Shown: piece after piece, positions 1 through 64,000 of the stretch
How the letters are laid out: each line of letters opens with the position of its first letter
How positions within the stretch are numbered: the stretch's first letter is position 1
Assembly (NCBI RefSeq): GCF_044647545.1
Contig: NZ_CP172818.1
Reading direction: 5' to 3' (one strand)
DNA from: Escherichia coli
GTDB taxonomy: Bacteria > Pseudomonadota > Gammaproteobacteria > Enterobacterales > Enterobacteriaceae
DNA length: 64,000 bases
Notes under the pieces: generated by a model
What the model was told of the DNA's origin: nothing
What the model saw: only the letters and a program-made list of their open reading frames with translations
Databases searched by the model: none
Translations under genes and position numbers: made by a program

Positions 1-414
1 ACGGGACGGCACATTATACAGAATTTGCGGCAGGTCAGTATGTTCAGCGATGGCTTTGAAATGCTGATACAAACCTTCTTGCGACGGACGATTGTAGTAA
101 GGGGTTACCGTCAGGCAGCCGACGATACCGCTGTCATTGAAGCGCTGCGTCAGGCTAATGGCTTCCGCAGTAGCGTTAGCACCGGTCCCGGCAATCACCG
201 GAATGCGCCCGTCAGCCAGCTCCAGCGTCATCATCACCACATCAGCATGTTCGTCATGATTTAAGGTAGCGGACTCGCCAGTGGTGCCAACAGAAACGAT
301 CGCCGAAGTACCGCTGGCGACATGATAATCAATCAGTTTTTTCAAGCTAGCCCGACAGACATTACCTTTTTCATCCATCGGAGTAACAATCGCGACAATA
401 CTTCCCGTGAACAT
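1..414 (-). CDS. dapA: 4-hydroxy-tetrahydrodipicolinate synthase, N-terminal part only (gene continues beyond window start)
   Basis: Reverse strand from CAT at 412-414 translates [19 protein letters not shown]..., the DapA N-terminus; no stop inside the window. Confidence 0.9.
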
Positions 415-559
415 GGGCCATCCTCTGTGCAAACAAGTGTCTCAATGGTACGTTTGGTATGGCATTAAAAGCAAGCAGACAGAACCGTTCTGATTGTTGT
501 ATGCATGTTTTTTTTATGCTTTCCTTAAGAACAACTCACCCCTTGAAGGAATAACCAGT

Positions 560-1132
560 TTGACACTGTCATCGCAACATTATCTGGTGATCACTGCGTT
601 GGGTGCCGATCGCCCTGGAATAGTGAACACCATCACCCGTCATGTCAGTAGTTGCGGCTGTAATATTGAAGACAGTCGCCTGGCGATGCTGGGAGAAGAG
701 TTCACGTTTATCATGCTGCTTTCCGGTTCATGGAATGCCATTACTCTGATTGAATCAACGTTACCGTTGAAAGGTGCCGAACTGGATCTTTTAATCGTGA
801 TGAAGCGCACGACGGCGCGTCCGCGTCCGCCAATGCCAGCATCTGTCTGGGTTCAGGTCGATGTGGCAGACTCCCCGCATTTAATTGAACGCTTCACAGC
901 ACTTTTCGACGCGCATCATATGAACATTGCGGAGCTGGTGTCGCGCACGCAACCTGCTGAAAATGAACGGGCTGCGCAGTTGCATATTCAGATAACTGCC
1001 CACAGCCCCGCATCTGCGGACGCAGCAAATATTGAGCAAGCGTTCAAAGCCCTATGTACAGAACTCAATGCACAAGGCAGTATTAACGTCGTCAATTATT
1101 CCCAACATGATGAACAGGATGGAGTTAAGTAA
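560..1132 (+). CDS. gcvR: Glycine cleavage system transcriptional repressor (ACT domains)
   Basis: ORF 494..1132; 190-aa product if started at in-frame TTG 560 (LTLSSQHYLVITALGADRPGIVN...). Start codon choice is an inference from the known length. Confidence 0.85.
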   Translation: MTLSSQHYLVITALGADRPGIVNTITRHVSSCGCNIEDSRLAMLGEEFTFIMLLSGSWNAITLIESTLPLKGAELDLLIVMKRTTARPRPPMPASVWVQVDVADSPHLIERFTALFDAHHMNIAELVSRTQPAENERAAQLHIQITAHSPASADAANIEQAFKALCTELNAQGSINVVNYSQHDEQDGVK

Positions 1133-1602
1133 TGAATCCACTGAAAGCCGGTGATATCGCACCGAAATTTAGCTTGCCGGATCAAGACGGAGAACAAGTT
1201 AATTTGACCGACTTCCAGGGACAGCGTGTTCTGGTTTATTTCTACCCGAAAGCCATGACCCCCGGCTGTACCGTACAGGCCTGCGGCTTACGCGATAACA
1301 TGGATGAGTTGAAAAAAGCGGGCGTTGATGTGCTGGGTATCAGCACCGATAAACCCGAAAAACTCTCCCGTTTTGCGGAAAAAGAGCTGCTTAACTTTAC
1401 GCTCCTGTCTGATGAGGACCACCAGGTGTGCGAACAATTCGGCGTCTGGGGTGAAAAGTCCTTCATGGGCAAAACCTACGATGGTATTCATCGCATCAGC
1501 TTCCTGATTGACGCTGATGGCAAAATCGAACATGTTTTTGACGATTTCAAAACCAGCAATCACCACGACGTTGTGCTGAACTGGCTGAAAGAACACGCCT
1601 GA
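1132..1602 (+). CDS. bcp: Thiol peroxidase / bacterioferritin comigratory protein (peroxiredoxin)
   Basis: 156-aa ORF with peroxiredoxin active site AMTPGCTVQAC; ATG overlaps the gcvR stop by 1 nt. Confidence 0.93.
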   Translation: MNPLKAGDIAPKFSLPDQDGEQVNLTDFQGQRVLVYFYPKAMTPGCTVQACGLRDNMDELKKAGVDVLGISTDKPEKLSRFAEKELLNFTLLSDEDHQVCEQFGVWGEKSFMGKTYDGIHRISFLIDADGKIEHVFDDFKTSNHHDVVLNWLKEHA

Positions 1603-1796
1603 TTACTTTGCTCCATTCCGTGCTGGCTGCGCTTGCGGTCAGCACACCTCACTTCTCGTGATCAAGATCACATTCTCGCTTTCCCCTGCGACACGGGTGT
1701 CGAATCCATTTATTGCTGAACGTTAATGACCATCATTTTTGTACCGTTCAGAATCCAGTTAACACATAAATTATTGAATATATTAAATTAATCAGA

Positions 1797-1813
1797 CTGG
1801 CATCCTTTATGCA
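1797..1813 (+). promoter_or_regulatory. Sigma-54 (-24/-12) promoter of the hyf operon
   Basis: cTGGCATcctttaTGCAa: GG and GC separated by 10 nt, matching TGGCAC-N5-TTGCA; about 40 nt upstream of the hyfA ATG; operon encodes a sigma-54 activator (HyfR). Confidence 0.7.
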
Positions 1814-1854
1814 ATATGAAATGCAATGTTTCATATCATTTTCAAGGAGCCGAC

Positions 1855-2472
1855 ATGAACCGCTTTGTGGTGGCCGAACCACTGTGGTGTACAGGATGTA
1901 ATACCTGTCTCGCTGCCTGTTCGGACGTGCATAAAACGCAAGGTTTACAGCAACACCCGCGCCTGGCCCTGGCGAAGACGTCAACACTCACTGCCCCTGT
2001 CGTGTGTCATCACTGTGAGGAAGCCCCTTGCCTGCAGGTCTGCCCGGTCAATGCCATCTCCCAGAGGGACGATGCGATCCAACTCAACGAAAGCCTCTGT
2101 ATTGGCTGCAAGCTTTGCGCCGTGGTCTGCCCATTTGGCGCAATCAGCGCTTCAGGAAGCCGTCCGGTGAATGCCCCTGCGCAATATGTTTTTCAGGCTG
2201 AGGGCTCACTCAAAGACGGCGAAGAAAACGCGCCAACCCAACATGCTTTGCTGCGCTGGGAACCGGGTGTCCAGACCGTCGCGGTGAAATGCGACCTGTG
2301 TGATTTCTTGCCAGAAGGTCCGGCCTGCGTTCGCGCTTGTCCGAATCAGGCGTTACGGCTGATCACCGACGATAGCCTGCAACGTCAGATGAAAGAAAAA
2401 CAGCGCCTTGCCGCAAGCTGGTTTGCCAATGGCGGGGAGGATCCCCTTTCCCTCACTCAGGAGCAACGCTAA
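1855..2472 (+). CDS. hyfA: Hydrogenase-4 ferredoxin-like subunit (multiple 4Fe-4S Cys clusters)
   Basis: 205 aa from ATG 1855 after caaggag RBS; motifs CTGCNTCLAAC, CHHCEEAPC, CIGCKLCAVVCP, CDLC...CVRACP. Confidence 0.92.
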   Translation: MNRFVVAEPLWCTGCNTCLAACSDVHKTQGLQQHPRLALAKTSTLTAPVVCHHCEEAPCLQVCPVNAISQRDDAIQLNESLCIGCKLCAVVCPFGAISASGSRPVNAPAQYVFQAEGSLKDGEENAPTQHALLRWEPGVQTVAVKCDLCDFLPEGPACVRACPNQALRLITDDSLQRQMKEKQRLAASWFANGGEDPLSLTQEQR

Positions 2473-4490
2473 TGGATGCCCTGCAATTATTAACCTGGTC
2501 GCTGATCCTCTATCTGTTTGCCAGTCTGGCTTCGCTATTTTTACTCGGTCTGGACAGACTGGCTATTAAGCTTTCCGGCATCACATCGCTGGTGGGCGGC
2601 GTGATTGGCATCATCAGCGGAATTACGCAATTACATGCAGGCGTAACTTTAGCCGCCCGTTTTGCCACACCTTTTGAATTTGCCGATTTAACCCTGCGAA
2701 TGGATAGCCTCTCGGCATTTATGGTGCTGGTTATCTCCTTGCTGGTGGTGGTTTGTTCGCTCTATTCATTGACTTATATGCGCGAATACGAGGGTAAAGG
2801 CGCGGCGGCGATGGGCTTCTTTATGAATCTTTTCATCGCATCGATGGTTGCCCTGCTGGTGATGGACAACGCTTTTTGGTTCATCGTGCTGTTTGAAATG
2901 ATGTCGCTGTCTTCCTGGTTTCTGGTCATTGCCAGGCAGGATAAAACGTCGATCAACGCTGGCATGCTCTACTTTTTTATCGCCCACGCCGGATCGGTGC
3001 TGATTATGATCGCCTTCTTGCTGATGGGGCGCGAAAGCGGCAGCCTCGATTTTGCCAGTTTCCGCACGCTTTCACTTTCTCCGGGGCTGGCGTCGGCGGT
3101 GTTCCTGCTGGCCTTTTTCGGTTTTGGCGCGAAAGCCGGGATGATGCCGTTGCACAGCTGGTTGCCGCGCGCTCACCCTGCCGCACCATCGCACGCTTCG
3201 GCGTTGATGTCTGGCGTAATGGTCAAAATCGGTATTTTCGGCATCCTTAAAGTAGCGATGGATCTGCTGGCGCAAACGGATTTGCCGCTGTGGTGGGGCA
3301 TTCTGGTGATGGCGATCGGCGCAATCTCCGCGCTCCTGGGCGTGCTATATGCGCTGGCGGAACAGGATATCAAACGGCTGCTGGCCTGGAGTACCGTCGA
3401 AAACGTCGGCATTATTTTGCTGGCGGTCGGTGTGGCGATGGTCGGTCTGTCACTGCACGACCCGCTGCTCACCGTTGTTGGACTGCTCGGCGCGCTGTTT
3501 CATCTGCTCAACCATGCGCTGTTCAAAGGGCTGCTGTTTCTCGGCGCGGGCGCAATTATTTCGCGTTTGCATACCCACGACATGGAAAAAATGGGGGCAC
3601 TGGCGAAACGGATGCCGTGGACAGCCGCAGCATGCCTGATTGGTTGCCTCGCGATATCAGCCATTCCTCCGCTGAATGGTTTTATCAGCGAATGGTACAC
3701 CTGGCAGTCGCTGTTCTCACTAAGTCGTGTGGAAGCCGTAGCGCTACAACTTGCGGGTCCTATTGCTATGGTGATGCTGGCAGTCACTGGTGGGCTGGCA
3801 GTAATGTGCTTCGTCAAAATGTACGGCATTACTTTCTGTGGTGCGCCGCGCAGTACACACGCTGAAGAGGCACAGGACGTGCCAAATACGATGATCGTCG
3901 CCATGCTACTGCTCGCGGCACTCTGCGTATTCATTGCGCTTAGTGCCAGTTGGCTGGCACCGAAGATAATGCACATTGCCCATGCGTTTACCAATACCCC
4001 TCCCGTCACTGTCGCCAGCGGAATAGCACTTGTACCCGGCACGTTTCATACACGGGTCACTCCCTCATTACTGTTGCTGTTACTACTGGCGATGCCTTTG
4101 CTGCCTGGCCTTTACTGGCTGTGGTGTCGTTCGCGCCGCGCAGCGTTTCGTCGCACAGGAGATGCCTGGGCATGCGGCTACGGCTGGGATAATGCGATGG
4201 CCCCGTCAGGCAATGGCGTGATGCAGCCGCTGCGTGTGGTCTTTTGTGCGCTATTTCGTCTACGACAACAGCTCGACCCTACGCTGAGGCTGAACAAAGG
4301 TCTTGCGCACGTCACCGCCAGGGCTCAGAGCACAGAACCCTTCTGGGATGAGCGGGTGATCCGCCCCATCGTGAGCGCCACCCAACGGCTGGCCAAAGAA
4401 ATACAGCATCTGCAAAGCGGCGACTTTCGTCTCTATTGCCTGTATGTGGTCGCCGCACTGGTTGTGCTGCTAATCGCTATTGCCGTCTAA
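2472..4490 (+). CDS. hyfB: Hydrogenase-4 membrane subunit, NuoL/Mrp antiporter-like
   Basis: 672-aa polytopic hydrophobic ORF; start overlaps hyfA stop (TAATG). Confidence 0.92.
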   Translation: MDALQLLTWSLILYLFASLASLFLLGLDRLAIKLSGITSLVGGVIGIISGITQLHAGVTLAARFATPFEFADLTLRMDSLSAFMVLVISLLVVVCSLYSLTYMREYEGKGAAAMGFFMNLFIASMVALLVMDNAFWFIVLFEMMSLSSWFLVIARQDKTSINAGMLYFFIAHAGSVLIMIAFLLMGRESGSLDFASFRTLSLSPGLASAVFLLAFFGFGAKAGMMPLHSWLPRAHPAAPSHASALMSGVMVKIGIFGILKVAMDLLAQTDLPLWWGILVMAIGAISALLGVLYALAEQDIKRLLAWSTVENVGIILLAVGVAMVGLSLHDPLLTVVGLLGALFHLLNHALFKGLLFLGAGAIISRLHTHDMEKMGALAKRMPWTAAACLIGCLAISAIPPLNGFISEWYTWQSLFSLSRVEAVALQLAGPIAMVMLAVTGGLAVMCFVKMYGITFCGAPRSTHAEEAQDVPNTMIVAMLLLAALCVFIALSASWLAPKIMHIAHAFTNTPPVTVASGIALVPGTFHTRVTPSLLLLLLLAMPLLPGLYWLWCRSRRAAFRRTGDAWACGYGWDNAMAPSGNGVMQPLRVVFCALFRLRQQLDPTLRLNKGLAHVTARAQSTEPFWDERVIRPIVSATQRLAKEIQHLQSGDFRLYCLYVVAALVVLLIAIAV

Positions 4491-4500
4491 GGAAATCACC

Positions 4501-5448
4501 ATGAGACAAACTCTTTGCGACGGATATCTGATCATTTTTGCGTTAGCACAGGCCGTGATTCTGCTGGCGCTAACCCCGCTTTTTACGGGGATTTCCCGGC
4601 AGATACGCGCGCGTATGCACTCCCGTCGCGGACCGGGGATCTGGCAGGATTATCGCGATATCCACAAACTGTTTAAACGCCAGGAAGTTGCGCCGACATC
4701 TTCAGGTCTGATGTTCCGCCTGATGCCGTGGGTATTAATCAGCAGCATGCTGGTGCTGGCGATGGCCCTACCACTATTTATTACTGTTTCCCCTTTTGCG
4801 GGCGGCGGCGATCTGATCACCCTTATCTATCTTCTTGCCCTATTTCGTTTTTTCTTTGCTCTTTCCGGGCTGGATACCGGAAGCCCCTTTGCGGGAATCG
4901 GTGCCAGTCGCGAGTTAACGCTCGGCATTCTGGTCGAACCCATGCTCATTCTCTCACTGCTGGTATTGGCGCTGATAGCGGATTCCACGCATATCGAGAT
5001 GATCAGCAAGACGCTGGCGACGGGCTGGAACTCGCCGCTAACCACCGTACTGGCGTTACTGGCCTGTGGTTTTGCCTGCTTCATTGAGATGGGAAAAATT
5101 CCCTTTGATGTTGCTGAAGCAGAACAGGAATTACAGGAAGGCCCGCTGACCGAATATTCCGGTGCCGGGCTGGCGCTGGCGAAGTTGGGGCTGGGGCTGA
5201 AACAGGTCGTGATGGCATCACTGTTTGTGGCCCTGTTTCTGCCCTTTGGGCGCGCGCAAGAGCTTTCTCTCACCTGCCTGCTGACTTCACTTGTCGTTAC
5301 GCTGCTCAAGGTTTTGCTGATTTTTGTTCTGGCCTCTATCGCAGAAAACACGCTGGCACGCGGGCGATTTTTACTCATTCACCATGTGACCTGGCTTGGC
5401 TTCAGCCTTGCTGCGCTTGCCTGGGTCTTCTGGTTAACCGGTCTGTAA
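4501..5448 (+). CDS. hyfC: Hydrogenase-4 membrane subunit (NuoH/HycD-like)
   Basis: 315 aa from ATG 4501 (MRQTLCDGYLIIFALAQ...); hydrophobic; upstream ggaaatcacc RBS. Confidence 0.9.
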   Translation: MRQTLCDGYLIIFALAQAVILLALTPLFTGISRQIRARMHSRRGPGIWQDYRDIHKLFKRQEVAPTSSGLMFRLMPWVLISSMLVLAMALPLFITVSPFAGGGDLITLIYLLALFRFFFALSGLDTGSPFAGIGASRELTLGILVEPMLILSLLVLALIADSTHIEMISKTLATGWNSPLTTVLALLACGFACFIEMGKIPFDVAEAEQELQEGPLTEYSGAGLALAKLGLGLKQVVMASLFVALFLPFGRAQELSLTCLLTSLVVTLLKVLLIFVLASIAENTLARGRFLLIHHVTWLGFSLAALAWVFWLTGL

Positions 5449-5464
5449 GGAGCACTAACGGAAT

Positions 5465-6904
5465 ATGGAAAATCTTGCTCTGACGACGTTATTGCTGCCT
5501 TTTATCGGCGCACTGGTCGTTTCGTTTTCGCCACAACGTCGGGCCGCCGAATGGGGGGTTTTGTTCGCCGCGCTGACCACGCTGTGCATGTTGTCACTGA
5601 TCTCCGCGTTTTATCAGGCCGATAAAGTTGCCGTCACGTTGACGTTGGTCAACGTGGGGGATGTGGCGTTGTTTGGCCTGGTCATTGATCGCGTGAGTAC
5701 GCTGATTCTGTTTGTGGTGGTGTTCCTCGGTTTGCTGGTCACGATCTACTCCACGGGTTATCTGACGGATAAAAATCGCGAACACCTGCATAACGGCACG
5801 AATCGTTATTACGCATTTTTGCTGGTTTTTATCGGCGCGATGGCGGGACTGGTACTCTCCTCGACGCTGCTCGGTCAGTTGTTGTTTTTTGAAATTACGG
5901 GCGGCTGCTCCTGGGCGTTGATCAGTTATTACCAGAGCGATAAAGCGCAGCGTTCAGCACTAAAAGCGTTACTTATCACTCATATCGGTTCGCTGGGGTT
6001 GTATCTTGCCGCCGCCACGCTGTTTTTGCAGACCGGAACGTTTGCGCTTAGCGCGATGAGCGAGTTACACGGCGACGCACGTTATCTGGTTTATGGCGGC
6101 ATCCTGTTTGCCGCGTGGGGGAAATCGGCCCAGCTACCGATGCAAGCGTGGCTACCGGATGCAATGGAAGCGCCAACACCGATCAGCGCCTATCTCCACG
6201 CCGCATCGATGGTGAAAGTGGGCGTTTACATTTTTGCCCGTGCCATTATCGACGGCGGCAATATCCCGCATGTGATTGGCGGCGTTGGCATGGTTATGGC
6301 ACTGGTCACCATTCTTTACGGCTTCCTGATGTATTTGCCACAGCAGGATATGAAGCGGTTGCTGGCCTGGTCGACCATCACTCAACTTGGCTGGATGTTT
6401 TTCGGCTTGTCGCTCTCCATCTTCGGCTCGCGGCTGGCGCTGGAGGGCAGCATCGCCTACATCGTCAACCACGCGTTCGCTAAAAGCCTATTTTTCCTTG
6501 TAGCAGGTGCGCTGAGTTACAGCTGCGGCACGCGCTTGTTGCCGCGTCTGCGTGGCGTATTGCACACCCTGCCGTTGCCAGGCGTGGGTTTCTGCGTAGC
6601 CGCGCTGGCGATTACTGGCGTACCGCCGTTCAACGGCTTCTTCAGTAAATTCCCGCTGTTTGCCGCCGGTTTTTCGTTGTCAGTGGAGTACTGGATCCTG
6701 CTGCCCGCCATGATTCTGCTGATGTTTGAATCGGTCGCCAGTTTCGCCTGGTTTATTCGCTGGTTTGGTCGCGTCGTGCCTGGCAAACCGAGCGAGGCCG
6801 TCGCCGATGCCGCACCGCTGCCAGGATCAATGCGCCTGGTGTTGATTGTACTGATTGTGATGTCGCTGATTTCCAGCGTAATCGCCGCGACCTGGTTGCA
6901 GTAA
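5465..6904 (+). CDS. hyfD: Hydrogenase-4 membrane subunit, antiporter-like (NuoM/N family)
   Basis: 479-aa polytopic ORF, paralogous in character to hyfB and hyfF. Confidence 0.9.
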   Translation: MENLALTTLLLPFIGALVVSFSPQRRAAEWGVLFAALTTLCMLSLISAFYQADKVAVTLTLVNVGDVALFGLVIDRVSTLILFVVVFLGLLVTIYSTGYLTDKNREHLHNGTNRYYAFLLVFIGAMAGLVLSSTLLGQLLFFEITGGCSWALISYYQSDKAQRSALKALLITHIGSLGLYLAAATLFLQTGTFALSAMSELHGDARYLVYGGILFAAWGKSAQLPMQAWLPDAMEAPTPISAYLHAASMVKVGVYIFARAIIDGGNIPHVIGGVGMVMALVTILYGFLMYLPQQDMKRLLAWSTITQLGWMFFGLSLSIFGSRLALEGSIAYIVNHAFAKSLFFLVAGALSYSCGTRLLPRLRGVLHTLPLPGVGFCVAALAITGVPPFNGFFSKFPLFAAGFSLSVEYWILLPAMILLMFESVASFAWFIRWFGRVVPGKPSEAVADAAPLPGSMRLVLIVLIVMSLISSVIAATWLQ

Positions 6905-6915
6905 GGAGATGATGA

Positions 6916-7566
6916 ATGACCGGTTCTATGATCGTAAATAATCTGGCGGGACTGATGATGCTGACATCGCTGTTTGTGATTAGCGTCAAAAGCTATCGCC
7001 TGTCATGCGGATTTTACGCCTGCCAGTCGCTGGTGCTGGTGTCTATTTTCGCCACCCTCTCGTGCCTGTTCGTCGCAGAGCAACTGCTGATCTGGTCCGC
7101 CAGCGCCTTTATCACCAAAGTGCTGCTGGTACCGTTAATCATGATTTACGCTGCACGAAATATTCCCCAGAACATCCCGGAAAAAGCGTTATTCGGTCCG
7201 GCTATGATGGCATTGCTCGCGGCATTAATTGTCCTGCTTTGCGCATTTGTCGTTCAGCCCGTGAAGCTACCGATGGCTACCGGGCTGAAACCGGCGCTGG
7301 CGGTGGCGTTAGGTCATTTTCTGCTTGGCCTGCTGTGCATTGTCAGCCAGCGCAATATCCTGCGGCAAATTTTTGGTTACTGCCTGATGGAAAACGGCTC
7401 CCATCTGGTGCTGGCGCTTCTTGCCTGGCGTGCACCGGAACTGGTGGAAATTGGTATCGCTACCGACGCCATCTTCGCCGTCATTGTGATGGTGTTACTG
7501 GCAAGAAAAATATGGCGTACCCACGGCACGCTGGACGTGAACAACTTGACCGCGCTGAAGGGATAA
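6916..7566 (+). CDS. hyfE: Hydrogenase-4 small membrane subunit (NuoK-like)
   Basis: 216-aa hydrophobic ORF in operon context. Confidence 0.88.
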
Positions 7567-7570
7567 TGAG

Positions 7571-9151
7571 ATGAGTTATTCTGTGATGTTCGCTTTACTC
7601 CTGCTCACGCCGCTGCTTTTTTCGCTGCTCTGTTTTGCCTGCCGGAAATGGGGACACTCTGCGACTCGCACGGTGACAGTACTACATAGCTTAGGGATCA
7701 CACTGCTGCTGATTCTGACACTGTGGGTGGTCCAAACTGCCGCTGATGCGGGAGAAATATTCGCTGCGGGACTGTGGCTTCATATTGATGGTCTGGGCGG
7801 TTTGTTCCTCGCCATTCTTGGTGTGATTGGCTTTCTCACCGGTGTTTACTCGATTGGCTACATGCGTCATGAAGTGGCACACGGCGAGCTTTCACCCGTT
7901 ACGCTGTGCGATTACTACGGTTTCTTCCATCTGTTTTTGTTCACCATGCTGCTGGTTGTTACCAGCAATAACCTGATTGTGATGTGGGCGGCGATCGAAG
8001 CCACCACCTTAAGCTCGGCGTTTCTGGTAGGCATTTACGGTCAGCGTTCATCGCTGGAAGCTGCATGGAAGTACATCATTATTTGTACTGTTGGTGTCGC
8101 TTTTGGTCTGTTCGGTACCGTGCTGGTATACGCCAACGCCGCCAGCGTTATGCCGCAGGCAGAAATGGCGATATTCTGGAGCGAGGTTCTTAAGCAATCG
8201 TCCTTGCTTGACCCAACATTAATGCTGTTGGCCTTTGTGTTTGTGCTAATTGGCTTTGGCACCAAAACCGGGCTATTCCCCATGCACGCCTGGCTGCCAG
8301 ATGCTCACAGTGAAGCGCCGAGTCCGGTCAGCGCCCTGCTCTCCGCCGTATTGCTGAACTGCGCGCTATTGGTGCTGATTCGCTATTACATCATTATTTG
8401 CCAGGCCATCGGCAGCGATTTCCCCAACCGGTTGTTGCTCATCTTCGGCATGTTGTCGGTTGCCGTGGCGGCATTTTTCATTCTGGTACAGCGGGACATT
8501 AAGCGTCTGCTGGCGTACTCCAGCGTGGAGAACATGGGACTGGTCGCGGTGGCGTTAGGCATTGGCGGGCCGCTGGGAATTTTTGCCGCGCTGCTGCACA
8601 CCTTAAACCACAGTCTGGCAAAAACGCTGCTGTTCTGCGGTTCCGGCAATGTACTGCTCAAGTACGGCACGCGCGATCTCAACGTCGTCTGCGGAATGCT
8701 CAAAATCATGCCATTTACCGCCGTGCTGTTTGGCGGCGGTGCGCTGGCGCTGGCCGGGATGCCGCCCTTCAACATTTTTCTTAGCGAATTTATGACCGTT
8801 ACCGCCGGACTGGCGCGTAATCACCTGCTGATTATCGTCCTGCTGTTATTGCTGTTAACGCTGGTGCTGGCGGGCCTGGTACGGATGGCTGCGCGGGTGT
8901 TAATGGCGAAACCGCCGCAGGCCGTTAACCGGGGTGAACTTGGCTGGTTGACCACCTCGCCAATGGTGATTCTGCTGGTCATGATGCTGGCGATGGGAAC
9001 GCATATTCCACAACCTGTCATCAGGATCCTGGCGGGCGCTTCCACTATAGTCCTCTCAGGGACGCACGACCTGCCTGCACAACGTAGCACCTGGCATGAT
9101 TTTTTGCCTTCAGGCACCGCATCTGTTTCGGAGAAACACAGTGAACGTTAA
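7571..9151 (+). CDS. hyfF: Hydrogenase-4 membrane subunit, antiporter-like
   Basis: 526-aa polytopic ORF; third antiporter-like paralog in the operon. Confidence 0.9.
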
Positions 9152-10856
9152 TTCATCGTCAAATCGTGGCGAAGCGATTCTCGCCGCCCTGAAAACGCAG
9201 TTCCCCGGCGCGGTGCTGGATGAAGAGCGACAAACGCCTGAACAGGTCACCATTACGGTGAAAATCAATCTGCTGCCTGACGTTGTGCATTATCTTTATT
9301 ATCAACATGATGGCTGGCTTCCGGTCCTGTTTGGCAACGACGAGCGGACACTTAACGGTCATTACGCGGTTTATTATGCCCTTTCTATGGAAGGGGCCGA
9401 AAAATGCTGGATCGTGGTGAAGGCACTGGTCGATGCCGACAGTCGGGAGTTTCCGTCAGTCACACCGCGCGTCCCTGCCGCGGTCTGGGGCGAGCGAGAA
9501 ATTCGCGATATGTACGGGTTGATTCCGGTTGGCCAGCCGGATCAGCGTCGGCTGGTGTTGCCCGATGACTGGCCGGAAGATATGCATCCGCTGCGCAAAG
9601 ACGCGATGGATTATCGACTGCGCCCAGAACCGACGACTGATACCGAAACGTATCCGTTTATCAACGAGGGCAACAGCGATGCGCGGGTGATCCCTGTCGG
9701 CCCGCTGCATATCACCTCCGATGAACCAGGTCACTTCCGCTTGTTTGTGGATGGCGAGCAAATTGTCGATGCTGATTACCGCCTGTTTTATGTCCATCGC
9801 GGCATGGAGAAACTGGCAGAAACGCGGATGGGCTACAACGAAGTGACCTTCTTATCCGACCGCGTGTGTGGGATTTGCGGTTTTGCCCACAGTGTGGCCT
9901 ATACCAACTCGGTTGAAAATGCACTGGGGATTGAGGTGCCGCAACGAGCGCATACTATTCGCTCGATTCTGCTGGAAGTCGAACGGCTGCATAGTCATTT
10001 GCTCAACCTTGGCCTCTCCTGCCATTTTGTTGGTTTTGATACCGGCTTTATGCAATTTTTCCGCGTGCGGGAAAAGTCGATGACGATGGCGGAATTGCTG
10101 ACCGGGTCGCGTAAAACCTACGGTCTGAATCTGATTGGTGGTGTTCGCCGCGATATTCTCAAAGAGCAACGTCTGCAAACGCTGAAACTGGTGCGCGAGA
10201 TGCGCGCCGACGTGTCGGAGCTGGTAGAGATGTTGCTTGCCACGCCGAATATGGAACAACGCACTCAGGGCATTGGCATTCTCGACCGACAAATCGCCCG
10301 TGATTATAGCCCCGTAGGGCCGCTGATCCGCGGCAGTGGCTTTGCCCGTGATTTGCGCTTTGATCACCCCTACGCCGACTACGGCAATATTCCCAAAACG
10401 CTGTTTACCTTTACCGGCGGCGATGTCTTCTCCCGCGTGATGGTCCGTGTCAAAGAGACGTTTGATTCGCTGGCAATGCTGGAATTTGCCCTCGACAACA
10501 TGCCAGATACCCCACTGCTGACCGAAGGCTTTAGCTATAAACCTCACGCATTCGCGCTGGGCTTTGTTGAAGCGCCACGTGGTGAAGACGTGCACTGGAG
10601 CATGCTCGGTGATAACCAAAAATTGTTCCGCTGGCGCTGTCGTGCCGCCACCTACGCCAACTGGCCAGTGCTGCGTTACATGCTGCGCGGCAATACCGTT
10701 TCTGACGCACCGCTGATTATCGGTAGCCTTGATCCCTGTTACTCCTGTACCGACCGTGTGACGCTGGTTGATGTGCGCAAGCGCCAGTCAAAAACCGTGC
10801 CGTATAAAGAGATCGAACGCTACGGCATTGATCGTAACCGTTCGCCGCTGAAGTAA
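9141..10856 (+). CDS. hyfG: Hydrogenase-4 [NiFe] large catalytic subunit
   Basis: N-terminal NiFe ligand motif [10 protein letters not shown] and C-terminal DPCYSCTDR. Start ambiguous: GTG 9141 (overlaps hyfF stop by 11 nt) or ATG 9096. Confidence 0.9.
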
Positions 10857-10865
10857 GGACAGAAA

Positions 10866-11411
10866 ATGCTGAAGTTACTGAAAACTATTATGCGCGCCGG
10901 AACCGCGACGGTGAAATATCCCTTCGCGCCACTGGAGGTCAGCCCAGGCTTTCGCGGGAAACCGGACCTGATGCCCAGCCAATGTATTGCCTGCGGTGCC
11001 TGCGCCTGTGCTTGTCCGGCAAATGCGCTGACTATCCAGACCGACGACCAACAAAATACGCGCACCTGGCAGCTCTATCTGGGGCGTTGTATTTACTGCG
11101 GACGTTGTGAAGAAGTGTGCCCGACCAGAGCCATTCAGCTTACCAATAACTTTGAACTGACCGTCACCAATAAAGCCGATCTCTATACCCGCGCGACGTT
11201 TCATCTACAACGTTGCAGTCGTTGCGAACGCCCATTTGCCCCGCAAAAAACCGTCGCACTGGCTGCAGAACTGTTGGCACAGCAACAAAATGCGCCACAA
11301 AACCGCGAAATGTTGTGGGCGCAAGCGAGCATCTGCCCGGAATGCAAACAACGCGCGACGCTGATCAACGACGATACAGATGTACCGCTGGTGGCTAAGG
11401 AGCAGCTATGA
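10866..11411 (+). CDS. hyfH: Hydrogenase-4 ferredoxin-type subunit (2x 4Fe-4S)
   Basis: 181 aa; [12 protein letters not shown] and [12 protein letters not shown] motifs. Confidence 0.9.
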
Positions 11412-12166
11412 GTCCAGTGCTTACGCAACATGTCAGCCAGCCCATAACGCTGGACGAGCAAACGCAAAAGATGAAGCAGCATTTGCTACAGGATATCCGT
11501 CGCTCGGCTTACGTTTATCGCGTCGATTGCGGCGGCTGCAACGCCTGCGAAATCGAAATTTTTGCCGCCATCACACCCGTATTCGACGCAGAACGTTTTG
11601 GCATTAAGGTTGTTTCATCACCGCGTCACGCCGATATTTTGTTATTTACTGGCGCAGTCACCCGGGCGATGCGTATGCCTGCACTTCGGGCATATGAGTC
11701 TGCCCCCGATCATAAAATCTGTGTTTCCTACGGCGCGTGCGGTGTCGGCGGCGGTATTTTCCACGATCTTTACAGCGTCTGGGGCGGCAGCGACACCATT
11801 GTCCCCATTGATGTTTGGATCCCCGGCTGCCCGCCAACACCGGCCGCCACCATTCACGGTTTCGCCGTGGCGCTCGGTTTGCTGCAACAGAAGATTCACG
11901 CGGTGGATTATCGCGATCCCACCGGGGTGACCATGCAACCGCTGTGGCCGCAGATCCCGCCATCACAGCGTATCGCCATTGAGCGAGAAGCGAGGCGGCT
12001 GGCGGGCTATCGTCAAGGGCGAGAAATTTGCGATCGGCTCCTGCGCCATTTAAGCGACGATCCTACAGGAAATCGGGTTAACACCTGGTTGCGCGAAGCT
12101 GACGATCCACGTCTCAATAGTATCGTTCAGCAACTCTTTCGCGTTCTCCGGGGGTTACATGGCTGA
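11408..12166 (+). CDS. hyfI: Hydrogenase-4 small subunit (NuoB/HycG-like, Fe-S)
   Basis: 252 aa; CGGCNAC ... GACGVGGG ... PGCPP motifs typical of NuoB-type small subunits; overlaps hyfH stop. Confidence 0.9.
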
Positions 12167-12572
12167 GGAGTGCAGGGAAATTGTTTTCTGGACGCTGCGA
12201 AAAAAATTTATCGCCAGTAGCGACGAGATGCCGGAACACAGCTCCCAGGTAATGTATTACTCGTTGGCTATCGGTCATCACGTTGGCGTGATTGATTGTT
12301 TGAATGTCGCCTTCCGCTGCCCACAGACGGAATACGAAGATTGGCTTGCACAGGTCGAAGAGGAGCAAGCCCGACGTAAGATGCTGGGGGTGATGACTTT
12401 TGGTGAGATTGTTATTGACGCCAGCCACACCGCCCTGTTGACCCGGGCATTCGCGCCACTGGCAGATGACGCGACGTCGGCGTGGCAGGCGCGTAGCATT
12501 CAATTCATTCATCTGTTGGATGAAATTGTGCAGGAACCGGTCATCTATCTGATGGCCAGAAAAATTGCGTGA
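12159..12572 (+). CDS. hyfJ: Hydrogenase-4 maturation/assembly factor (HycH-like)
   Basis: 137-aa ORF overlapping hyfI 3' end; operon position. Confidence 0.85.
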
Positions 12573-12601
12573 GAAGGATTTCTCATTAATAAGGACTGTT
12601 G

Positions 12602-14614
12602 ATGGCTATGTCAGACGAGGCGATGTTTGCCCCGCCGCAAGGAATAACAATTGAAGCGGTAAACGGAATGCTCGCGGAGCGGTTAGCACAGAAACACGGC
12701 AAGGCGTCTTTATTACGCGCCTTCATCCCGCTGCCGCCGCCGTTCAGCCCGGTACAACTTATTGAACTGCATGTTCTCAAAAGCAACTTCTATTACCGCT
12801 ACCATGATGATGGCAGCGATGTGACGGCAACAACAGAGTATCAGGGTGAGATGGTCGATTATTCGCGCCACGCCGTCCTTCTCGGCAGTAGTGGAATGGC
12901 GGAGCTACGCTTTATTCGCACCCACGGCAGTCGTTTTACTCCCCAGGATTGCACACTGTTTAACTGGCTGGCACACATAATCACTCCGGTTCTGCAATCA
13001 TGGCTCAATGATGAAGAACAGCAGGTGGCGCTGCGTTTGCTGGAGAAAGATCGCGATCATCATCGGGTACTGGTGGATATCACTAATGCAGTGTTGTCAC
13101 ATCTTGATCTCGACGATCTGATCGCTGACGTCGCTCGTGAGATCCATCATTTTTTCGGTCTGGCTTCAGTCAGTATGGTACTGGGCGATCATCGAAAGAA
13201 CGAGAAGTTCAGCCTGTGGTGCAGCGATCTTTCTGCCTCACATTGTGCGTGTCTGCCACGCTGTATGCCTGGCGAAAGTGTATTGCTGACACAAACGCTA
13301 CAAACCCGACAACCGACCTTGACGCACTGTGCAGACGATCTGTTTCTCTGGCAACGCGACCCGTTATTACACTTACTTGCATCTAACGGCTGCGAATCTG
13401 CGCTCCTTATACCGCTCACCTTTGGCAACCATACACCGGGTGCATTGTTGCTGGCGCATACCTCTTCCACTCTCTTTAGTGAGGAAAACTGCCAGCTACT
13501 ACAACATATTGCCGATCGCATCGCTATTGCCGTTGGCAATGCCGATGCCTGGCGCAGCATGACCGATTTGCAGGAAAGCTTGCAGCAAGAAAACCACCAG
13601 CTTAGCGAGCAGCTCCTTTCGAATCTGGGCGTCGGTGACATTATCTATCAAAGCCAGGCAATGGAAGACCTGCTCCAGCAGGTAGATATTGTGGCGAAGA
13701 GCGACAGTACGGTGTTGATTTGTGGTGAAACCGGAACCGGCAAAGAGGTGATCGCCAGAGCGATCCATCAACTTAGCCCACGACGCGACAAGCCACTGGT
13801 CAAAATCAACTGCGCTGCCATCCCCGCCAGTCTTCTGGAAAGTGAGTTATTCGGTCATGACAAAGGGGCATTTACTGGTGCGATTAATACCCATCGTGGT
13901 CGTTTTGAAATTGCCGATGGCGGCACGTTGTTTCTCGATGAAATTGGCGATCTGCCGTTAGAACTTCAGCCTAAACTGCTGCGCGTATTGCAGGAACGGG
14001 AGATTGAGCGTCTCGGCGGGAGTAGAACGATCCCGGTAAATGTCAGAGTCATTGCCGCCACCAACCGTGATTTGTGGCAAATGGTTGAAGATCGCCAGTT
14101 TCGCAGCGATCTCTTTTATCGCCTGAATGTCTTCCCACTGGAACTGCCGCCACTGCGCGACCGTCCGGAAGATATCCCTCTTTTAGCAAAGCATTTCACG
14201 CAAAAAATGGCGCGCCATATGAATCGCGCAATTGACGCCATCCCGACCGAGGCGCTACGCCAGTTGATGTCGTGGGACTGGCCGGGCAACGTGCGCGAGC
14301 TGGAAAACGTGATTGAGCGAGCGGTACTACTGACTCGCGGTAACAGTCTGAATTTACATCTTAATGTCCGACAAAGCCGTTTACTGCCGACGCTAAATGA
14401 AGATTCAGCGCTTCGCAGTTCAATGGCGCAGTTACTGCACCCGACGACGCCAGAGAATGACGAAGAAGAACGTCAGCGCATTGTTCAGGTATTGCGAGAA
14501 ACCAATGGCATTGTTGCCGGGCCCCGTGGCGCGGCGACACGATTAGGGATGAAGCGCACCACGCTGCTGTCACGAATGCAGCGTCTGGGGATCTCGGTTC
14601 GCGAGGTGTTGTAA
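12602..14614 (+). CDS. hyfR: Sigma-54-dependent transcriptional activator of hyf (FhlA paralog)
   Basis: 670 aa from ATG 12602; Walker A GETGTGKE, sigma-54 contact motif GAFTGA, C-terminal HTH. Confidence 0.92.
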
Positions 14615-14635
14615 TCTGTTTTTGCAGGAGTATGC

Positions 14636-15484
14636 ATGAGAAACAAACTCTCTTTCGACTTGCAGTTGAGCGCCAGAAAAGCGGCAATCGCTGAACGGAT
14701 TGCCGCCCATAAAATTACCCGCAGCAAAGTGTCGGTCTTTTTAATGGCGATGTCCGCAGGCGTGTTTATGGCGATCGGATTTACTTTTTACCTTACCGTT
14801 ATCGCCGATGCCCCGTCTTCACAGGCATTAACCCATCTGGTGGGCGGCCTTTGCTTTACACTCGGCTTTATTTTGCTGGCGGTTTGCGGCACCAGCCTGT
14901 TCACCTCGTCGGTAATGACGGTGATGGCAAAAAGTCGGGGCGTTATTAGCTGGCGAACATGGCTGATTAATGCACTTCTGGTGGCCTGCGGTAATCTGGC
15001 AGGTATTGCCTGTTTCAGTTTGTTAATCTGGTTTTCCGGGCTGGTGATGAGTGAAAACGCGATGTGGGGAGTCGCGGTTTTACACTGCGCCGAGGGCAAA
15101 ATGCATCATACATTTACTGAATCAGTCAGCCTCGGCATTATGTGCAATGTGATGGTTTGCCTGGCGCTGTGGATGAGTTATTGCGGACGTTCGTTATGCG
15201 ACAAAATCGTCGCCATGATTTTGCCCATCACCCTGTTTGTCGCCAGTGGCTTTGAGCACTGTATCGCCAATTTATTTGTGATTCCGTTCGCCATTGCCAT
15301 TCGCCATTTCGCCCCTACCTCCTTCTGGCAACTGGCGCACAGTAGCGCAGACCATTTTCCGGCACTGACGGTCAGCCATTTTATTACCGCCAATCTGCTC
15401 CCGGTGATGCTGGGTAATATTATCGGCGGTGCAGTGCTGGTGAGTATTTGTTATCGGGCTATTTATTTACGTCAGGAACCCTAA
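14636..15484 (+). CDS. focB: Formate channel, FNT family
   Basis: 282-aa polytopic ORF at the end of the hyf operon. Confidence 0.9.
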   Translation: MRNKLSFDLQLSARKAAIAERIAAHKITRSKVSVFLMAMSAGVFMAIGFTFYLTVIADAPSSQALTHLVGGLCFTLGFILLAVCGTSLFTSSVMTVMAKSRGVISWRTWLINALLVACGNLAGIACFSLLIWFSGLVMSENAMWGVAVLHCAEGKMHHTFTESVSLGIMCNVMVCLALWMSYCGRSLCDKIVAMILPITLFVASGFEHCIANLFVIPFAIAIRHFAPTSFWQLAHSSADHFPALTVSHFITANLLPVMLGNIIGGAVLVSICYRAIYLRQEP

Positions 15485-15486
15485 AA

Positions 15487-15516
15487 ATCAGCCCGGCGAA
15501 ACAGTTCGTCGGGCTG
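15487..15516. terminator. Bidirectional hairpin terminator between focB and perM
   Basis: cagcccggcgaa-acag-ttcgtcgggctg stem-loop flanked by an A-run (left) and T-rich tract (right), between convergent genes. Confidence 0.6.
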
Positions 15517-15520
15517 AAGA

Positions 15521-16582
15521 TTATTCTTGCGCGATTTGCCCATCGGGCCAGGCGTGAATCACGGCTTTGATCAGCGTCGCCAATGGAATGGCGAAGAATA
15601 CGCCCCAGAATCCCCACAAACCACCGAAGATCACCACCGATAAAATAATCACCAGCGGATGCAGGTTAACCGCTTCGGAGAACAACACCGGCACTAGCAG
15701 GTTGCCGTCCAGCGCCTGAATGATCAGATACACCGCGAAGCAGCTCCAGAATTCCGTGCCAGCACCAAACTGGAATAGCGCCACGCCAATCACCGGAATG
15801 GTCACCACAAATGCGCCAATGTACGGAATAAGAACCGAGAAGCCGACCAGCACCGCCAGCAGCAGCGAATAGTTCAGCCCGAAGAGTAAGAACCCCAGCC
15901 AGGTGGCGATCCCCACCACGATCATCTCCAGCACTTTGCCGCGGATATAGTTGGTGATTTGTTGATTCATCTCCTTCCACACCTGTCCTGCCAGTCCGCG
16001 GTTACGCGGTAGCACCCGACGAACGGCGTTCAGCATCTGCTCTTTGTCTTTCAGCAGGAAGAAGACCATCAATGGCACCAGCACCAGATAGACAGCTATG
16101 GTGAGCAAACCGACCAGCGAGGCGAGGGAAATTTTCACCACCGAATCGCCCATGGTCAGCATCCGACTGCGCATATTTTCGGCCATTGCATCAATAATGC
16201 CCGCGTCCATTAACGCCGGATAGCGGCGCGGCAACGTGGCGGCAAAGTCAGAAAGCTTATTGAGCATCCCCGGCATATCGCGAATTAAGTAGATGCCCTG
16301 CTGCCAGGCGATAGGCAATACCACGAACGCCATCAGTAGCAATATACCGACGAAAACCACCAATACAATCGACGTCGCCCAGCGGCGGGAGCAGCCAATA
16401 GATTGCAGGCGCACGGTTGGCCATTCCAGCAAATAGGCCAGCACAATAGCCACCAGCAACGGAGCAAGCAGGCCACTAAAGAAAAAGATAATGCCAAATC
16501 CGGCAACTAAAATAACCAGCAAGGCAATCGCTTCCGGGTCGCTAAAACGGCGGCGATACCATTGCATCAACATTTCGAGCAT
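15521..16582 (-). CDS. perM: AI-2E family inner-membrane transporter/permease
   Basis: 353-aa polytopic ORF (yfgO). Confidence 0.88.
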   Translation of the reverse strand: MLEMLMQWYRRRFSDPEAIALLVILVAGFGIIFFFSGLLAPLLVAIVLAYLLEWPTVRLQSIGCSRRWATSIVLVVFVGILLLMAFVVLPIAWQQGIYLIRDMPGMLNKLSDFAATLPRRYPALMDAGIIDAMAENMRSRMLTMGDSVVKISLASLVGLLTIAVYLVLVPLMVFFLLKDKEQMLNAVRRVLPRNRGLAGQVWKEMNQQITNYIRGKVLEMIVVGIATWLGFLLFGLNYSLLLAVLVGFSVLIPYIGAFVVTIPVIGVALFQFGAGTEFWSCFAVYLIIQALDGNLLVPVLFSEAVNLHPLVIILSVVIFGGLWGFWGVFFAIPLATLIKAVIHAWPDGQIAQE

Positions 16583-16734
16583 AAAGACCTTCCCTGAACC
16601 TCAAGAGCGGGATTGCGATCCGCAATTGTATCGAAATGTCACAAAAAAGACTTCGCTTTTTATGACGGATTCAGGAAACTGAAAAGTCATTTGAGTGGGC
16701 TAATCTTCGCCGTTACACTCAAAGGCGGCGCGGT

Positions 16735-16764
16735 GGGAACGATATTTCACAGTATCGGTCAAAT
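16735..16764 (+). promoter_or_regulatory. Candidate sigma-E (RpoE) promoter upstream of bepA
   Basis: GGAAC (16736-16740) then about 17 nt then TCAAA, resembling GGAACTT-N16-TCAAA; about 30 nt upstream of the bepA ATG. Confidence 0.4.
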
Positions 16765-16794
16765 GACTATCTTCAGAAATACAGGATAGAGGTT

Positions 16795-18258
16795 ATGTTC
16801 AGGCAGTTGAAAAAAAACCTGGTTGCAACCCTCATTGCTGCTATGACCATTGGTCAGGTAGCCCCGGCGTTTGCCGACAGCGCAGACACCTTGCCGGATA
16901 TGGGAACCTCCGCAGGAAGCACGCTTTCCATTGGTCAGGAAATGCAGATGGGCGACTATTATGTCCGCCAGCTACGCGGCAGCGCGCCGTTAATTAATGA
17001 CCCGCTGTTAACGCAATATATTAATTCGCTGGGTATGCGTCTGGTTTCGCATGCCAATTCGGTTAAGACACCGTTTCATTTCTTTCTGATCAACAACGAC
17101 GAAATTAACGCCTTTGCTTTCTTTGGCGGCAACGTGGTGCTGCACTCTGCCCTGTTCCGTTATTCCGATAACGAAAGTCAACTGGCTTCAGTTATGGCGC
17201 ACGAAATCTCCCACGTCACCCAACGTCACCTGGCGCGAGCGATGGAAGATCAACAGCGCAGCGCGCCGCTGACCTGGGTCGGCGCGTTAGGTTCTATTTT
17301 ACTGGCGATGGCCAGTCCGCAGGCGGGGATGGCAGCGCTGACCGGTACACTGGCGGGAACGCGCCAGGGGATGATCAGTTTCACCCAGCAAAATGAACAG
17401 GAAGCGGATCGCATTGGTATTCAGGTGCTGCAACGCTCAGGATTCGATCCGCAGGCGATGCCGACCTTCCTCGAAAAATTGCTCGATCAGGCGCGTTACT
17501 CCTCGCGTCCGCCGGAAATTTTATTGACTCACCCGTTGCCGGAAAGTCGTCTGGCAGATGCCCGCAACCGTGCTAATCAGATGCGCCCGATGGTGGTGCA
17601 GTCGTCGGAGGATTTCTATCTGGCGAAAGCGCGCACACTGGGGATGTATAATTCCGGACGTAATCAGCTCACCAGTGATTTGCTGGATGAATGGGCGAAA
17701 GGAAACGTTCGTCAGCAACGAGCGGCGCAATATGGTCGTGCTCTACAGGCGATGGAAGCCAATAAATACGATGAGGCGCGTAAAACGCTGCAACCGTTAC
17801 TGGCGGCAGAACCTGGTAACGCATGGTATCTCGATCTGGCTACCGATATCGATCTTGGGCAAAACAAAGCCAATGAGGCAATCAATCGCCTGAAAAATGC
17901 CCGTGATTTGCGTACCAATCCGGTGTTGCAGCTCAACCTGGCGAACGCTTATCTGCAAGGCGGTCAACCACAAGAAGCGGCCAATATTCTGAATCGCTAC
18001 ACTTTTAATAATAAAGATGACAGCAACGGCTGGGATTTACTGGCACAGGCGGAAGCCGCGCTAAATAACCGCGATCAGGAACTGGCTGCGCGAGCAGAAG
18101 GTTATGCGCTCGCCGGGCGACTCGATCAGGCCATTTCCTTGTTGAGTAGCGCCAGTTCGCAGGTGAAATTAGGCAGCCTGCAACAAGCGCGTTACGATGC
18201 GCGCATCGACCAGTTGCGCCAGCTGCAGGAACGCTTTAAGCCTTATACCAAGATGTAA
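16795..18258 (+). CDS. bepA: Periplasmic M48 zinc metalloprotease/chaperone with TPR domain (outer-membrane protein biogenesis quality control)
   Basis: 487 aa; signal peptide; [10 protein letters not shown] zinc motif; TPR-like C-terminus. Confidence 0.92.
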
Positions 18259-18278
18259 TTCGCATTAAAGGAAGAACA

Positions 18279-18638
18279 ATGACCAAACAGGTAAAAATCT
18301 ACCATAACCCACGCTGTTCAAAGAGCCGGGAAACGCTGAGCCTGCTGAAAGAAAACGGCGTGGAGCCAGAAGTGGTGCTCTACCTTGAGACACCCGCCGA
18401 TGCGGCAACGCTGCGTGATTTGCTGAAAATGCTGGGAATGAATAGCGCTCGTGAATTGATGCGCCAGAAAGAGGATCTTTATAAAGAACTGAACCTGGCT
18501 GACAGTTCGCTTAGCGAAGGGGCGCTGATTCAGGCAATGGTGGATAATCCAAAGCTAATGGAGCGCCCGATTGTGGTCGCGAATGGCAAAGCGCGGATTG
18601 GTCGTCCACCGGAGCTGGTACTGGAAATCGTGGGTTAA
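18279..18638 (+). CDS. yfgD: ArsC-family reductase-like protein
   Basis: 119 aa; N-terminal HNPRCSKSRETL Cys motif of ArsC/Spx family. Confidence 0.88.
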   Translation: MTKQVKIYHNPRCSKSRETLSLLKENGVEPEVVLYLETPADAATLRDLLKMLGMNSARELMRQKEDLYKELNLADSSLSEGALIQAMVDNPKLMERPIVVANGKARIGRPPELVLEIVG

Positions 18639-18667
18639 GAAGTGCTCCATCGCTAGTTGAAGCACAT

Positions 18668-18703
18668 TGCCGGATGCGACGCTTGCCGCGTCTTATCCGG
18701 CCG
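18668..18703. repeat. REP (repetitive extragenic palindromic) element
   Basis: gccggatgcgacgcttgccgcgtcttatccggcc, classic REP consensus with imperfect palindrome. Confidence 0.75.
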
Positions 18704-18743
18704 ACGAATACTATGGGTGCATATCCGACAATAAACGTCTTGT

Positions 18744-19445
18744 CTACAGTTTCAGAATTTCTTTCACAAACGGAATGGTCAGCTTACGTTGCGCGGTAAT
18801 CGACGCACGATCCAGCTGATCCAGCGTCATAAATAACGTGCGCATTTCTCTGTCGAGCCGCTTCAGCAAGAAACGCCCCACATCTTCCGGCAGTTCAAAA
18901 CCACGCAAACGCGCGCGTAACTGTAGCGCCTGCAACTTATCTTCATCAGAAAGTGGCTGCAATTTGTAGATCTGCCCCCAGTCGAGTCGCGACGCGAGAT
19001 CCGGTAATCCCAGATTCAACTGCCGCGGTGGACGATCGCCGGTGATCAACAACCGTGTTTTGCCCGATTCCAGAATTCGATTGTAGAGATCGAAAATCGC
19101 CATCTCCCACAACTCATCGCCTGCAATACACTCAATGTTGTCGATACAGACCAGCGACAAATGCTCCATACCGTCGAGCACTTCCGGAACAAACCAGGTG
19201 CGTTTATCCAGCGGGACATAGCCCACCGCATCGCCACGCTGCGACAATTCCGCGCAAGCCGCGTGCAGCAGATGGCTGCGCCCCGCGCCTTCGCGTGCCC
19301 AGAGATAGATGTAACCGCTATGTTCCTGACGCAGCACGTTTTGCAGCGCGGCCAGTAAAGAGGAGTTATCCCCCGGCCAGAAACTTGCAAAGGTTTCGTC
19401 GTCAGGAAGATAAAGTGGCAAAGAGAGCTGTGCCGGTGTGTTCAG
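18744..19445 (-). CDS. hda: DnaA regulatory inactivator Hda (AAA+), non-AUG start
   Basis: ORF track gives 248 aa from an upstream ATG; the 233-aa product begins at in-frame CTG (plus-strand cag 19443-19445), [16 protein letters not shown]... Confidence 0.85.
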
Positions 19446-19539
19446 AGATACCTCAACCAGGATTTCACAAAATCGCGAGAAGTTTACCACAGAATCCCAT
19501 GATGTTTGAACCGGGCAGCAACACTGCCCGGTCGGTACA

Positions 19540-20829
19540 TTATTTGTCTGTTATATCCGCGTCTTCTGCGTCCAGCACCACTTCTTCAGGGCGCAGCATA
19601 CTAATCAGTTTGAAGATCAAACTTAAGCCGATACCGACGATGGTCGCCAGCGCCATACCTTTCAGCTCCGCCGCGCCAATGTTTACCTTCGCGCCACTGA
19701 CGCCGATGATCAAAATAACGGAAGTCAGGATCAGGTTCTGTGCTTTGTTGTAATCCACTTTCGATTCGATCAACACACGAATACCGGAAGCACCGATGAC
19801 ACCGTAAAGCAGCAGCGAAACGCCGCCCATCACCGGCAATGGAATCATCTGGATAGCAGCAGCCAGTTTACCGACGCAGGAAAGCAGGATAGCGAAAATC
19901 GCCGCCCCGCCGATAACCCAGGTACTGTAAACACGGGTGATCGCCATCACGCCAATGTTTTCTCCGTAAGTGGTGTTTGGCGTGGAGCCAAAGAAGCCGG
20001 AGATCACGGTCGACAAGCCGTTAGCAAACATCGAACGGTGCAGACCTGGATCGCGCAGCAGATCTTTTTTGACGATATTAGCCGTTACCACCAGGTGCCC
20101 TACGTGTTCGGCAATAACCACTAACGCCGCTGGCAGAATAGTCAGAATGGCAAACCACTCGAAGCGCGGCGTATAGAGGGTCGGCAGCGCAAACCAGTGA
20201 GCATTAATAATCGGCGTGGTATCGACAATTCCCATTGCGAAAGAGAGCGCGTAGCCCACCAGCACGCCAATTAAAATCGGGATAATTGCCAGGAAACCAC
20301 GAAACAGCACGGAACCTAAAACCGTGACTGCCAAGGTGGTAATGGAGATGATGATGGTTTTGGAGTCTGGCGTTTGCCCTTCAGCCGGGAGTAAACCTGC
20401 CATACCGGCAGCTACGCCCGCCAGCTCCAGACCGATGACGGCAACGATTGCGCCCATTGCCGCAGGTGGAAACAGCACGTCCAGCCAGCCGGTCCCCGCT
20501 TTCTTCACGATAAAAGAAACCAGGCAGAACAGCACGCCGCACATAATAAAGCCGCCCAGCGCGACTTCATACCCTAACGGCAACAGTAACAATACCGGTG
20601 AAATAAAGGCAAAGCTGGAACCAAGATAAGCCGGGATTTTCCCTTTACAGATGAAGAGATACAGCAGCGTTCCTATACCGTTAAATAACAGTACAGTCGC
20701 CGGGTTAATATGAAATAAGACGGGCACCAGGACGGTTGCACCAAACATGGCGAACAAATGTTGCAAACTAAGCGGGATTGTCTGTAAAAGTGGCGGTCTT
20801 TCACTCACCCCGATAGCACGGCGCGTCAT
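19540..20829 (-). CDS. uraA: Uracil:H+ symporter (NCS2 family)
   Basis: 429 aa from ATG at 20829 ([16 protein letters not shown]...); polytopic. Confidence 0.93.
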
Positions 20830-20875
20830 AGAATTATCCTCTGTATTATGTGTTATAGGCGCTTTACTCAAAAAA

Positions 20876-20908
20876 AAGCCGACTCTTAAAGTCGGCTTTA
20901 ATTATTTT
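20876..20908 (-). terminator. Intercistronic hairpin plus T-run (attenuator/terminator) between upp and uraA
   Basis: Minus strand: gccgact-ttaag-agtcggc followed by TTTTTTTT. Confidence 0.65.
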
Positions 20909-20914
20909 TATTCT

Positions 20915-21541
20915 TTATTTCGTACCAAAGATTTTGTCACCGGCATCGCCGAGGCCCGGAATAATGTATCCGTGCTCGTTCAGTCCCTGGTCAATCGATG
21001 CGGTATACAGTTCGACGTCCGGGTGCGCTTTTTCCAGCGCAGCGATACCTTCTGGCGCAGCTACCAGTACCAGAACTTTGATGCTGCTGCAGCCCGCTTT
21101 TTTCAGCAGGTCGATGGTCGCGATAACGGAACCACCGGTTGCCAGCATTGGGTCAACGATCAGCGCCATACGCTCATCGATGTTAGAAACCAGTTTCTGG
21201 AAGTACGGTACCGGCTCCAGCGTTTCTTCATTACGGTACATACCGACGACGCTGATACGCGCGCTCGGAACGTTTTCCAGCACACCGTCCATCATCCCCA
21301 GACCGGCACGTAGAATTGGCACAACGGTAATTTTCTTACCTTTGATCTGATCGATTTCTACCGGGCCGTTCCAGCCTTCGATAGTTACTTTTTCCGTTTC
21401 GAGGTCGGCGGTCGCTTCGTAAGTCAGCAGGCTACCCACTTCGGAAGCGAGTTCGCGAAAGCGCTTGGTGCTGATATCTTGCTCACGCATCAGTCCCAGC
21501 TTGTGTTTGACGAGTGGGTGTTTGACTTCCACGATCTTCAT
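20915..21541 (-). CDS. upp: Uracil phosphoribosyltransferase
   Basis: 208 aa from ATG at 21541 ([17 protein letters not shown]...). Confidence 0.94.
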
Positions 21542-21785
21542 ACTCTTTCTCCTTTGAGGGGCAGCCACAAAAAAATCGACGGATTATACCTCCTTTCTTC
21601 AAGGCGGCAATATTATTTTCGTTGACTTTAGTCAAAATGATAACGGTTTGAGATAAAGTTATTTTGTATTCAAATGGTTATGGAAGAAGATTATTCCATC
21701 CGAAAACGATCCTTTGCCCTGGTACAAGTATTCTTTTGCCGCGCGCCTGGGGAAAAGACGTGCAAAAAGGTTGTGTAAAGCAGTC

Positions 21786-21801
21786 TCGCAAACGTTTGCT
21801 T
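21786..21801. promoter_or_regulatory. PurR operator (pur box) in the purMN promoter
   Basis: tCGCAAACGTTTGCtt, near-perfect palindromic PurR box, about 65 nt upstream of purM start. Confidence 0.75.
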
Positions 21802-21846
21802 TCCCTGTTAGAATTGCGCCGAATTTTATTTTTCTACCGCAAGTAA

Positions 21847-22901
<1,055 letters not shown>

Positions 22902-22902
<1 letters not shown>

Positions 22903-23540
22903 TGAATATTGTGGTGCTTATTTCCGGCAGCGGAAGTAATTTGCAGGCAATTATTGACGCCTGCAAAACCAACAAAATTAAAGGCACCGTACGGGCAGTT
23001 TTCAGCAATAAGGCCGACGCGTTCGGCCTTGAACGCGCCCGCCAGGCGGGTATTGCAACGCATACGCTCATCGCCAGCGCGTTTGACAGTCGTGAAGCCT
23101 ATGACCGGGAGTTGATTCATGAAATCGACATGTACGCACCCGATGTGGTCGTGCTGGCTGGTTTTATGCGCATTCTCAGCCCGGCGTTTGTCTCCCATTA
23201 TGCCGGGCGTTTGCTGAACATTCACCCTTCTCTGCTGCCGAAATATCCCGGATTACACACCCATCGTCAGGCGCTGGAAAATGGCGATGAGGAGCACGGT
23301 ACATCGGTGCATTTCGTCACCGATGAACTGGACGGTGGCCCGGTTATTTTACAGGCGAAAGTCCCGGTATTTGCTGGTGATACGGAAGATGACATCACCG
23401 CCCGCGTGCAAACCCAGGAACACGCTATTTATCCACTGGTGATTAGCTGGTTTGCCGATGGTCGTCTGAAAATGCACGAAAACGCCGCGTGGCTGGATGG
23501 TCAACGTCTGCCGCCGCAGGGCTACGCTGCCGACGAGTAA
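22902..23540 (+). CDS. purN: Phosphoribosylglycinamide formyltransferase 1
   Basis: 212 aa; overlaps purM stop by 1 nt. Confidence 0.93.
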
Positions 23541-23711
23541 TGCCCCCGTAGTTAAAGCGCCAGCTCTGCCGCTGGCGTTTTTCAATTCACCTGTAAATCG
23601 CAAGCTCCAGCAGTTTTTTTCCCCCTTTTCTGGCATAGTTGGACATCTGCCAATATTGCTCGCCATAATATCCAGGCAGTGTCCCGTGAATAAAACGGAG
23701 TAAAAGTGGTA

Positions 23712-27324
<3,613 letters not shown>

Positions 27325-27330
27325 TGCTTT

Positions 27331-27360
27331 GCGGGCCGACGAGAAATGTCGGCCCGCATT
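27331..27360. terminator. Bidirectional hairpin terminator between ppx and pdeF
   Basis: gcgggccgac-gagaaat-gtcggcccgc followed by attatt; convergent genes. Confidence 0.6.
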
Positions 27361-27362
27361 AT

Positions 27363-29606
27363 TCAGGCACTTTCGCGAATGGGTTCGATTTCATTCAGCG
27401 TATCAATTAACGGTTGCGGCTTACCAATAAGATAACCCTGCATATAATCGATCCCCAAAGAGAACACCGCCTCGCGGATCTCTTCGTTTTCAACGTACTC
27501 TGCCACTACCCGCATTTTCTTCATTCGCGCCAGGTGGCAAATCGACGCCACTATCTGATAATCCAGACTATTTGACACAATATTGCGGATAAAACTGCCG
27601 TCAATTTTAAGCAAATCGGCATTCACATTTTTAAGCCGCGCATAGCTGGCATAGCCGGTGCCGAAATCATCAATCGCAATCTGGCAGCCTAATTCCTGAA
27701 GATGCTGCAAGGTGATTTGCGCCTGCTTAACATTTGTCAGAGCATTACTTTCGGTGACTTCAAAAATAAGTTGCCACGCTTCAATTTGATATTTAGCCAG
27801 CAGCTGACTGACTTCAACGGGAAAACGAGCCTGACATACCGAGGTTGGCGACAGATTAATCGCAAAACGGTGAGCGGGCATCTTCGCTCTGTTTTCAGCC
27901 ATAAATTGCAGCGTATGCTCAATGACCCACATGTCGATACTCGACGATAAACCAAATTCGTGCGCGACCGGCAAGAAGCTGTCGGGGCTGATCAGTTCAT
28001 CATTCTCACCTTTCATGCGCAGAAGAATTTCATGGTAAACATCACCACGCATACCGGTAATCGGCTGGGCCATCAGGAAAAAATGGTTGTGTTCCAGCGC
28101 CTGCTGTAGCCGATTCATCATCGCGACTTTATCTTTCAATTCGCGTTGCAAATACATTGCCCCGCGACGCTGCATATTTTCCGGGGCGTTGGTCACGATG
28201 GAAAGCTCGGCGACCGTATTTAGCTCTCCCAGCAGCAGGTAGATATGATTCACTGGCGAGCGCACATAGCAGTAACTGACGCCAATCTGCGGTTGCATCG
28301 GCATTCCATCCCAAAAGAAACGAAATTGCTTGAGATGGCTATCCAGTGCGGTAATGCGCTCCTGGTGCGATTCTGTATTCAGTCGCAGCGCGAGATCGTT
28401 ACCCGAAAGCTGATAAACATCTTCACCCGGTTCCAGCAAGGGTGACAGCCAGTGAGAAAGTTTTTGCTTGTATTGAATCCGTAGCATGATGCCATAGTTC
28501 TTAACCAGCATTTCCATGCCAGGGATGCGTAAATAACAAAGCGCAGACCAGGGGGCATCACGCAACGCGCGATTCAGGGCGCGAACATTTGGCAGATGAA
28601 CCACCGGGTCCACATACGCAAGCCGCTGAATGCGTCTGACTACCGCTCTCTGACGGGTTGCCAGTACAGCCATATAATTGACAATAAAAGAGAATACCAG
28701 ATAACTGGAGGAGGTTATGGTCAGCTGCGTGGTATAGCCAGGATAAATGGGAATGTAATTTTGATAGCTGTGGATGCTGATCATCAACACGACCGCCCAG
28801 AGCAGCGAAATCAGCTTATAACCATAGCGCATCGCTCCCCACATCATCAGGGGCAGCAATAATGACAAGGTATAGTTGGTGCTAAAAATTGTGCTTTTTT
28901 CATTTAACGGCATGCATAACAGCAGCAGTAAAGCACCTAATGCCAGTAGCCAGAGTGCGAACTCTTTTTTGGTGACTTTGACATCAACCTGCTGTTTTAA
29001 TTGCGAATAATAACTACGTAAATAAAACGGATTTCGCACTACACGAATGATGAAGTAGCACAGCGGGACACCAATCAGATTGCCCACCAGTAAGGCCTGA
29101 TAATTGATTAAGGTCCCGAGGTTAAAAGGCATGACGCCGACCAGATTTTCTCTGCTCGCCAGTAATCCTACAAACGCAGCAAACTGGAAAAGTATCAGAA
29201 ACAGCGTTGCAGGAAACACAATCTGCCAGAATATACGCTGGGAAATTAAACGGGTATCACCATGTGAAACGTTGTTACGCCGGGGAGTAAAGACCCTGTA
29301 ACCGCCCCAACAGAGAATGATAATGATAATAAAATTAGCCGTTAATGAGAGCGTTTCGTAAAAACCCAGCTCTGCATATTTGCGGACAAAAATCCCTAAG
29401 GCGATCCCTGGCAATGCCGCCCAGCTGAAAAACATCATCATGCTGATCATCAGAGCCAGAGGCAGATAAAAGAGAAAAACCTCACCGGAAGAAATATGCG
29501 CGAAAGTATTAATGTGGGCGAAAATGGGCAAGATTAAAGAAGGCAGGAACAGCGGAAGCCCCCACCATTTATCACGTATTTTTATATAAGTTGCATTCAG
29601 TTTCAT
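27363..29606 (-). CDS. pdeF: Membrane-anchored c-di-GMP phosphodiesterase (MASE1 - degenerate GGDEF - EAL)
   Basis: 747 aa; N-terminal polytopic domain; EAL-type region with EIL variant (YHEILLRM) and downstream catalytic residues; yfgF. Confidence 0.88.
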   Translation of the reverse strand: MKLNATYIKIRDKWWGLPLFLPSLILPIFAHINTFAHISSGEVFLFYLPLALMISMMMFFSWAALPGIALGIFVRKYAELGFYETLSLTANFIIIIILCWGGYRVFTPRRNNVSHGDTRLISQRIFWQIVFPATLFLILFQFAAFVGLLASRENLVGVMPFNLGTLINYQALLVGNLIGVPLCYFIIRVVRNPFYLRSYYSQLKQQVDVKVTKKEFALWLLALGALLLLLCMPLNEKSTIFSTNYTLSLLLPLMMWGAMRYGYKLISLLWAVVLMISIHSYQNYIPIYPGYTTQLTITSSSYLVFSFIVNYMAVLATRQRAVVRRIQRLAYVDPVVHLPNVRALNRALRDAPWSALCYLRIPGMEMLVKNYGIMLRIQYKQKLSHWLSPLLEPGEDVYQLSGNDLALRLNTESHQERITALDSHLKQFRFFWDGMPMQPQIGVSYCYVRSPVNHIYLLLGELNTVAELSIVTNAPENMQRRGAMYLQRELKDKVAMMNRLQQALEHNHFFLMAQPITGMRGDVYHEILLRMKGENDELISPDSFLPVAHEFGLSSSIDMWVIEHTLQFMAENRAKMPAHRFAINLSPTSVCQARFPVEVSQLLAKYQIEAWQLIFEVTESNALTNVKQAQITLQHLQELGCQIAIDDFGTGYASYARLKNVNADLLKIDGSFIRNIVSNSLDYQIVASICHLARMKKMRVVAEYVENEEIREAVFSLGIDYMQGYLIGKPQPLIDTLNEIEPIRESA

Positions 29607-29957
29607 AGATGCTCAGCAGAATCCCCCACATCCTGAAGGAGGTGTATTCAGACAGGCATCCCACCTGACTTCGAATGATGATTATTCATCACTATAGAGA
29701 GCATTGATTCTAAGTGTCATATGAAAGTTCCAATTGATATATATCAAACAAAATAACCCTGATTAATGAATTATTACGTTTATCATGTTAATTCATCATT
29801 ATTACATCATCATTGTAAATAATTAAATTAACTTCCATAACATTAAAATATGTATCCACTGACGCTTTTTTACATAACGAAGAATTGACCATTTTGTCCT
29901 GTTGTGCCTTAATGTAAGTACCGTCCACAGCGTGGGACATACTTCAAGGAACCTTTT

Positions 29958-30149
29958 GTGAGTCAGGCAACCAGTATGCGAAAACGACACCGATTTAACA
30001 GTCGCATGACCCGTATCGTACTGCTCATCAGCTTTATCTTCTTCTTTGGCCGTTTTATCTACTCGTCCGTCGGTGCATGGCAGCACCATCAGAGCAAAAA
30101 AGAAGCTCAGCAATCCACACTCTCCGTCGAATCACCGGTACAACGTTAG
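29958..30149 (+). CDS. yfgG: Small membrane protein YfgG
   Basis: 63-aa ORF with one hydrophobic helix (IVLLISFIFFFGRFIY), flanked by AT-rich DNA. Confidence 0.7.
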   Translation: MSQATSMRKRHRFNSRMTRIVLLISFIFFFGRFIYSSVGAWQHHQSKKEAQQSTLSVESPVQR

Positions 30150-30459
30150 CGGTTACCTTCTCCACTTTCACAGGACATAACGGCACCTCGCTGTCGGATG
30201 CTTTTGCTCTTTGGGATTATCAAAGCGGCAGATATTCTTTCATCTTAAATTTTACGTCTTTGTCCTGACTGATGTTTATCCTGTTTGGCTGCGAAATAAA
30301 TATAAAATTAATACATATGTTTTAATGATGTATTTTTATAAATTATTTTCCACATGAATTTTAATAAATTTAATCTATTCCTTTATACGCAATACATTTA
30401 CTTTCCTCTTTTGATGATCTTAAATGTCTTATTTTTCGTAATGTGTATAACAAGGAATA

Positions 30460-30978
30460 GTGATGAAATTTAAAAAATGTCTTCTGCCTGTGGCAATGTT
30501 AGCGTCATTCACTCTGGCAGGATGCCAGTCAAATGCTGATGATCATGCCGCCGATGTTTATCAAACCGATCAACTGAATACCAAACAAGAAACTAAAACC
30601 GTTAATATTATTTCCATTCTTCCCGCAAAAGTTGCCGTAGACAACTCCCAAAATAAACGAAACGCACAAGCCTTCGGCGCGCTTATTGGTGCAGTCGCTG
30701 GCGGTGTAATCGGCCACAACGTGGGGTCTGGCAGCAATTCCGGAACGACGGCAGGTGCAGTTGGCGGCGGAGCTGTTGGCGCGGCAGCGGGTTCTATGGT
30801 GAATGATAAAACCTTAGTGGAAGGTGTTTCTCTAACGTATAAGGAAGGCACCAAAGTGTATACCTCCACCCAGGTGGGTAAAGAGTGCCAGTTTACGACA
30901 GGTTTAGCCGTTGTTATTACCACGACGTATAACGAAACGCGTATTCAGCCAAATACCAAATGTCCTGAAAAGAGCTAA
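30460..30978 (+). CDS. yfgH: Outer-membrane lipoprotein with glycine-zipper motif
   Basis: 172 aa; lipobox LAGCQ; Gly/Ala-rich GALIGAVAGGVIGHNVGSG... segment. Confidence 0.85.
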   Translation: MMKFKKCLLPVAMLASFTLAGCQSNADDHAADVYQTDQLNTKQETKTVNIISILPAKVAVDNSQNKRNAQAFGALIGAVAGGVIGHNVGSGSNSGTTAGAVGGGAVGAAAGSMVNDKTLVEGVSLTYKEGTKVYTSTQVGKECQFTTGLAVVITTTYNETRIQPNTKCPEKS

Positions 30979-30993
30979 TAATCAGGAGGAGTC

Positions 30994-31533
30994 ATGAAGA
31001 AAGTTTTTCTTTGCGCCATCTTAGCCTCCTTTAGCTATCCGGCTATCGCCTCATCATTGCAGGATCAACTCTCGGCTGTCGCAGAAGCGGAACAGCAAGG
31101 TAAAAATGAAGAGCAAAGGCAGCATGACGAATGGGTCGCGGAGCGCAACAGGGAAATCCAGCAAGAGAAGCAACGTCGCGCAAACGCCCAGGCCGCGGCT
31201 AATAAAAGAGCGGCAACGGCAGCGGCAAATAAGAAAGCTCGTCAGGATAAACTGGACGCCGAAGCCACTGCGGACAAAAAACGCGATCAAAGTTATGAAG
31301 ATGAGCTACGCAGCTTAGAGATTCAGAAACAAAAACTGGCACTGGCGAAAGAAGAAGCCCGCGTTAAGCGCGAAAACGAATTTATCGATCAGGAACTGAA
31401 GCACAAAGCTGCGCAAACCGATGTGGTGCAATCTGAAGCTGACGCAAACAGAAATATGACTGAAGGCGGTCGCGATCTGATGAAAAGCGTGGGCAAAGCA
31501 GAAGAGAACAAATCGGACAGCTGGTTTAATTAA
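30994..31533 (+). CDS. yfgI: Secreted/periplasmic coiled-coil, charged protein YfgI
   Basis: 179 aa; signal peptide; highly charged K/E/Q/A-rich. Confidence 0.8.
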   Translation: MKKVFLCAILASFSYPAIASSLQDQLSAVAEAEQQGKNEEQRQHDEWVAERNREIQQEKQRRANAQAAANKRAATAAANKKARQDKLDAEATADKKRDQSYEDELRSLEIQKQKLALAKEEARVKRENEFIDQELKHKAAQTDVVQSEADANRNMTEGGRDLMKSVGKAEENKSDSWFN

Positions 31534-31570
31534 TCGATGTAAGTAACTTCAAGCCTATAATTCTTGAAGA

Positions 31571-31603
31571 TAAAAAACCCTCTGTAGTAACAGAGGGTTT
31601 TGT
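31571..31603. terminator. Bidirectional terminator between yfgI and guaA
   Basis: aaaaaaccctctg-tagtaa-cagagggtttt hairpin with flanking A- and T-runs. Confidence 0.7.
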
Positions 31604-31627
31604 TCATTCATAGTGCAGGGATCAAAA

Positions 31628-33205
31628 TCATTCCCACTCAATGGTAGCTGGCGGCTTGCCGCTGATGTCATACACCACGCGGGAAATACCGTTCACTTCA
31701 TTGATAATGCGGTTGGAAACGCGACCGAGGAAATCGTACGGCAGATGCGCCCAGTGTGCGGTCATAAAGTCGATGGTTTCGACAGCACGCAGAGAGACAA
31801 CCCAGTCATACTTACGACCATCGCCCATTACGCCAACGGAACGTACCGGCAGGAAGACGGTGAACGCCTGGCTGACTTTGTCGTACAGGTCCGCTTTACG
31901 CAGTTCTTCAATGAAGATGGCGTCAGCACGGCGCAGCAGGTCACAATACTCTTTCTTCACTTCACCCAGAACACGAACGCCAAGGCCTGGTCCCGGGAAC
32001 GGGTGACGGTACAGCATGTCGTACGGCAGGCCCAGCTCCAGACCAATCTTACGCACTTCGTCTTTGAACAGCTCTTTCAGCGGTTCAACCAGGCCCATCT
32101 TCATCTCTTTCGGCAGGCCGCCCACGTTGTGGTGAGATTTGATGACATGTGCTTTACCGGTTGCAGAAGCAGCAGATTCGATAACGTCAGGGTAGATAGT
32201 GCCCTGCGCCAGCCACTTCACGTCTTCCAGTTTCAGTGCTTCTTCATCGAATACTTCAACGAAAACGCGACCGATGATTTTACGTTTTGCTTCCGGATCG
32301 TTTTCGCCAGCCAGCGCTGACAGGAAGCGATCTTCTGCCGGTACGTGAACAATGTTCAGACCAAAGTGATCGCCAAACATATCCAGAACCTGCTCTGCTT
32401 CGTTGAGACGCAGCAGGCCGTTGTCGACGAATACGCAAGTCAGGTTTTTACCGATAGCGCGGTGCAGCAGCATTGCGGTTACGGAGGAATCCACACCACC
32501 AGAGAGGCCGAGGATGACTTTATCGTCGCCTACCTGCTCGCGGATGCGAGCTACAGCATCGTCGATAATTTTCGCTGGCGTCCACAGGGCTTCACACTGG
32601 CAGATATCACGCACAAAACGCTCCAGCATGCGCATACCCTGGCGAGTGTGAGTCACTTCCGGGTGGAACTGTACGCCATAGAAGCGTTTTTCTTCGTTAG
32701 CCATGATGGCGAACGGGCAGCTTTCGGTGCTGGCTACGGTGATGAAGTCGGACGGGATAGCGGTAACTTTATCGCCGTGGCTCATCCAGACATCGAGCAG
32801 AGGTTTACCGTCTGCTGTCAGAGCATCTTCGATACCGCGAACCAGTGCGCTGTCGTTTACGACTTCAACCTGCGCATAGCCAAATTCACGTTCGTTAGAG
32901 GCTTCAACATGACCACCCAACTGCATTGCCATGGTCTGCATACCATAGCAAACGCCGAATACCGGTACGCCTGCTTCAAAGACATACTGCGGCGCACGCG
33001 GGCTGTTTTCTTCGGTGGTGCTTTCCGGGCCGCCGGAAAGAATAATGCCGCTTGGATTGAAGTCACGAATTTGTGCTTCTGTCACATCCCACGCCCACAG
33101 TTCGCAGTAAACACCCAGTTCACGCACGCGGCGCGCAACCAGTTGGGTGTACTGAGAACCGAAGTCCAGAATGAGGATGCGATGCTTATGAATGTTTTCC
33201 GTCAT
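31628..33205 (-). CDS. guaA: GMP synthase (glutamine-hydrolysing)
   Basis: 525 aa; GATase N-terminus, PP-loop SGGVDSSV. Confidence 0.95.
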
Positions 33206-33273
33206 TGACGCTTATTCCGAGGCAAGTGAAACAGATAATATAAATCGCCCGACATGAAGTCGGGCGAAGAGAA

Positions 33274-34740
33274 TCAGGAGCCCAGACGGTAGTTCGGGGA
33301 CTCTTTAGTAATGGTCACGTCGTGAACGTGGCTTTCCTGAATGCCCGCACCGCTGATACGTACAAACTCCGCTTTAGTACGCAGTTCGTCGATAGTACCA
33401 CAGCCGGTCAGGCCCATACAGGAGCGCAGGCCGCCCATCTGCTGGTGAATGATCTCTTTCAGGCGACCTTTATAGGCCACGCGACCTTCGATACCTTCCG
33501 GCACCAGTTTGTCGGCAGCGTTGTCGCTCTGGAAGTAACGGTCAGAAGAACCTTTGGACATCGCGCCCAGAGAGCCCATCCCACGGTAAGACTTGTAAGA
33601 ACGGCCCTGGTAGAGCTCGATTTCACCTGGGGATTCTTCAGTACCCGCCAGCATGGAACCTACCATCACCGCGCTTGCACCAGCAGCGATAGCTTTGGCG
33701 ATATCGCCAGAGAAACGAATACCACCGTCAGCGATAACCGGAATCCCGGTGCCTTCCAGGGCTTCTACTGCGTCAGCAACGGCGGTGATCTGCGGAACAC
33801 CTACGCCAGTCACGATACGCGTCGTACAGATAGAGCCAGGGCCGATACCGACTTTAACCGCGCTGCAACCAGCTTCTGCCAGAGCGCGTGCCCCCGCAGC
33901 TGTTGCCACGTTGCCGCCGATGATTTGCAGATCCGGATATTTAGCACGAGTTTCACGGATACGCTGCAGAACGCCTTCAGAGTGACCGTGAGAGGAGTCG
34001 ATCAGCAGAACGTCAACGCCTGCGGCAACCAGCGCGTCGACACGCTCTTCGTTACCAGCGCCAGCGCCAACCGCTGCACCAACACGCAGACGGCCTTGCT
34101 CGTCTTTACAGGCGTTCGGTTTACGTTCCGCTTTCTGGAAGTCTTTCACAGTGATCATGCCGATCAGGTGGAATTCGTCATCAACCACCAGCGCCTTTTC
34201 AACGCGTTTTTCGTGCATTTTTGCCAGCACCACTTCACGGGCTTCGCCTTCACGCACGGTTACCAGACGCTCTTTCGGCGTCATGTAAACGCTAACCGGT
34301 TGATTCAGATCGGTCACAAAACGCACGTCACGACCGGTGATGATGCCGACCAGTTCGTTTTCTTCGGTAACCACCGGGTAACCCGCAAAGCCGTTACGTT
34401 CAGTCAGTTCTTTCACTTCACGCAGGGTGGTTGTCGGCAGCACGGTCTGCGGATCAGTTACCACGCCAGATTCGTGTTTTTTCACACGGCGAACTTCTTC
34501 TGCCTGGCGTTCAATGGACATGTTTTTGTGGATAAAGCCGATACCGCCTTCCTGAGCCAGAGCAATAGCCAGGCGCGCTTCCGTTACGGTATCCATTGCT
34601 GCGGAAAGCATAGGGATATTCAGACGAATAGTTTTCGTCAGCTGGGTGCTGAGGTCAGCAGTATTCGGCAGAACGGTAGAATGAGCAGGAACGAGGAGAA
34701 CGTCGTCAAACGTCAGAGCTTCTTTAGCGATACGTAGCAT
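33274..34740 (-). CDS. guaB: IMP dehydrogenase
   Basis: 488 aa from ATG at 34740 ([19 protein letters not shown]...); catalytic loop [11 protein letters not shown]; CBS domains. Confidence 0.95.
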
Positions 34741-34871
34741 GGGCAATATCTCGACCAGAGTGGTTAATAAATATTGCCGCGGCATTATACAGAGCGTAAC
34801 CGATTGCATCTACCCCTTTTTGCAAAAAATGCTTGCTATCCCCGGAGGGCGGGTTACTATCGACTGAATAA

Positions 34872-36245
<1,374 letters not shown>

Positions 36246-36267
36246 AAAAATCGCGTAAAAAGGTGCA

Positions 36268-36488
36268 TTAAGCCAGCACGAATTCAACGCGTTTTTTCGA
36301 TATTAAACCATGCCCATGCTGACAGAAGTAATCCACTGCACCACAAGCTTTTAACACCTGCAACGCCTGATGACACTCAGGACAAAGTGCCTTGATTTCG
36401 GTAAATTTTCTCCCGCAAGATCGACAACGAGCATCTCGCCGTTATCCTGATCAAGCATCATGCTAGATTGTGGACAATGCAGTTCCAT
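36268..36488 (-). pseudogene. yfgJ: yfgJ-like small zinc-ribbon protein gene with interrupted reading frame
   Basis: Minus strand: GGAG RBS then ATG (36488) MELHCPQ...; C-terminal 58 codons (...ARCRSCG...LCPECHQ...YFCQHGHGLISKKRVEFVLA*) lie in another frame; span 221 nt is not a multiple of 3. Confidence 0.45.
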
Positions 36489-36557
36489 ATGAAACGCTCC
36501 ACATTCGCAGCCATTCCCTCTCCGTTCAGAAAGGGAAAGCAGATAAAAACACGATAA

Positions 36558-38030
36558 TTACTTACTTTTCTTGATGTGCTTCATCAGACGCTTACGCTTG
36601 CGCATCTGAGTCGGCGTCAGGGTATTACGCTTGTTCGCATACGGGTTTTCCCCTTCTTTGAACTGAATACGAATCGGCGATCCCATTACGTCCAGCGATT
36701 TGCGGAAGTAGTTCATCAGGTAACGCTTGTAGGAATCAGGCAGGTCTTTCACCTGATTACCGTGAATCACCACAATCGGCGGGTTATAACCCCCGGCGTG
36801 GGCATATTTCAGCTTCACTCGACGACCGCGTACCAGCGGCGGTTGGTGATCTTCAACCGCCATCGTCATGATGCGCGTCAGCATAGAGGTCCCCACACGA
36901 CGGGTGGAGCTGTCATACGCTTCACGTACTGATTCAAACAAGTTACCAACACCACTGCCGTGCAAGGCAGAGATAAAGTGCACACGAGCAAAATCGATAA
37001 AGCCCAGACGGAAGTCCAGCGTCTCTTTCACCTGCTCTTTCACTTCCTGGCTCAGGCCGTCCCACTTGTTCACTACAATCACAAGTGAGCGCCCACTATT
37101 GAGAATAAAGCCCAGCAAGGAGAGATCCTGATCGGAAATACCTTCACGCGCATCAATCACCAACATCACCACGTTGGCATCTTCAATGGCCTGCAACGTT
37201 TTGATTACCGAGAACTTCTCTACCGCATCGGTGATTTTGCCGCGTTTACGTACGCCAGCGGTGTCAATGAGCACATACTCACGTCCGTCGCGTTCCATTG
37301 GAATGTAGATACTGTCACGCGTCGTGCCAGGCATGTCGTAAACAACAACGCGTTCTTCACCGAGAATACGGTTAGTGAGCGTAGACTTACCGACGTTCGG
37401 ACGACCCACAATCGCCAGTTTGATCGGCAGACTTTGCGGGTCGAAGTCGTCTTCCTCTTCTTCTTCGCCGTTCTCTTCCGCTTCAAATTGCGCCCAGTAT
37501 TCGGCGTCTTCGTCGACTTCTTCTTGCGGTGCGAGATCTTCCATCCACGGCAGCAGCACGTGCTCCAGCAGACTTAATACGCCACGACCGTGAGACGCGG
37601 CGATCGGGTAGATTTCACCTAAACCAAGCGAGTAGAAATCAACCACTGCCTGATCGGGATCCAGACCGTCAGTTTTGTTTGCCACCAGGAAGGTCGGTTT
37701 TTCACGGGAGCGCAGATGTTTAGCAATCGCTTCATCCGCCGGCATCAGGCCCGCGCGCGCATCCACCATAAACAGTACGACGTCCGCTTCTTCAATCGCC
37801 AGCAGCGACTGTTCCGCCATGCGGGTTTCTACACCGTCTTCTGTGCCATCAATCCCGCCGGTATCAATGCAGATAAACTCACGGCCTTCAATTTCCGCAC
37901 GACCGTACTTACGGTCACGAGTCAGACCCGGGAAATCCGCAACCAGCGCATCTCGGGTGCGAGTTAGACGGTTAAATAACGTGGATTTTCCTACGTTAGG
38001 GCGCCCGACAAGCGCGACCACAGGTACCAT
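36558..38030 (-). CDS. der: Ribosome-associated GTPase Der/EngA (tandem GTPase domains + KH-like)
   Basis: 490 aa from ATG at 38030 ([16 protein letters not shown]...); second G-domain [10 protein letters not shown]. Confidence 0.94.
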
Positions 38031-38089
38031 GTTTAAAGCCTCATTTTTATAAATCATCAGACAACGCACGCTATATTCGTGTCGTTGTT

Positions 38090-38125
38090 AAAAACAGGAA
38101 AACGGCCCCTGTCCAGGAGCCGTTT
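38090..38125 (-). terminator. Hairpin plus T-run downstream of bamB
   Basis: Minus strand: aaaacggctcctggacaggggccgtttt followed by cctgttttt. Confidence 0.5.
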
Positions 38126-38147
38126 TCAAAGTGAACGACAGAGACGA

Positions 38148-39326
38148 TTAACGTGTAATAGAGTACACGGTTCCGTCTTTTGCCTGGATCAGCAGTTTGC
38201 CGTCAGCGGCAACCGGTTCAGTCTGGAAACCGGAACTATCAACTTTTTGCTGGGCAACGAAACGACCATCTTCGACGTTAATCCAGTGCAGATAACCTTC
38301 ACTGTCACCTACCACCAGGTTGCCATTATACAGCACCGGAGAAGTCAGCAGGCGATGCAGCAGATCGCTTTGTGTCCACAGCGTAACGCCGCCATCAATG
38401 GTCAACGCCATCACCCGGTCATTTTGATCGACCAGATAGATGCGATTGCCGTCGACGATGAAATCATTCACCGAACCCAGTTCGCGTTTCCACATAATCT
38501 GACCACTGCGCAGATCAAGCGCCGTCAGGTTACCATTATAGGCCAGCGCGAAAACAACGCCGTTAACAACGACGGGTGTCGTGTCAACATCGCTCAGACG
38601 GTCAATTTCGGTAGAACCGGTCGCCTGGGAAATACGCTGCTGCCAAATCATCTGGCCCTGTTCCATCAGCACTGCGCTGACGCGACCATTATCGCCACCC
38701 ACGACGGCCGCACCAAAAGCCGTTGCCGGCGCAGACTCGCCACGCAAAGAGAGCGAAGGCATATCGAGGTTAACTGTCCATTTGACAGCGCCGTCAGCTT
38801 CGTTCAGCGCTTGTAACTGACCGTTACTGGTGTGGATTAACACCAGACCGTCGCTGACCACCGGACGCGAAAGTGCTTCACCCGCGACTTTAGTTTGCCA
38901 TGCCACAGTACCATCGCTGGTATTCAGCGCGTAAACCTGCGCCTTTTCGCTGCCAATGTAGACATGCCCACCAGACACGGTCACACCGCCAGAAAGTAAT
39001 GCAGGCTCTTTAGAGAACCAGCCATCTTTCTCGGCCAGGCTGACAGACCAGATTTCTTTGCCATCATCCGCATTCAGCGCTTTTACTAAACCAGCGCGGT
39101 CCGCTGCATAGACAACGTTGTCCGCCAGTGCCGGATGAAGATTGGAATAGAAGTTGCCAATGCCGCTACCAACGGAAGTGCTCCACGCAGTAGTCGGCGT
39201 AAACTGGTTTTCAACGGTTGGCAATGGGGACATCTTTACCACATCTTCTTCGCTGTTAAACAGCGAACAGCCGCTTAAAAGGGTAACGGAAAGCAGTCCT
39301 GGCAGCAGTAATTTACGCAATTGCAT
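38148..39326 (-). CDS. bamB: Outer-membrane protein assembly factor BamB (lipoprotein, beta-propeller)
   Basis: 392 aa; lipobox LLSGCS; repeated PQQ-like blades. Confidence 0.94.
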   Translation of the reverse strand: MQLRKLLLPGLLSVTLLSGCSLFNSEEDVVKMSPLPTVENQFTPTTAWSTSVGSGIGNFYSNLHPALADNVVYAADRAGLVKALNADDGKEIWSVSLAEKDGWFSKEPALLSGGVTVSGGHVYIGSEKAQVYALNTSDGTVAWQTKVAGEALSRPVVSDGLVLIHTSNGQLQALNEADGAVKWTVNLDMPSLSLRGESAPATAFGAAVVGGDNGRVSAVLMEQGQMIWQQRISQATGSTEIDRLSDVDTTPVVVNGVVFALAYNGNLTALDLRSGQIMWKRELGSVNDFIVDGNRIYLVDQNDRVMALTIDGGVTLWTQSDLLHRLLTSPVLYNGNLVVGDSEGYLHWINVEDGRFVAQQKVDSSGFQTEPVAADGKLLIQAKDGTVYSITR

Positions 39327-39336
39327 CGGGTCCCTC

Positions 39337-39957
39337 TCAGATGGACAAATTATTAATTTTCATCTGCATCATTTCGCTCAGTGCCGGGGTAACATCGCTT
39401 TTCACGCCTGCTTCCCATGCACTACGCGCACCTTGCTTATCACCTTTGCTCAGCAATGCTTCGCCACGCAGGTCGGCAACAATGGCAGCCCACCCTTCAC
39501 CTTTGATGGTATCGAGGGTCTTCAGCGCGGCATCAGCCTGCTTGAGCTGTACCTGAACGCGGGCAAGACGCAGATTTATCACGGCTTTGAGATTTTCATC
39601 GCTCGTGTCCGCCAATCCCTGTTGTAACTGGGTGGCAGCTTTCTCTAGTTCATTTTTGTCAACAAATTGCTGCGCAAGTTCCAAAGAAGCCAGCGCACCA
39701 TAGGTATTTTTATTTTCAGCAGCAAATTTTTCCGCCGCCGGGATGCTATCCGGTTTGCCTTCGCTCACTGCGGTAACCGCATTTTGATAGGCAAGAGAAG
39801 CGGAGCGTGCAGAATCAACCTGATGGCTATTCCAGTAGCGCCAGCCAATCAGTGCGCCAACGCCCAAAATCACCCCAACAGCCAGTGCTTTGCCATTTTC
39901 AGCAAAAAAGCGTTTAACCGCTTCAACCTGGTCGTTTTCGTTCTCGTAAATTTCCAC
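39337..39957 (-). CDS. yfgM: Inner-membrane anchored TPR-like protein YfgM (ancillary SecYEG/PpiD partner)
   Basis: 206 aa; single N-terminal TM helix then helical repeats. Confidence 0.88.
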   Translation of the reverse strand: MEIYENENDQVEAVKRFFAENGKALAVGVILGVGALIGWRYWNSHQVDSARSASLAYQNAVTAVSEGKPDSIPAAEKFAAENKNTYGALASLELAQQFVDKNELEKAATQLQQGLADTSDENLKAVINLRLARVQVQLKQADAALKTLDTIKGEGWAAIVADLRGEALLSKGDKQGARSAWEAGVKSDVTPALSEMMQMKINNLSI

Positions 39958-39974
39958 GCTGTCCTTCTCCTTCC

Positions 39975-41249
39975 TTAACCCAGTAACGTGCGCAAATGCG
40001 CGGCTACGCTATCCTGCGCAACTGCCGTTTGCTCACCAGAGCGCAAATCCTTCACTACTGCTGTGCCGTTAGCCACTTCAGACTCACCCAGCACCACAGC
40101 AACGCGGGCACCCCATTTATCAGCACGGGCAAACTGTTTCTTAAAGTTGCCGCCGCCGTGGTTGGTCATCAATTTCACGCCCGGTAATTCATCACGCAGA
40201 CGCTCAGCTAATGCCATAGCCGCAGATTGTGTATCAGCACCTGAAGCCACCAGGTATATATCGACAACAGGATCGGCTTTAAATTCCGGATTAACGGCCT
40301 GTACTAACAATACAAGACGTTCGAGGCCCATCGCAAAACCGACAGCCGGTGTTGCACGACCGCCCAGTTGTTCCACCAGACCGTCATAACGACCGCCTGC
40401 ACACACGGTGCCCTGGGAGCCGAGACTGTTAGTCACCCACTCGAAAACGGTACGGTTATAGTAATCCAGACCACGCACCAGACGCTGGTTGACGGTGTAA
40501 GCGATCCCCGCGCTCTCAAGCAGTTTGCACAGACCGGCAAAATGCTCACGAGATTCCTCGTCCAGATAATCGCCTAATGCCGGAGCGTCGTTGAGAAGCG
40601 CCTGCACTTCCGGATTTTTTGAATCCAGCACGCGCAGCGGGTTAGTGTACATGCGGCGTTTGCAGTCTTCGTCCAGCTTTTCTTTATGCTGCTCAAGGAA
40701 TGCCACCAGCGCATCGCGGTAATTGGCGCGTGCTTCCAGCGAACCGATAGAGTTCAGCTCAAGAGTTACGTGCTCGGAAATACCCAGCGCGCGCCACCAG
40801 CGGGCAGTGAGCATAATCAGTTCGGCGTCGATATCCGGACCTTGCAGACCGAAAACTTCGCAGCCCAACTGATGGAACTGACGATAACGCCCTTTCTGCG
40901 GACGCTCGTGACGGAACATAGGCCCGATATACCACAGACGCTGTTCCTGATTGTACAGAAGACCATGCTCGATGCCGGCGCGTACACAGCCCGCCGTCCC
41001 TTCAGGGCGCAGAGTCAGGCTGTCGCCATTGCGATCCTCAAAGGTGTACATCTCTTTTTCAACCACGTCGGTGACTTCACCAATCGCACGTTTGAATAGC
41101 GGGGTCTGCTCTACAATCGGCAAGCGGATTTCACTGTAACCGTAGCTGCCGAGCACGTTTTTCAGTGTGCCTTCAATGCGCTGCCAGATGGCCGTTTCGC
41201 CAGGCAGGTAATCGTTCATGCCGCGAATGGCTTGAATGTTTTTTGCCAC
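39975..41249 (-). CDS. hisS: Histidine--tRNA ligase
   Basis: 424 aa; class II aaRS motifs. Confidence 0.95.
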
Positions 41250-41359
41250 GTTTATTCTCTTTCTGAATATAAAAATGAACCCTCAACGCTTCCCTCAATG
41301 TTTCGGGAGCCATGCGGGTTCAATCATACACGGGAAGCGAGGCGCTTCCCATCACGTTA

Positions 41360-42478
41360 TTATTTTTCAACCTGCTGAACGTCAATTCGACGCGCTTCGT
41401 CCAGCTGACTGGCTTTCGCACGAATGCGCGCTTCCAGCTGGTCGATCATATCGTTGTTGTCCAGACGGTCTTTGCGCACGCCATCTTCATAGAGGCCGCT
41501 TTTCTTGTTGCCGCCGGTGACGCCGAGTGTAGAAACCAGCGCCTCACCTGGGCCATTCACCACGCAGCCGATAATCGAAACGTCCATCGGAGTGATGATA
41601 TCTTCCAGGCGTTGCTCCAGCGCGTTAACCGTACCGATAACATCAAACTCCTGACGCGAACAGGTTGGACAGGCGATGAAGTTGATCCCGCGCGAACGGA
41701 TACGCAGCGATTTCAAAATATCGAAACCGACTTTGATCTCTTCGACCGGATCGGCCGCCAGCGATACGCGCAGCGTGTCGCCGATGCCTTCAGACAGCAG
41801 CAGACCTAAACCAATGGCGGATTTAACCGCCCCGCTGCGCGCACCACCCGCTTCGGTGATCCCCAGATGCAGCGGCTGATCGATCTGTTTTGCCAGCAAA
41901 CGATAAGACTCAACAGCGAGGAAGACGTCAGACGCTTTCACGCTGACTTTGAACTGATCGAAGTTCAGGCGATCGAGATGATCAACATGACGCATGGCGG
42001 ATTCCAGCAACGCCTGCGGCGTCGGTTCGCCATACTTTTCTTGCAGATCTTTTTCCAGCGATCCGGCGTTAACGCCAATACGGATCGGAATGTTTTTATC
42101 GCGCGCACAGTCAACCACCATGCGAATACGCTCTTCATTACCGATATTGCCAGGGTTAATACGCAGACAATCGACGCCGTATTCCGCTACTTTCAGCGCA
42201 ATGCGATAGTCGAAATGGATGTCAGCCACCAGCGGCACGTTAACCTGCTGTTTGATGAGTTTGAACGCTTCTGCCGCGTCCATCGTCGGTACGGAGACAC
42301 GGACGATATCAGCGCCAACACGTTCCAGCGCCTTGATTTGATTGACCGTTGCTTCGACGTCTGTCGTACGCGTATTGGTCATGGACTGTACGGCGATGGG
42401 AGCACCATCGCCAATCGGCACATTCCCAACGTAAATACGTGTTGATTTTCTACGTTGAATTGGAGCCTGGTTATGCAT
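41360..42478 (-). CDS. ispG: 4-hydroxy-3-methylbut-2-enyl diphosphate synthase (flavodoxin)
   Basis: 372 aa; C-terminal Fe-S Cys ligands (ACPTCSRQ). Confidence 0.94.
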
Positions 42479-42504
42479 GAAAAATCTCCCGCGTTACCCG
42501 TCTG

Positions 42505-43515
42505 TTACTGCGCCGGTGATTGTTCGGCATTGAGGGTCAGACGCGCAACCTGGTTAGTTCTGATAAAACGACTCAGATCGACAGGTTTCCCTTGATACTG
42601 GATCTGTACTGCGGCTGGCGCACCAATTTTCAGTTTGTACGGTGCCTGGCCGGTTAAGTTCAAATTACCGTCTTTACGCTGCATACCGCTAAACAGTTTT
42701 TTACCGGTAGCATCGGTGACTTCCAGCCAGCAATCGGCAGTAAAGTTCATCACCAGCGCATTCGGGTCAACCGCCGGCGTAGTCACGCCAGCCTGATCGG
42801 TTGGCAACGGCGCAGCGCCATCTGGTGTTGTTGTTGCCGCTGGTGCCGGAGTCGCAGCGGTATCAACATTTGCCTGCGAAGGTGGAACAACCGCATTCTG
42901 TTGTGAATCGACGGTTGGCGATGGAGCCGTCGTCGCGGCAGGTGTTTGCGTGTTAGTTGCGGTGGTATCCACCGGTGATGTCGGCGTGGTCGCCATAGCC
43001 TGATCTGTGGTTGTCGACGTATCTAACGGTACACTCTGGCTTTGATTATTATTCAGTTCCGCAGAAGATTGATCGGCCATAGTGGTGATCTCTTCCTGCT
43101 GAGCTTTGTGGTCTTGCCACCACCAGGCACCGCTCAGGCCAATAACCACAAACAACACCAGCCAGGTGAAGGTCATCAGCCAGCCGTCACGTTTTTTGCG
43201 GCGTTTACCGAGGGAAAAACTCTGCATCGGCGCAACTTTTGCAGCCCGTAGTGGAGCCTGCTTTTCCAGCCCTGGCAGCAGTTCTTCTTCTGGAATATGT
43301 ACCAGACGCGCATAAGAGCGGATATATCCGCGCAGGAATGTTGAAGCAAGATCGGCGGGTGCCTTATCTTCTTCAATGTCGCGTACCGTGGAAACCTTCA
43401 GGCAAAGTCGCTCGGCAACGGCCTGTTGACTAAGTCCTAGTTGTTCGCGAGCATTACGCAGGCGAGCGCCGGTAGTAAGTGCTTCATTTTGGTCGTGCGT
43501 GGCTTCAGTATTCAT
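42505..43515 (-). CDS. rodZ: Cytoskeleton protein RodZ (HTH - TM - Pro/Thr/Ala-rich linker - periplasmic domain)
   Basis: 336 aa; Xre-type HTH N-terminus, TM helix, low-complexity T/P/A linker. Confidence 0.92.
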
Positions 43516-43799
43516 TCGCTGCAGGTACGTTTAAATGAGAATTGAGATGCCGGTGAACCATCATGCTCACCCACACCGCGAAACATCCGTTAAGTTAACC
43601 GTTATCATACAGTATAAGACCGTCTGTGTGCTCGTGACAAAGCCCACATTCACTAAGGCTAACTTACTGTTGCATCGTTACATACTGCCTTAAAGTCAGC
43701 AAAAACGCACCGTTAATATTGACCAGACAATTGCAACTTAATACTTCATTCATAAAAGATTACGCCACGGTACATAAAGTAACCGTGGCGTAATGGCTA

Positions 43800-44954
43800 T
43801 CAGACCGCTTTAATATCGATGGCTTCACCCTGCATCCGTTTACGCAGGGTACGTTTCGTACGGTCGATAACATCGCCCGCCAACTGACCACAGGCAGCAT
43901 CGATATCATCACCACGAGTTTTACGCACAATAGTGGTGAAACCGTAGCTCATCAGCACTTTAGAGAAACGGTCGATACGACTGTTTGAGCTGCGTCCATA
44001 CGGCGCGCCAGGGAACGGGTTCCACGGGATCAGGTTGATCTTACACGGCGTATCTTTCAGTAGCTCCGCCAGTTGGTGCGCGTGTTCAGTGCCGTCGTTA
44101 ACGTGGTCAAGCATCACGTATTCAATAGTGACTCGGCCCTGATTGGCGTTGGATTTCTCCAGATAACGGCGTACCGCAGCAAGGAACGTTTCGATATTGT
44201 ACTTTTTGTTGATCGGCACAATTTCGTCACGAATTTCGTCGTTCGGCGCGTGCAGGGAAATTGCCAGTGCAACGTCGATCATATCGCCCAGTTTATCCAG
44301 CGCCGGAACTACACCGGAAGTGGAAAGCGTCACGCGACGTTTTGACAGGCCAAAACCGAAATCATCAAGCATGATTTCCATCGCCGGAACGACGTTGTTC
44401 AGGTTGAGCAGCGGCTCGCCCATACCCATCATCACGACGTTAGTGATTGGGCGCTGACCGGTGACTTTTGCTGCGCCGACAATTTTCGCCGCACGCCACA
44501 CCTGACCGATAATTTCCGATACCCGCAGGTTGCGGTTAAAGCCCTGCTGGGCGGTGGAACAGAATTTACACTCCAGCGCACACCCCACCTGCGAAGAGAC
44601 GCAGAGCGTGGCACGGTCGTCTTCCGGGATATACACCGTTTCGACGCGCTGATCGCCAACGGCAATTGCCCATTTAATGGTGCCGTCAGATGAACGCTGT
44701 TCTTCAACCACTTCCGGTGCACGGATTTCCGCCACCTCTTTCAGTTTGCCGCGCAACACTTTGTTGATGTCGGTCATCTCATCAAAGTTGTCGCAGCAAT
44801 AGTGATACATCCACTTCATCACCTGATCGGCGCGGAAGGGTTTTTCACCTAAATCTTTAAAAAACTCCCGCATCTGCTGACGGTTGAGATCCAGCAGGTT
44901 GATTTTTCCATCTTTAGTGGTGACGTTTTCAGGTGTGACTAATTGTTCAGACAT
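43800..44954 (-). CDS. rlmN: Dual-specificity rRNA/tRNA m2A methyltransferase (radical SAM)
   Basis: 384 aa; radical-SAM CALECKFC motif. Confidence 0.94.
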
Positions 44955-45103
44955 ATGCTATTCCGGCCTCGTTATTACACGTTATGGCCCCTGGAGGGTT
45001 GAAAAAAGAAACGCCCCGGTGAGCGGCTGCTCGTCCGGGGGCGCTGCATTGTACAAATTCTGGCGCACGGATGCCACGTTTGCACGTAGCATTTACGAAA
45101 TTA

Positions 45104-45535
45104 TTAACGGGTGCGCGGGCACACTTCGCCTTCGCCGAAGAAATAAGCGATTTCGCGAGCGGCAGATTCGACGGAATCAGAACCGTGGGTACCATTTTCG
45201 GTCAGGCTGTCAGCGTAATCAGCACGCAGAGTACCGGCCAGTGCGTTTGCCGGATTGGTCGCGCCCAGCAGATCGCGGTGACGCTGAACAGCATTTTCAC
45301 CTTCCAGCACGGAAACAACGATCGGGCCAGAAGTCATGAATTCAACCAGACCATCAAAGAACGGTTTTCCATCGTGTTCAGCATAAAAGCCACGAGCCTG
45401 TTCAACGGTCAGGTGCAGCATTTTGGTGCCGACAATTTTGAACCCTGCAGCTTCAAAGCGCGCAAAGATACTACCAATCACGTTTTTTGCTACCGCGTTC
45501 GGTTTGATGATGGAAAAAGTACGTTCAATAGCCAT
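45104..45535 (-). CDS. ndk: Nucleoside diphosphate kinase
   Basis: 143 aa; active-site NGTHGSDS. Confidence 0.95.
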
Positions 45536-45683
45536 TTTTACCTCTGTAAATTGTTCTGTTGTTGTCTGTACCAGCGTACGAGATGGCGCGGATTATAATG
45601 AGCAACAGAGCCGTTGACTATTGATGAAGGTAACATTTTTTTAAAATAAACCCAGTTTAAGCAACAATCAGGGGCAAAACAGA

Positions 45684-47996
45684 CTATTGCATGACAAATT
45701 TCACTGTCGCTATTTGCCCCACCTCATCCATCACCAGCAATTGATAATCGCCTTTATCCGTCAAATGCAGGGTCACGTTGCGCCCACGTTCAGTTAACGG
45801 TTCGCCGTTCAGAAACCACCAGCGTTCACCTGCCCCTCCACTTGATTGTAACGGCAAAGTCGCTTCCGCTGCGCCCGGTAAACGTTTAATAATCGCGCCA
45901 TCGCGCACACCTGTTAGCTGCAGCGGGAGTTGTGCATCGTGACCGTATGGCGGGCAAATTGTCGAGGCCGGTGGCAAGCGCACAGCGCGACGTTCTGATG
46001 CGGGCAGCCAGGGTTCCAGCGGTAGCGGCCAGACATTTATCATTTCTTGTCGCGCCTGAGGGCAATCAGCGGCAACACGTTTGCCGTTTTCATCCAGCCA
46101 GATGGGGAAACGAATGCCATTAATGCCTTCCTGCTCCGGCAGTAATAGAGTTGGCGGCTGACTCCCGTCCAGCAGCCAGGTTGCCAGGCGGCGGCGACAG
46201 TTACTGTCACCTTCCGGCAAAGACTGTCCGCCCGGCCAGCAGATAACGCCACGACTTACAGAGTCAGGACGTGGGTCTTCCGGCAGATTCGCACTGCGCG
46301 ACAGTAAGATATTATTGACCTGATTCAACAATGGTACGGCGCTGGCAAAGCCAAACTGACCAACAACGGGCGTGCCGTCCGGTCTGCCAGTCCAGATCCC
46401 AATGACATAGCGAGCGTTAACCCCAATCGCCCAGGCATCACGATAGCCATAGCTGGTGCCCGTTTTCCATGCCAGTGGGGCGACGCGCGGCAAGGCACCA
46501 TCCGGCAAGGGTTGCGCTTCATCAGCCATAATCCGGCGAATGATCCACGCAGCCCCCGACGACATTAAAGGCCGTTCAAGCAGCGGATCATCAGGCTGTA
46601 AGCGCAATTTACCTGCCTTGCCGTGGCGAGCAAACGCGGTATACGCTGCCGCCATATTTTCCAGTTTTGCACCAGCGCCGCCGAGAATGAGCGAAAGATT
46701 CGGCGCAGCACCGTTGGGCAAATATAACGGCAATCCAGCATTGCGTAACTTTGCCGCAAACCGTTTCGGTCCATAGGCTTCCAGCACCTGCACAGCAGGT
46801 AAGTTCAGCGATCGCACCAGCGCCTCACTCATGCTGATCGGCCCATGAAAACCGCTGTCAAAGTTGCCAGGTCGGTAATCACCGGTGCGTCGGGGGACGT
46901 CTTGCAACAGCGATGCCGGGTGGATCAAGCCTTCATCCAGCGCCAGACCATAAACAAACGGTTTGAGCACCGATCCTGGCGATCGGATCGCATTGACCAT
47001 ATCAACATGACCAAAGCGTGAATCATCGTTGAGATCAACCGATCCCACCCAGCCGCGAACACGCATATCGGTATGATCAACCACGATCATCGCCAGTGAG
47101 CTGCGCGGTGGCAATCGTCCTTTCCAGTTTTGCGCCAGTTCTTCCAGACGTCGTTGAAGACCGGCATCCAGCGTAGTAACGATTTTGTCGCTTTTGCTTT
47201 TACCGAGCATCATGCGCGAAAACAGCGGTGCCAGTTGCGGCATTTGTCGGGGTGCCAGCCAGATGGGTTCTTCCCTTGACTCTTTTACCTGCTCACGGGA
47301 CCACACACCTTGCACGGCCATCCTTTCGAGCACTTTATTACGCGCGGCTTCGGCACGTTCCGGCCAGCGATCCGGGCGCAGTCGGCTGGGCGCTTGCGGC
47401 AACACCGCCAGCATTGCCGCCTCGGAATAGCTTAAATTCGCAGGCGATTTTCCGAGATAAGCCCAACTTGCCGCACCGATCCCCTGCAACGTACCGCCAA
47501 ACGGAGCGCGGTTAAGATACAAGGTCAGAATTTCACGCTTAGACAGATGCCACTCCAGTTGCAACGCGCGCCAGAGCTGGCGAATTTTGCCGCCAAATGT
47601 TTTGGGGTGAGGATCAAGCAGACGAGCAACCTGCATAGTGAGCGTGCTGCCACCGGAAATAACCCTTCCCGAAGTGAGATCTTGCCATGCTGCGCGCGCC
47701 ACCGAGAATGGATTCACCCCCGGATGCTTCCAGAACCAGCGATCTTCATAATTGATCAGCGCTTCAAGGTAACGTGGAGAAACATCTTCGATTGTTACCG
47801 GATAACGCCAGATGCCTTCCGCATCGGCAAAGCGCCAGAGCGGCGTCCCATCCTGCGCCACAACCACTCGTGCGGGATTGACTTCATGCAGCGGTAGAGG
47901 CCAGAGTTTATCTGCTCCCCACGCTGCAAGAAAAAGGAGAAATGGCGCAGCTGCCAGCGTTATCCAGCAGCCGCGTTTGGTTAACAAGCGAGGCAT
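45684..47996 (-). CDS. pbpC: Penicillin-binding protein 1C (glycosyltransferase/transpeptidase-like)
   Basis: 770 aa; N-terminal TM; GT51 and transpeptidase regions; directly downstream of yfhM. Confidence 0.92.
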   Translation of the reverse strand: MPRLLTKRGCWITLAAAPFLLFLAAWGADKLWPLPLHEVNPARVVVAQDGTPLWRFADAEGIWRYPVTIEDVSPRYLEALINYEDRWFWKHPGVNPFSVARAAWQDLTSGRVISGGSTLTMQVARLLDPHPKTFGGKIRQLWRALQLEWHLSKREILTLYLNRAPFGGTLQGIGAASWAYLGKSPANLSYSEAAMLAVLPQAPSRLRPDRWPERAEAARNKVLERMAVQGVWSREQVKESREEPIWLAPRQMPQLAPLFSRMMLGKSKSDKIVTTLDAGLQRRLEELAQNWKGRLPPRSSLAMIVVDHTDMRVRGWVGSVDLNDDSRFGHVDMVNAIRSPGSVLKPFVYGLALDEGLIHPASLLQDVPRRTGDYRPGNFDSGFHGPISMSEALVRSLNLPAVQVLEAYGPKRFAAKLRNAGLPLYLPNGAAPNLSLILGGAGAKLENMAAAYTAFARHGKAGKLRLQPDDPLLERPLMSSGAAWIIRRIMADEAQPLPDGALPRVAPLAWKTGTSYGYRDAWAIGVNARYVIGIWTGRPDGTPVVGQFGFASAVPLLNQVNNILLSRSANLPEDPRPDSVSRGVICWPGGQSLPEGDSNCRRRLATWLLDGSQPPTLLLPEQEGINGIRFPIWLDENGKRVAADCPQARQEMINVWPLPLEPWLPASERRAVRLPPASTICPPYGHDAQLPLQLTGVRDGAIIKRLPGAAEATLPLQSSGGAGERWWFLNGEPLTERGRNVTLHLTDKGDYQLLVMDEVGQIATVKFVMQ

Positions 47997-50900
47997 TTAC
48001 GGTCTGACAATCAGCAAATCTTCAGCCGCGCCGGTCGCCCGCCATTGGGGAACATACATTGATTCCACCATCGGTTGCGGTACCTGATACGTTCCCGGCG
48101 TCACCGCCCGCGCCAGATACACCAGCGTTACCGGTTGGTATTCATCAACGGCAACCGCCGCCACAAAGCGATCGTCACGGAACTCAATGTGCTTAATGCT
48201 CGCCTGCTGCATCTGGTTCAGTAAGTTTTGCACTTCGCCACCACTTTGCTCCAGGCTGGCGCTACCGTTCGCCAGATTCTGGTTTTCCAGTTCCAGACCC
48301 GCAGGCAGCAGATCCACGACTAACGCATCCGGCACGCTGTTACTGGCTTTTACCTGCAACCAGACCAGCACCAGATCGCCGCTACGTAACGAGTCCAGCG
48401 ATTTGCTCTTACCATCAGTACCAAGAATATGACGCTCGATTTGCAGCACATTGTTCGCCGGTAAAGGTGCGGATTGCGGATAACCGCTGGCATCCACACG
48501 CAGCCATAACGGCTGATCGCCACTGTTGGTCACCTGCAAGGTGGCAAGTTGATCACTATTCAGATTGCTGTTTAGCGTTTTCTCGCCTGTCAGCGGCTCA
48601 GCTGAGAAAGAGGTTTGCGCCTGCCATTTACCCGGTAAATCCTGAACCGTACGGGCAGCCAGGAACAACGCGTTACTTTCCTGCGTCGATAGCCAGCGTT
48701 CACCAAACGCCTGCTGCGAAAGCGTATTCAGCAAAGTGTTCTGCTCATCGGGTAGCAGTTTATTTTCTTCCAGCAAGGAGAGCATTAACGCGTTGTCGCG
48801 CAGTGGGCTACCGTAATCACCCAGCCATTTCCGCTCATCATTACGCGGCGTTTTCAGCGCCAGCGCAATTGCTTCTTCACCACGCGTCGCATCACCCATG
48901 GTTTTCAGCGCAACGCCAAGTTGCAGCAGCGGTAAACCAGAAGCGGCATCTGCACGATGCTCCCAGATTTCACGCAGCGCACCCAGTGGAGCTTTTTGCT
49001 GACGGGCCAGCACCAGCGCAGCGTAAGACTGTACGGCGAATTTACTGGCTTTGAGATTATCCGCATACGGAATCGACATCATGCCCGGATCTTGTAAATA
49101 GCGCAGTAGACGCTCATTCCCCCGGTTAATGGCGTCTGTCGGCACGCTGTAACCCTGCTCACCTGCGCGGACCAGGAAATCCATCACGTAAGCCGTCAGC
49201 CAGTACTCTTCATCACCGTTTTTATCCCACAGCGCAAAGCCACCGTTATCACGTTGCATTTGCAGTAAACGAGAAATGCCGATATCGACTGCCGCACGGC
49301 GCTTCTCATCACTGTCGCCTTTGATGCCCAACGCCTGCAGTTGGGCTGCGTTGGTGTAAAGTGACGGGAACAGGCCGCTGGCGGTTTGCTCCAGACAACC
49401 GTACGGATACGCTTTTAACTCTTTGATATAACGTGCAATATTCAACGGTGGTTTGCCGCTCAACAACAATTGCCCTTCCAGCGTAACAGGCGAGAAGTTT
49501 TGCAATCCATCAGCTGGAATCGCCCATGTCTCACCAGGCTGCAACGCCGTACCGTAATTGACCGTTTGTGCCGGGAATGCCGGACGGACGCCGATTTTCC
49601 ACTGTTTATGCTGATCGGCAACGGTTTCCCCCGGTAACGCTAACCCGCTAATGGTGGCCTGAATGTCACCATCGCCAAACCCCGTCAGAGCACGCACCGG
49701 GATAAACAGCGTAGTACGCACCCCTGGCGCTAATTCAACGGCTGCGGGTGAATCGCTGACCAGTTCAAGCAAACCACTGGCGGTCAGGGCAACGTTCAGT
49801 TTTTGCGGTTTATCGGTAAGATTAGTGATATCCAGCGTCAGACGCGAGGTATCGCCACTCGCCATAAAGCGCGGCATGTTCAGTTCAGCAATCACCGGTG
49901 CGGCAACTATCACTTTGCTTTCGTTGCTACCGAAGTCATCTGCCGTCCAGGCTTGCGCCATGACGCGCAATTCACCGTTAAAATCGCCAATCGGCAGTGC
50001 AACCGAGCCTTCGCCCTGTTCGTTGAGCGTTACCGGCAGCGCCTGCTGCGCGACAATATTGACGTGATTGACCGGCGGTTTACCACCACGTTTCAGCTCA
50101 TCACCATCGCCACCGAAACGCAGAGCTGCCAGACGCCCCTGACCTTCAATAACCTGACCGTAAATATCGTAAATGTCTGCGCCATAGCGTTTCTGACCAA
50201 AGAACGCCTGCCACGGATCTGGCGTAACGTAGCCAGTAATATTCAGCACACCACTATCAACGGCAGACACCAGCACATTCACCTGTTTAGGCTTCTCGCC
50301 ATTTTTAGTGCTGGCTTTAATTTTCACGGTTAATGGTTGATTGGGACGCATTTTTGCTGGTGTTTCCAGCGCCAGATCGAGGCGACGGTTTTCATCACCA
50401 AGCGGCAGATGCAACACACCAACCGCGCGTTTTGGCGTCGCGGAGCGAGATTTATCGCCAGGACGCACCACCAGCGTACTCAAATAAAGATCATGACGAT
50501 TCCAGGTTTTATTGACCGGAATCGTCAGATCCAGCCCTTGAGCCGGAACATCAATCTCTTGCCACCACAGCGGCCCTTCACTGGACTCGACCATCGCATA
50601 ACCTTTACCCGCCGTTGGCGCAGCAATATGCAACTTAATGGTATCGCCAGGGCGATAACTGGCTTTATCCAGTTTCAGCGTGACACGGTCGGGTCGCACG
50701 GCACCGCTCCCGTCGCTGTTGTCCTGCCAGCTATAGCCAGCCCAGAAACGCACACTACTGACCGCTTCATTCGGCGCTTTGACTTCCAGACGATAAGCGC
50801 CCCACTCTACCGGGAAACTGACCTTGCCGGTTTCGTCCGCTTTCAGATCCAGAGTTTGTTCATTTTCGATCAGATCTTTTTGATCAAACTGTGACTGCCA

Positions 50901-52955
50901 GCCTTCATCTTCTGACCAGTTCCAGTAGTAATCGCGGCGTTCGCGAATCAGGCGCACCTGCAAGCCCGACACGGCTTTTTTTACGCCTTGCGCATCGCTA
51001 TAAACGATGTCAAAAGCGGCGTTACTGCCTTCATCAACAATGGGCTGTTTCACAGTGCTGTCAGTGCGATAATCGTAAGCCGATTTCGAGGCGAACTGCG
51101 GACGGATCCCCGGCAATGCATCGGCAGGCCAGATAGCCTGCTCAGCGCGGCGCGTCACCGGGCGACCGCCCGATTCCAGCAAACTACCCTGGAAAATAAC
51201 CTGTAATGGGGAATGCGTTTCCTTCCACTGGCTTTCTGTAGAAACTTCGCCACGCCCTTTATCATCCAGCGTCAACTGAACTTCATCCAGCGTGCGGGAA
51301 AGATTTTCGGCAGCTATCTCGCCGAATTCGAAACCAGGTAAGGCTGACACAGCTTCACGCAGTGGGCGCAGGAAAAGTTGCCCTTGCAAAATATTACCAT
51401 TAGCAGGCGCACCATACAGGTAGTACCCCACCACGGAGAATTTCACTTCATCTTTCGGCGTTAGCGGGGTTTTCTCACCGGTCAGATTCAGCGCCATGCG
51501 CTCTGGCATAAAATCTTCGACGTGGAAATCCCACATCCGGTACTGGTTATCGCCCGTGTTAGCGCGAATATGCCACATACCGGTTGCCGCATTGCTATCG
51601 AGTGGCCAGGTAAAGTGGTAGAGGCCATTCTCCGGCTGACTAACGACGCTCCTGAGTACCTGCCCGTCGGGTTTAATCACGTCTAACTTGATGGGTTGAT
51701 CGGGCAATGCTTTACCGTCTGCATCACGCAGCAAACCATTGAGGATGACCGTTTCACCCGGGCGATAAAGATCGCGCGGGCCAAACATGAAAAACTGTTT
51801 GCTATAGCCCGGCGCGCCAGCAATGTTAAATTCCGCTAAGTCCAGCGCCGGGAGTTTTAAATCGAGTAGCGTTGTCTGACCGTCTTTACGCGCCAGCAGT
51901 AATGCCGCATTTTTATCATTTTCCAGCTGCACATGCCCCTGAGCATCACTGGTTGCCTGAGTCAGAGTCTGCCCTTTCTCATTTAATAAAGAGACTTCTA
52001 TTCCTTGCTGGGCCGCGCCGTTTTCCAGACTTTGGGTAAAGATATCCAGACGATTGTGATAACGGTGAGCTGAAACGCCGATATCACTTAACGTAAACAG
52101 CGTCGCGGGATTACTGTAATCGTAACGTCCAGCCTGATTCATCACAGCCAGATACACGCCTGCCTGCTGAAGCGGTTTGATATCGCCCAGCGGCAGCAAT
52201 AATTTTTCACGGGTGTTACGCGCAGGATTGAGATCAAACCGTCCAGTGTAGACCAGATCCGCCATCTGCAGCAGTTTGTCTGACTGCCAGTTCGCCAGCG
52301 AATTGCGGTATTCCCATTGGCTAATGAAAGCGGGCAGTGATTCTGGTTTCACACGGAAGAAGTTAACATCGACATTGTTAACGTTGAGCGCCATTACCGG
52401 CAGCCCTTCAATAACTTTACCAGGTAACAACGAACCACGGCTGGCAAAACCGACGCTGGGTTGGATATCACGGGTAGTTATAGTTTTTTCGTCATCTTTA
52501 CTGAAGGTTGCGTTGTTGAGTGCTTTGACCTCCTTGCCAATAGTGACGATCAAATCACGTTTCGGTTCGAGGTGGCGTAAACGCAACTCTTTAAGATTAT
52601 CTGACAGCTCCCAGGCACCATCCACTTTGCCGCTTTTCTTATCGACGACATGGATAACGCGTGAGAAATCCTGATCCGGGTCGAGAGGAATGGAGAACGT
52701 CAGCACCAGCGTGGCTGCGCCATCAAGTTGAACTTCAGAGAGATCCAGCAATGTCAGCGCCTTACCGGCACTCTGTTGGGCCAGTTTTTGTCGCTCCGGC
52801 GCGGAAAGTTTTGCTGAACTCACGTTTTCTGAAGAGGCCGCTTTAGTAACTTCAGAAGGCGCATCTTTTTTCACCGCTGTTGGCGCGTTATCGTTGTTGT
52901 CGCACCCTGCCAGCGCCAGCATTAGCATGCAGGCGGCTACGCGTAACTTTTTCAT
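47997..52955 (-). CDS. yfhM: Alpha-2-macroglobulin family lipoprotein (protease trap)
   Basis: 1652 aa; lipobox LALAGCDNN; thioester motif GCLEQ; stop abuts pbpC start. Confidence 0.92.
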   Translation of the reverse strand: MKKLRVAACMLMLALAGCDNNDNAPTAVKKDAPSEVTKAASSENVSSAKLSAPERQKLAQQSAGKALTLLDLSEVQLDGAATLVLTFSIPLDPDQDFSRVIHVVDKKSGKVDGAWELSDNLKELRLRHLEPKRDLIVTIGKEVKALNNATFSKDDEKTITTRDIQPSVGFASRGSLLPGKVIEGLPVMALNVNNVDVNFFRVKPESLPAFISQWEYRNSLANWQSDKLLQMADLVYTGRFDLNPARNTREKLLLPLGDIKPLQQAGVYLAVMNQAGRYDYSNPATLFTLSDIGVSAHRYHNRLDIFTQSLENGAAQQGIEVSLLNEKGQTLTQATSDAQGHVQLENDKNAALLLARKDGQTTLLDLKLPALDLAEFNIAGAPGYSKQFFMFGPRDLYRPGETVILNGLLRDADGKALPDQPIKLDVIKPDGQVLRSVVSQPENGLYHFTWPLDSNAATGMWHIRANTGDNQYRMWDFHVEDFMPERMALNLTGEKTPLTPKDEVKFSVVGYYLYGAPANGNILQGQLFLRPLREAVSALPGFEFGEIAAENLSRTLDEVQLTLDDKGRGEVSTESQWKETHSPLQVIFQGSLLESGGRPVTRRAEQAIWPADALPGIRPQFASKSAYDYRTDSTVKQPIVDEGSNAAFDIVYSDAQGVKKAVSGLQVRLIRERRDYYWNWSEDEGWQSQFDQKDLIENEQTLDLKADETGKVSFPVEWGAYRLEVKAPNEAVSSVRFWAGYSWQDNSDGSGAVRPDRVTLKLDKASYRPGDTIKLHIAAPTAGKGYAMVESSEGPLWWQEIDVPAQGLDLTIPVNKTWNRHDLYLSTLVVRPGDKSRSATPKRAVGVLHLPLGDENRRLDLALETPAKMRPNQPLTVKIKASTKNGEKPKQVNVLVSAVDSGVLNITGYVTPDPWQAFFGQKRYGADIYDIYGQVIEGQGRLAALRFGGDGDELKRGGKPPVNHVNIVAQQALPVTLNEQGEGSVALPIGDFNGELRVMAQAWTADDFGSNESKVIVAAPVIAELNMPRFMASGDTSRLTLDITNLTDKPQKLNVALTASGLLELVSDSPAAVELAPGVRTTLFIPVRALTGFGDGDIQATISGLALPGETVADQHKQWKIGVRPAFPAQTVNYGTALQPGETWAIPADGLQNFSPVTLEGQLLLSGKPPLNIARYIKELKAYPYGCLEQTASGLFPSLYTNAAQLQALGIKGDSDEKRRAAVDIGISRLLQMQRDNGGFALWDKNGDEEYWLTAYVMDFLVRAGEQGYSVPTDAINRGNERLLRYLQDPGMMSIPYADNLKASKFAVQSYAALVLARQQKAPLGALREIWEHRADAASGLPLLQLGVALKTMGDATRGEEAIALALKTPRNDERKWLGDYGSPLRDNALMLSLLEENKLLPDEQNTLLNTLSQQAFGERWLSTQESNALFLAARTVQDLPGKWQAQTSFSAEPLTGEKTLNSNLNSDQLATLQVTNSGDQPLWLRVDASGYPQSAPLPANNVLQIERHILGTDGKSKSLDSLRSGDLVLVWLQVKASNSVPDALVVDLLPAGLELENQNLANGSASLEQSGGEVQNLLNQMQQASIKHIEFRDDRFVAAVAVDEYQPVTLVYLARAVTPGTYQVPQPMVESMYVPQWRATGAAEDLLIVRP

Positions 52956-53161
52956 TTTTCATCCCTGCCACAATGGCCCGTTAGCAACGTCGAATAATTA
53001 TTATGCGTGAGAATTTACGTTATGTAATTCAGTATCACGCCCATACAATCCGAATTTTAGTGAGAATTGTGGCTCAGACAGCCAAATCAGCCTCTTTTGC
53101 TTGTCGCTTTTCACTAAACATCCGACAATTTAGCCTAACCCCGGCAAAAATGGAGATGCCT

Positions 53162-54007
53162 ATGTCCACGACATGGTTTGTAGGAGCCGACTGGCTCGCC
53201 GAACATATTGATGACCCGGAAATTCAGATTATCGATGCCCGCATGGCGTCGCCTGGACAGGAAGATCGTAACGTTGCTCAGGAGTATCTGAATGGACATA
53301 TTCCCGGCGCAGTGTTTTTTGATATCGAAGCGCTTTCTGATCACACTTCCCCGCTTCCGCACATGCTGCCGCGCCCGGAAACGTTCGCCGTGGCGATGCG
53401 TGAGTTAGGCGTTAACCAGGATAAGCACCTGATTGTCTATGACGAAGGTAATCTTTTCTCAGCCCCACGAGCATGGTGGATGCTGCGCACCTTTGGTGTA
53501 GAGAAAGTGTCGATTCTGGGGGGTGGACTTGCAGGCTGGCAGCGCGATGTTCTGCTGTTAGAAGAAGGTGCAGTAGAGCTGCCGGAAGGAGAGTTTAACG
53601 CCACGTTTAATCCTGAAGCCGTGGTGAAAGTCACCGATGTGTTATTGGCAAGCCATGAAAATACGGCGCAAATTATTGATGCCCGCCCGGCTGCACGTTT
53701 TAACGCAGAAGTTGATGAACCTCGCCCAGGTTTACGTCGCGGACATATTCCCGGTGCATTGAACGTTCCGTGGACGGAACTGGTGCGCGAAGGCGAATTA
53801 AAAACGACCGATGAACTGGATGCGATATTTTTTGGTCGCGGCGTCAGCTATGACAAACCGATTATCGTCAGCTGCGGCTCTGGTGTAACGGCAGCCGTGG
53901 TTTTGTTGGCACTCGCGACGCTGGATGTGCCAAACGTGAAACTGTACGACGGCGCATGGAGTGAATGGGGCGCACGGGCAGATTTACCGGTTGAGCCATT
54001 GAAATAA
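53162..54007 (+). CDS. sseA: 3-mercaptopyruvate sulfurtransferase (tandem rhodanese)
   Basis: 281 aa from ATG 53162 (MSTTWFVGADWLAEH...); catalytic Cys in CGSGVTA. Confidence 0.92.
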   Translation: MSTTWFVGADWLAEHIDDPEIQIIDARMASPGQEDRNVAQEYLNGHIPGAVFFDIEALSDHTSPLPHMLPRPETFAVAMRELGVNQDKHLIVYDEGNLFSAPRAWWMLRTFGVEKVSILGGGLAGWQRDVLLLEEGAVELPEGEFNATFNPEAVVKVTDVLLASHENTAQIIDARPAARFNAEVDEPRPGLRRGHIPGALNVPWTELVREGELKTTDELDAIFFGRGVSYDKPIIVSCGSGVTAAVVLLALATLDVPNVKLYDGAWSEWGARADLPVEPLK

Positions 54008-54023
54008 GCTTTTTACAGGCAAT

Positions 54024-54051
54024 AAAAAACCGCCGAATTTGGCGGTTTTTT
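54024..54051. terminator. sseA terminator hairpin (copy 1 of a duplicated hairpin)
   Basis: aaaaaaccgcc-gaattt-ggcggtttttt; an about 80% identical copy recurs at 54295-54325. Confidence 0.7.
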
Positions 54052-54294
54052 ATTGCTGGTCTGTTCCCTCAATATACCAAACACCCACGACACAAACTCC
54101 TAACCTCTTTCAACAAAAAATTTCTTTATTATATCCACTGCGGCCCTTTCCGCCAACTTAAAAAATGTTCGGTAATAAAATAACCTGGCTTATTAGTCCG
54201 AATTCGGACAAATATAAACAAATCAGCTCAATATTAAAAATACTAATCGGTAAAAGATATTACTTAAACGTGTAAATTCACTTTCTTTAAACAA

Positions 54295-54325
54295 CAAAAA
54301 ACCGCCAAAATCAGGCGGTTTTTTG
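54295..54325. repeat. Second copy of the A-run/hairpin/T-run element (terminator-like)
   Basis: aaaaaaccgcc-aaaatcag-ggcggtttttt followed by gttgctggt, as after copy 1. Confidence 0.6.
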
Positions 54326-54474
54326 TTGCTGGTTTGGTTCGCGGCCTTTCCAGCAGATTGGCTTGTGTTGCATGAGCAACGCAGGTGCTTCACAGCAAAG
54401 CAATACTCGCCAGTAACTCTCTTTTTGTCAAGCGAAAGAGAGTAATCATTGTTTATTTAGCGTATTATCGACAC

Positions 54475-54780
54475 CGGCCCTTTCCGCCGTCTCGCAAACG
54501 GGCGCTGGCTTAAGGAAAGGATGTTCCATGGCCGTAAATGCAGGTGTTTCACAGCGCTTGCTATCGCGGCAATATCGCCAGTGGTGCTGTCGTGATGCGG
54601 TCTTCGCATGGACCGCACAATGAAGATACGGAGCTTTTGTATCGTACTTATTGTTTCTGGTGCGCTGTTAACCGAGGTAAATAATAACCGGAGTCTCTCC
54701 GGCAACAATTTATTGGTGGTTAACAACCTTCAGAACAGCAGGTAAGCCCGAATGCCGCCCTTTGGGGCGGCATATTTTAG
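54475..54780 (+). ncRNA. ryfA: ryfA-like small RNA / small-protein mRNA (boundaries approximate)
   Basis: -10-like TATTAT at 54463-54468; transcript would run to the terminator atgccgccc-tttg-gggcggcat + T-tract at 54752-54780; about 305 nt; position between sseA and sseB. Confidence 0.45.
54521..54595 (+). CDS. Candidate 24-aa hydrophobic small protein within the ryfA-like transcript (type-I toxin-like)
   Basis: Strong SD AAGGAAAGG directly upstream of ATG; MFHGRKCRCFTALAIAAISPVVLS*. Alternative ORF 54620..54745 (41 aa, MKIRSFCIVLIVSGALL...) has no obvious SD. Confidence 0.3.
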   Translation: MFHGRKCRCFTALAIAAISPVVLS

Positions 54781-55553
54781 ATTATCCGGTTCTGTTTAAA
54801 GTCACGCAAAAAACCACCCCAGCGACGTTCATAGAATGGCACAATATGTTCGGTAATAAAGTGGCTAATTCCTTTTTCCCCTTTTTTCACCTGACAAATA
54901 TCGATGGGTTCATCGCCAGGTAATGTATCGGTCGCTACACTTCCCGCCGCCTGAATAATTTCTTCGATATCACCATCGGCTTCAATGCCAATAAGTAAAT
55001 TAGGCTGTGCCTCTTTGTTCTCTTTAATTGAACAAATAAAAGCACGCTTCACCGGCTTAATAGTTTTAAATAAGGTGGTGAGAGAATCAATCATTTGTGC
55101 TGGTGGCTCTGCGACTTCCGATAATATCAGCGATTCACCGCCCTCCAGTACTTCCTGGCTGCTCAGCGGATTTCCTTCTTCACCAATCAACAAACTGATT
55201 TCACGCGGCATAAATTCTTTACCGGTTGGCAGTTTGGCATTAAGGAAGAGCGTTTCGCCAAGGGTCATCTCAAACAATGTGCGAACGGGCATTACGACAA
55301 ATGCCTGTTCGTCTTCAACCGCCTGTTGAAGTGCTTCTAACGAGGTAAAAAAAGGAATGACGCTGGTGCCGTCTTCTTTTTCCCAGTGCTGTAAATCAAG
55401 CGCGCTATCTTCAACCACAGCCTCGCCCTGCGCCGCCGTACCCGGCACCCAGACGGTGGATTCCAGTAGAGTACGGAAAAAGGCCGGGCGGTGCGCCGGT
55501 TCGGTTGCTGCTTTTTCCAGCAGGTCTTCAAGTTCATTTTTTGTTTCGGACAT
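54777..55553 (-). CDS. sseB: Protein SseB (enhanced serine sensitivity)
   Basis: 258 aa from ATG at 55553 (MSETKNELEDLLEKAATEP...); stop overlaps ryfA-like terminator. Confidence 0.88.
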   Translation of the reverse strand: MSETKNELEDLLEKAATEPAHRPAFFRTLLESTVWVPGTAAQGEAVVEDSALDLQHWEKEDGTSVIPFFTSLEALQQAVEDEQAFVVMPVRTLFEMTLGETLFLNAKLPTGKEFMPREISLLIGEEGNPLSSQEVLEGGESLILSEVAEPPAQMIDSLTTLFKTIKPVKRAFICSIKENKEAQPNLLIGIEADGDIEEIIQAAGSVATDTLPGDEPIDICQVKKGEKGISHFITEHIVPFYERRWGGFLRDFKQNRII

Positions 55554-55695
55554 AAGAACCACAATTCATTCAACGTTCGGGGCACAAGTGCCTGATGCGC
55601 CATACTTATCAGGCCTACAAGGGATTCACAATTTGTTGAATTTGCAATACTTTGTAGGCCGGATATGGCGTTTACGCCGCATCCGGCATATTAGT

Positions 55696-56979
55696 TTACG
55701 CCGTTAACAGATTAGCAATCGTGCGCACACCAAGTCCCGTAGCACCCGCAGACCACTGTTCAACCGGCGCTTTACGGTAAGTCGCCGAGCAGTCGATATG
55801 CAGCCAGCCTTGCTGATAGTTCTCAACAAAGTGCGACAGGAAGCCCGCCGCCGTGCTCGCGCCTGCCGGGTACGCCGCGCTTCCGGTATTGTTCAGTTCG
55901 GCAAAGTTAGACGGCAGCTGGCTGCGGTGGAACTCCGCCAGCGGCAGACGCCAGAACGGTTCATTCTCCTGCGCGGCACTCGCCAGCAAGCGACCGGCAA
56001 GCGCATCGTCAAAACTGAACAGCGCGTGATAATCATTACCCAGCGCAGTTTTCGCCGCCCCGGTGAGGGTCGCCGCATCAATGATCAGTTCCGGTTTCTG
56101 CGCACTGGCATCAATCAGGCCATCGGCCAGCACCAGACGCCCTTCCGCATCAGTGTTCATCACTTCAACTTTTTTACCGTTGCGATAGGTAATAATATCG
56201 CCCAGTTTGAACGCGTTGCCGCTGATCAGGTTATCCGCACAGCAGAGGAACAGCTTCACGCGCTTGTTCAGTCCGCGCGTAATGGCAAACGCCAGCGCCC
56301 CGGTAACCGTTGCCGCGCCGCCCATGTCCGACTTCATCGAGTCCATAAATGCGGTCTGTTTGATGCTGTAGCCGCCGGAGTCAAAAGTGATGCCTTTACC
56401 AACCAGGCACGCGTACACTGGCGCTTCTTTATCGCCAGTTGGGTTGTAATCCAGCGCCAGCAATACCGGAGAACGTTCTGAACCGCGTCCGACGGTGTGC
56501 AGCCCCATATAACCTTGATCACGCAGATCTTCGCCTTTGGTGATCCGGTAAGTCACACAATCGCCCGCGACATTGCTGATCAGATCAACAGCACGCTGTG
56601 CCAGTTGCGATGGCCCCAGTTCTTCTGCCGGTGCGTTGATGGTGTCACGCACCCAGTCGATGATCATCAGGCGGTTATCCAGTTCCTGGCGCTGGGCATC
56701 GTCCAGATCCGGCCACTCCACTTTACGCGTGCCTTTCGGGGCTTTGTAACCTTGCCAGAATGCCCAGCAGCGATCCGCATCCCAGCCTTCTCCGCTTAGC
56801 TGAACATGCTTGATGCCCAGACCATCAATCTTGCGCGCCGCACGCTGGATAAGCCCCAGATCGTCTGCCCCGTTCAAATGCAGGGTAATGCCATCATTAT
56901 TAATGCTGTAAGTTGCTTTTTCTCCCCAGCGCGCATCGGCAGGTTGGATAGAGAGGGTAATTTTCATCGCTTCTGTCAT
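55696..56979 (-). CDS. pepB: Peptidase B (M17 leucyl aminopeptidase family)
   Basis: 427 aa from ATG at 56979 ([10 protein letters not shown]...); M17 signature NTDAEGRL. Confidence 0.94.
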
Positions 56980-57027
56980 TTTAGTTATCCTTATTCGTTT
57001 AACGCAAAACGGGTCCCCCCAGCCCAT

Positions 57028-57228
57028 TTACTCGGCCTCGTCAAGCCAGACCAACAAAATCGCTTCGAGGATTTTTTCGTTGGATGCCTGCGGGTCGTCG
57101 TCGAAATCTTCCAGATCGCAAATCCACTGATGCATATCGGTGAATCGAACCGTTTTCGGATCAAGATCGGGATACGCATCGTACAGTGCTTCGCCAATTT
57201 CGCGGCTATCGGTCCACTTAAGTCCCAT
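57028..57228 (-). CDS. iscX: Fe-S cluster assembly protein IscX
   Basis: 66-aa acidic ORF ([24 protein letters not shown]...). Confidence 0.92.
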
Positions 57229-57239
57229 ACTAACCTCTG

Positions 57240-57575
57240 TTAATGCTCACGCGCATGGTTGATAGTGTAACGCGGGATTTCGACCACTAAATCTTCGTCG
57301 GTAACGCGCGCCTGGCAGCTTAAACGGCTTTCCGGCTCCAGTCCCCAGGCTTTGTCCAGCATGTCGTCTTCCTGCTCTGAGCTTTCCGGCAGCGAGTCAA
57401 AACCTTCACGAACGATGCAGTGGCAGGTGGTGCAAGCACAGGATTTTTCACAGGCGTGTTCAATCTCGATACCGTTACGCAGCGCAACGTCGAGAATGGT
57501 TTCACCACTATTCGCTTCCAGAACAGCGCCATCAGGGCAGAGATCCTGATGAGGCAAAATAACAATCTTTGGCAT
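57240..57575 (-). CDS. fdx: [2Fe-2S] ferredoxin of the isc system
   Basis: 111 aa; Cys ligands in [12 protein letters not shown]. Confidence 0.94.
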
Positions 57576-57576
57576 A

Positions 57577-59427
57577 TTAAACCTCGTCCACGGAATGGCC
57601 TTTCAGCGCACGACGAACCGACTGGTCCATGCGGCGAGCGGCGAAATCCTGGGTTTGTTTGTCTACGTTTTTAATCGCTTGTTCGATGGCGTCAACATCA
57701 TCGCCCTGCGCCACTTCACTCAGGTGAGCGGCAGCATCGTCGATATCCTGACGTTCTGCGGCGCTTAACAGCGCGGCATCAGCAGCCAGCGCGCCGTGCA
57801 GACTTTCCAGCACACGCGCCGCTTCTACTTTTTGTTCTGCCAGCATACGGGCTTTTACGTCCTGCTCGGCATAGCTCATTGAGTCTTTGATCATCGAAGC
57901 GATTTCGCTATCGGTCAGACCGTAAGACGGTTTGACCTGAATAGACGCCTCAACGCCGGTGGATTTCTCCATCGCCGTCACGCTCAAAAGACCGTCGGCA
58001 TCGACCTGGAACGTTACGCGAATATGCGCGCCGCCAGCCGGTAGCGCCGGGATACCACGCAGTGCAAAACGCGCCAGCGAGCGGCAGTCCTGCACCAGTT
58101 CACGTTCACCCTGCATCACATGGATAGACATTGCCGTCTGACCATCTTTAAAGGTGGTGAAATCCTGGGCGCGGGCCACCGGAATCGTGGTATTACGCGG
58201 GATCACTTTCTCCACCAGGCCGCCCATGGTCTCGAGGCCCAGCGACAGCGGGATCACATCCAGCAACAGCATTTCGCTGTCCGGCTTGTTACCCACCAGA
58301 ATATCCGCCTGAATCGCCGCGCCAATAGCGACGACTTTATCCGGGTCGATAGAAGTCAGCGGTGGACGACCGAAAAATTCGCCTACTCGTTCACGCACCA
58401 GCGGCACGCGAGTAGAACCGCCCACCATCACCACTTCCAGCACTTCATCAGCTTCTACGCCCGCATCTTTCAGCGCGCGACGACAAGCCAGTAAGGTTCG
58501 TTTTACCAGTGGCGCGATCAGTTCATTGAATTGTTCACGGCTGATTTCGCCCTGCCAGCCCGCAACGTTAACGGTCACAGAGTCCGCATCGCTCAGCGCG
58601 ATTTTGGCTGCAATGGCGGCATCCAGCAGTTCACGCTGAACGCGGTTATCGCTACGATCAGGAATGCCCGCCTGCTCGCGAATATAATCCGCCAGCAGAT
58701 GGTCGAAATCATCGCCGCCGAGCGCGGAATCACCGCCGGTTGCCAGCACTTCAAACACGCCGCGACTTAAGCGCAGAATGGAAATATCAAACGTCCCGCC
58801 ACCGAGGTCATAAACGGCGATCACGCCTTCCTGACCGGAATCCAGCCCGTAGGCGATAGCCGCAGCGGTCGGTTCGTTAAGTAAGCGCAGGACGTGAAGG
58901 CCCGCCAGACGCGCCGCGTCTTTGGTGCCCTGACGCTGGGCATCGTCAAAGTACGCCGGAACGGTGATAACTACACCATCCAGCTCGCCTGCCAGGGCTT
59001 CAGTTGCCCGCGCCGCCAGTGCTTTGAGGATGTCCGCAGAAACGCGCACCGGGTTCAGCAGTCCTGCCGCCGTTTCAATCATCGGAAGGCCGTTTTCGCT
59101 GGCCTGGAATTGATAAGGCAGATGTGGATAGCGTTGCTGGATATCAGCCAGCGAGCGCCCCATCAGGCGTTTAACAGAACTAATGGTGTTGGCGGTGTCG
59201 AGCGCTGCGTTAGTACGCGCGTCATAACCCACCGAATGCCCTTGCTGTTGATAGTGAACAACAGATGGCAGCAGGTGACGGCCTTCATGGTCGGCTAACG
59301 TTTCGGCCTGACCGCTGCGCACTGTCGCCACCAGCGAGTTGGTTGTGCCCAGGTCGATACCGGCCGCCAGACGACGCTGATGCGGCGCAGCACTCAAACC
59401 AGGTTCACTAATTTGTAATAAGGCCAT
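57577..59427 (-). CDS. hscA: Hsp70-type Fe-S cluster chaperone HscA
   Basis: 616 aa from ATG at 59427 ([17 protein letters not shown]...); Hsp70 signatures [16 protein letters not shown]. Confidence 0.95.
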
Positions 59428-59443
59428 GTTTAGCTTCCAGAAA

Positions 59444-59959
59444 TTAAAAATCGAGCAGTTTTTCTTCGAGTTGTTCGGCACTGCTTCGCAGTTTATCGAG
59501 AAAACGCAGCTTACGCACGGTATCCGCCGCCGCGTCCCACGTCTCGTTGTCTAACTGTTCAACCATCAACTGATGGCGGGTATCAAACATCTTTTTCACA
59601 CGTTTGATAAAGCTTTCCAGCCGCGCTTCATCTTTCGCCTGTTCGATCTCGTCCAGTTCTTCGCGCAGTTCCAGCTGTTCCATCAGGAACGCGGTGTCGC
59701 GCACAGTATGCTGCTCGCTGGCGAGATCAAAACCGTGCAAAGAAAGTAAATATTCCGCGCGCATTAACGGATGACGCAGCGTTTGCCAGGCCTGGTTAAT
59801 GGTTGCAGATTGCTGTACGGCGGCGAGTTGTTCCGCCTGGCTTCCGCTGGCGAATTTATCAGGATGATACTGACGTTGTAGATCCTGAAAACGCAGGCTC
59901 AGTGCCTGGGTATCGAGTTGATAACGGGCAGGCAAGCCAAAGAGGGTGAAGTAATCCAT
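59444..59959 (-). CDS. hscB: J-type co-chaperone HscB
   Basis: 171 aa; J-domain HPD motif (YHPDKF). Confidence 0.94.
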
Positions 59960-60054
59960 AACATTCTCAGGGCTGCGATCCGCCGCGATAACGGCGAATC
60001 AGGTAAAACAAACCCCACGCGCAGGCGACCACGGTGGGGTTATCGGTATGCGCA

Positions 60055-60378
60055 TCAAACGTGGAAGCTTTCGCCGCAACCACACTCATCTTTGACGTTC
60101 GGGTTAGTGAATTTAAACCCTTCGTTCAGGCCTTCTTTTACGAAGTCCAGCTGCGTACCGTCCAGAAATTGCAGGCTTTTGCCATCGACCACGACTTTCA
60201 CGCCTTTGTCTTCAAACACGATGTCTTCCGGCGTCGGTTCGTCAACAAATTCCAGTACATAAGCCATACCTGAACATCCGGAGGTTCTCACGCCCAGACG
60301 CAGGCCAAACCCTTTGCCGCGGTTAGCCAGAAAGGTATTTACTCGCGCTGCTGCACTGTCGCTCAGTGTAATCGACAT
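60055..60378 (-). CDS. iscA: A-type Fe-S cluster carrier IscA
   Basis: 107 aa from ATG at 60378; C-terminal CGCGESF. Confidence 0.94.
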
Positions 60379-60394
60379 AACCAAACCTCAACTC

Positions 60395-60781
60395 TTATTT
60401 TGCTTCACGTTTGCTTTTATAGTCCGCAATGGCGGCTTTGATCGCGTCTTCTGCCAGAATAGAACAGTGAATTTTCACCGGCGGCAGTTCAAGTTCTTCA
60501 GCAATATCGGTGTTTTTGATCGCCTGCGCTTCGTCGAGAGACTTCCCTTTCACCCATTCGGTGACCAGGGAGCTGGAAGCGATAGCAGAACCGCAGCCGT
60601 AAGTTTTAAAACGCGCGTCTTCAATGATACCTTCATCGTTGACTTTAATCTGCAACTTCATCACGTCGCCACAGGCCGGTGCACCCACCATGCCGCTGCC
60701 GACGTTCTCGTCGTTGTTGTCAAAGGAACCCACGTTACGCGGATTCTCGTAATGGTCGATAACTTTTTCGCTGTAAGCCAT
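60395..60781 (-). CDS. iscU: Fe-S cluster scaffold IscU
   Basis: 128 aa; conserved Cys (GAPACGDVMK, YGCGSAIAS, IHCSILAED) and LPPVK motif. Confidence 0.95.
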   Translation of the reverse strand: MAYSEKVIDHYENPRNVGSFDNNDENVGSGMVGAPACGDVMKLQIKVNDEGIIEDARFKTYGCGSAIASSSLVTEWVKGKSLDEAQAIKNTDIAEELELPPVKIHCSILAEDAIKAAIADYKSKREAK

Positions 60782-60808
60782 TATAAATTCTCCTGATTCC
60801 GATACCGA

Positions 60809-62023
60809 TTAATGATGAGCCCATTCGATGCTGTTCAGATCCACGCCCTGCTTGTACATTTCCCACAGCGGAGAAAGGTCACGCAGACGACCGATGGATT
60901 TACGAACTAACTCGATGGTGTAGTCGATCTCTTCTTCAGTAGTAAAACGACCTAAAGAGAAACGGATAGAGCTATGTGCCAGCTCGTCGTTCAGCCCCAG
61001 CGCGCGCAGCACGTAGGACGGTTCGAGGCTTGCTGACGTACAGGCGGAACCTGAAGAAACCGCGAGGTCTTTCAGCGCCATAATCAGCGACTCACCTTCA
61101 ACGTAGTTGAAGCTGACGTTGAGAATGTTCGGCGCACCGTGTTCCAGGTCACCGTTCAGGTAAACTTCTTCGATATCTTTGATGCCGTTCCACAGACGGT
61201 TACGCAGGCCGCGCAGACGTTCCATCTCGGTCGCCATCTCTTCTTTTGCGATGCGATAGGCTTCGCCCATACCAACGATCTGGTGAACAGGCAGAGTGCC
61301 GGAACGCATACCGCGCTCGTGACCGCCGCCGTGCATTTGCGCTTCGATGCGTACGCGCGGTTTACGACGCACATACAGCGCACCGATACCTTTCGGGCCA
61401 TAGATTTTGTGACCGGAGAATGACATCAGGTCAACTTTCAACTGGCTCAGGTCGATAGGCAGTTTGCCCACGCTCTGGGTTGCATCAACGTGATAGATAA
61501 TGCCACGAGCACGGCACATTTCGCCGATAGCCGCGATATCCTGCACCACGCCGATTTCGTTATTCACGTGCATGATAGAAACGAGGATGGTGTCGTCACG
61601 CATCGCTGCTTCCAGTTCTTTCAGGTCGATAATGCCGTTACGCTGCGGTGCCAGGTAGGTGACTTCGAAACCTTCGCGCTCCAGCTGACGGCAGGTATCC
61701 AGTACCGCTTTGTGTTCGGTTTTACTGGTGATGATGTGCTTGCCTTTTTTCTGATAAAAGTTGGCTGCACCTTTGATCGCCAGGTTGTCAGATTCGGTTG
61801 CACCAGAGGTAAAGACGATTTCACGCGGGTCAGCGCCGACCAGATCGGCAATCTGATTACGGGCGATATCAACCGCTTCTTCAGCCTGCCAGCCGAAACG
61901 GTGAGAACGGGAGGCCGGGTTACCAAAGGTTCCGTCCATCGTCATAAACTGCATCATTTTCTCGGCAACACGCGGGTCCACCGGCGTGGTTGCGGAGTAG
62001 TCGAGATAAATCGGTAATTTCAT
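60809..62023 (-). CDS. iscS: Cysteine desulfurase IscS
   Basis: 404 aa from ATG at 62023 ([16 protein letters not shown]...); PLP-Lys in [12 protein letters not shown]; active-site SSGSACTS. Confidence 0.95.
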
Positions 62024-62134
62024 TGCTCTATAAACTCCGTACATCACTCAATGCAAGGAACCAGGCTACCGGCTGGATGTACGACCGTGTTTACGGAGTG
62101 TTTAGCACTCCGGCCTGATTCTGAATTCTTTTTA

Positions 62135-62623
62135 TTAAGCGCGTAACTTAACGTCGATCGCGTCTTGTGTGCGGGTGCGTGGCGCGTCGTGAGTATGCTG
62201 ACGACCAGACACATCCAGCACTTCCTGGTTATTAACCAGTTCGCCTAAAGTAATGTTATTGAGAAAACCGGTAAGACGGTCGCTCAAATCACGCCACAGC
62301 GCGTGGGTCAGGCATTTATCGCCGCCCTGGCAGCCGCCTTTACCCTGACAACGGGTGGCATCTACAGATTCGTCAACGGCGCTAATCACTTCGCCAACGG
62401 CGATGCTGCTGGCATCTTTGCCTAACAGATAACCACCGCCTGGTCCACGTACGCTGGAAACCAGACCATTTTTACGCAGACGGGAAAACAGTTGTTCCAG
62501 ATAAGAAAGGGAAATTCCCTGACGTTCGGAAATATCAGCCAACGGTACCGGGCCCGCTTCAGAGTTGAGCGCAACGTCAAGCATTGCGGTCACGGCATAG
62601 CGCCCTTTAGATGTCAGTCTCAT
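62135..62623 (-). CDS. iscR: Rrf2-family [2Fe-2S] transcriptional regulator IscR
   Basis: 162 aa; N-terminal HTH; cluster ligands in [13 protein letters not shown]...H. Confidence 0.94.
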
Positions 62624-62732
62624 GTCTTACTTCACCTCAAACTCGCCCCTGCCCGGGGTTTTTTATTGTAAAAGTGGGGGTATTGCATAGCAGGGTCAAG
62701 TCTGACATTCCCGAGTAAATTGGTCAACTATT

Positions 62733-62756
62733 TACTTGACTGATTTAGTCGGGTAT
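62733..62756 (-). promoter_or_regulatory. Candidate IscR type-1 binding site in the iscR promoter
   Basis: Minus strand ATACCCGACTAAATCAGTCAAGTA fits ATAsyyGACTrwwwyAGTCrrsTAT; about 110-130 nt upstream of the iscR start. Confidence 0.5.
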
Positions 62757-62799
62757 TTAACCTTCAGTGCCATTTTTTTATCGTGGCGTTTGTACCTGT

Positions 62800-62873
62800 T
62801 GTCGGATGCGGTGTGAACACCTTATCCGACCTGGACCAAGCCTGATAAGACGCGTTAAGCATCGCATCAGGCA
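62800..62873. repeat. REP/BIME cluster (two palindromic units)
   Basis: gtcggatgcggtgtgaacaccttatccgac and gcctgataagacgcgttaagcatcgcatcaggc, classic REP units between trmJ and the iscR promoter. Confidence 0.75.
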
Positions 62874-62880
62874 ACCACTG

Positions 62881-63621
62881 TTATTCGGCCTTGTTACCTT
62901 TATTCTGCTGCTCAATAGAAGCCAGAATCCCGCGCAGGATATTCAATTCCTGGCTTTCCGGGCGTGCACGGGTAAACAGACGGCGCAATTTATTCATCAC
63001 CTGCCCCGGATGGTTTTCACGGATAAAACCGGTTGCCAGCAGCGTTTGCTCCAGATGACCATAAAAACGCTCCAGATCATCGACCAGCGGATACGGCGTC
63101 TCTTCATGCTCGACCTGCTCGCCATTTTCCTGAGTTGCCAGCCAGGCCATGCGCACTTCATAGGCAATAACCTGAACCGCCATCGCCAGGTTCAGCGAAC
63201 TGTATTCCGGGTTAGCCGCAATCGCGACATGATAATGGCATTTCTGCAGCTCTTCATTGGTCAAGCCGACGCGCTCGCGACCAAACACCAGCGCCACCGG
63301 GGTATTTGCCGCTTCAGCGACGCTTTTCAGACCGCATTCGCGCGGGTCGAGCATCGGCCACGGCAGCGTGCGAGAACGTGCGCTGGTGCCCACCACCAGG
63401 CTACAACCAGCCAACGCTTCGTCGAGCGTATCGACGATGTGCGCATTACCAATCACATCGCTGGCCCCTGCTGCCAGGGCAATCGCCTGGGAGTCGGGTT
63501 TCACCAGTGGATTAACCAGCCACAGATTGGTTAATCCCATTGTTTTCATGGCACGGGCAACAGAACCCATATTGCCGGTGTGTGACGTCTCCACCAGCAC
63601 AATTCGAATATTTTGCAGCAT
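62881..63621 (-). CDS. trmJ: tRNA (cytidine/uridine-2'-O)-methyltransferase TrmJ (SPOUT)
   Basis: 246 aa ([26 protein letters not shown]...). Confidence 0.93.
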
Positions 63622-63739
63622 TGTCTTTCTTCGTCTAAAGATTATTCGCGCATCTTATCATAAAACGAAGACAGATGCCGATCTCGCTGCTATACTCTGC
63701 GCCGTTTTCCCGTTCTTTAACATCCAGTGAGAGAGACCG

Positions 63740-64000
63740 ATGCATCCGATGCTGAACATCGCCGTGCGCGCAGCGCGCAAGGCGGGTAATTTAATTGCCA
63801 AAAACTATGAAACCCCGGACGCTGTAGAAGCGAGCCAGAAAGGCAGTAACGACTTCGTGACCAACGTAGATAAAGCTGCCGAAGCGGTGATTATCGACAC
63901 GATTCGTAAATCTTACCCACAGCACACCATCATCACCGAAGAAAGCGGTGAACTTGAAGGTACTGATCAGGATGTTCAATGGGTTATCGATCCACTGGAT
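63740..64000 (+). CDS. suhB: Inositol monophosphatase family protein SuhB, N-terminal part (continues past window end)
   Basis: ATG 63740: MHPMLNIAVRAARKAGNLIAKNYETPD...; no stop within window. Confidence 0.9.
   Translation, partial: MHPMLNIAVRAARKAGNLIAKNYETPDAVEASQKGSNDFVTNVDKAAEAVIIDTIRKSYPQHTIITEESGELEGTDQDVQWVIDPLD

Follow-up and report, generated by a model that had tools for sequence, protein, structure and literature searches.

In the window, that is, the whole stretch of 64,000 nucleotides of E. coli DNA analysed here, the genes bcp (1132-1602) and hyfA (1855-2472), which match the RefSeq annotation of E. coli, flank an intergenic spacer of 252 bp, equal in length to the spacer of K-12 MG1655 (NC_000913.3 coordinates are obtained by adding 2,599,346 to the window position). 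Positions 1658-1671 of this spacer read GTGATCAAGATCAC, which can be written as GTGATC-AA-GATCAC, i.e. two perfect 6-bp arms separated by 2 bp. Each arm contributes one GATC, at 1660-1663 and 1666-1669, and no other GATC is found in the spacer. A previous reading of the sequence alone had pointed out this inverted repeat with its two Dam sites and had placed it about 140 nt upstream of a sigma-54 promoter. Both statements hold, as the repeat is present where described and its centre lies 134.5 bp from the first G of the -24 GG, on the upstream side. The elements of the bcp-hyfA regulatory region, with their window coordinates, are the following.

1620-1645, plus strand: stem-loop 3′ of bcp, GTGCTGGCTGC-GCTT-GCGGTCAGCAC, -9.8 kcal/mol, z = -3.0
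1657-1672, no strand: CRP-cAMP site, 16-bp core CGTGATCAAGATCACA; the footprint would be 22 bp, 1654-1675; centre 1664.5, corresponding to -160.5
1658-1671, no strand: inverted repeat GTGATC-AA-GATCAC, making up the 14 central bp of the CRP site
1660-1663, no strand: first Dam site (GATC), K-12 NC_000913.3 2601006-2601009; GATG in strain 2017.06.04CC
1666-1669, no strand: second Dam site (GATC), K-12 2601012-2601015
1689-1702, no strand: second inverted repeat, CGACAC-GG-GTGTCG, a perfect 6-2-6 repeat; candidate HyfR/FhlA enhancer (upstream activating sequence, UAS)
1727-1742, no strand: conserved block TGACCATCAyTTTTGT, the most conserved of the spacer, invariant in seven of seven aligned sequences but for one Y
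1767-1779, minus strand: IHF-like site ATTCAATAATTTA, one mismatch to WATCARNNNNTTR, between the putative enhancer and the promoter
1798-1813, plus strand: sigma-54 promoter TGGCATCCTTTATGCA, TGGCAT-N5-ATGCA (-24/-12), kept in orthologues
1855-2472, plus strand: hyfA, with which the regulated operon hyfABCDEFGHIJR-focB begins

As a single strand the repeat has little tendency to fold (-2.5 kcal/mol, z = -1.3) and is thus a palindrome for protein binding rather than a structural hairpin; a hairpin or cruciform reading was dropped on this ground. The idea that the repeat might be a piece of the bcp terminator was abandoned as well, since another structure, the stem-loop at 1620-1645, serves in that capacity. 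This stem-loop, which ends 12 bp before the CRP site begins, probably closes the bcp transcription unit. A terminator scan of positions 1560-1900 did not call it, no T-run being present. At the corresponding position of Citrobacter and Kosakonia, a G+C-rich inverted-repeat sequence followed by a T-rich sequence can be recognised in the alignment, as judged by eye and from the unfolded sequence. An imperfect short direct repeat is also found at 1648-1679, bracketing and overlapping the CRP site, with copies TCACTTCTCG (1649-1658) and TCACATTCTCG (1669-1679); it may be due to chance.

When the repeat is extended by one base on each side, the resulting 16-mer (1657-1672) matches the TGTGA-N6-TCACA core of a CRP site at nine positions out of ten. 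To score it, a symmetric weight matrix was built from the 106 other CRP sites of the ETEC H10407 ChIP-seq table (Haycocks et al. 2015), with the hyf site left out; the consensus of this matrix is TGTGATCTAGATCACA. The hyf site reaches 18.99 bits of a maximum possible 22.05 and is the top match in the 64-kb window, a score never attained when 64 kb were simulated 200 times with a first-order Markov model. Among the validated sites, whose median is 12.73 bits, just three of the 106 score as high. In other words, the hyf sequence displays the dyad of a CRP operator, with its 6-bp spacer and a score within the validated range. The consensus CRP operator AAATGTGATCTAGATCACATTT and strong natural sites such as that of ycfQ/bhsA, TGTGATCTGGATCACA, share with hyf the 16-bp dyad, the 6-bp spacer and a GATC in both half-sites. 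With respect to the consensus operator, the right half of the hyf site, TCACATT, is perfect, whereas the left half opens with CGTGA, where the consensus has TGTGA, and the centre reads AA in place of TA or TG. As to the rest of the window, the runner-up match, with 16.18 bits, is TTTGATCTCGCTCACA (34887-34902), which the ChIP-seq and RegulonDB tables contain as the known guaB/xseA site, and two weaker CRP-like sequences, of about 14 bits, are TGTGATTAGCGTCAAA (6975-6990), located between hyfA and the end of focB (15484), and GGTGATCGCCATCACG (19936-19951).

Published data agree with this assignment. In the ChIP-seq study of ETEC H10407 (Haycocks et al. 2015), a CRP peak at 2,810,983 is listed with the motif CGTGATCAAGATCACA and assigned to ETEC_2586, hyfA, so that, according to this published peak, the site is occupied by CRP in vivo. 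Binding in vitro by the purified protein is documented by the genomic SELEX-chip of K-12 (Shimada et al. 2011), in which the bcp>/>hyfABCDEFGHIJR-focB spacer appears at 2.59903e+06 with the sequence TGTGATCTTGATCACG; this is the reverse complement of CGTGATCAAGATCACA, and about 2,599,030 is the K-12 version-2 coordinate predicted from the window. hyfA is also counted among the known CRP targets recovered by SELEX. Moreover, the RegulonDB table given in Shimada et al. 2011 records CRP as an activator of hyfABCDEFGHIJR-focB, at -160.5, with the sequence TCTCGTGATCAAGATCACATTC. This catalogued K-12 site is base for base identical to window positions 1654-1675. The hyf transcription start is said to lie 30 bp before hyfA, and from such a start the centre of the window site falls at -160.5, in agreement with the catalogued position. 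Expression of hyf reportedly requires cAMP-CRP. The role of activator attributed to CRP at hyf is based on this reported requirement together with the RegulonDB entry, and a table with EcoCyc annotation likewise names CRP-cAMP among the regulators of the hyf unit. A near-identical CRP site, CGTGATCAAGATCACG, with a ChIP-seq peak and two GATCs of its own, is found in ETEC H10407 at about 1,811,426, inside the ETEC-specific gene ETEC_1668A. The inverted repeat is, therefore, the core of the catalogued CRP site of the hyf operon, already known in RegulonDB and EcoCyc. The sequence-only reading had considered that it could not be assigned to a known regulator from sequence, a judgement that does not stand for a near-consensus CRP site listed as activating at -160.5; CRP was, in fact, one of the proteins whose binding it wanted tested, and the matrix score, ChIP-seq, SELEX and RegulonDB all identify the repeat as a CRP site.

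FNR was another of those candidates, and the repeat could be thought of as an FNR site (TTGAT-N4-ATCAA) activating hyf under anaerobiosis. CRP and FNR belong to the same family, and the outer positions of their sites tell them apart (GTGA for CRP, TTGA for FNR). The 14-mer fits the FNR consensus at eight positions out of ten and shares first place among the FNR-like matches of the spacer, but, read as GTGAT-CAAG-ATCAC, it has its two mismatches precisely at the discriminating outer G and C, and 49 equally good FNR matches occur in the window. Orthologous sites, in addition, retain TGTGA/TCACA rather than TTGAT/ATCAA. FNR is a regulator of hyf in the table annotated from EcoCyc, and FNR-dependent regulation has been reported in earlier work; furthermore, the FNR sites predicted by Myers 2013 include precisely GTGATCAAGATCAC (K-12 version-2 coordinate 2599026, PWM score 13.04). 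The same study, however, puts this site among the 'silent' predictions, with no ChIP-seq peak in anaerobic growth. An FNR site is thus predicted here, yet it is unoccupied in vivo in those data, and this explanation of the repeat appears very doubtful indeed.

The conservation of the spacer was evaluated in a scan of one genome per species, in which 45 hyfA loci were retrieved. At exactly six of them, all from Citrobacter or Kosakonia, bcp is the immediate upstream neighbour, as it is in E. coli. All six carry a CRP site of 15.8-18.7 bits located at -186 to -191 from the ATG (-190.5 in E. coli), whereas the other hyfA loci and coding-region controls do not exceed 10.8 bits. In the alignment the spacers have diverged except for a few blocks, namely the CRP half-sites, CGACAC..TGyCG, the block at 1727-1742, an A/T block that includes the IHF-like match, and the sigma-54 elements. 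In particular, TGA and ATCACA of the CRP half-sites are invariant in seven sequences from three genera, their position being fixed within 5 bp, while the six central bases differ between genera; that is, the half-sites are conserved while the spacer drifts. In each of the eight sequences from the three genera the CGACAC block lies 31 bp from the CRP centre, and the distance between the CRP site and the -24 GG is 132-134 bp across the orthologues (the same count gives 134 for E. coli).

Within E. coli, a 61-bp segment was found in 4,287 of 5,426 complete genomes. In four strains sampled from the class with 95-99% identity, the variants fall in the flanks or on the C of the left GATC, which is not a contact base, and GTGA and TCAC are never hit. 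One of these is strain 2017.06.04CC, in which a C-to-G change at window position 1663 converts GTGATC into GTGATG, with loss of one Dam site and of the perfect palindrome and with the CRP core intact. The strain of the window differs from K-12 at a few flanking positions (1644, 1650 and further downstream), none of them within the CRP site. Another alternative is a chance palindrome devoid of function. Generic perfect 6-2-6 inverted repeats are indeed common, with 21 in the 64-kb window against about 15.6 expected, but two of them fall within the bcp-hyfA spacer against 0.06 expected, and GTGATCNNGATCAC as a specific pattern is found a single time in the window, where 100 shuffles give an expectation of 0.00. 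Since no other sequence in the 64 kb has a CRP score as high, ChIP-seq and SELEX both show binding, and the position is kept across three genera, the probability that the repeat is a product of chance is vanishingly small.

The position of the repeat had previously been taken as that of a site for enhancer-binding proteins or architectural factors. A reading along these lines holds that the repeat is the upstream activating sequence of the sigma-54 enhancer-binding proteins HyfR and/or FhlA. It lies upstream of the sigma-54 promoter, at roughly the distance of an enhancer, and purified HyfR is reported to bind the hyf promoter region. Nevertheless, no motif is shared between GTGATC/GATCAC and the regions bound by FhlA at fdhF (TTTCGTCACGTCAAAACTGACGACAG) and at hyc-hyp (GTGTCGACGTGTCATTTCGACATCATCGACA), and what these regions do have in common with the hyf spacer, the motifs GTGTCG, CGACA and GAC(C)ATCAT, corresponds to the blocks at 1689-1702 and 1727-1742. 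More precisely, GTGTCG and CGACA of the 1689-1702 repeat recur in the FhlA-bound hyc-hyp spacer, and the 1727-1742 block resembles CGACATCAT of the same spacer. As judged from these resemblances, the two blocks, which are the best conserved stretches of the spacer in the three genera, probably constitute the HyfR/FhlA enhancer. CRP, for its part, fully accounts for the repeat, and at fdhF a CRP site distinct from the FhlA enhancer lies immediately upstream of it, so that it is extremely unlikely that the repeat itself is the activating sequence for HyfR or FhlA. The earlier view is thus correct in recognising a site for a regulatory protein upstream of the sigma-54 promoter, but not in making it the site of an enhancer-binding protein, as the motifs of the FhlA-bound regions match blocks located 25-80 bp further downstream.

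The fdhF gene, which encodes formate dehydrogenase-H and belongs to the same formate regulon, offers a close term of comparison (K-12 NC_000913.3, approximately 4,299,370-4,299,560). Its upstream region shows the same order of elements, with the CRP site CGTGATGGCTGTCACG followed by the FhlA enhancer and by the sigma-54 -24/-12 elements, and the CRP sites of fdhF and hyf are both present in the same ETEC ChIP-seq experiment. The two regions differ in the distance from CRP to the -24 GG, 112.5 bp at fdhF and 134.5 bp at hyf (the 22 bp between these values amount to about two helical turns), and in the number of GATCs in the CRP site, none at fdhF and two at hyf. As for the remaining elements of the hyf promoter, the table annotated from EcoCyc also names IHF among the hyf regulators and an IHF ChIP-chip signal has been noted at the locus, while in genomic SELEX with the K-12 RpoN holoenzyme the hyf sigma-54 promoter is among the strongest peaks (92%, and 100% with NtrC).

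At sigma-70 promoters of class I and II, CRP is usually found at -41.5, -61.5 or -92.5, whereas at hyf it is found at -160.5 of a sigma-54 promoter, and a location upstream of the enhancer of such a promoter is unusual for CRP. One could suppose that CRP serves, in class-I fashion, a weak sigma-70 promoter, ATGACC-17-CAGAAT (1726-1754), and not the sigma-54 promoter. Genomic SELEX with the RpoD holoenzyme has in fact reported this sequence as a 'constitutive promoter' between bcp and hyfA, and the CRP centre lies about 95 bp upstream of its presumed start. Against this, a consensus scan of positions 1560-1900 gave no sigma-70-like promoter, the -10 hexamer is not kept in Citrobacter and Kosakonia, where the sigma-54 elements and their distance from the CRP site are, and RegulonDB ties the site to the sigma-54 start. 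A role of the CRP site at the sigma-70 sequence instead is, as a consequence, highly unlikely.

On the whole, it can be held with high confidence that the inverted repeat is the core of a high-affinity CRP site at -160.5 of the sigma-54-dependent hyf promoter, where CRP co-activates with HyfR/FhlA. In the mechanism that can be proposed, scarce glucose and high cAMP would lead a CRP dimer to bind the 16-bp core, one arm of the palindrome for each subunit. CRP would then co-activate hyfABCDEFGHIJR-focB with HyfR/FhlA, whose probable sites are 31 and about 70 bp downstream, and IHF and the sigma-54 RNA polymerase would complete the assembly. The centre of the 1689-1702 repeat is exactly 31 bp from that of the CRP site, and since 31 bp is about three helical turns, CRP and the enhancer would be exposed on the same face of the helix. 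The action of CRP might accordingly proceed through the DNA bend of about 90 degrees that it would impose, or through a cooperative contact with the activator bound at the enhancer on the same DNA face; either of these is likelier than a contact with the alpha subunit of RNA polymerase of the kind used at sigma-70 promoters. CRP thus probably works at hyf by bending or by cooperative assembly of the HyfR/FhlA-IHF-sigma-54 complex. These considerations place hydrogenase-4 under catabolite control, as the operon needs cAMP-CRP beside sigma-54 and HyfR/FhlA, a link already contained in RegulonDB and EcoCyc. To this the present analysis makes modest additions, namely that the position of CRP and the 31-bp spacing are fixed in Escherichia, Citrobacter and Kosakonia and the GATCs are not, and that fdhF has the same order of elements. 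The physiological weight of the hyf CRP site is uncertain, because hyf is nearly silent in ordinary K-12 cultures.

The two Dam sites had raised the question of whether binding to the repeat could be sensitive to methylation, which is at present a speculation. The occurrence of GATC in a CRP site is not exceptional: 39 of the 106 validated sites (37%) contain at least one, against 5.7% of random 16-mers taken from the window, and three contain two. The optimal CRP half-site being TGTGATC, the presence of two GATCs at hyf finds an explanation in the closeness to the consensus. The orthologues keep a strong CRP site with different spacers and zero or one GATC, which indicates that the Dam sites are a by-product of the CRP consensus. 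It is known that the MG1655 genome as a whole shows significant under-methylation at CRP sites, that CRP blocks Dam at the nanA promoter of Salmonella, and that the CRP-bound regions of mtlA, flhD and gcd in E. coli were detected through in vivo protection from methylase. At all these loci, as at hyf, a GATC is found in or next to the CRP site; Dam protection or under-methylation was measured there, whereas the likeness of hyf is one of sequence. By analogy, it is plausible that bound CRP passively hinders Dam methylation at the hyf GATCs.

A more elaborate possibility is that, besides CRP binding, the paired GATCs act as a Dam-dependent epigenetic switch of the pap/agn43/opvAB type, in which occupancy and methylation are mutually exclusive and hyf is heritably ON or OFF. 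In favour of this idea, both GATCs fall inside the half-sites contacted by the protein, and the under-methylation of CRP sites in MG1655 and the occlusion of Dam by CRP at nanA, mtlA, flhD and gcd go in the same direction. However, GATC is intrinsic to the CRP consensus, which itself contains two, and the numbers found in the aligned CRP sites (2/1/0/0/0/1/1) do not show conservation; one E. coli strain even has GATG with its CRP core intact. The variability of the GATCs, as opposed to the fixed position of CRP and the fixed 31-bp spacing, argues against a dedicated methylation function. Known Dam switches, besides, need competing sites or a second regulator, for example Lrp or OxyR. Neither competing sites nor a second regulator of this kind were seen at hyf, and such a switch is distinctly improbable. 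Furthermore, the hyf site was not found among the dynamically methylated or under-methylated GATCs in the searchable, partial supplementary lists of Westphal 2016, a 2023 bioRxiv 6mA study and Bacmethy; the sole hyf GATC in the methylation supplements searched is intragenic, in hyfR. It is equally a very improbable proposition, and a shade more so, that exclusion between CRP occupancy and Dam methylation leaves a heritable, unmethylated and CRP-loaded state in a subpopulation of cells. If it were true, bistability of hyf might help to explain the long-standing 'silent' look of the operon in bulk laboratory cultures. In this respect, the GATG variant of strain 2017.06.04CC represents a ready-made allele for probing the effects of methylation.

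A further observation concerns the distribution of the hyf module, comprising the regulatory region, hyfA-R and focB (window 1652-15512, 13,861 bp), which is missing in about 1,130 of 5,424 complete E. coli genomes. The left breakpoint of the module lies 5 bp before the CRP site, which makes this site the outermost element of the module. In strain O18, an example of a strain that does not carry hyf, bcp is followed by approximately 44 bp and then by yfgO/perM. The 44-bp filler of the hyf-less strain can be aligned with window positions 1668-1705 with 25 identities out of 38, including CCCTGCaACAC versus CCCTGCGACAC, a marginal likeness equalled in 24 of 2000 shuffles and surpassed by better chance matches elsewhere in the window. 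On the basis of this resemblance, the filler may be a decayed remnant of hyf, which would point to a deletion of hyf rather than to its insertion.

Follow-up and report, generated by a model that had tools for sequence, protein, structure and literature searches.

The sigma-54 promoter hyfAp ahead of the hydrogenase-4 operon in an Escherichia coli strain carrying full-length hyfG

The question raised by the hydrogenase-4 (hyf) locus of Escherichia coli is from which promoter the operon is transcribed and which activator opens it. The stretch of DNA analysed here (the window) comprises 64,000 nucleotides of E. coli contig NZ_CP172818.1 (assembly GCF_044647545.1), which sequence match and K-12 annotation identify as the bcp-hyfABCDEFGHIJ-hyfR-focB region, with gcvR also lying on this chromosome segment. 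The gene order is that of K-12 MG1655, and positions 1200-2600 are 100% identical to several non-K-12 strains, where they are annotated as bcp, hyfA and hyfB. All ten hyf structural open reading frames are intact, including hyfG in its full-length form of 571 amino acids. The genes of the cluster and the translation signal of hyfA are as follows.

1844..1849, + strand: Shine-Dalgarno sequence AAGGAG of hyfA (read directly; invariant in an alignment of Escherichia, Citrobacter and Kosakonia)
1855..12572, + strand: hyfABCDEFGHIJ, the hydrogenase-4 structural genes (open reading frames, K-12 annotation, Pfam 4Fe-4S matches of HyfA)
12602..14614, + strand: hyfR, encoding a sigma-54 enhancer-binding protein with GAF, AAA+ (with GAFTGA) and HTH_8 parts (Pfam, GAFTGA, likeness to FhlA)
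14636..15484, + strand: focB, encoding a formate channel, the last gene of the cluster (Pfam Form_Nir_trans, 2.5e-64; annotation)

The annotated start codon of hyfA is the ATG at 1855, with AAGGAG on its 5' side. The in-frame ATG at 1816, used as the hyfA start by the program that listed the open reading frames, was rejected, since it lies 5' of the point where the transcript is predicted to begin and lacks a Shine-Dalgarno sequence, so that 1855 is the real start. The hyf promoter and hyfA region found no match in 1,129 (21%) of the 5,426 complete E. coli genomes, while bcp is present in nearly all, and hence the hyf operon is missing from a sizeable share of the species.

Two features of the 252-nt gap between bcp and hyfA define the promoter itself.

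1797..1813, + strand: sigma-54 -24/-12 promoter element CTGGCATCCTTTATGCA, with GG at 1799-1800 and GC at 1811-1812 (read directly, matrix ranks, core of the K-12 site OS23, conservation)
1824..1825, + strand: predicted transcription start (from the geometry of the motif)

The letters run c1797, TGGCAT (1798-1803), CCTTTA (1804-1809), TGCA (1810-1813) and a1814, with a GG-GC spacing of exactly 10 nt, as in TGGCACG-N4-TTGCW. From TGGCAT to ATGCA, 13 of 16 positions agree with TGGCACGNNNNTTGCW, leaving three mismatches. The element lies in the sense orientation to hyfA, and 41 nt separate its end from the hyfA ATG. An earlier note, made from the sequence alone, had read here cTGGCAT-N6-TGCAa with GG and GC 10 nt apart, about 40 nt before hyfA, and both the reading and the distance are borne out; the extent of 1797-1813 given there is right at its start, but the quoted string overruns its end by one base, a1814. 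Of the attributes of a sigma-54 promoter, one finds here the GG/GC spacing, the intergenic sense placement before the first gene of an operon, an activator carrying GAFTGA, and conservation.

In K-12, which does not differ from the window between TGGCAT and the hyfA ATG, this is site OS23, with the motif ATGGCATCCTTTATGCA, bound by sigma-54 in ChIP-seq with a fold-above-threshold (FAT) value of 16; its start is predicted 31 nt ahead of hyfA, and it is flagged as a promoter that EcoCyc counts as experimentally confirmed (PMC4591121). The bcp/hyfA spacer is also among the strongest peaks of genomic SELEX with the RpoN holoenzyme, at 92% with the holoenzyme alone and at 100%, as the reference peak, with NtrC (Shimada et al. 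2021, PMC8743547).

As to the start site, taking C1812 as position -12 places +1 at 1824; 1825 corresponds to the start, 30 nt ahead of hyfA, that Skibinski et al. are said to have mapped by primer extension in 2002. The rule of Bonocora et al. (motif centre plus 19) returns 1824, which is 31 nt from hyfA and matches their table (PMC4591121). The exact start in this strain would consequently be expected at about 1824-1825. A perfect 8-nt inverted repeat, ATATGAAA-N7-TTTCATAT (1814-1821 and 1829-1836), straddles this position, and the direct repeat ATGCAAT lies around it at 1809-1815 and 1821-1827. These repeats at 1809-1836 are specific to E. coli and are conserved neither in Citrobacter nor in Kosakonia. 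The ATATGAAA/TTTCATAT pair was ruled out as a hairpin of the mRNA, its left arm being 5' of the predicted start. No significant folding was seen for the predicted 5' untranslated region (z 0.49), and Rfam offered no family for 1500-2100, the sole hit, a sub-threshold plant miRNA, being dismissed.

Taken as a string across the window, the motif is not significant. The window holds a single exact TGGCAY-N6-TGCA where 0.61 would be expected, the pattern also turns up at least once in 48 of 100 shuffles, and the loose consensus with three mismatches is not enriched in the window (105 matches versus 133 expected). A log-odds matrix for E. coli, built from 134 other sigma-54 motifs bound in ChIP-seq (PMC4591121) with hyfA left out, gives 1797-1813 the highest score of the roughly 128,000 positions on the two strands. 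Its score of 16.3 bits exceeds that of 83% of the training sites. By dinucleotide shuffles, equally good sites are expected at 0.42 per 64 kb on both strands, but the hyfA strand of the bcp-hyfA gap (252 nt) would hold only 0.0008. PMC7658346 prints a second matrix, independent of the first and covering 186 promoters of many species, with which the site reaches 11.94 bits and rank 13 of 127,970, losing score through its A at -14, its C at -19 and its T at -20; on this scale most confirmed promoters of E. coli outrank it, and it stands close to hydN, pspA and fdhF. The site is therefore above chance by its position, orientation and conservation, and not by its string alone.

Among the other matches to the E. 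coli matrix within the window, the second-best, TCGGCGCAACTTTTGCAG at 43227-43243, is antisense within rodZ, and a further one, ACGGCACGGTTTTTGACT at 10787-10803, is antisense within hyfG; they coincide with low-stringency sigma-54 ChIP peaks of K-12 with FAT values of 5 and 3, respectively, and exemplify the intragenic antisense sigma-54 sites of Bonocora et al. (PMC4591121). Their presence in the low-stringency list indicates that the E. coli matrix picks out genuinely bound sites. The third-best match in the window, ATGGCGCAGTTACTGCA at 14423-14439 (14.9 bits), lies inside hyfR, 197 nt before focB and sense to it, and ranks fifth with the 186-promoter matrix; it appears in neither the high- nor the low-stringency sigma-54 ChIP list of Bonocora et al. 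(PMC4591121).

The weakness of the string by itself, together with a rank of only 13th under the 186-promoter matrix, speaks for a different reading, in which 1797-1813 is a chance or non-productive sigma-54 site and hyf is served either by a promoter of the sigma-70 type within the gap or by transcripts reading through from bcp. Bonocora et al. (2015) indeed stressed that many sigma-54 sites bound in ChIP are not known to be productive promoters (PMC4591121). This reading is countered by the EcoCyc confirmation of the K-12 promoter and by the stated RpoN dependence of hyf (PMC7658346), and further by the conservation of the element and the content of the gap.

Within E. coli, the promoter region is found in 4,297 of 5,426 complete genomes, and positions 1800-1845 are identical in 3,777 of 4,289 (about 88%). 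None of the common variants affects GG or GC, those sampled being A1814T and T1815A just beyond the core, or a 5-nt AATGC duplication near the start, which in strain GF4-3 lies within the repeat area at 1809-1836. Strain PD7 carries a change of GG to GA in the -24 element (position 1800), which is likely a natural promoter-down allele. Position 1797 is polymorphic in the species, with A (as in K-12) in 2,602 exact 46-mers and C (as in the window) in 675. Among bound sites C (or T) is the commoner base here, and C adds 1.3 bits with the E. coli ChIP matrix.

Conservation extends to other species. Among 45 loci fetched because they encode relatives of HyfA, the 300 nt upstream were scanned at 43, and at 31 of these hyfA-like genes a strong motif precedes the start codon by 38-136 nt. 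The median best score upstream of the hyfA-like genes was 15.3, against 4.1 in control 300-nt windows. Of the 12 loci with no motif nearby, seven are of the hyc type, with a first gene the size of hycA and a motif of 14-18 bits ahead of that gene. In total, 38 of the 43 related hyf/hyc operons thus begin with an equivalent motif, the five true exceptions being from Alpha- or Betaproteobacteria. In Citrobacter, the closest relatives, ATGGCATCCTTTGTGCA lies equally far from hyfA, and in the alignment of Escherichia, Citrobacter and Kosakonia the -24/-12 core is one of several conserved islands in otherwise diverged sequence. That the position and orientation of the motif are kept at 38 of 43 operons while the flanks diverge argues against a chance site.

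Upstream of the promoter, the gap holds four further elements.

1620..1645, + strand: GC-rich hairpin just 3' of the bcp stop codon (11-bp stem, -25 kcal/mol, z -4.1)
1657..1672, unstranded: CRP-like palindrome CGTGATCAAGATCACA, of the type TGTGA-N6-TCACA with one mismatch (conservation only)
1689..1702, unstranded: candidate activator site for FhlA/HyfR, the inverted repeat CGACAC-GG-GTGTCG (perfect 6-nt arms, conservation, pentamer enrichment; binding presumed)
1727..1742, unstranded: invariant block TGACCATCATTTTTGT, lying between the candidate activator site and the promoter (alignment)

The hairpin, found in the same place in Citrobacter, probably insulates hyf from transcription of bcp. 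It has no T-run, and a terminator scan of 1500-1950 calls no canonical terminator, which leaves some room for read-through; yet the stability of the hairpin counts against it, and the scan of 1500-1950 found no sigma-70-like promoter that could replace the sigma-54 element. With both sides weighed, a chance site bypassed by another promoter or by read-through is extremely improbable. We hold it as nearly certain that 1797-1813 is the RpoN-dependent promoter hyfAp of the hyf operon, opened by an activator of the formate regulon bound upstream.

The best candidate for that upstream site is the CGACAC-GG-GTGTCG repeat, whose centre precedes the predicted start by about 129 nt and whose core, as CGACAC...G(T/C)CG, is kept in Citrobacter and Kosakonia in the alignment. 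For a promoter of the formate regulon one would expect repeats of the CGACA/TGTCG type about 80-150 nt before the start, and 1689-1702 is such a repeat. Counted over 200 nt upstream of each of 38 related sigma-54 promoters, these pentamers number 83 against about 17 expected, a five-fold enrichment, and they crowd the FhlA region of K-12 hyc-hyp, between hycA and hypA. This enrichment and their presence in the K-12 FhlA region support 1689-1702 as the enhancer-binding site. A published 14-nt FhlA matrix does not single it out, giving the CGACAC repeat 5.6 bits and the hyc-hyp control 15.4; its best match in the gap is the CRP-like palindrome, at 9.6 bits, which with 0.19 such matches expected by chance is not above chance. 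Since the FhlA matrix misses the CGACAC repeat, the assignment of the upstream sites is uncertain.

The CRP-like palindrome is found some 160 nt 5' of the predicted start, and three Citrobacter genomes have a perfect TGTGA-N6-TCACA at the aligned position. Its pattern is not above chance in the window, with three occurrences against 1.8 expected. Self et al. in 2004 are reported to have found that expression of hyf needs CRP. The block at 1727-1742 is the most conserved part of the intergenic region, with a single Y position varying among Escherichia, Citrobacter and Kosakonia, and is absent from the other hyf/hyc loci examined and from the K-12 hyc-hyp region. It shows no fit to the FhlA matrix, and none by eye to the IHF consensus. 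For 1689-1702, 1727-1742 and 1657-1672 alike, any assigned protein is putative.

A coherent sequence of events can be proposed from these elements. RNA polymerase carrying sigma-54 would occupy GG 1799-1800 and GC 1811-1812 as a closed complex unable to open the DNA alone. An AAA+ enhancer-binding protein of the formate regulon, either FhlA, or HyfR when abundant enough, or both, would bind some 100 bp further 5', with CGACAC-GG-GTGTCG (1689-1702) as the most likely site, and its GAFTGA loop would contact sigma-54, so that ATP hydrolysis opens the promoter. Transcription would then proceed from about 1824-1825 into hyfA, and the operon would remain off with no active activator. The CRP-like site (1657-1672) and the conserved block (1727-1742) would probably modulate this promoter. 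Of all this, the motif with its rank and conservation, the domains of HyfR and the upstream repeats were observed in the present analysis, and occupancy by sigma-54 and dependence on RpoN and FhlA come from published work on K-12. Inactivity of the closed complex without an activator is a general property of sigma-54, and as such it supports the expectation, voiced in the earlier note, that the operon is silent unless the activator is engaged. The promoter thus explains why hyf stays off unless a formate-responsive activator fires, which is established for K-12.

HyfR has Pfam domains GAF, Sigma54_activat (E 4.8e-75), AAA lid and HTH_8, and the GAFTGA sigma-54-contact motif that had been ascribed to it is indeed present, at residue 423 of the open reading frame. 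It is 51% identical to K-12 FhlA, the gene for which lies outside the window, and their C-terminal helix-turn-helix parts are near-identical, which makes it plausible that the two share one upstream site. One could suppose that HyfR is the dedicated and sufficient activator in a self-contained positive loop to which FhlA is irrelevant, as hyfR belongs to the same cluster and has all the features of a sigma-54 activator. The TGACCATCAYTTTTGT block, confined to the hyf promoters of Escherichia, Citrobacter and Kosakonia and not seen at hyc-hyp, could be specific to HyfR, and deletion of hyfR in Pectobacterium leads to very low FHL-2 activity (PMC7384014). However, the literature has hyf, like hyc, activated by FhlA and dependent on RpoN (PMC7658346). 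The near-identical recognition helices of HyfR and FhlA, together with the CGACA pentamers that the upstream repeat shares with the hyc-hyp FhlA region, also speak against a separate HyfR system, and a regulator encoded by the eleventh gene of a silent operon would be unable to start its own expression. Inactivation of chromosomal hyfR reportedly left hyfA-lacZ unchanged in the hands of Skibinski et al. (2002), strong induction being obtained only from over-produced HyfR. That study and the one of Self et al. in 2004 are likewise said to have found sigma-54 dependence, with activation by FhlA and by over-produced HyfR. Control by HyfR alone is therefore quite unlikely. FhlA is probably the main natural activator of hyf, and HyfR is a plausible activator but probably neither the sole nor the main one. 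The link of HyfR to sigma-54 control in the earlier note accordingly stands as to sigma-54 and its activator, but not as to HyfR in the lead, where the literature names FhlA (PMC7658346).

A separate observation concerns hyfG, which encodes the catalytic subunit. Its product has 571 residues in the window versus 555 in K-12 MG1655, where 16 residues, described as conserved, are missing due to a 48-nt in-frame deletion. The 10-nt direct repeat GCCCGTGATT flanks the deleted segment, at 10296-10305 and 10344-10353. HycE in the structure of FHL-1 (7Z0S, chain E) aligns without a gap over the 16 residues, as ARDFSNVGPMVRASGH, indicating that the long form of hyfG is ancestral. With a 161-nt query and a coverage line of 80%, hyfG is full length in 2,179 of the 4,294 E. 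coli genomes that have this part and deleted in about 2,115, including K-12 derivatives; a 65-nt probe of the insert under-counts (410 genomes), due to SNPs that break the 28-nt megablast word. In Finney et al. 2020, the hyf promoter was swapped for Phyc and PT5 in MG1655 and MC4100 backgrounds with no resulting Hyd-4 activity, from which it was concluded that unknown biosynthetic problems remain for Hyd-4. These attempts to wake up Hyd-4 by promoter swap were all made in K-12 backgrounds, which carry the 16-residue deletion in HyfG. The deletion could bear on the inactivity of K-12 Hyd-4 despite strong promoters; no mention of it was found in the searched passages of Finney 2020, Finney 2019 and the Trabulsiella preprint, and it could be noted elsewhere. 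A bolder proposal would be that hyf in this strain is not "silent and dead" as in K-12, and that a promoter with the consensus-type C and a full-length hyfG drive a working hydrogenase-4. We consider this rather doubtful, but if it were true, the failure to detect FHL-2 activity in E. coli, even after promoter replacement, would be largely a matter of the K-12 hyfG allele and not of regulation.

In comparison with known systems, the hyf sigma-54 promoter of the window is the already known hyfAp, found again in another strain, and as such adds nothing new. It shares with K-12 hyfAp (OS23) the locus, the CGACAC repeat, the CRP-like site and the conserved block, and differs by C in place of the K-12 A just 5' of TGG (1797) and by further SNPs at 1640, 1646, 1713, 1764, 1771, 1786 and 1788. 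Induction of hyf by formate, low pH and anaerobiosis via FhlA/HyfR is in the literature. With the FhlA-activated promoters of the formate regulon (hycA, hypA, fdhF and hydN) it has in common the -24/-12 layout and the CGACA/TGTCG repeats about 100 bp upstream, and with hycA and fdhF also the A at -14 (xATGC). It departs from them in that its pentamers form an inverted pair with a 2-nt gap, whereas those of hyc-hyp are in tandem, in the addition of a CRP-like site and a private conserved block, and in the poor score of its repeat with the FhlA matrix. With the generic sigma-54 class, such as glnAp2 and pspA, it shares the 10-nt GG/GC spacing, an enhancer-type site at a distance and the need for an AAA+ activator that carries GAFTGA, although it matches the consensus less well than glnAp2, at 11.9 versus 16.3 bits with the 186-promoter matrix.

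Follow-up and report, generated by a model that had tools for sequence, protein, structure and literature searches.

Full-length hyfG in a structurally complete hyf operon of Escherichia coli, and its 48-bp deletion in K-12

Results

Gene content and layout of the locus

The window, which is the whole 64-kb stretch of E. coli DNA analysed in this study, carries between positions 1855 and 15484 the twelve-gene operon hyfABCDEFGHIJR-focB, with all genes in the same direction (Table 1). Many RefSeq E. coli chromosomes on which this region is annotated as hyf match it at 100% identity. Together with the family models described below, this bears out the hyf/formate hydrogenlyase-2 (FHL-2) identity proposed in the first-pass annotation, and on these matches the locus is the E. 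coli chromosomal hyf operon, encoding hydrogenase-4 (Hyd-4), a group 4a [NiFe]-hydrogenase and the core of the FHL-2 complex. As had also been stated, this is a known family and not a novel one: the hyf system has been known since 1997, when Andrews et al. reportedly described the operon of E. coli K-12.

The twelve genes had been called intact and tightly packed, with overlapping stops and starts. All open reading frames were found at the positions given, with the expected domains, and none of the twelve contains an internal stop. The packing is indeed tight, but overlaps occur at only four of the 11 junctions (hyfA/hyfB, 1 nt; hyfF/hyfG, 11 nt; hyfH/hyfI, 4 nt; hyfI/hyfJ, 8 nt); the remaining junctions are gaps of 4 to 29 nt, so that overlapping stops and starts do not describe most of them.

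Table 1. Features of the hyf locus, in window coordinates
Feature	Position	Strand	Basis
Perfect inverted repeat CGACAC-GG-GTGTCG	1689..1702	+	repeat search
Sigma-54 type -24/-12 promoter element TGGCATCCTTTATGCA	1798..1813	+	sequence reading, pattern search
hyfA, 205-aa HycB-like poly-ferredoxin	1855..2472	+	Pfam 4Fe-4S dicluster domains
hyfB, 672-aa antiporter-like membrane subunit, HycC/NuoL-like	2472..4490	+	NF005086
hyfC, 315-aa NuoH/HycD-like membrane subunit	4501..5448	+	PF00146
hyfD, 479-aa antiporter-like subunit	5465..6904	+	NF005097
hyfE, 216-aa membrane subunit	6916..7566	+	NF008556, PF00420
hyfF, 526-aa antiporter-like subunit	7571..9151	+	NF005041
hyfG, full-length 571-aa [NiFe] large subunit, GTG start	9141..10856	+	PF00329, PF00346, PF00374
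48-bp segment, HyfG residues 386-401, deleted in K-12	10296..10343	+	alignments
Left 10-bp direct repeat GCCCGTGATT	10296..10305	+	DNA alignment
Right 10-bp direct repeat GCCCGTGATT	10344..10353	+	DNA alignment
HyfG C-terminal 32-residue tail, cleavage expected after R539	10758..10853	+	HycE C-terminus alignment
hyfH, 181-aa 2x[4Fe-4S] subunit, HycF/NuoI-like	10866..11411	+	NF006076
hyfI, 252-aa small subunit, HycG/NuoB-like	11408..12166	+	PF01058
hyfJ, 137-aa HycH-family large-subunit assembly chaperone	12159..12572	+	PF07450, NF011664
hyfR, 670-aa sigma-54-dependent activator, FhlA paralogue	12602..14614	+	PF01590, PF00158, PF25601
focB, 282-aa formate/nitrite-transporter-family channel	14636..15484	+	NF007261, PF01226
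G+C-rich hairpin, 13-bp stem	15488..15517	+	top terminator-like site in scan

Putative promoter, regulator, formate channel and likely terminator

A sequence match to a sigma-54 promoter, TGGCATCCTTTATGCA, precedes the hyfA ATG by 42 nt and has its GG and GC at consensus spacing. The -24/-12 element itself is unchanged across the five E. coli alleles compared. Just before the -24 TGG, the window and O157:H7 have C, and K-12 and E2865 have A; C is consensus-like at this position, and the window -24 element is thus nearer to the sigma-54 consensus than the K-12 version. A sigma-54 promoter is said to have been described for hyf by Skibinski et al. in 2002. The hyf promoter in E. coli has been reported to be weak or silent, and native expression to be poor, which may also apply to the window. 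The inverted repeat lies some 100 bp before the -24 element and is identical in the five E. coli alleles; it is a candidate enhancer site for HyfR/FhlA.

The operon had been credited with its own sigma-54 activator and formate channel, and both were recovered. HyfR contains a GAF domain (PF01590), the AAA+ sigma-54 interaction domain (PF00158) and a C-terminal region (PF25601). Its residues 101-668 align to the FhlA model with 640 bits; this falls short of the 830 bits required for FhlA, in keeping with HyfR being an FhlA paralogue. FocB passes the model specific for it (NF007261, ‘formate transporter FocB’, 643 bits vs a cut-off of 499) and also matches PF01226. The hairpin that follows focB separates this gene from yfgO, which converges on it, and is likely a bidirectional terminator ending the operon.

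Membrane arm and electron-transfer subunits

HyfB, HyfD, HyfE, HyfF, HyfH and FocB all clear NCBIfam equivalog or exception cut-offs. The three NuoL/M/N-like subunits noted in the first-pass annotation passed their equivalog models and retain their key charged residues. HyfB scores 976 bits with NF005086 (‘hydrogenase 4 subunit B’; cut-off 667), and its E142, K221, K252 and E407 align with key residues of NuoM. For HyfD (NF005097, 804 bits vs 430), E143, K220, K251 and K395 are conserved, and for HyfF (NF005041, 1174 bits vs 951), E143, K232 and E406. When aligned to E. coli NuoL/M/N, all three subunits thus keep the TM5 Glu, the TM7 Lys and the TM12 Lys/Glu; the TM8 Lys is present in HyfB and HyfD and is replaced by Asn (N263) in HyfF.

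HyfE, the subunit that marks FHL-2 apart from FHL-1 (10.1101/563510), scores 366.9 bits with its equivalog model NF008556 (cut-off 136), and its C-terminal half is NuoK-like (PF00420 at residues 127-216). HyfC is NuoH-like (PF00146, 198.8 bits). Among the electron-transfer subunits, HyfA carries 4Fe-4S dicluster (Fer4) domains, differs from its K-12 counterpart at 3 residues, and is presumed to be the entry point for electrons from FdhH. HyfH scores 363.8 bits with NF006076 (cut-off 270), while HyfI (PF01058) has intact CGGCxxC, GACG and GCPP cysteine motifs, matching HycG. HyfJ matches PF07450 (189.7 bits) and NF011664 (206 bits vs a cut-off of 145).

The catalytic subunit HyfG and its maturation

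HyfG consists of a NuoC-like domain (PF00329, residues 39-155) fused to a NuoD/NiFe domain (PF00374 and PF00346). The metal ligands are present as C243/C246, in an RxCGxCxxxH-type motif, and C533/C536, in DPCYSCTDR. S285, H286, R397, E439, R480 and D531 are all present as well; their HycE counterparts (S283, H284, R395, E437, R478 and D529) make up a list of canopy and proton-pathway residues (PMC9474812). The AF2 model of HyfG has a mean pLDDT of 92.3, with low values in the C-terminal tail.

A C-terminal processing site was looked for and found: DPCYSCTDR is followed by a tail of 32 residues, equal in length to that of HycE. HycE is cut after R537 (PMC7654741), and cleavage of HyfG is expected after R539. 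No homologue of HycI or HycA was detected by tblastn in the whole 64-kb window, which agrees with the earlier statement that the operon has no endopeptidase gene for the large subunit. The accompanying proposal, that HyfG must be matured by a protease encoded elsewhere, is supported by hycI being found at another locus in 5425 of the 5426 complete E. coli genomes, and by the ability of E. coli HycI to mature the Hyd-4 large subunit of Pectobacterium (PMC7654741).

A 48-bp segment of hyfG is missing from K-12

The alignments showed that hyfG of K-12 MG1655 lacks 48 bp (16 codons, in frame) that are present in the window, giving a gene of 1668 bp (555 aa) in K-12 and 1716 bp (571 aa) in the window. 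The window allele is therefore not of the K-12 type and was grouped with the full-length genomes. The deletion is located between 10-bp direct repeats (GCCCGTGATT), with CAAATC joined directly to GCCCGTGATTTGC at the junction. The first-pass annotation had considered the intactness of the locus relevant to its function, and this proved apt, as hyfG is full-length in the window and not intact in the K-12 reference.

The missing residues, 386-401, include G393 and R397, which are two of only 11 invariant columns among 109 sequences. The segment is retained in 122 of 127 diverse homologues and in all 115 close homologues of non-E. coli type, and no natural homologue without it was found outside E. 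coli among the homologues surveyed. Its alignment with HycE, MbhL and the 49-kDa subunits of complex I needs no gaps, and it is confidently ordered in the AF2 model (pLDDT about 98). By alignment, R397 of HyfG corresponds to R395 of HycE, which belongs to the pathway proposed to carry protons to the [NiFe] site (PMC9474812). As the K-12 allele has lost 16 codons including those for the invariant G393 and R397, it very probably encodes a dead catalytic subunit, as judged from conservation.

Discussion

Our overall reading, in which we place a confidence of about 0.8, is that the window carries a structurally complete, ancestral hyf operon with a full-length hyfG, and that the K-12 allele very probably encodes a dead catalytic subunit. 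Nearly all experiments on Hyd-4 have been done in K-12. When the K-12 hyf genes were placed under the Phyc or T5 promoters, there was still no H2, and the authors put the inactivity after promoter replacement down to “unknown biosynthetic problems” (PMC7654741). The loss of 48 bp from K-12 hyfG, of which we found no mention in published papers, may explain the absence of Hyd-4 activity in laboratory work.

From the sequence we infer how the operon would be expressed, and how its product would be assembled, active and coupled to ion movement, in the window strain. Transcription would start from the -24/-12 promoter, driven by HyfR, and also by FhlA with formate. Formate would pass in or out through FocB and be oxidised by FdhH, encoded elsewhere; the Fe-S proteins HyfA, HyfH and HyfI would relay the electrons to HyfG, at whose [NiFe] site protons would be reduced to H2. 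HyfJ would act as the chaperone of HyfG, and HycI would then cut the protein in trans after R539. This soluble arm would sit on a membrane arm of five subunits, namely HyfC, HyfE and the antiporter-like HyfB, HyfD and HyfF. As the last three retain the Lys and Glu residues used for proton pumping in complex I, coupling to ions is possible, and the H2-forming reaction may be linked to ion translocation.

The operon could also be open in all its frames and yet, in this strain as in others, be physiologically silent or in decay, a cryptic relic that fails to be expressed or assembled and in which the difference from K-12 is just one of several defects. We hold this to be a real possibility, though one that falls short of being probable. 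In a survey of 5426 complete E. coli genomes, the hyfG segment was kept in 2179, the K-12-type deletion was found in 2113 (39%), and the whole operon was missing from about 1134 (about 21%). A -1 frameshift in hyfI, at the equivalent of window position 11755, occurs in at least 686 genomes; the window hyfI is free of it. These losses indicate that the species is in the process of losing the operon, and only three of seven sampled full-length genomes were without further lesions or flags; the others had an IS inserted in focB, a hyfH of reduced length or flagged frameshifts. The dN/dS of hyf is 5-10 times that of the flanking genes, and there are 15 private missense changes in the window's lineage, including HyfG L132Q, HyfB G270D and HyfD P108L. 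At position 132 the window HyfG has Gln, whereas Leu is found there in all nine of the other E. coli alleles compared, in at least 90% of orthologues and in HycE. The poor native expression reported for E. coli fits a relic as well. However, the long-term dN/dS of hyf, about 0.10-0.15, is far from neutral and therefore points to purifying selection on the operon. Also speaking against a relic are the twelve open frames with all cofactor ligands and pathway residues intact, a promoter element that is invariant and nearer to the sigma-54 consensus than in K-12, and the activity of orthologous complexes in related genera.

It is unlikely that the 16-residue deletion is tolerated, with the failure of Hyd-4 in K-12 due to expression, assembly factors or the assay, and with the window allele functionally equal to that of K-12. 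The deletion is in frame and is carried by as many as 2113 genomes, and dN/dS between two deletion-bearing operons is 0.136, no higher than for full-length pairs. Some contested reports are also said to describe, at alkaline pH, H2 phenotypes of K-12 hyf mutants that depend on Hyd-4; should these hold, they would suggest either that the K-12 allele keeps some function or that other Hyf subunits act without HyfG. However, an 870-bp block around the deletion is identical in K-12 and E2865, and, apart from the 48 bp, only 1 nt separates one full-length allele from K-12. The deletion haplotype thus looks young, so little can be concluded from the dN/dS comparison. Moreover, the hyfI frameshift, a second inactivating lesion, is present in five of seven deletion-type genomes examined, and the segment is one that is well ordered in the model, was missing from no surveyed natural homologue outside E. 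coli, and whose loss removes two of the eleven invariant positions as well as the arginine proposed for the proton pathway.

A role of HyfB-F independent of HyfG (e.g., in association with Hyd-3 or in ion fluxes), for which the operon would be kept as a membrane arm, is very improbable: the antiporter-like residues are conserved and the operon persists under purifying selection in genomes with the hyfG deletion, but nothing in the sequence hints at a distinct function, full-length lineages conserve the catalytic subunits equally well, and the deletion haplotype appears recent.

Comparison with known systems

The K-12 operon (b2481-b2492) has the same twelve genes in the same order and the same neighbours as the window, bcp upstream and yfgO downstream. 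Both have the sigma-54 element and neither has a protease gene. Apart from the hyfG indel, the proteins differ by 2-10 residues each, 66 substitutions in total; the differences that set K-12 apart are the 48-bp deletion and the A, in place of C, before the -24 TGG.

FHL-1, the hydrogenase-3 complex encoded by hyc (structures 7Z0S and 7Z0T), has homologues of the Hyf soluble arm and of two Hyf membrane subunits, with identities of 50% (HyfA/HycB), 39% (HyfB/HycC), 52% (HyfC/HycD), 72% (HyfG/HycE), 45% (HyfH/HycF), 62% (HyfI/HycG) and 48% (HyfJ/HycH). HycE and HyfG agree in their [NiFe] ligands, in the residues of the canopy and proton pathway, and in having a C-terminal peptide of 32 residues. 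FHL-1, which is thought not to pump protons, lacks counterparts of HyfD, HyfE and HyfF and has HycA and the protease HycI, both absent from the window. Unlike hyc, hyf brings its own activator and formate channel.

The FHL-2 operons of Pectobacterium atrosepticum and Trabulsiella guamensis contain the same ten genes, hyfA-J, and specify the same five-subunit membrane arm. Their HyfG proteins are about 80% identical to that of the window and have the full ARDYSPVGP(M/L)IR(A/G)SGF segment. These operons include their own protease gene, hyfK, and no focB, and the window shows the reverse. With full-length HyfG, the FHL-2 complexes of both genera have been shown to be active, and their activity requires FdhH and a HycI-type protease.

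In respiratory complex I, NuoCD, NuoB, NuoI, NuoH, NuoK and NuoL/M/N correspond to HyfG, HyfI, HyfH, HyfC, HyfE and HyfB/D/F, respectively. Complex I and the archaeal membrane-bound hydrogenase (MBH) share with Hyf the modular architecture, the charged residues in their antiporter-like subunits and the G..RxSG...D.R motif. Complex I differs from Hyf in having a quinone site in place of the [NiFe] centre, in lacking the four metal-binding cysteines, and in using another module for electron input.

Organization and identity of the hyf operon

Twelve co-directional open reading frames occupy the hyf stretch, exactly at the coordinates given to them in the first-pass annotation. None of them contains an internal stop codon, and hyfG is full-length here and not in K-12, so that the operon is intact as had been claimed. 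RefSeq names the genes hyfA, hyfB, hyfC, hyfD, hyfE, hyfF, hyfG, hyfH, hyfI, hyfJ, hyfR and focB, with bcp as the upstream neighbor and a convergent yfgO downstream. Many complete E. coli chromosomes carry this stretch with 100% identity, and at least its flanks are matched in 5425 of the 5426 complete genomes surveyed. This is the textbook E. coli hyf operon, a known family rather than a novel one, as was recognized at the outset. The description of the genes as packed with overlapping stops and starts holds only in part: 4 of the 11 junctions overlap (by 1, 11, 4 and 8 nt), and the others are gaps of 4-29 nt.

In profile searches, HyfB, HyfD, HyfE, HyfF, HyfH and FocB scored above NCBIfam equivalog or exception cut-offs; HyfC is NuoH-like, HyfI is NuoB-like, HyfG consists of a NuoC-like domain plus a NuoD/NiFe domain, and HyfJ belongs to the HycH family. 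HyfR carries GAF and sigma-54 AAA+ domains, and its residues 101-668 align to FhlA. The locus thus has its own sigma-54 activator and, with FocB, its own formate channel, as proposed. Likewise, the profile matches identify HyfB, HyfD and HyfF as the three NuoL/M/N-like subunits, and their key charged residues are kept: in alignments to E. coli NuoL, NuoM and NuoN, all three retain the TM5 Glu, the TM7 Lys and the TM12 Lys/Glu, and HyfB and HyfD also retain the TM8 Lys. Overall, the original observation was confirmed and its interpretation is supported.

The base preceding the -24 TGG of the predicted promoter is C in the window, in O157:H7 and in a deer isolate, matching the consensus. The two deletion-type operons examined, those of K-12 and the bovine strain E2865, have A instead; the remainder of the element is invariant among the alleles compared.

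Coordinates of the features in the hyf region (L-numbers are comparison loci from other strains)
Feature	Locus	Position	Remark
Perfect palindrome CGACACGGGTGTCG	window	1689-1702	candidate enhancer site
Base preceding the -24 TGG	window	1797	C or A, depending on allele
Predicted sigma-54-type -24/-12 element TGGCATCCTTTATGCA	window	1798-1813	42 nt upstream of hyfA; same in 5/5 alleles
Twelve hyf open reading frames	window	1855-15484	
HyfG L132Q	window	9534-9536	VGLPD to VGQPD
48-bp hyfG segment	window	10296-10343	residues 386-401; 16 codons, in frame
Deletion site of this segment	L002 (K-12 MG1655)	11642/11643	
hyfI -1 frameshift	L019 (E2865)	10433	equivalent to window 11755
Hairpin, 13-bp stem	window	15488-15517	3' of focB
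hyfH 105 bp shorter; focB split by ISEc20	L012 (O145:H28 RM12761)	9571-10011, 13236-15534	
hyfH 6 bp shorter (540 vs 546 bp)	L004 (ATCC 8739), L007 (E. coli C)	1845-2384	
hyfH 6 bp shorter (540 vs 546 bp)	L011	9571-10110	

HyfG maturation

HyfG contains both [NiFe] cysteine pairs, C243/C246 and C533/C536. The C-terminal processing site to be looked for is present, in the form of DPCYSCTDR and, after it, a tail of 32 residues, as long as that of HycE. The AlphaFold model used was built on a 109-sequence diverse alignment (mean pLDDT 92.3), a first run with 40 close homologues having been discarded at a pLDDT of 65. The tail is modeled with low confidence, as would be expected of a cleavable assembly peptide.

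When the K-12 Hyc proteins were used as tblastn queries, homologues of HycB-H were found in the window and none of HycI or HycA, in line with the claim that the operon has no dedicated endopeptidase gene. Maturation of HyfG in trans by HycI is plausible, because 5425 of 5426 complete E. coli genomes have hycI and E. coli HycI activates the Hyd-4 large subunit of Pectobacterium (PMC7654741).

A conserved hyfG segment is deleted in K-12

Compared gene by gene, K-12 MG1655 and the window differ by 2-10 substitutions per protein and by a single indel. This indel lies in hyfG, which is 1716 bp (571 aa) in the window and 1668 bp (555 aa) in K-12, the latter lacking 48 bp in frame. A 10-bp direct repeat, GCCCGTGATT, borders the missing segment, and such a repeat at the ends is the signature of a deletion by slippage or illegitimate recombination.

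By its conservation, the full-length gene is the ancestral form. The segment is nearly unchanged in 115 of 115 close homologues from other genera (ARD[YF]S[PN]VGP[ML][IV]R[AG]SG[FH]), exactly 16 residues are found at this place in 122 of 127 diverse representatives spanning the region (30-74% identity), and a gap occurs only in sequences derived from E. coli. Only 11 columns are invariant in the 109-sequence alignment; the deleted segment contains two of these, G393 and R397, and is closely followed by another two, D404 and R406. The alignment of the segment with HycE, with Pyrococcus MbhL and with the 49-kDa subunits of complex I from bacteria to mitochondria is likewise gap-free. R397 corresponds to HycE R395, the Arg of GPMVRASG, which in the cryo-EM structure of FHL-1 belongs to a putative proton-transfer pathway (R478/D529/H284/E437/R395) common to soluble hydrogenases, MBH and complex I, with NDUFS2 R297 as the equivalent of HycE R395 (PMC9474812). 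In the AlphaFold model the segment is ordered (pLDDT ~98), with the end of a helix (383-389) leading through a turn into a second, short helix (394-397). It follows from the conservation, the R397-R395 correspondence and the modeled order that K-12 HyfG lacks an invariant, buried portion of the fold bearing a proposed catalytic-pathway residue, and the protein is probably inactive or unstable.

Three library proteins resembling the K-12 form are database oddities and not natural variants of other taxa: P0231 (218 aa) resembles K-12-type hyfG translated after a bisulfite-like C-to-T conversion, and P0004 and P0005 are 740-aa HyfG-HyfH read-through fusions carrying the K-12 junction.

Distribution and origin of the deletion

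In the set of 5426 complete genomes, which is biased toward clinical isolates, word-11 blastn found the 48-bp segment in 2179 (~40%). The K-12 deletion junction occurs in 2113, and the two groups together account for the 4291 genomes holding the locus. A megablast count of 350 genomes with the segment was rejected as an undercount, because one central SNP abolishes every 28-nt seed in a 48-nt query. About 1134 of the 5426 genomes have cleanly lost hyfA-focB, with bcp adjoining yfgO, consistent with the hyf loss reported for the F/G/B2 lineage (PMC6896753).

In a tree of 16 hyfG alleles, the 8 deletion alleles group together. The full-length allele of 14EC007 differs from K-12 by only 1 nucleotide outside the 48 bp, and K-12 and E2865, differing by 1.07% over the operon, are nevertheless identical over an 870-bp block surrounding the deletion. 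The tree and these two comparisons favor a single, fairly recent origin of the deletion, which probably spread by descent and recombination.

Pairwise dN/dS of the hyf genes is 0.09-0.17 in most pairs and 0.24 in the closest pair, compared with 0.00-0.03 for yfgO and bepA. Purifying selection on hyf has been real but comparatively weak. These ratios are alike in deleted and full-length pairs and cannot gauge relaxation of selection after the deletion, because the deletion haplotype is young.

Other lesions and strain variation

An identical -1 frameshift in hyfI, a single-T deletion, cuts the small subunit off before its last cysteine motif; it was found in 5 of the 7 deletion-type genomes examined and affects 686 or more complete genomes. 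O145:H28 strain RM12761, which has a full-length hyfG, represents another independent route of hyf decay, with its focB split by an insertion sequence and its hyfH shortened. Three other genomes with full-length hyfG bear frameshift flags, maybe reflecting assembly errors. Among the full-length genomes sampled, O157:H7 BB24-1, SCU-172 and a deer isolate have fully intact operons. A slightly shorter hyfH occurs in three other loci.

Compared with nine other alleles of E. coli, the lineage of the window carries 15 private missense changes. HyfG L132Q stands out, as these nine alleles, HycE and at least 90% of 40 orthologues all have Leu at position 132; HyfB G270D and HyfD P108L are also non-conservative. 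HyfF W27/G28/H29, which replaces RRL of K-12, is not a compensated frameshift, the DNA showing point substitutions in a hypervariable loop. Across hyf, strain IMT16316 (L020) and the window do not differ. The two are collinear only up to window position 30601, after which IMT16316 carries a ~33-kb prophage and an IS1; the window has neither and continues with core chromosome.

Implications for hydrogenase-4

E. coli FHL-2 has been called a "long-standing mystery" (Lindenstrauss and Pinske, 10.1101/563510). Finney et al. (2020, PMC7654741) replaced the K-12 hyf promoter by Phyc or T5, gave HyfG the tail of HycE and provided proteases, and still no H2 was produced; the failure of 15 engineered K-12 strains was blamed on "additional, unknown, biosynthetic problems" hindering assembly. 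Their alignment was limited to the last 93 residues. A 2026 paper still places E. coli among the FHL-2 organisms without further comment. Searches of full-text literature, with subscription-only papers (e.g., Andrews 1997, Sargent 2016) outside their reach, did not turn up any account of the hyfG deletion. The UniProt reference HYFG_ECOLI is the deleted K-12 form, and both alleles go under the same database name.

To our knowledge, nearly all Hyd-4 work has been done on K-12. Because the deletion removes G393 and R397, the latter being the counterpart of the HycE proton-pathway residue R395, it might be the biosynthetic problem behind the Hyd-4 activity that has gone undetected in E. coli since 1997, a reading to which we give a probability of about 0.4. 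If it is correct, strains with a full-length hyfG and 12 intact genes can make an active, possibly energy-conserving FHL-2, the H2-producing bacterial complex most closely related to complex I. All K-12 laboratory strains would in that case be naturally Hyd-4-null, as would about three fifths of sequenced E. coli overall, either because hyfG carries the deletion or because the operon has been lost. As K-12 HyfG lacks the segment and ~40% of genomes have it, the mystery is reducible to a one-step experiment, and comparing full-length with deleted hyfG makes the question directly and cheaply testable. A further warning is that the HyfG reference sequence in UniProt and EcoCyc is that of a mutant allele.

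The hyf system itself is already known, and the interest of this locus lies in its contrast with the reference strain. "Intact" acquires a specific meaning here: the operon in the window carries the ancestral catalytic gene, whereas K-12 carries a deletion that removes invariant residues.

Follow-up and report, generated by a model that had tools for sequence, protein, structure and literature searches.

The window (the whole stretch of Escherichia coli DNA that was analyzed, 64,000 nucleotides) carries hyfF and hyfG, two genes of hydrogenase 4 (FHL-2) that meet in a short overlap. HyfF was matched from residue 1 to residue 526 of 526 by the NCBIfam equivalog NF005041, "hydrogenase 4 subunit F", with 1174 bits against a cut-off of 951. 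HyfG contained the Pfam domains PF00329, PF00374, and PF00346 (Complex1_30kDa, NiFeSe_Hases, and Complex1_49kDa), and a 586-aa form of the protein matched HycE of the solved FHL-1 complex (PDB 7z0s chain E) with 971 bits over residues 22-586. HyfG and HycE, the large subunit of hydrogenase 3 (FHL-1), share a domain order in which a NuoC-like N-terminal domain precedes a NuoD/[NiFe] large-subunit domain, and HycE was aligned with HyfG from HycE residue 4 to the C-terminus. The 2 genes differ in the gene that lies upstream, which is hyfF for hyfG and hycD for the HycE gene. Both the N- and C-terminal nickel-binding CxxC pairs were present in HyfG (RVCGICGF and DPCYSCTDR/VTLV), with a C-terminal assembly peptide after the Arg; R/VTLV is the HyfG-type cleavage site (PMC7384014). 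The full-length NF005041 match and the HycE-like Pfam domains bear out the identities given to hyfF and hyfG in a first-pass annotation of this DNA.

The genes hyfABCDEFGHIJ are annotated contiguously on one strand, and this gene order was kept in all loci fetched. Besides hyfF-hyfG, overlaps were found at hyfH-hyfI (4 nt) and hyfI-hyfJ (8 nt), and the remaining hyf junctions were gaps of 4-29 nt. Over the 701 bases around the hyfF-hyfG junction, identity was 100% with strain FDAARGOS_497 and 98.7% with K-12-type strains. Of 5426 complete E. coli genomes, 4294 gave a megablast match to the junction region; at that sensitivity, about one fifth of complete genomes were without it. Features of the 2 genes are listed in Table 1.

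Table 1. Positions of hyfF and hyfG features in the window
Feature	Position	Strand	Basis
hyfF CDS, 526 aa, antiporter-like membrane subunit of hydrogenase 4 / FHL-2	7571..9151	+	ORF list; RefSeq annotation of 100%-identical strain; NF005041
In-frame ATG of the hyfG frame, inside hyfF, built from hyfF codons CAT GAT	9096..9098	+	most likely no initiation codon
Shine-Dalgarno (SD) GGAGA of hyfG, inside hyfF 3' coding region	9130..9134	+	duplex energy; invariant in 17-sequence junction alignment
hyfG CDS, 571 aa, group 4a [NiFe]-hydrogenase large subunit, full-length allele	9141..10856	+	annotation; HycE 7z0s_E match; Pfam
hyfG initiation codon GTG	9141..9143	+	GTG in 18/18 taxa; RefSeq annotation; PMC7384014; HycE alignment
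11-nt hyfF/hyfG overlap GTGAACGTTAA	9141..9151	+	sequence; same overlap in 2 nearest relatives (L020, L021) and K-12
hyfF stop codon TAA	9149-9151	+	sequence
48-nt segment (16 residues, hyfG codons 386-401), deleted in K-12/BL21 hyfG	10296..10343	+	allele comparison
10-nt direct repeat GCCCGTGATT bounding the 48-nt segment	10296-10305 and 10344-10353	+	sequence

The start codon of hyfG

Open from 9051 onward, the hyfG frame offers 2 candidate starts within hyfF, ATG 9096 and GTG 9141. The first-pass annotation had placed both codons and the hyfF TAA correctly from the sequence, and rightly stated that the cistrons overlap with either start and that the overlap from GTG 9141 is 11 nt. From ATG 9096, however, the overlap (9096..9151) is 56 nt and not the 55 nt that it gave. 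The annotation had also held that the choice between the 2 codons could not be made from sequence alone.

GTG 9141 was preceded by GGAG at 9130-9133, 7 nt upstream, with a predicted duplex to the 16S rRNA 3' end of -6.6 kcal/mol. Among 584 ATG/GTG/TTG triplets of the operon region, this energy ranked in the top 4%, and the other hyf cistrons, at -5.1 to -9.3 kcal/mol, bracket it. The same GGAGA doubles as the codon for a conserved Glu of the HyfF tail. For ATG 9096, the 20 nt upstream gave an anti-SD duplex of -1.5 kcal/mol, no better than 73% of start-like triplets. Over the 30 open codons upstream of the GTG, an ATG would be expected by chance with a frequency of approximately 38%, and any of ATG, GTG, or TTG with a frequency of approximately 76%, if uniform codons are assumed; the upstream in-frame ATG is no more than chance predicts.

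The junction was compared across 18 taxa: Escherichia, its nearest relatives (loci L020 and L021), Klebsiella indica, four Citrobacter, Phytobacter, Kosakonia, Yokenella, Serratia, Shimwellia, Morganella, Proteus, Brenneria, Dickeya, and Shewanella. A HyfF scan of genome contigs had given 8 loci, one of which (L010) was without the hyfG N-terminal motif, and the sample was widened by way of homologous proteins and the contigs encoding them. The start homologous to 9141 was GTG in all 18 taxa; (A)GGAG preceded it by 6-8 nt, and the SD energies lay between -6.4 and -8.6 kcal/mol. In an alignment of 17 junctions (118 columns), GGAGA and GTGA were the only invariant blocks. The residues after the GTG were conserved across taxa as V-N/S-Y..., and then ...LAA(L/V)...QFPGA(V/I)L(D/E)EE. 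ATG 9096 was missing from the nearest relatives and from most other taxa. L020 and L021, which share with E. coli a 526-aa HyfF and the 11-nt overlap GTGAACGTTAA, have CAA at this site, and their open frame holds no alternative start; across the nearest relatives, K. indica, and C. amalonaticus the site reads CAA or CAC. The ATG was confined to E. coli, and 2 Citrobacter genomes have an unrelated GTG there. The open hyfG frame reached back only 3-48 nt from the GTG, to an in-frame stop, in K. indica, Citrobacter NCU1, Phytobacter, Brenneria, Kosakonia, Yokenella, Shimwellia, Dickeya, Proteus, and Morganella. What these comparisons show is where the start and its SD lie, that the SD is conserved, and that ATG 9096 is not.

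The alignment with HycE (7z0s_E) began by pairing HycE residue 4 with residue 22 of the 586-aa form, or residue 7 when the 571-aa form is counted. With the GTG start, HyfG would therefore have an N-terminus 3 residues longer than that of HycE, and the ATG would add 15 residues that are unmatched. This N-terminal comparison favors GTG 9141 and argues against treating the start as undecidable. The same GTG and 11-nt overlap were found in every RefSeq record inspected, namely MG1655, a K-12-type strain, O157:H7, BL21, and the strain identical to the window. In MG1655 (NC_000913.3), hyfF (b2486) occupies 2606917..2608497 and hyfG (b2487) begins at 2608487; the junction is identical to that of the window from -82 to +40 around the hyfF stop, with the same GTG and TAA. 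Finney et al. (2019) stated that hyfG initiates at GUG in E. coli and Pectobacterium atrosepticum (PMC7384014). In P. atrosepticum, which has a functional FHL-2, hyfG likewise lies directly downstream of hyfF (PMC7384014), and the Brenneria and Dickeya loci, which are related to it, have AGGAG-N7-GTG with overlaps of 11 and 8 nt, respectively. No direct experimental data on the N-terminus or initiation site of E. coli HyfG came up in a literature search, and HyfG was absent from the TRAINSPOTTER N-terminomics supplements. Such scarcity is unsurprising, since the operon has been described as silent under laboratory conditions.

Other starts were weighed against these results. Initiation at ATG 9096 would lengthen HyfG by 15 residues at the N-terminus, to 586 aa. 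In favor of this codon, no other ATG precedes it in the open frame, and no start codon is used more often than ATG; however, it is without an SD, it is missing from the nearest relatives and most other taxa (with stops separating it from the GTG in several), the extension has no counterpart in HycE and no Pfam coverage, and none of the annotations inspected used it. We regard exclusive use of ATG 9096 as extremely unlikely. Use of both codons in E. coli, with a long and a short HyfG isoform, draws on the fact that both are in frame there and would involve weak initiation at 9096. The same objections of SD, conservation, HycE alignment, and annotation apply to it, and hyfF ribosomes elongating through position 9096, within a cistron that is being translated, would be expected to displace weak initiation complexes. 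Two genuine starts would each need conservation and a ribosome-binding signal of their own, and ATG 9096 has neither; we consider a pair of isoforms very unlikely. A true start downstream of 9151, which the first-pass annotation had named as the finding that would overturn an overlap, could be sought at the next in-frame candidates, GTG 9213 and GTG 9258, but their SD energies are only -1.7 and -3.2 kcal/mol, respectively. The residues encoded by 9141-9213 are conserved across taxa and with HycE (HycE stretch ...LAALNEAFPGVVLD), so this segment is coding and such starts were rejected; we give a downstream start, and with it the absence of an overlap, practically no credence.

Taken together, 4 independent lines of sequence evidence (the SD; the comparison across 18 taxa, with a conserved GTG and an absent or isolated ATG; the HycE alignment; and annotation and literature) agree in pointing to GTG 9141 as the hyfG start, and the view that sequence cannot settle the matter does not hold up. 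The junction is ordinary and already known, in that the GTG start and 11-nt overlap match curated annotation and a published statement. The conservation of GUG in 18 taxa is a small extension of the remark made for 2 species in PMC7384014.

Also trivial is the ambiguity over the start codon of hyfR in this operon (window 12599-12604), which the mechanical ORF list began at TTG 12599 (671 aa) and RefSeq at ATG 12602, one codon later. The SD energy for ATG 12602 was -5.9 kcal/mol.

Spacing of hyfF and hyfG and translational coupling

Spacing between hyfF and hyfG ranged from a 23-nt overlap to a 3-nt gap across the 18 taxa. The overlap was 23 nt in K. indica and three Citrobacter, 14 nt in Shimwellia, 11 nt in E. 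coli, L020, L021, and Brenneria, 8 nt in Dickeya and Shewanella, and 4 nt in Citrobacter NCU1, Phytobacter, Yokenella, and Serratia. Gaps instead of overlaps were present in Proteus (1 nt) and in Morganella (3 nt, as taken from called-gene coordinates). Kosakonia was ambiguous, with a 2-nt gap from GTG 4087 (the gene caller's start) or a 4-nt overlap from GTG 4081. In no taxon, nevertheless, were stop and start more than 23 nt apart, and this close juxtaposition, recurring in 18 of 18, exceeds chance. Because its length varies, the overlap itself does not appear to be the selected feature; the HyfF tail also varied among taxa in sequence and length. Compared to K. indica and Citrobacter, E. 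coli, L020, and L021 were without 12 nt (four codons, Y-x-D-S) just after GTG-AAC, as determined from window positions 9144-9149 and positions 4574-4591 of loci L003, L004, L005, and L009. The lack of these four codons shortens the overlap from 23 to 11 nt and trims the N-terminus of HyfG as well as the C-terminus of HyfF.

Classical coupled cistron pairs that overlap include trpE-trpD and trpB-trpA, with junctions of the ATGA or TGATG type, and cistrons that overlap or adjoin at such spacing usually show measurable coupling. The hyfF-hyfG junction has the features of these pairs: its genes are operon neighbors on the same strand, the hyfG SD (9130-9134) is inside the upstream coding region, and the upstream stop (9149-9151) is a few nt from the downstream start (9141). 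It differs in the length of the overlap, 11 nt as opposed to the typical 1 or 4 nt; the hyfH-hyfI and hyfI-hyfJ junctions are of the classical coupled-pair type.

In the explanation that we favor, the GGAGA within the last hyfF codons would direct initiation of hyfG at GTG 9141, giving the 571-aa protein, and ATG 9096 would be an unused chance by-product of the hyfF codons CAT-GAT. Counting from the first base of the hyfG start, the hyfF stop is reached after 8 nt, and ribosomes that have completed HyfF would therefore be freed on the hyfG ribosome-binding site. Proximity coupling, either as termination-reinitiation or as a local supply of ribosomes, is probably added to ordinary SD-driven initiation; both its occurrence and its strength are what we infer from the arrangement. 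Taken as a whole (GTG 9141 with its GGAGA, an unused ATG 9096, and probably some coupling through proximity), we hold this explanation with high confidence. Coupling of hyfG to hyfF is reasonable and plausible from proximity, and the chances that it is functional appear to be about even or slightly better.

Coupling in which mRNA structure masks the ribosome-binding site was considered and rejected. The E. coli RNA fold of 9081-9200 had a z of -0.08 relative to shuffled sequences, which is no unusual stability, and RNAalifold found 0 conserved pairs in 17 junctions. A small UGUUUC/GGA/GAAACA hairpin around the SD was specific to E. coli. A full-text literature search returned nothing on translational coupling in the hyf operon. 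In P. atrosepticum, deletion of hyfDEF, the upstream membrane-subunit genes, increased HyfG and did not decrease it (PMC7384014), which speaks against coupling; HyfG abundance in that organism responds to loss of the genes upstream.

The overlap could also be incidental, with hyfG initiating independently at its own SD and GTG, the HyfF tail running on to the next available stop, and no coupling at all. The hyfF stop does drift relative to a fixed hyfG start (overlaps of 23, 14, 11, 8, and 4 nt, and gaps of 1-3 nt), the poorly conserved HyfF tail drifts with it, the strong and invariant SD would be enough for independent initiation, and no conserved or unusually stable structure ties the ribosome-binding site to upstream translation. 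However, the drift never exceeds 23 nt in 18 taxa, so terminating ribosomes would stay on the ribosome-binding site, and spacing of this kind is generally accompanied by coupling that can be measured. We consider an incidental overlap a serious possibility that falls short of even chances. At the other extreme, the constant GGAGA, the 6-8 nt spacer, and GUG-A, always at most 23 nt from the hyfF stop, could form a selected translational set-point that ties HyfG synthesis to completion of HyfF, with the weak GUG keeping output sub-maximal. All 18 taxa retain GUG, Proteus and Morganella among them; in these two it is outside any hyfF overlap and so free of HyfF coding constraint, which suggests selection on a weak non-AUG start. 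This stronger reading is tentative and, in our estimation, rather unlikely; if true, it would still be an ordinary kind of gene-expression tuning.

The result for the junction, with GTG 9141 as the start and some coupling probable, matters little in itself, as it only removes an apparent ambiguity of the hyfG start. For engineering of hyf expression, 9130-9143 should stay intact. Two substitutions that are silent in hyfF would separate the candidates: CAT to CAC at 9095-9097 abolishes ATG 9096, and AGT to AGC at 9140-9142 abolishes GTG 9141 (changing it to GCG).

A 48-bp deletion allele of hyfG

The hyfG alleles differed in length. HyfG of the window has 571 aa, and that of K-12 and BL21 (WP_001102321.1) has 555 aa as the result of an in-frame internal deletion of 48 bp. 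The deletion was present in the K-12/BL21 loci that were compared (L002, L011, and L023), in contrast to the O157:H7 locus (L022), in which the segment was intact. The missing 48 bp lie between two copies of GCCCGTGATT, an arrangement typical of deletion by slippage. The segment, with its GP(L/M)(I/V)R(G/A)SG motif, was kept in 18 of 18 taxa, and GPxxRxSG is also conserved in HycE, in the alpha subunit of Pyrococcus MBH, and in the 49-kDa/NuoD/NdhH subunits of bacterial, mitochondrial, and chloroplast complex I. This conservation indicates that the deletion is the derived state and that an element of the conserved core is lost with it.

Among 60 genomes drawn systematically from the 4294 complete genomes with hyf, 30 had the intact allele and 29 had the deletion, or about half each; a check of allele lengths bore this out. 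The intact allele was found in O157:H7, O104:H4, and others, and the deletion in MG1655, BL21, O26, O111:H8, and others. Alleles were counted with a K-12 query spanning the deletion junction, the match being read as one piece or two. Use of the 48-nt segment itself as a megablast query undercounted the intact allele (350 genomes), as O157:H7-type lineages differ from it at 2 sites and hold no 28-nt exact word.

From the conservation of the segment we infer that the 48-bp deletion would inactivate HyfG. Finney et al. (2020) combined promoter swaps and a swap of the HycE C-terminus in 15 K-12 strains, never observed hydrogen from Hyd-4, and concluded that "additional, unknown, biosynthetic problems" hinder assembly (PMC7654741). 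Lindenstrauss and Pinske called FHL-2 of E. coli a "long-standing mystery" (bioRxiv 10.1101/563510). No paper linking Hyd-4 inactivity to the 48-bp deletion was found in a search that did not extend to older subscription papers, including the original 1997 description of hyf. The inactivity of Hyd-4 in K-12 has been called unexplained by two groups. The deletion may explain why hydrogenase-4 activity has never been observed in K-12, and this allele of hyfG could matter more than the hyfF-hyfG junction.

Follow-up and report, generated by a model that had tools for sequence, protein, structure and literature searches.

A very probable sigma-E-dependent promoter of the bepA-yfgD operon in Escherichia coli and its conservation across Enterobacteriaceae

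Sigma-E promoters were reported to contain the -35 element GGAACTTTT and the -10 element (T/C)GGTCAAAA, with the spacing counted from GGAACTT to TCAAA, and the spacer between them was reported to be 15-19 nt long with 16 nt strongly preferred, followed by a discriminator of 5/6 nt, a distance of 26/27 nt from the -35 element to +1 and a preference for a purine start (Rhodius 2006, PMC1312014). The genes yfgC (bepA) and yfgD were reported to be induced 2.4-fold and 1.5-fold, respectively, on rpoE overexpression, and both were flagged as earlier reported by Rhodius 2006 (Bury-Moné 2009, PMC2731931). By tagRNA-seq, 22 sigma-E start sites known from databases were re-mapped as genuine transcription start sites, PbepA being one of them; its initiation frequency was found to be increased after sigma-E induction, and bepA-yfgD was termed a sigma-E-dependent bicistronic operon (Lacoux 2020, PMC7075262). 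The gene yfgC has been described in the literature as 'a gene regulated by sigma-E', and BepA has been placed in the sigma-E regulon. The sigma-E signalling pathway and the role of BepA at the BAM complex and LptD are established and summarised in the literature; in this known biology, sigma-E raises the level of BepA, by which LptD and further outer-membrane proteins that have stalled at BAM are rescued or removed. The work that settled the bepA/sigma-E biology was done in E. coli K-12 from 2006 to 2020.

The sigma-24 region SigE_54 (2613790-2614190) was found to span the bepA intergenic space in the supplement of Cho 2014 (PMC3923258). The sigma-24 regions of that study were imported from RegulonDB, its own sigma-24 ChIP having failed, and SigE_54 was therefore rejected as ChIP evidence and counted as a database listing, one that is not a nucleotide-level start site and has an uncertain genome-version offset. 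No yfgC entry was present in a small portion of the Salmonella sigma-E ChIP-seq supplement.

The window analysed here is a 64-kb stretch of the E. coli chromosome. Of 5426 complete E. coli genomes, 5425 were found to contain the 1-kb stretch around the motif, many of them at 100% identity. The gene order in the RefSeq annotation was hyfR-focB-yfgO / bepA-yfgD / hda-uraA, with yfgO on the minus strand, and the genes of the operon were located as follows.

16795-18258, plus strand: bepA (yfgC) coding sequence, 487 aa, M48 metalloprotease with a TPR domain, annotated as bepA in RefSeq.
18279-18638, plus strand: yfgD, the downstream partner of bepA in the bicistronic operon, ArsC-family reductase-like, annotated as an arsC-family gene in RefSeq.

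The identity of BepA was given by the NCBIfam equivalog NF052400.1, which scored 742.6 bits against a cutoff of 570 and covered residues 1-483. The gap of 20 nt between bepA and yfgD was found to be without a promoter-like site, and an Rfam search of the yfgO-bepA intergenic region returned no match.

E. coli K-12 MG1655 was found to carry exactly the same sigma-E promoter sequence. Between the start of yfgO and the ATG of bepA, a single base differed from MG1655, position 16773 being T in the window and C in K-12; this base lies in the leader, at about +5 as counted from the predicted start. Owing to this near-identity of the intergenic region, the K-12 literature applies directly to the window. 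The feature is, with a probability of about 95%, the promoter from which sigma-E (RpoE, sigma-24) drives the E. coli bepA(yfgC)-yfgD operon. The motif, its optimal geometry, its conservation and the identity with K-12 come from the present analysis, and the sigma-E dependence and the mapped start come from the literature; the bepA sigma-E promoter is an already known and ordinary feature.

The sequence at 16735-16764 on the plus strand reads GGGAACGATATTTCACAGTATCGGTCAAAT. GGAAC was found at 16736-16740, followed by the presence of TCAAA at 16759-16763, both on the plus strand, and TCAAA ends 31 nt before the bepA ATG at 16795. The original prediction had placed a sigma-E-like motif just 5′ of the bepA start, which was borne out by both pentamers, by their strand and by their distance to the ATG. 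It had also counted 17 nt between GGAAC and TCAAA, and here the count had to be corrected: the gap is 18 nt, which equals a 16-nt spacer in the GGAACTT-to-TCAAA convention and so is closer to the consensus than the original figure of 17 nt. The elements of the promoter and of its leader were placed as follows.

16736-16742, plus strand: sigma-E -35 element GGAACGA (consensus GGAACTT), 5/7 matches including the GAAC core.
16743-16758, plus strand: spacer of 16 nt, its length kept and its sequence not, its final GG also being part of the extended -10 element.
16756-16763, plus strand: sigma-E extended -10 element CGGTCAAA, with the core TCAAA at 16759-16763, fitting the published (T/C)GGTCAAAA.
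16769-16770, plus strand: predicted sigma-E start, A16769 (5-nt discriminator) or T16770 (6-nt discriminator).
16769-16794, plus strand: 5′ UTR of about 26 nt with the ribosome-binding region ACAGGATAGAGG (16781-16792), read from the sequence with a predicted start.

The nucleotides CGGTCAAAT at 16756-16764 were found to contain 8/9 matches to the published -10 motif, and the 3′ half of the -35 element was off consensus, with GA instead of TT. The region 16706-16735 was found to be G+C-rich, with about 37% A+T, and thus did not contain an A/T-rich UP element; this does not exclude membership in the sigma-E class, since the feature is frequent but optional. The spacer was also found to contain a palindrome, CGATA...TATCG, at 16740-16744 and 16753-16757 with the arms 8 nt apart. 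It was partly kept as CGAT...ATCG in Enterobacter and was absent elsewhere, and is likely to be due to chance or to be a by-product of the half-symmetry of GAAC and GGTC.

The exact pattern occurred once in the 64-kb window against an expectation of 0.19, and at least one match was found in 18 of 100 shuffles, whereas the variable-spacing pattern was expected 0.72 times per window. By consensus count, the bepA site scored 12/14 and was tied with one other site, about 1.4 such sites being expected. The motif content alone is not beyond chance in 64 kb. These figures agree with the reading that the two pentamers came together by chance and have no promoter function, bepA being transcribed solely from another promoter. 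Since such statistics fail to set the site apart from a chance match, they were not used as support, and the site was judged to be real from its position, its orientation, its conservation across genera and the literature.

The other 12/14 site, the sole one in the window, was found at 39655-39682 on the minus strand, inside yfgM. It contained GGAACTT, a spacer of 16 nt and ACAAA, without the key T of TCAAA, and lay about 330 nt upstream of bamB (38148-39326, minus strand). The window also contains yfgM-bamB-der, which was reported to be a sigma-E-induced operon (PMC2731931), and a predicted sigma-E promoter for yfgL/bamB was mentioned by Rhodius 2006 (PMC1312014). The region upstream of yfgM was inspected by eye and no sigma-E motif was seen there.

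For the conservation of the promoter, one genome per species was scanned, which gave 80 Enterobacteriaceae loci with a BepA identity of 84-99%, from Escherichia, Citrobacter, Enterobacter, Klebsiella, Raoultella, Kosakonia, Kluyvera, Buttiauxella, Cedecea and other genera. GAAC...TC was found at the position of the bepA site in 78 of 81 sequences (the 80 loci and the window). The spacing was exactly 16 in 74 of the 78 motif-bearing loci, with a spacer sequence that was largely unrelated between genera. Per-base counts were made on 59 distinct sequences anchored on GAAC/TC, and G-2 was kept in 49/59, G-1 in 56/59 and the three A nucleotides of TCAAA in 49-55/59, followed by the presence of a purine 6 nt past TCAAA in 53/59. 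As a control for the anchoring, 77 distinct Enterobacteriaceae upstream regions were aligned with MAFFT without an anchor. The frequency of the majority base was at least 0.9 on GAAC (16737-16740), 0.2-0.7 across the spacer and 0.8-0.99 on GGTCAAA (16757-16763), so that the peaks coincided with both elements.

This pattern is the footprint that would be expected for a two-block promoter of fixed geometry. Both elements, the 16-nt spacing and the purine at +1 were kept across genera while the spacer drifted, and on this ground a chance origin of the motif appears to be effectively refuted; the published sigma-E dependence and the mapped sigma-E-responsive start of PbepA also stand against it, and we consider it scarcely credible. 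The claim that the candidate is an RpoE promoter is accordingly supported by its architecture, by the conservation across genera and by the K-12 literature, and the footprint backs bepA as a conserved member of the sigma-E regulon in Enterobacteriaceae.

The motif was absent from three of the 80 related loci, namely Enterobacteriaceae bacterium UBA7338 (L042), Kosakonia arachidis (L053) and Escherichia sp. ESNIH1 (L057). The upstream region of UBA7338 and ESNIH1 (about 75 nt 5′ of bepA) was found to be different and shorter, and was also without the TACACT block that is described below. Degenerate elements were found in Kosakonia arachidis and in some Kosakonia-like loci, the -10 element being the degenerate one in a few of the latter. 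The comparison of these loci suggests that the promoter may have been lost or replaced in a few lineages.

The consensus scan also found the pair TTCACA-16-TATCTT (16746-16773, plus strand), with 9/12 matches, and on this basis the promoter activity of the region could be due to sigma-70 (or sigma-S), acting at TTCACA (16746-16751) and TATCTT (16768-16773), and not to sigma-E. This would agree with a sigma-70 ChIP-chip peak over the intergenic region (PMC3923258), but one such match is about the level of the shuffles (0.6 expected), TTCACA lies inside the non-conserved spacer and is missing from most other genera, and the peak is better explained by the upstream TACACT block or by the divergent yfgO promoter. 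The pair was rejected for its lack of conservation and its chance frequency, and a promoter of this kind in place of the sigma-E promoter is very unlikely.

Upstream of the sigma-E promoter, the following neighbouring feature was found.

16691-16719, plus strand: candidate sigma-70-type promoter TTGAGT-N17-TACACT, with a predicted start at about 16726; a neighbour of the sigma-E promoter and not part of it.

The nucleotides TTGAGT and TACACT were located at 16691-16696 and 16714-16719, respectively, 17 nt separating TACACT from the downstream GAAC core of the sigma-E promoter. Of 76 distinct upstream regions, 66 had kept TACACT or TAAACT, that is TA(C/A)ACT, which lay 17-19 nt before GAAC in 54 of the 76; the block was also visible in the unanchored MAFFT profile. 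In E. coli, it was preceded by TTGAGT 17 nt further upstream. The two hexamers contained 8/12 matches, which is under the threshold of the scan, and were therefore missed by it. Sigma-70 and RNA polymerase ChIP-chip signal was reported over the bepA intergenic region in unstressed cells (Cho 2014, PMC3923258). Judged from its sequence, the block looks like a sigma-70 promoter, in agreement with these ChIP-chip peaks. The literature searched gave no mapped start and no description of such an upstream promoter. The region was also found to contain a perfect 8-bp inverted repeat, TTTGAGTG (16690-16697) and CACTCAAA (16716-16723), with its arms 18 nt apart, which overlaps the putative sigma-70 -35 and -10 elements and was found in the Escherichia loci only and not in other genera; it is probably incidental.

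These observations bear on a reading that complements the main one and does not exclude it, namely that the sigma-E site is genuine but secondary, with most bepA transcription coming from the upstream sigma-70-type promoter and sigma-E giving a boost under stress. The conservation of TA(C/A)ACT, the sigma-70 and RNA polymerase signal in unstressed cells and the merely 2.4-fold sigma-E induction of yfgC (PMC2731931) are in favour of it, whereas the upstream promoter has no mapped start in the literature found, its hexamers are sub-threshold and the ChIP peak could be that of yfgO. We hold the odds on this reading to be evenly balanced. A conserved tandem pair, a sigma-70-type promoter followed by the sigma-E promoter, is tentatively proposed to drive bepA across Enterobacteriaceae, at odds slightly short of even. 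The sigma-E -35 element would follow about 10 nt after the predicted sigma-70-type start, so that transcripts from the sigma-70-type promoter may read through the stress promoter. If true, the tandem pair would account for basal BepA levels as well as for the modest fold-induction by sigma-E. The modest 2.4-fold induction probably reflects the half-consensus -35 element, the missing UP element and the probable separate housekeeping promoter upstream.

With regard to the sigma-E promoter itself, the exact +1 nucleotide was predicted from the published discriminator and -35 to +1 distances. A16769 lies 26 nt from the -35 element, inside the 25-28 nt expected for sigma-E starts, and a purine was found at the equivalent position in 53 of the 59 distinct orthologous sequences. 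The start was calibrated with the 5′ ends of micA and rybB, for which the sRNA sequences were matched to E. coli genomes at 100%; both promoters were found to contain an N16 spacer, followed by a discriminator of 6 nt and a G at +1. The degP and fkpA starts proposed by Lacoux 2020 lie 2-4 nt after TCTGA (PMC7075262) and, being that paper's own re-predictions, were rejected for the calibration. Neither the promoter sequence nor the candidate start coordinates gave anything relevant when searched for in full-text literature. The leader block ACAGGA..GAGGTTATG was found to be nearly invariant among orthologues, and the conserved ribosome-binding region of the leader can also be written as ACAGGA..GAGG.

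The sigma-E-dependent promoter would act in the following way. When unassembled outer-membrane proteins or LPS intermediates build up, the anti-sigma factor RseA would be destroyed by the DegS/RseP cascade, and the freed sigma-E would bind core RNA polymerase. Region 4 of sigma-E would read the -35 nucleotides GGAAC (16736-16740), followed by the reading and melting of the -10 nucleotides GGTCAAA (16757-16763) by region 2, 16 nt downstream of the -35 heptamer. Transcription would start about 6 nt past TCAAA, at A16769 or T16770, and give a bepA-yfgD mRNA with a leader of about 26 nt. The additional BepA, a periplasmic protease/chaperone, would act at the BAM complex on stalled beta-barrel proteins, LptD among them, by maturing or degrading them, and the role in outer-membrane protein quality control that had been assigned to BepA at the outset agrees with the literature. 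A tool-free reading of the raw sequence thus located a real and published envelope-stress promoter, and its spacing was corrected to the optimal class; the importance of the result beyond annotation is small.

Compared with the bepAp/yfgCp sigma-24 promoter of K-12 MG1655 (Rhodius 2006; RegulonDB/EcoCyc), the window was found to contain the same promoter, gene order and operon, and the only difference was the leader SNP at 16773, T here and C in K-12. The promoters of micA (TGAACTC-N16-TCTGA-N6-G), rybB (AGAACTT-N16-TCTTA-N6-G), degP (GGAACTT-N16-TCTGA), fkpA (GAAACTA-N16-TCTGA) and bepA have in common a GAAC-type -35 element and a spacer of 16 nt, followed by the presence of a TC-initiated -10 pentamer and a discriminator of 5-6 nt, which for bepA is a predicted one. 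The -10 element of bepA, with the consensus TCAAA and the GG extension, is better than those of micA, rybB, degP and fkpA, whereas the 3′ half of its -35 element, with GA and not TT, is weaker than in the canonical sigma-E promoters, and the A/T-rich upstream region of micA and fkpA is absent from bepA.

Follow-up and report, generated by a model that had tools for sequence, protein, structure and literature searches.

The CTG initiation codon of Escherichia coli hda: nucleotide invariance across Enterobacterales and a false upstream start that overlaps a putative promoter

The hda locus and its longest open reading frame

The analysed window is a stretch of 64,000 nucleotides of Escherichia coli DNA, in which hda is found together with the neighbour genes bepA, yfgD/arsC, uraA, upp and purM. 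Positions 19400-19560 of the window align to E. coli K-12 MG1655 with 100% identity. The 901-nt hda region was found in 5425 of 5426 complete genomes and is 100% identical to the corresponding sequence of many E. coli chromosomes. The hda coding sequence that is actually translated occupies positions 18744..19445 of the minus strand and consists of 233 codons and a stop codon; all features of the gene and its surroundings described below are given on the same strand. Its product is the DnaA inactivator Hda. The NCBIfam model of that name (NF005982) matched the protein with 476.6 bits against a cutoff of 268, covering profile positions 1-235 of 235, and TIGR03420 matched it with 281.4 bits (cutoff 194.8). 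In the numbering of the longest open reading frame, which is 248 aa long, the PF00308 (Bac_DnaA) domain covers residues 31-174 and PF22688 (Hda_lid) residues 182-246. The convergent intergenic region between the stop codons of hda (18744) and yfgD/arsC (18638) contains a REP-like palindromic element, GCCGGATAAGACGCGGCAAGCGTCGCATCCGGC, at approximately 18668-18702.

The longest six-frame ORF over hda extends from 19490 to 18744 on the minus strand and encodes 248 aa. The initial annotation had assigned this ORF an upstream ATG at 19490. Its length and position are correct, but the codon that opens it (19488..19490) is GTG, and the nearby ATG (19500-19498) is one base out of frame with hda, giving an 11-codon ORF that ends with TGA at 19467-19465. 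Exactly 15 codons into the 248-aa ORF, an in-frame CTG is found (19443..19445), followed by AAC ACA CCG GCA CAG CTC TCT TTG CCA CTT. The TAA stop codon of uraA is located at 19542-19540 and the uraA-hda spacer thus comprises 94 nt up to the CTG. The 15-codon extension (19446..19490) runs into this spacer, as had been noted initially, and in fact falls wholly within it. The presence of an in-frame CTG is by itself uninformative because CTG is the commonest codon of E. coli; the signal lies in its context, namely the Shine-Dalgarno sequence upstream of it and its invariance across species, both described below.

Counted from the CTG, codons 6-11 (19413..19430, minus strand) specify QLSLPL, the sliding-clamp-binding motif; in the 248-aa form, the motif would begin after 20 residues. 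In the crystal structure of the Hda-clamp complex (PMC5397184), the motif is denoted 6-QLSLPL-11 and the arginine finger R153, both in the numbering of the 233-aa protein. The construct deposited as PDB 5X06 consists of a tag followed by MNTPAQ, and residues 16-248 of the 248-aa ORF are identical to the Hda sequence of this entry. When the profiles are aligned to the longer ORF, NF005982 matches end to end starting at residue 14 and TIGR03420 starting at residue 21. In distant homologues (40-63% identity), the motif usually lies 1-8 residues from the annotated N-terminus, three residues being the commonest distance. The 233-aa form therefore fits the general pattern and the 248-aa form does not. 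The arginine finger is designated R168 in older papers and R153 now, the 248-aa numbering being shifted by 15.

Annotation of the hda start

Initiation of hda at CTG is already known; it was settled experimentally in 2008 and is contained in the current reference annotation. In strain FDAARGOS_497, the RefSeq hda coding sequence (702 nt, 233 aa, WP_001307333.1) corresponds to window positions 19445..18744. The RefSeq hda of K-12 MG1655 (NP_416991.2, complement 2618075..2618776, 702 nt) maps to the same positions. The K-12 gene (b2496), with its CUG start and 233 aa, is the same gene as that in the window, with the same CTG, Shine-Dalgarno sequence and coding sequence coordinates, and the start itself does not differ between the two. 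An entry of EcoGene 3.0, citing Su'etsugu et al. 2008 (J Biol Chem 283:36118), places the hda start at CTG. In the older K-12 annotation (NC_000913.2), as reproduced in the tables of Kim et al. 2012, hda has 747 nt. The CUG start went unmentioned in three DnaA and replication reviews and in an hda suppressor paper. On the evidence presented here, we are nearly certain that hda in the window starts at this known non-canonical CTG of E. coli and encodes a 233-aa product.

The initial annotation had also expected automated gene callers to misplace the hda start. This applies to part of the databases: the NCBI pipeline now uses CTG and NCBI entries have 233 aa, whereas the 248-aa form persists in ENA and Logan gene calls, from which a cluster of 3510 member sequences originates. 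Across Enterobacterales, the annotated Hda N-termini make up a patchwork, with protein lengths ranging from 221 to 272 aa. All of these N-termini converge on a shared sequence that follows ...EV[x]; the residues EV, present in many over-extended proteins, are the Shine-Dalgarno sequence GAGGT read in frame. The supplement of a Salmonella riboproteogenomics study contained no hda entry.

Conservation of the start region in Enterobacterales

We compared hda loci from 80 Enterobacteriaceae species (the best 80 of 413 relatives), whose Hda proteins are 92-100% identical, and from seven further genera of Enterobacterales, namely Yersinia, Hafnia, Erwinia, Dickeya, Xenorhabdus, Proteus and Serratia (loci L082-L088), giving a total of 87 species. 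In every one of them (80/80 Enterobacteriaceae and 7/7 other genera), the codon at the position of the E. coli start is likewise CTG. An ordinary internal leucine codon should drift, and yet no change of this codon was observed. Codon 1 is the only nucleotide-invariant one among the 37 leucine positions conserved in the 87 species; the remaining 36 employ three to six synonymous codons each and the commonest codon never accounts for more than 86%. When all 131 invariant degenerate positions are considered, just two are invariant at the nucleotide level, codon 1 (CTG) and codon 4 (CCG, 19434-19436). The latter may be held constant by some requirement of the initiation region immediately after the start.

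A Shine-Dalgarno sequence, GAGGT (19450..19454, minus strand), precedes the CTG by 4 nt (ATCT). GAGG is found upstream of the CTG in 87/87 species. The distance between the two is fixed in 79 of the 80 Enterobacteriaceae loci, GAGG being located 1 nt further upstream in the remaining one (L081), and the seven other genera carry GAGGTG at the same distance (7/7).

This last sequence bears on the annotation of the seven genera. Positions 398-412 of their loci read GAG GTG (C/A)TT CTG AAY in all seven cases. The annotated start of their 235-aa proteins is the GTG, that is, the 3' end of the GAGGTG Shine-Dalgarno sequence, and the CTG lies two codons downstream. None of the 80 Enterobacteriaceae loci has a G at this position (GAGGT[A/C/T]). 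The 235-aa RefSeq models of the seven genera are thus probably mis-started. Taking both matters together, we somewhat favour the view that CUG is ancestral and under strict purifying selection across Enterobacterales and that the 235-aa models begin erroneously at GTG, the true start being CTG. In three distant Hda homologues whose DNA was read, the start codon is GTG; CTG therefore looks specific to Enterobacterales, as far as a sample as small as three can tell.

The sequence upstream of the CTG behaves quite differently. Across the 80 loci, between 33 and 39 nt separate the -10 element described below from the CTG, and the lengths differ by numbers that are not multiples of three, so the frame of the extension is not kept. 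The nearest in-frame stop codon lies 4-14 codons upstream of the CTG in 60/80 species, and no in-frame ATG, GTG or TTG precedes the CTG before the nearest upstream stop in 46/80. Where a canonical upstream start does exist, its position varies (4, 5, 8, 9, 15, 16 or 24 codons upstream). An in-frame GTG occurs 15 codons upstream in 7/80 species and 16 codons upstream in 4/80. In 55 of the 87 species, the predicted leader is devoid of any in-frame canonical start. Frame-breaking indels, in-frame stops and the lack of a conserved start all indicate that the 15-codon extension is not coding; the stretch would instead be made up of promoter and leader.

Probable promoter and 5' leader of hda

An extended -10 element, TGGTAAACT (TGgTAAACT), is located at 19481..19489 of the minus strand, with TG at 19489-19488 and the hexamer TAAACT at 19486-19481. 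This TG is at the same time the T and the second G of the GTG with which the 248-aa ORF begins. The pattern TGnTA[A/G/C]ACT is present in 80/80 Enterobacteriaceae loci, about 36 nt upstream of the CTG, and TGnTAnnnT in 7/7 other Enterobacterales genera. For the three Buttiauxella loci, the pattern search settled on a match further along, and TGTTAGACT was identified in them by visual inspection of the locus listing. A possible -35 element, TTCAAA (19505..19510, minus strand), lies 18 nt upstream of TAAACT; it matches TTGACA in four of six positions and is proposed from sequence only. Extended -10 promoters tolerate weak -35 elements. A scan of positions 19300-19900 for promoter and terminator consensus sequences called nothing, neither the -10/-35 elements nor the uraA hairpin described below. 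The putative hda promoter was recognised solely by its conservation across species and subsequently matched to a published transcription start site (TSS).

Transcription predicted to begin approximately 7 nt past the hexamer would start at window position 19474, which equals K-12 coordinate 2618805. The SMRT-Cappable-seq data (PMC6131387, Supplementary Data 2) give precisely this coordinate, 2618805 (reverse strand), as the TSS of the operon b2496; it was transferred to window position 19474 by means of the K-12 coordinates and the 100% identical alignment. Seen from the mapped TSS, the TAAACT hexamer is 7 nt and the GTG 14-16 nt upstream. As the TSS is downstream of the GTG, the hda-only mRNA does not contain this codon. 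We infer that the TGnTAAACT element is the hda promoter. The 5' leader of the hda-only mRNA, beginning with the G at 19474, is 29 nt long (19446..19474, minus strand). When the leader together with the start region (19474-19415) was folded, z was 0.52, no different from shuffled sequences, and hence no unusual RNA structure was revealed.

The same SMRT-Cappable-seq study (PMC6131387) lists a 'novel' read-through operon, b2498|b2497|b2496 (upp-uraA-hda), transcribed from the upp promoter with a TSS at 2620909. Consequently, hda also shares a transcript with upp and uraA (19540-21568), two genes of pyrimidine salvage. The GTG at 19490 is present on this read-through transcript only. Downstream of the uraA stop codon, there is a hairpin (19510..19532, minus strand) with a 9-bp GC-rich stem (ACCGGGCAG/CTGCCCGGT), a 5-nt loop and no U-tract, which, judged by its sequence, would be a weak terminator at best. 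Read-through from upp and uraA into hda fits the missing U-tract and the negative result of the terminator scan.

The sole hda TSS of Kim et al. 2012 is based on two reads and lies inside uraA, 620 nt upstream; the start at 19474 was undetected in that study. The site in question (NC_000913.2 coordinate 2617463, roughly window position 20110) probably represents noise or a minor internal promoter. Among the matches listed for the Cappable-seq 2016 supplement, none corresponded to the start at 19474.

Two further traits of the leader were noticed. CTG is always followed by AAC, and a TGA stop codon therefore overlaps the hda start (CUGA). In E. coli, mini-ORFs beginning with GTG at 19468 (8 codons) and TTG at 19456 (4 codons) end at this overlapping TGA (positions 19442-19468, minus strand). 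A mini-ORF of this kind could in principle couple its termination to reinitiation at hda. In the mini-ORF frame, TTG or ATG abuts the Shine-Dalgarno sequence in most species, and the remaining mini-ORF starts are not conserved. A candidate DnaA box in the leader, TGTGAAATC, matches TGTGNAWAA in seven of nine positions when compared by eye; it is not conserved in other genera and was ruled out.

Alternative start sites

The initial annotation held that the recognisable Hda N-terminus begins at the in-frame CTG (19445) and that the 248-aa ORF over-extends the gene. Both statements are borne out, the true product having 233 aa and the RefSeq coding sequence, the literature, the 5X06 construct, conservation and the mapped TSS being in agreement. 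Three other starts have nevertheless to be weighed against the CTG. It appears highly improbable that initiation at the GTG at 19490, for instance on the read-through mRNA, supplies all or some of the Hda as a 248-aa protein. The ORF is indeed open with a canonical GTG at its beginning, the transcript originating from the upp promoter covers hda and includes this GTG, and automated gene calls frequently give the 248-aa form, which equals the older K-12 annotation. The GTG, however, contributes to the extended -10 element and precedes the mapped hda TSS. It has no good Shine-Dalgarno sequence, the only candidate being GGGA 4 nt upstream, and an in-frame GTG at a comparable distance (15-16 codons) is confined to the minority of the 80 loci mentioned above, indels and stops being common in this region. 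Furthermore, residues 1-13 of the 248-aa form have no counterpart in the family profiles, and the literature puts the hda start at CTG.

Initiation at a near-cognate codon within the leader, such as the CTG found in frame five codons before the proposed start, at 19460-19458 (238 aa), would at least be compatible with the hda-only mRNA, on which this codon is present. We consider it more improbable still: no Shine-Dalgarno sequence is found at a workable distance from this CTG, species differ in this region by indels that shift the frame (CCTGG as against CCCTGG or CCTGGG) and 28/80 species have in-frame stops within 4-6 codons of the CTG that is conserved. The least credible of the three starts is the TTG at codon 9 (19421-19419), annotated for some Klebsiella and Serratia genes and giving 225 aa. 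Hda forms of 225 aa and 221 aa are present in databases, and this TTG is the first in-frame canonical codon past the CTG in 42/80 species, but translation beginning there would delete Q6-L7-S8 of the motif that is seen bound to the clamp in the crystal structure (PMC5397184). Codon 9 varies freely (TTG in 43, CTG in 41 and TTA in 3 species) and is not preceded by a Shine-Dalgarno sequence. The upstream segment NTPAQLS, which such a protein would lack, is conserved as protein, and its presence is implied by the structure as well as by functional studies of the motif.

Possible role of the weak start codon

With the CTG at 19445 as the start, expression of hda can be pictured as follows. A promoter specific to hda, with TGgTAAACT (19489-19481) as its extended -10 element, would lie between uraA and hda, and transcription from G19474 would yield the 29-nt leader. 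The GAGGU Shine-Dalgarno sequence (19454-19450) would position the 30S subunit, and initiator fMet-tRNA would decode the near-cognate CUG at 19445-19443. The resulting product would be the 233-aa Hda with QLSLPL six residues from its N-terminus. The 248-aa ORF would then exist by mere chance, because a GTG of the promoter happens to be in frame.

Initiator tRNA is able to decode CUG, and IF3 discriminates against near-cognate starts. In reporter constructs, CUG initiates at about 1-2% of the AUG rate, and the codon is therefore probably a built-in throttle on the Hda level. TTG (a synonymous codon), ATG and GTG are each a single base away from CTG and represent stronger starts, but they were seen in 0/87 species. 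If CUG has never been replaced by UUG, GUG or AUG in the whole order, this would imply selection specifically for a very weak start that keeps Hda scarce. CUG thus appears to be retained to hold the Hda level low. The dose of Hda matters for once-per-cycle replication because Hda switches off DnaA after each round of initiation. The 2008 work reportedly found that hda uses a CUG downstream of the start annotated at that time; the inefficient CUG, it is said, may limit Hda to about 100 molecules per cell, and Hda with the correct start is said to be highly active.

Similar arrangements exist elsewhere in E. coli. Like hda, infC (AUU), pcnB (AUU) and yfjD (CTG) combine a near-cognate start codon and initiator tRNA with low or regulated expression. 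The AUU of infC belongs to the autoregulatory loop of IF3; we know of no such feedback for hda. According to EcoGene 3.0, yfjD is the second confirmed case of a CTG start. A further parallel is dnaA, which belongs to the same regulatory circuit and likewise has a sub-optimal start codon, GUG, on a regulator of replication initiation. A review of DnaA ascribes to dnaA, with its GUG start and poor ribosome-binding site, a 2-3-fold lower efficiency. The two genes differ in that reporter assays put the strength of CUG at about a tenth of that of GUG or UUG and that hda has a good Shine-Dalgarno sequence.

The present analysis adds a few mildly new points: no nucleotide of the CTG varies in the species compared across the order, the false GTG start shares bases with the extended -10 element, the 235-aa models are likely to be mis-started and the conserved element agrees with a published TSS. 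For practical purposes, the position of the start is important since the 248-aa form puts 15 spurious residues in front of the clamp motif. Caution is warranted with gene callers that allow only ATG, GTG and TTG, which still spread wrong Hda N-termini (248, 241, 238, 235 and 225 aa) through public protein databases. A database entry of a different kind was also encountered: one E. coli 'DnaA inactivator Hda' of 258 aa has the correct MNTPAQ start and exceeds the normal length by 25 residues. It shows 90% identity over the alignment and presumably contains a C-terminal frameshift or extension.

Follow-up and report, generated by a model that had tools for sequence, protein, structure and literature searches.

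We analyzed a 64,000-nt stretch of Escherichia coli DNA (hereafter, the window) at the junction between upp and uraA, both of which lie on the minus strand. The gene for uracil phosphoribosyltransferase, upp (positions 20915–21541; stop codon TAA at 20917–20915), was recognized from the list of open reading frames and its translation, and matched the annotated E. coli upp and b2498 of strain MG1655 at 100%. Downstream of it, uraA, encoding the uracil:H+ symporter (19540–20829; ATG at 20829), was identified from its open reading frame and the annotation. Window positions are converted to MG1655 coordinates by adding 2599331, an offset obtained from the MG1655 annotation. Of 5426 complete E. coli genomes, 5425 matched a 401-nt query over the site, and the matched segment carries upp and uraA in their annotation.

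The two genes are separated by an 85-nt spacer (20830–20914, minus strand), which reads on the coding strand, with the bounding stop and start codons, UAA-AGAAUAAAAAUAAUU-AAAGCCGACUU-UAA-GAGUCGGCUUU-UUUUU-GAGUAAAG...AGAGGAUAAUUCU-AUG. From upp toward uraA, all on the minus strand, it comprises an A-rich 15-nt segment between the upp stop codon and the hairpin base (AGAAUAAAAAUAAUU, 20900–20914), evident from the sequence itself; a terminator hairpin (AAAGCCGACUU-UAA-GAGUCGGCUUU, 20875–20899), supported by folding, a terminator scan, and conservation; an uninterrupted U8 tract (20870–20877; T8 on the coding strand and A8 on the plus strand) with a G next to it at 20869; and the 5′ leader of uraA in read-through RNAs (20830–20869), which carries the Shine-Dalgarno (SD) sequence AGAGGA at 20842–20837. 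The complete feature, that is, hairpin plus U8 plus G, spans 20869–20899. The first-pass annotation had described a stem-loop followed by an 8-nt T-run on the coding strand within the 85-nt upp-uraA spacer, all of which are indeed present in the sequence; the interval it assigned, 20876–20908, took in the hairpin and the upstream A-rich spacer but was shifted by about 6 nt and missed six of the eight T's. The hairpin and U8 of the window are identical to those of MG1655, and among 5372 matching E. coli records, 5343 carry the 45-nt element with an identity of 99% or more. Closer to uraA, position 20833 is the sole difference from MG1655 in the spacer between the SD sequence and AUG (GAUAAUUCU-AUG in the window and GAUAAUACU-AUG in MG1655).

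The hairpin consists of a 5′ arm (20899–20889), a loop (20888–20886), and a 3′ arm (20885–20875), with an invariant stem core in which GCCGAC (20896–20891) faces GUCGGC (20883–20878); the first three U's of the U8 tract are also able to pair with the AAA. The folding energy of a 39-nt segment was −15.2 kcal/mol, compared with −4.8 ± 1.9 kcal/mol for dinucleotide shuffles (z = −5.4; 0 of 200 shuffles equal), and that of the GC core of the hairpin by itself was −11.2 kcal/mol. Folding the whole spacer gave the same hairpin, which was also retained when 100 nt of upstream RNA were included, and no competing antiterminator or other alternative structure was found in the latter fold. The pattern GCCGAC-N5-8-GTCGGCTTTTT occurred once in the window against 0.00 expected, and a terminator scan of 18–24 kb returned the upp-uraA hairpin as the only terminator-like site. 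In an Rfam scan with E values up to 10, no family reached the gathering threshold; the sub-threshold matches (STnc240, STnc430, and Phe/Thr leaders) are RNAs ending in terminators and reflect a generic terminator shape. We also considered a bidirectional terminator, which was rejected, as the plus-strand tail AAUUAUUUUU is not conserved and no convergent gene is present.

The source of all transcripts meeting the terminator is the upp promoter, which, together with the initially transcribed GAUUUUUUUG, occupies 21568–21610 (minus strand) and was located by promoter scan, with a −35 element TTGCCG and a −10 element TATAAT at 21588–21583; the transcription start site (TSS) determined by SMRT-Cappable-seq corresponds to window position 21578. 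UTP-dependent reiterative transcription at the upp-uraA promoter is cited in a passage of PMC7039003. The T tract at 21568–21577 (minus strand) is the element reported to mediate this process, and of 5420 E. coli genomes, 438 carry the window's allele at these positions and 4738 the MG1655 allele.

Transcript ends were taken from SMRT-Cappable-seq data on full-length primary transcripts of MG1655 (Supplementary Data 1 and 2 of Yan et al. 2018, PMC6131387), a study whose main text does not mention upp or uraA. In rich medium, 214 reads started at TSS 2620909 (window 21578), the upp promoter. From this start site, 24 reads covering only b2498 (upp) ended at the transcription termination site (TTS) 2620201, which is window position 20870, the eighth U of the tract; 30 reads covering b2498|b2497 (upp and uraA) ended at TTS 2618838, and at least 139 of the 214 extended to the uraA end at that site (PMC6131387). 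The operon table of the same study lists b2498, b2498|b2497, and b2498|b2497|b2496, all from TSS 2620909, and its Supplementary Data 2 contains no unit starting at b2497 (uraA) under the two growth conditions. For rich medium, the remaining count columns give 4/154 for TTS 2620201 and 8/101 for TTS 2618838, and we read them as swapped relative to the header, because at least 139 reads reaching the uraA end must pass the hairpin and because the M9 row for TTS 2618838 has the opposite order (95 passing, 10 within 50 bp). On our reading of the columns, 24 reads stopped at the hairpin and 154 passed it in rich medium. Approximately 13–15% of reads thus ended at the hairpin, a figure that is a lower bound because selection of the library for sizes above 1 kb disfavors the 709-nt upp-only RNA. 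TTS 2620201 was called in rich medium and not in M9 (PMC6131387).

The first-pass annotation had also predicted that the hairpin partially terminates transcripts from the upp promoter and had named the distinction between upp-only and upp-uraA transcripts as the way to check this. The published long-read data bear this out, as both types of RNA are present, rather than the bicistronic form only, and the 24 reads ending at U8 and the 154 passing it share one TSS (PMC6131387). Stopped and read-through RNAs from a single start site (TSS 2620909), together with a downstream uraA that has no promoter of its own under the two growth conditions, are what is expected of a partial terminator, and the element likewise combines the attributes of an intrinsic terminator: a stable GC-rich stem-loop, a U tract immediately 3′ of it, and an in vivo 3′ end inside the U tract. 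The portions of the Adams 2021 and TERMITe Term-seq supplements that we consulted, which may list only other end classes, contained no upp or uraA entries. At the other end of uraA, a second hairpin (CCGGGCAG-UGUU-GCUGCCCGG, 19507–19531, minus strand) lies 9 nt past the stop codon of uraA, and its U tract (UUCAAAC) is poor; TTS 2618838 is window position 19507, at this hairpin, and most reads run on into hda, giving an upp-uraA-hda RNA.

We then compared the junction across Enterobacterales, using one genome per species (80 loci from seven or more families), to which Xenorhabdus and Providencia (Morganellaceae) were added. In 79 of the 80 loci uraA follows upp, and the sequence of the remaining locus is incomplete. 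The element A-GCCGAC-N6/7-GUCGGC-U8-G was found at 82 of 82 Enterobacterales upp-uraA junctions examined (the 80 loci plus Xenorhabdus and Providencia); all 80 loci carry [A/G]CCG[A/G]C-N6/7-G[U/C]CGG[C/U] followed by a T run, which is exactly eight long in 76 of the 80 species, with G as the next base in 77. Mean pairwise identity was 0.98 at the 12 core stem positions; within upp, it was 0.48 over 78 four-fold synonymous sites and 0.986 at codon position 2. All changes in the stem keep the pairing, with 0 unpaired cells over seven core pairs in 51 distinct sequences: five to six substitutions produce G·U pairs (A-U to G·U or G-C to G·U), and one compensatory double change, G-C to A-U, occurs in Erwinia persicina. 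Support from covariation is thin because the stem hardly varies.

The surroundings of this stem are far less constant. The loop varies among species in both sequence and length, and both flanks of the hairpin cannot be aligned among species, while the SD region CAGAGGAAAACACU is conserved. The hairpin lies 5–183 nt from the upp stop codon and 24–501 nt from the uraA start codon. In Escherichia, Citrobacter, and Enterobacter (window 20900–20917; e.g., loci L028 and L030), approximately 10 extra nt follow the upp stop codon, shifting the hairpin from about 8 to about 18 nt past it; these extra nucleotides resemble a tandem re-duplication of the upp end (ACGAAAUAA | AGAAUAA / UCGAAUAA CGAUAA) and add stop codons. 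Eight loci, from Yersinia (L057, L064, and L067), Pantoea (L062 and L069), the Erwinia group (L059 and L080), and L066, have inserts of 94–183 nt before the hairpin, several of which share sequence (...GCTCCGGTTTCT..GCGCTGTCCGTG...CTGCCTG...) and resemble a miniature repeat element. A small open reading frame ending beside the hairpin was considered for these inserts and rejected, given their stop codons in all frames and repeat-element appearance. In other species, inserts of up to 501 nt lie between the hairpin and uraA, and the hairpin is never interrupted.

Two further comparisons were made. As a control within the locus, the uraA-distal hairpin is kept only in Enterobacteriaceae, and unrelated hairpins occupy its place in other families. 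Of the four outgroup species (Vibrio harveyi, Aeromonas veronii, Pasteurella atlantica, and a Shewanella), none has uraA downstream of upp, and each upp gene ends in a terminator unrelated to those of the other three; the frozen hairpin is thus associated with the upp-uraA junction. As judged from these alignments, the stem and the length of U8 are under strong purifying selection across Enterobacterales, and this order-wide sequence invariance is the one new, mildly surprising point on the upp-uraA terminator.

Taken together, the element is very probably a canonical intrinsic (Rho-independent), leaky terminator inside the upp-uraA operon, of an ordinary and already recorded kind. Like other E. 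coli intrinsic terminators, including the leaky operon-internal ones of prs-dauA and dapA-bamC (PMC6131387), it has a GC-rich hairpin and falls within the usual U tract length of 7–9 nt, and with the leaky ones it shares a 3′ end in the U tract, a partial upstream A tract, and operon variants arising from one TSS. Unlike ordinary E. coli terminators, its stem and exact U8 are frozen across the order, whereas the adjacent uraA-distal hairpin turns over. We found no published functional dissection of this terminator, and full-text literature searches returned nothing on the site.

We propose the following course of events. RNA polymerase starting from the single upp promoter would transcribe upp and then a GC-cored hairpin of 8–11 bp with eight U's; some polymerases would release at the end of the U tract, leaving an upp-only mRNA of 709 nt whose 3′ hairpin is protective, while the remainder would read through to produce the upp-uraA mRNA, some going on into hda. 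Since the available data contain no uraA promoter, read-through of the hairpin would be the sole route to uraA mRNA, and the membrane transporter would therefore receive a lower mRNA dose than the soluble enzyme. With no other uraA promoter, over-termination and under-termination would both be costly, which fits strong purifying selection, and we suggest that the sequence is frozen because selection acts on the upp:uraA ratio.

The proximity of the upp stop codon to the stem may offer a reason for the high read-through of such a strong-looking terminator. The stop codon lies 5–19 nt before GCCGAC in 72 of the 80 species, that is, 5–13 nt in 32 species and 17–19 nt in 40 (including E. coli), and more than 90 nt before it in the other 8. 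In the lambda tR2 reporters of Li et al. 2016, termination efficiency was below 10% at 5 bp from the stop codon, 0.12–0.8 at 17–18 bp, and maximal beyond 30 bp (PMC4824070), so that the 5–19 nt of upp-uraA correspond to the range in which the efficiency of these ribosome-repressed terminators climbs from <0.1 to about 0.8. A ribosome finishing upp would halt 15 nt (E. coli) or 5–13 nt (many genera) before the stem and may hinder folding of the hairpin. From this geometry, we infer that the high read-through is at least partly due to the ribosome finishing upp. The system of Li et al. 2016 is an engineered one, whereas at upp-uraA the ribosome effect is deduced from geometry together with the high read-through. 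Ribosome proximity is not universal, because eight species have the 94–183 nt inserts between stop codon and hairpin.

A more specific version of this arrangement would be a UTP-sensitive, translation-coupled attenuator of the pyrE/pyrBI type, a reading that we consider possible but improbable and that would refine, not exclude, the leaky terminator. Under such control, low UTP would slow the polymerase on U8, and the ribosome finishing upp would catch up and block the hairpin, resulting in more uraA when pyrimidines are limiting. The architecture resembles that of rph-pyrE, with a translated upstream open reading frame, a stop codon a few nucleotides before the hairpin, and U8-G. The E. coli rph-pyrE attenuator reads UGA-UUUUUAA-GGCGACU-GAUG-AGUCGCC-U8-G, and upp-uraA likewise has a hairpin, U8, and G; the stop codon lies 7 nt before GGCGAC in pyrE and 5–13 nt before GCCGAC in 32 upp-uraA species, the stem core CGACU...AGUCG is common to both, and in both cases the downstream gene is pyrimidine-related. 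The pyrE attenuator hairpin is similar and conserved in Escherichia, Salmonella, Serratia, Pectobacterium, and Tatumella, and the pyrE hairpin of Serratia (GGCGACUGAGAAGUCGCC) and the uraA hairpin of Yersinia (GCCGACUGAGAAGUCGGC) are one flipped base pair apart. The pyrBI leader attenuator also ends in U8-G (GGGGC-U8-G). In our sequence set, pyrE (L088, 798–840), pyrBI (L090, 36–71, between pyrL and pyrB), and trpL (L097, 22964–23000) each have a hairpin, exactly U8, and then G, as at upp-uraA.

Several further, weak hints would fit such an attenuator. The U8 length kept in 76 of 80 species is one of them; a 414-kb sample of E. coli contained 63 sites with a hairpin plus T-run, of which only 7 had T ≥ 8, and the trp attenuator was among these 7. 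The TTS at the hairpin accounted for 24 of 214 reads in rich medium, compared with fewer than 10 of 260 in M9 if a 10-read threshold was applied (Fisher p about 0.002). In addition, after AZT treatment uraA was induced 5.7-fold and was 8.6-fold SspA-dependent, alongside pyrBI and pyrE, whose control maps to their attenuators; upp was absent from the top-25 list (PMC11228462).

Other observations weigh against it. Unlike pyrE, upp-uraA has no U-rich pause region upstream of the hairpin and has a gap of 15–18 nt in E. coli: the spacer AGAAUAAAAAUAAUU is A-rich and the 3′ end of upp is not U-rich, so that only the U8 tract itself could serve as a pause. A distance of 15–18 nt from the E. coli stop codon to the stem is at the edge of ribosome reach, and in eight species the distance exceeds 90 nt. 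Reads extending to the uraA end made up 142 of 260 in M9 and 139 of 214 in rich medium, so that their proportion did not rise in M9, and the documented pyrimidine control of the operon sits at the promoter, as reiterative transcription. In the literature that we searched, UTP-sensitive attenuation at upp-uraA has not been proposed. We also derived a covariance model from a set of 56 uraA hairpins. In a small search, the pyrE attenuators of E. coli, Salmonella, and Serratia ranked top; after 350 kb of MG1655 background was added, the terminators of fur (32 bits), aceF (29 bits), and trpL (27 bits) scored as high as pyrE (29 bits), and in only that much background. Since unrelated terminators score as high as pyrE, the likeness is no evidence of kinship, and homology to pyrE by covariance score was rejected. 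The same model also found 54017–54058 and 54289–54331 of the window at 12–21 bits; these hairpins resemble terminators, carry U as well as A tracts on both strands, and are possible bidirectional terminators. That the hairpin is the third pyrimidine-responsive, translation-coupled attenuator of Enterobacterales and a sibling of the pyrE attenuator is accordingly a tentative proposal, with the odds against it.

A further comparison is with Bacillus. The pyr operon of B. subtilis encodes a protein with UPRTase activity, followed by a terminator and a uracil permease of the UraA/PyrP family. The gene order around the PyrR-dependent attenuator of pyrR-pyrP is analogous to that of upp-uraA. However, a PyrR binding site was not found at upp-uraA, with no Rfam match even at E values up to 10, nor was there an alternative antiterminator fold, and Enterobacterales are not known to carry PyrR. 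A CCAGAGAG-like loop in Pantoea is lineage-specific and absent in E. coli.

Returning to the leaky terminator, the 3′ end at U8 could also be a product of processing, in which all RNA is made as upp-uraA(-hda) and nucleases generate an upp-only RNA trimmed to the hairpin. Long-read 3′ ends alone cannot separate termination from trimming, processing is acknowledged by the authors of PMC6131387 as the origin of some 3′ ends, and many reads from the upp TSS stop at scattered positions. Still, the 3′ end coincides with the final U of a perfect U8, 8 nt past the GC stem, which is the classic release site; trimming needs no U tract, but 76 of 80 species keep the tract at U8; and the site has every sequence attribute of an intrinsic terminator. 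We regard the processing explanation as very unlikely, and the 3′ end at U8 most plausibly arises from termination, not trimming.

A sequence-specific element, namely, the end of an Hfq- or ProQ-bound sRNA derived from the upp 3′UTR, or a site for an RNA-binding protein, would explain why the sequence is frozen beyond its structure, as the stem identity of 0.98 comes with little compensatory turnover. In the background sample, the Hfq sRNAs GcvB and CpxQ, the latter 3′UTR-derived, are among those with perfect U8 tails, and the sub-threshold Rfam matches are terminator-bearing enterobacterial sRNAs. Against this, no Rfam family matched at threshold and no ncRNA is annotated at the site in MG1655, the 5–18 nt from the stop codon to the hairpin cannot be aligned, and the loop varies in sequence and length. 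Synonymous conservation in the last 15–26 upp codons was 0.51–0.52, compared with about 0.59 in the rest of the gene; the upp 3′ end therefore shows no excess conservation and offers no candidate seed. Such an element is highly improbable. As for a complete terminator combined with a separate uraA promoter in the spacer or the upp end, the chance is close to negligible: the weak sigma-70-like match that overlaps the upp end (TTGGTA-16-AATAAT, 20928–20901; 9 of 12 positions) is not conserved, its −10-like sequence being missing in species with the hairpin 5–9 nt past the stop codon, promoter-like matches in the region were below the shuffle expectation (4 versus 5.2), and the long-read data contradict it, with at least 139 of 214 primary transcripts from the upp TSS spanning uraA and no uraA-only TSS in the tables.

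A leaky terminator between upp and uraA explains how one promoter gives much Upp enzyme and little UraA membrane transporter. The complete dependence of uraA mRNA on read-through is relevant to 5-fluorouracil uptake, to counter-selection tools based on upp and uraA, and to operon models, although the practical value is modest for a textbook-type leaky terminator in a well-studied operon. The upp-uraA hairpin also offers a clean natural system for studying how stop-codon distance and U-tract length tune read-through. If the hairpin is a pyrimidine-responsive attenuator, uraA would be under pyrimidine control at two points, the promoter and the intercistronic hairpin, which would account for a stem and a U8 length frozen throughout the order. 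Across Enterobacterales, a hairpin of 19–20 nt and exactly eight U's have stayed nearly unchanged while the spacer around them was rewritten, expanded by mobile repeats, and moved relative to both genes. On this comparative evidence, the pattern marks the strength or responsiveness of the terminator as a trait that appears to be under unusually tight selection, and makes the upp-uraA hairpin a good candidate for a finely tuned, possibly pyrimidine-responsive, intercistronic terminator.
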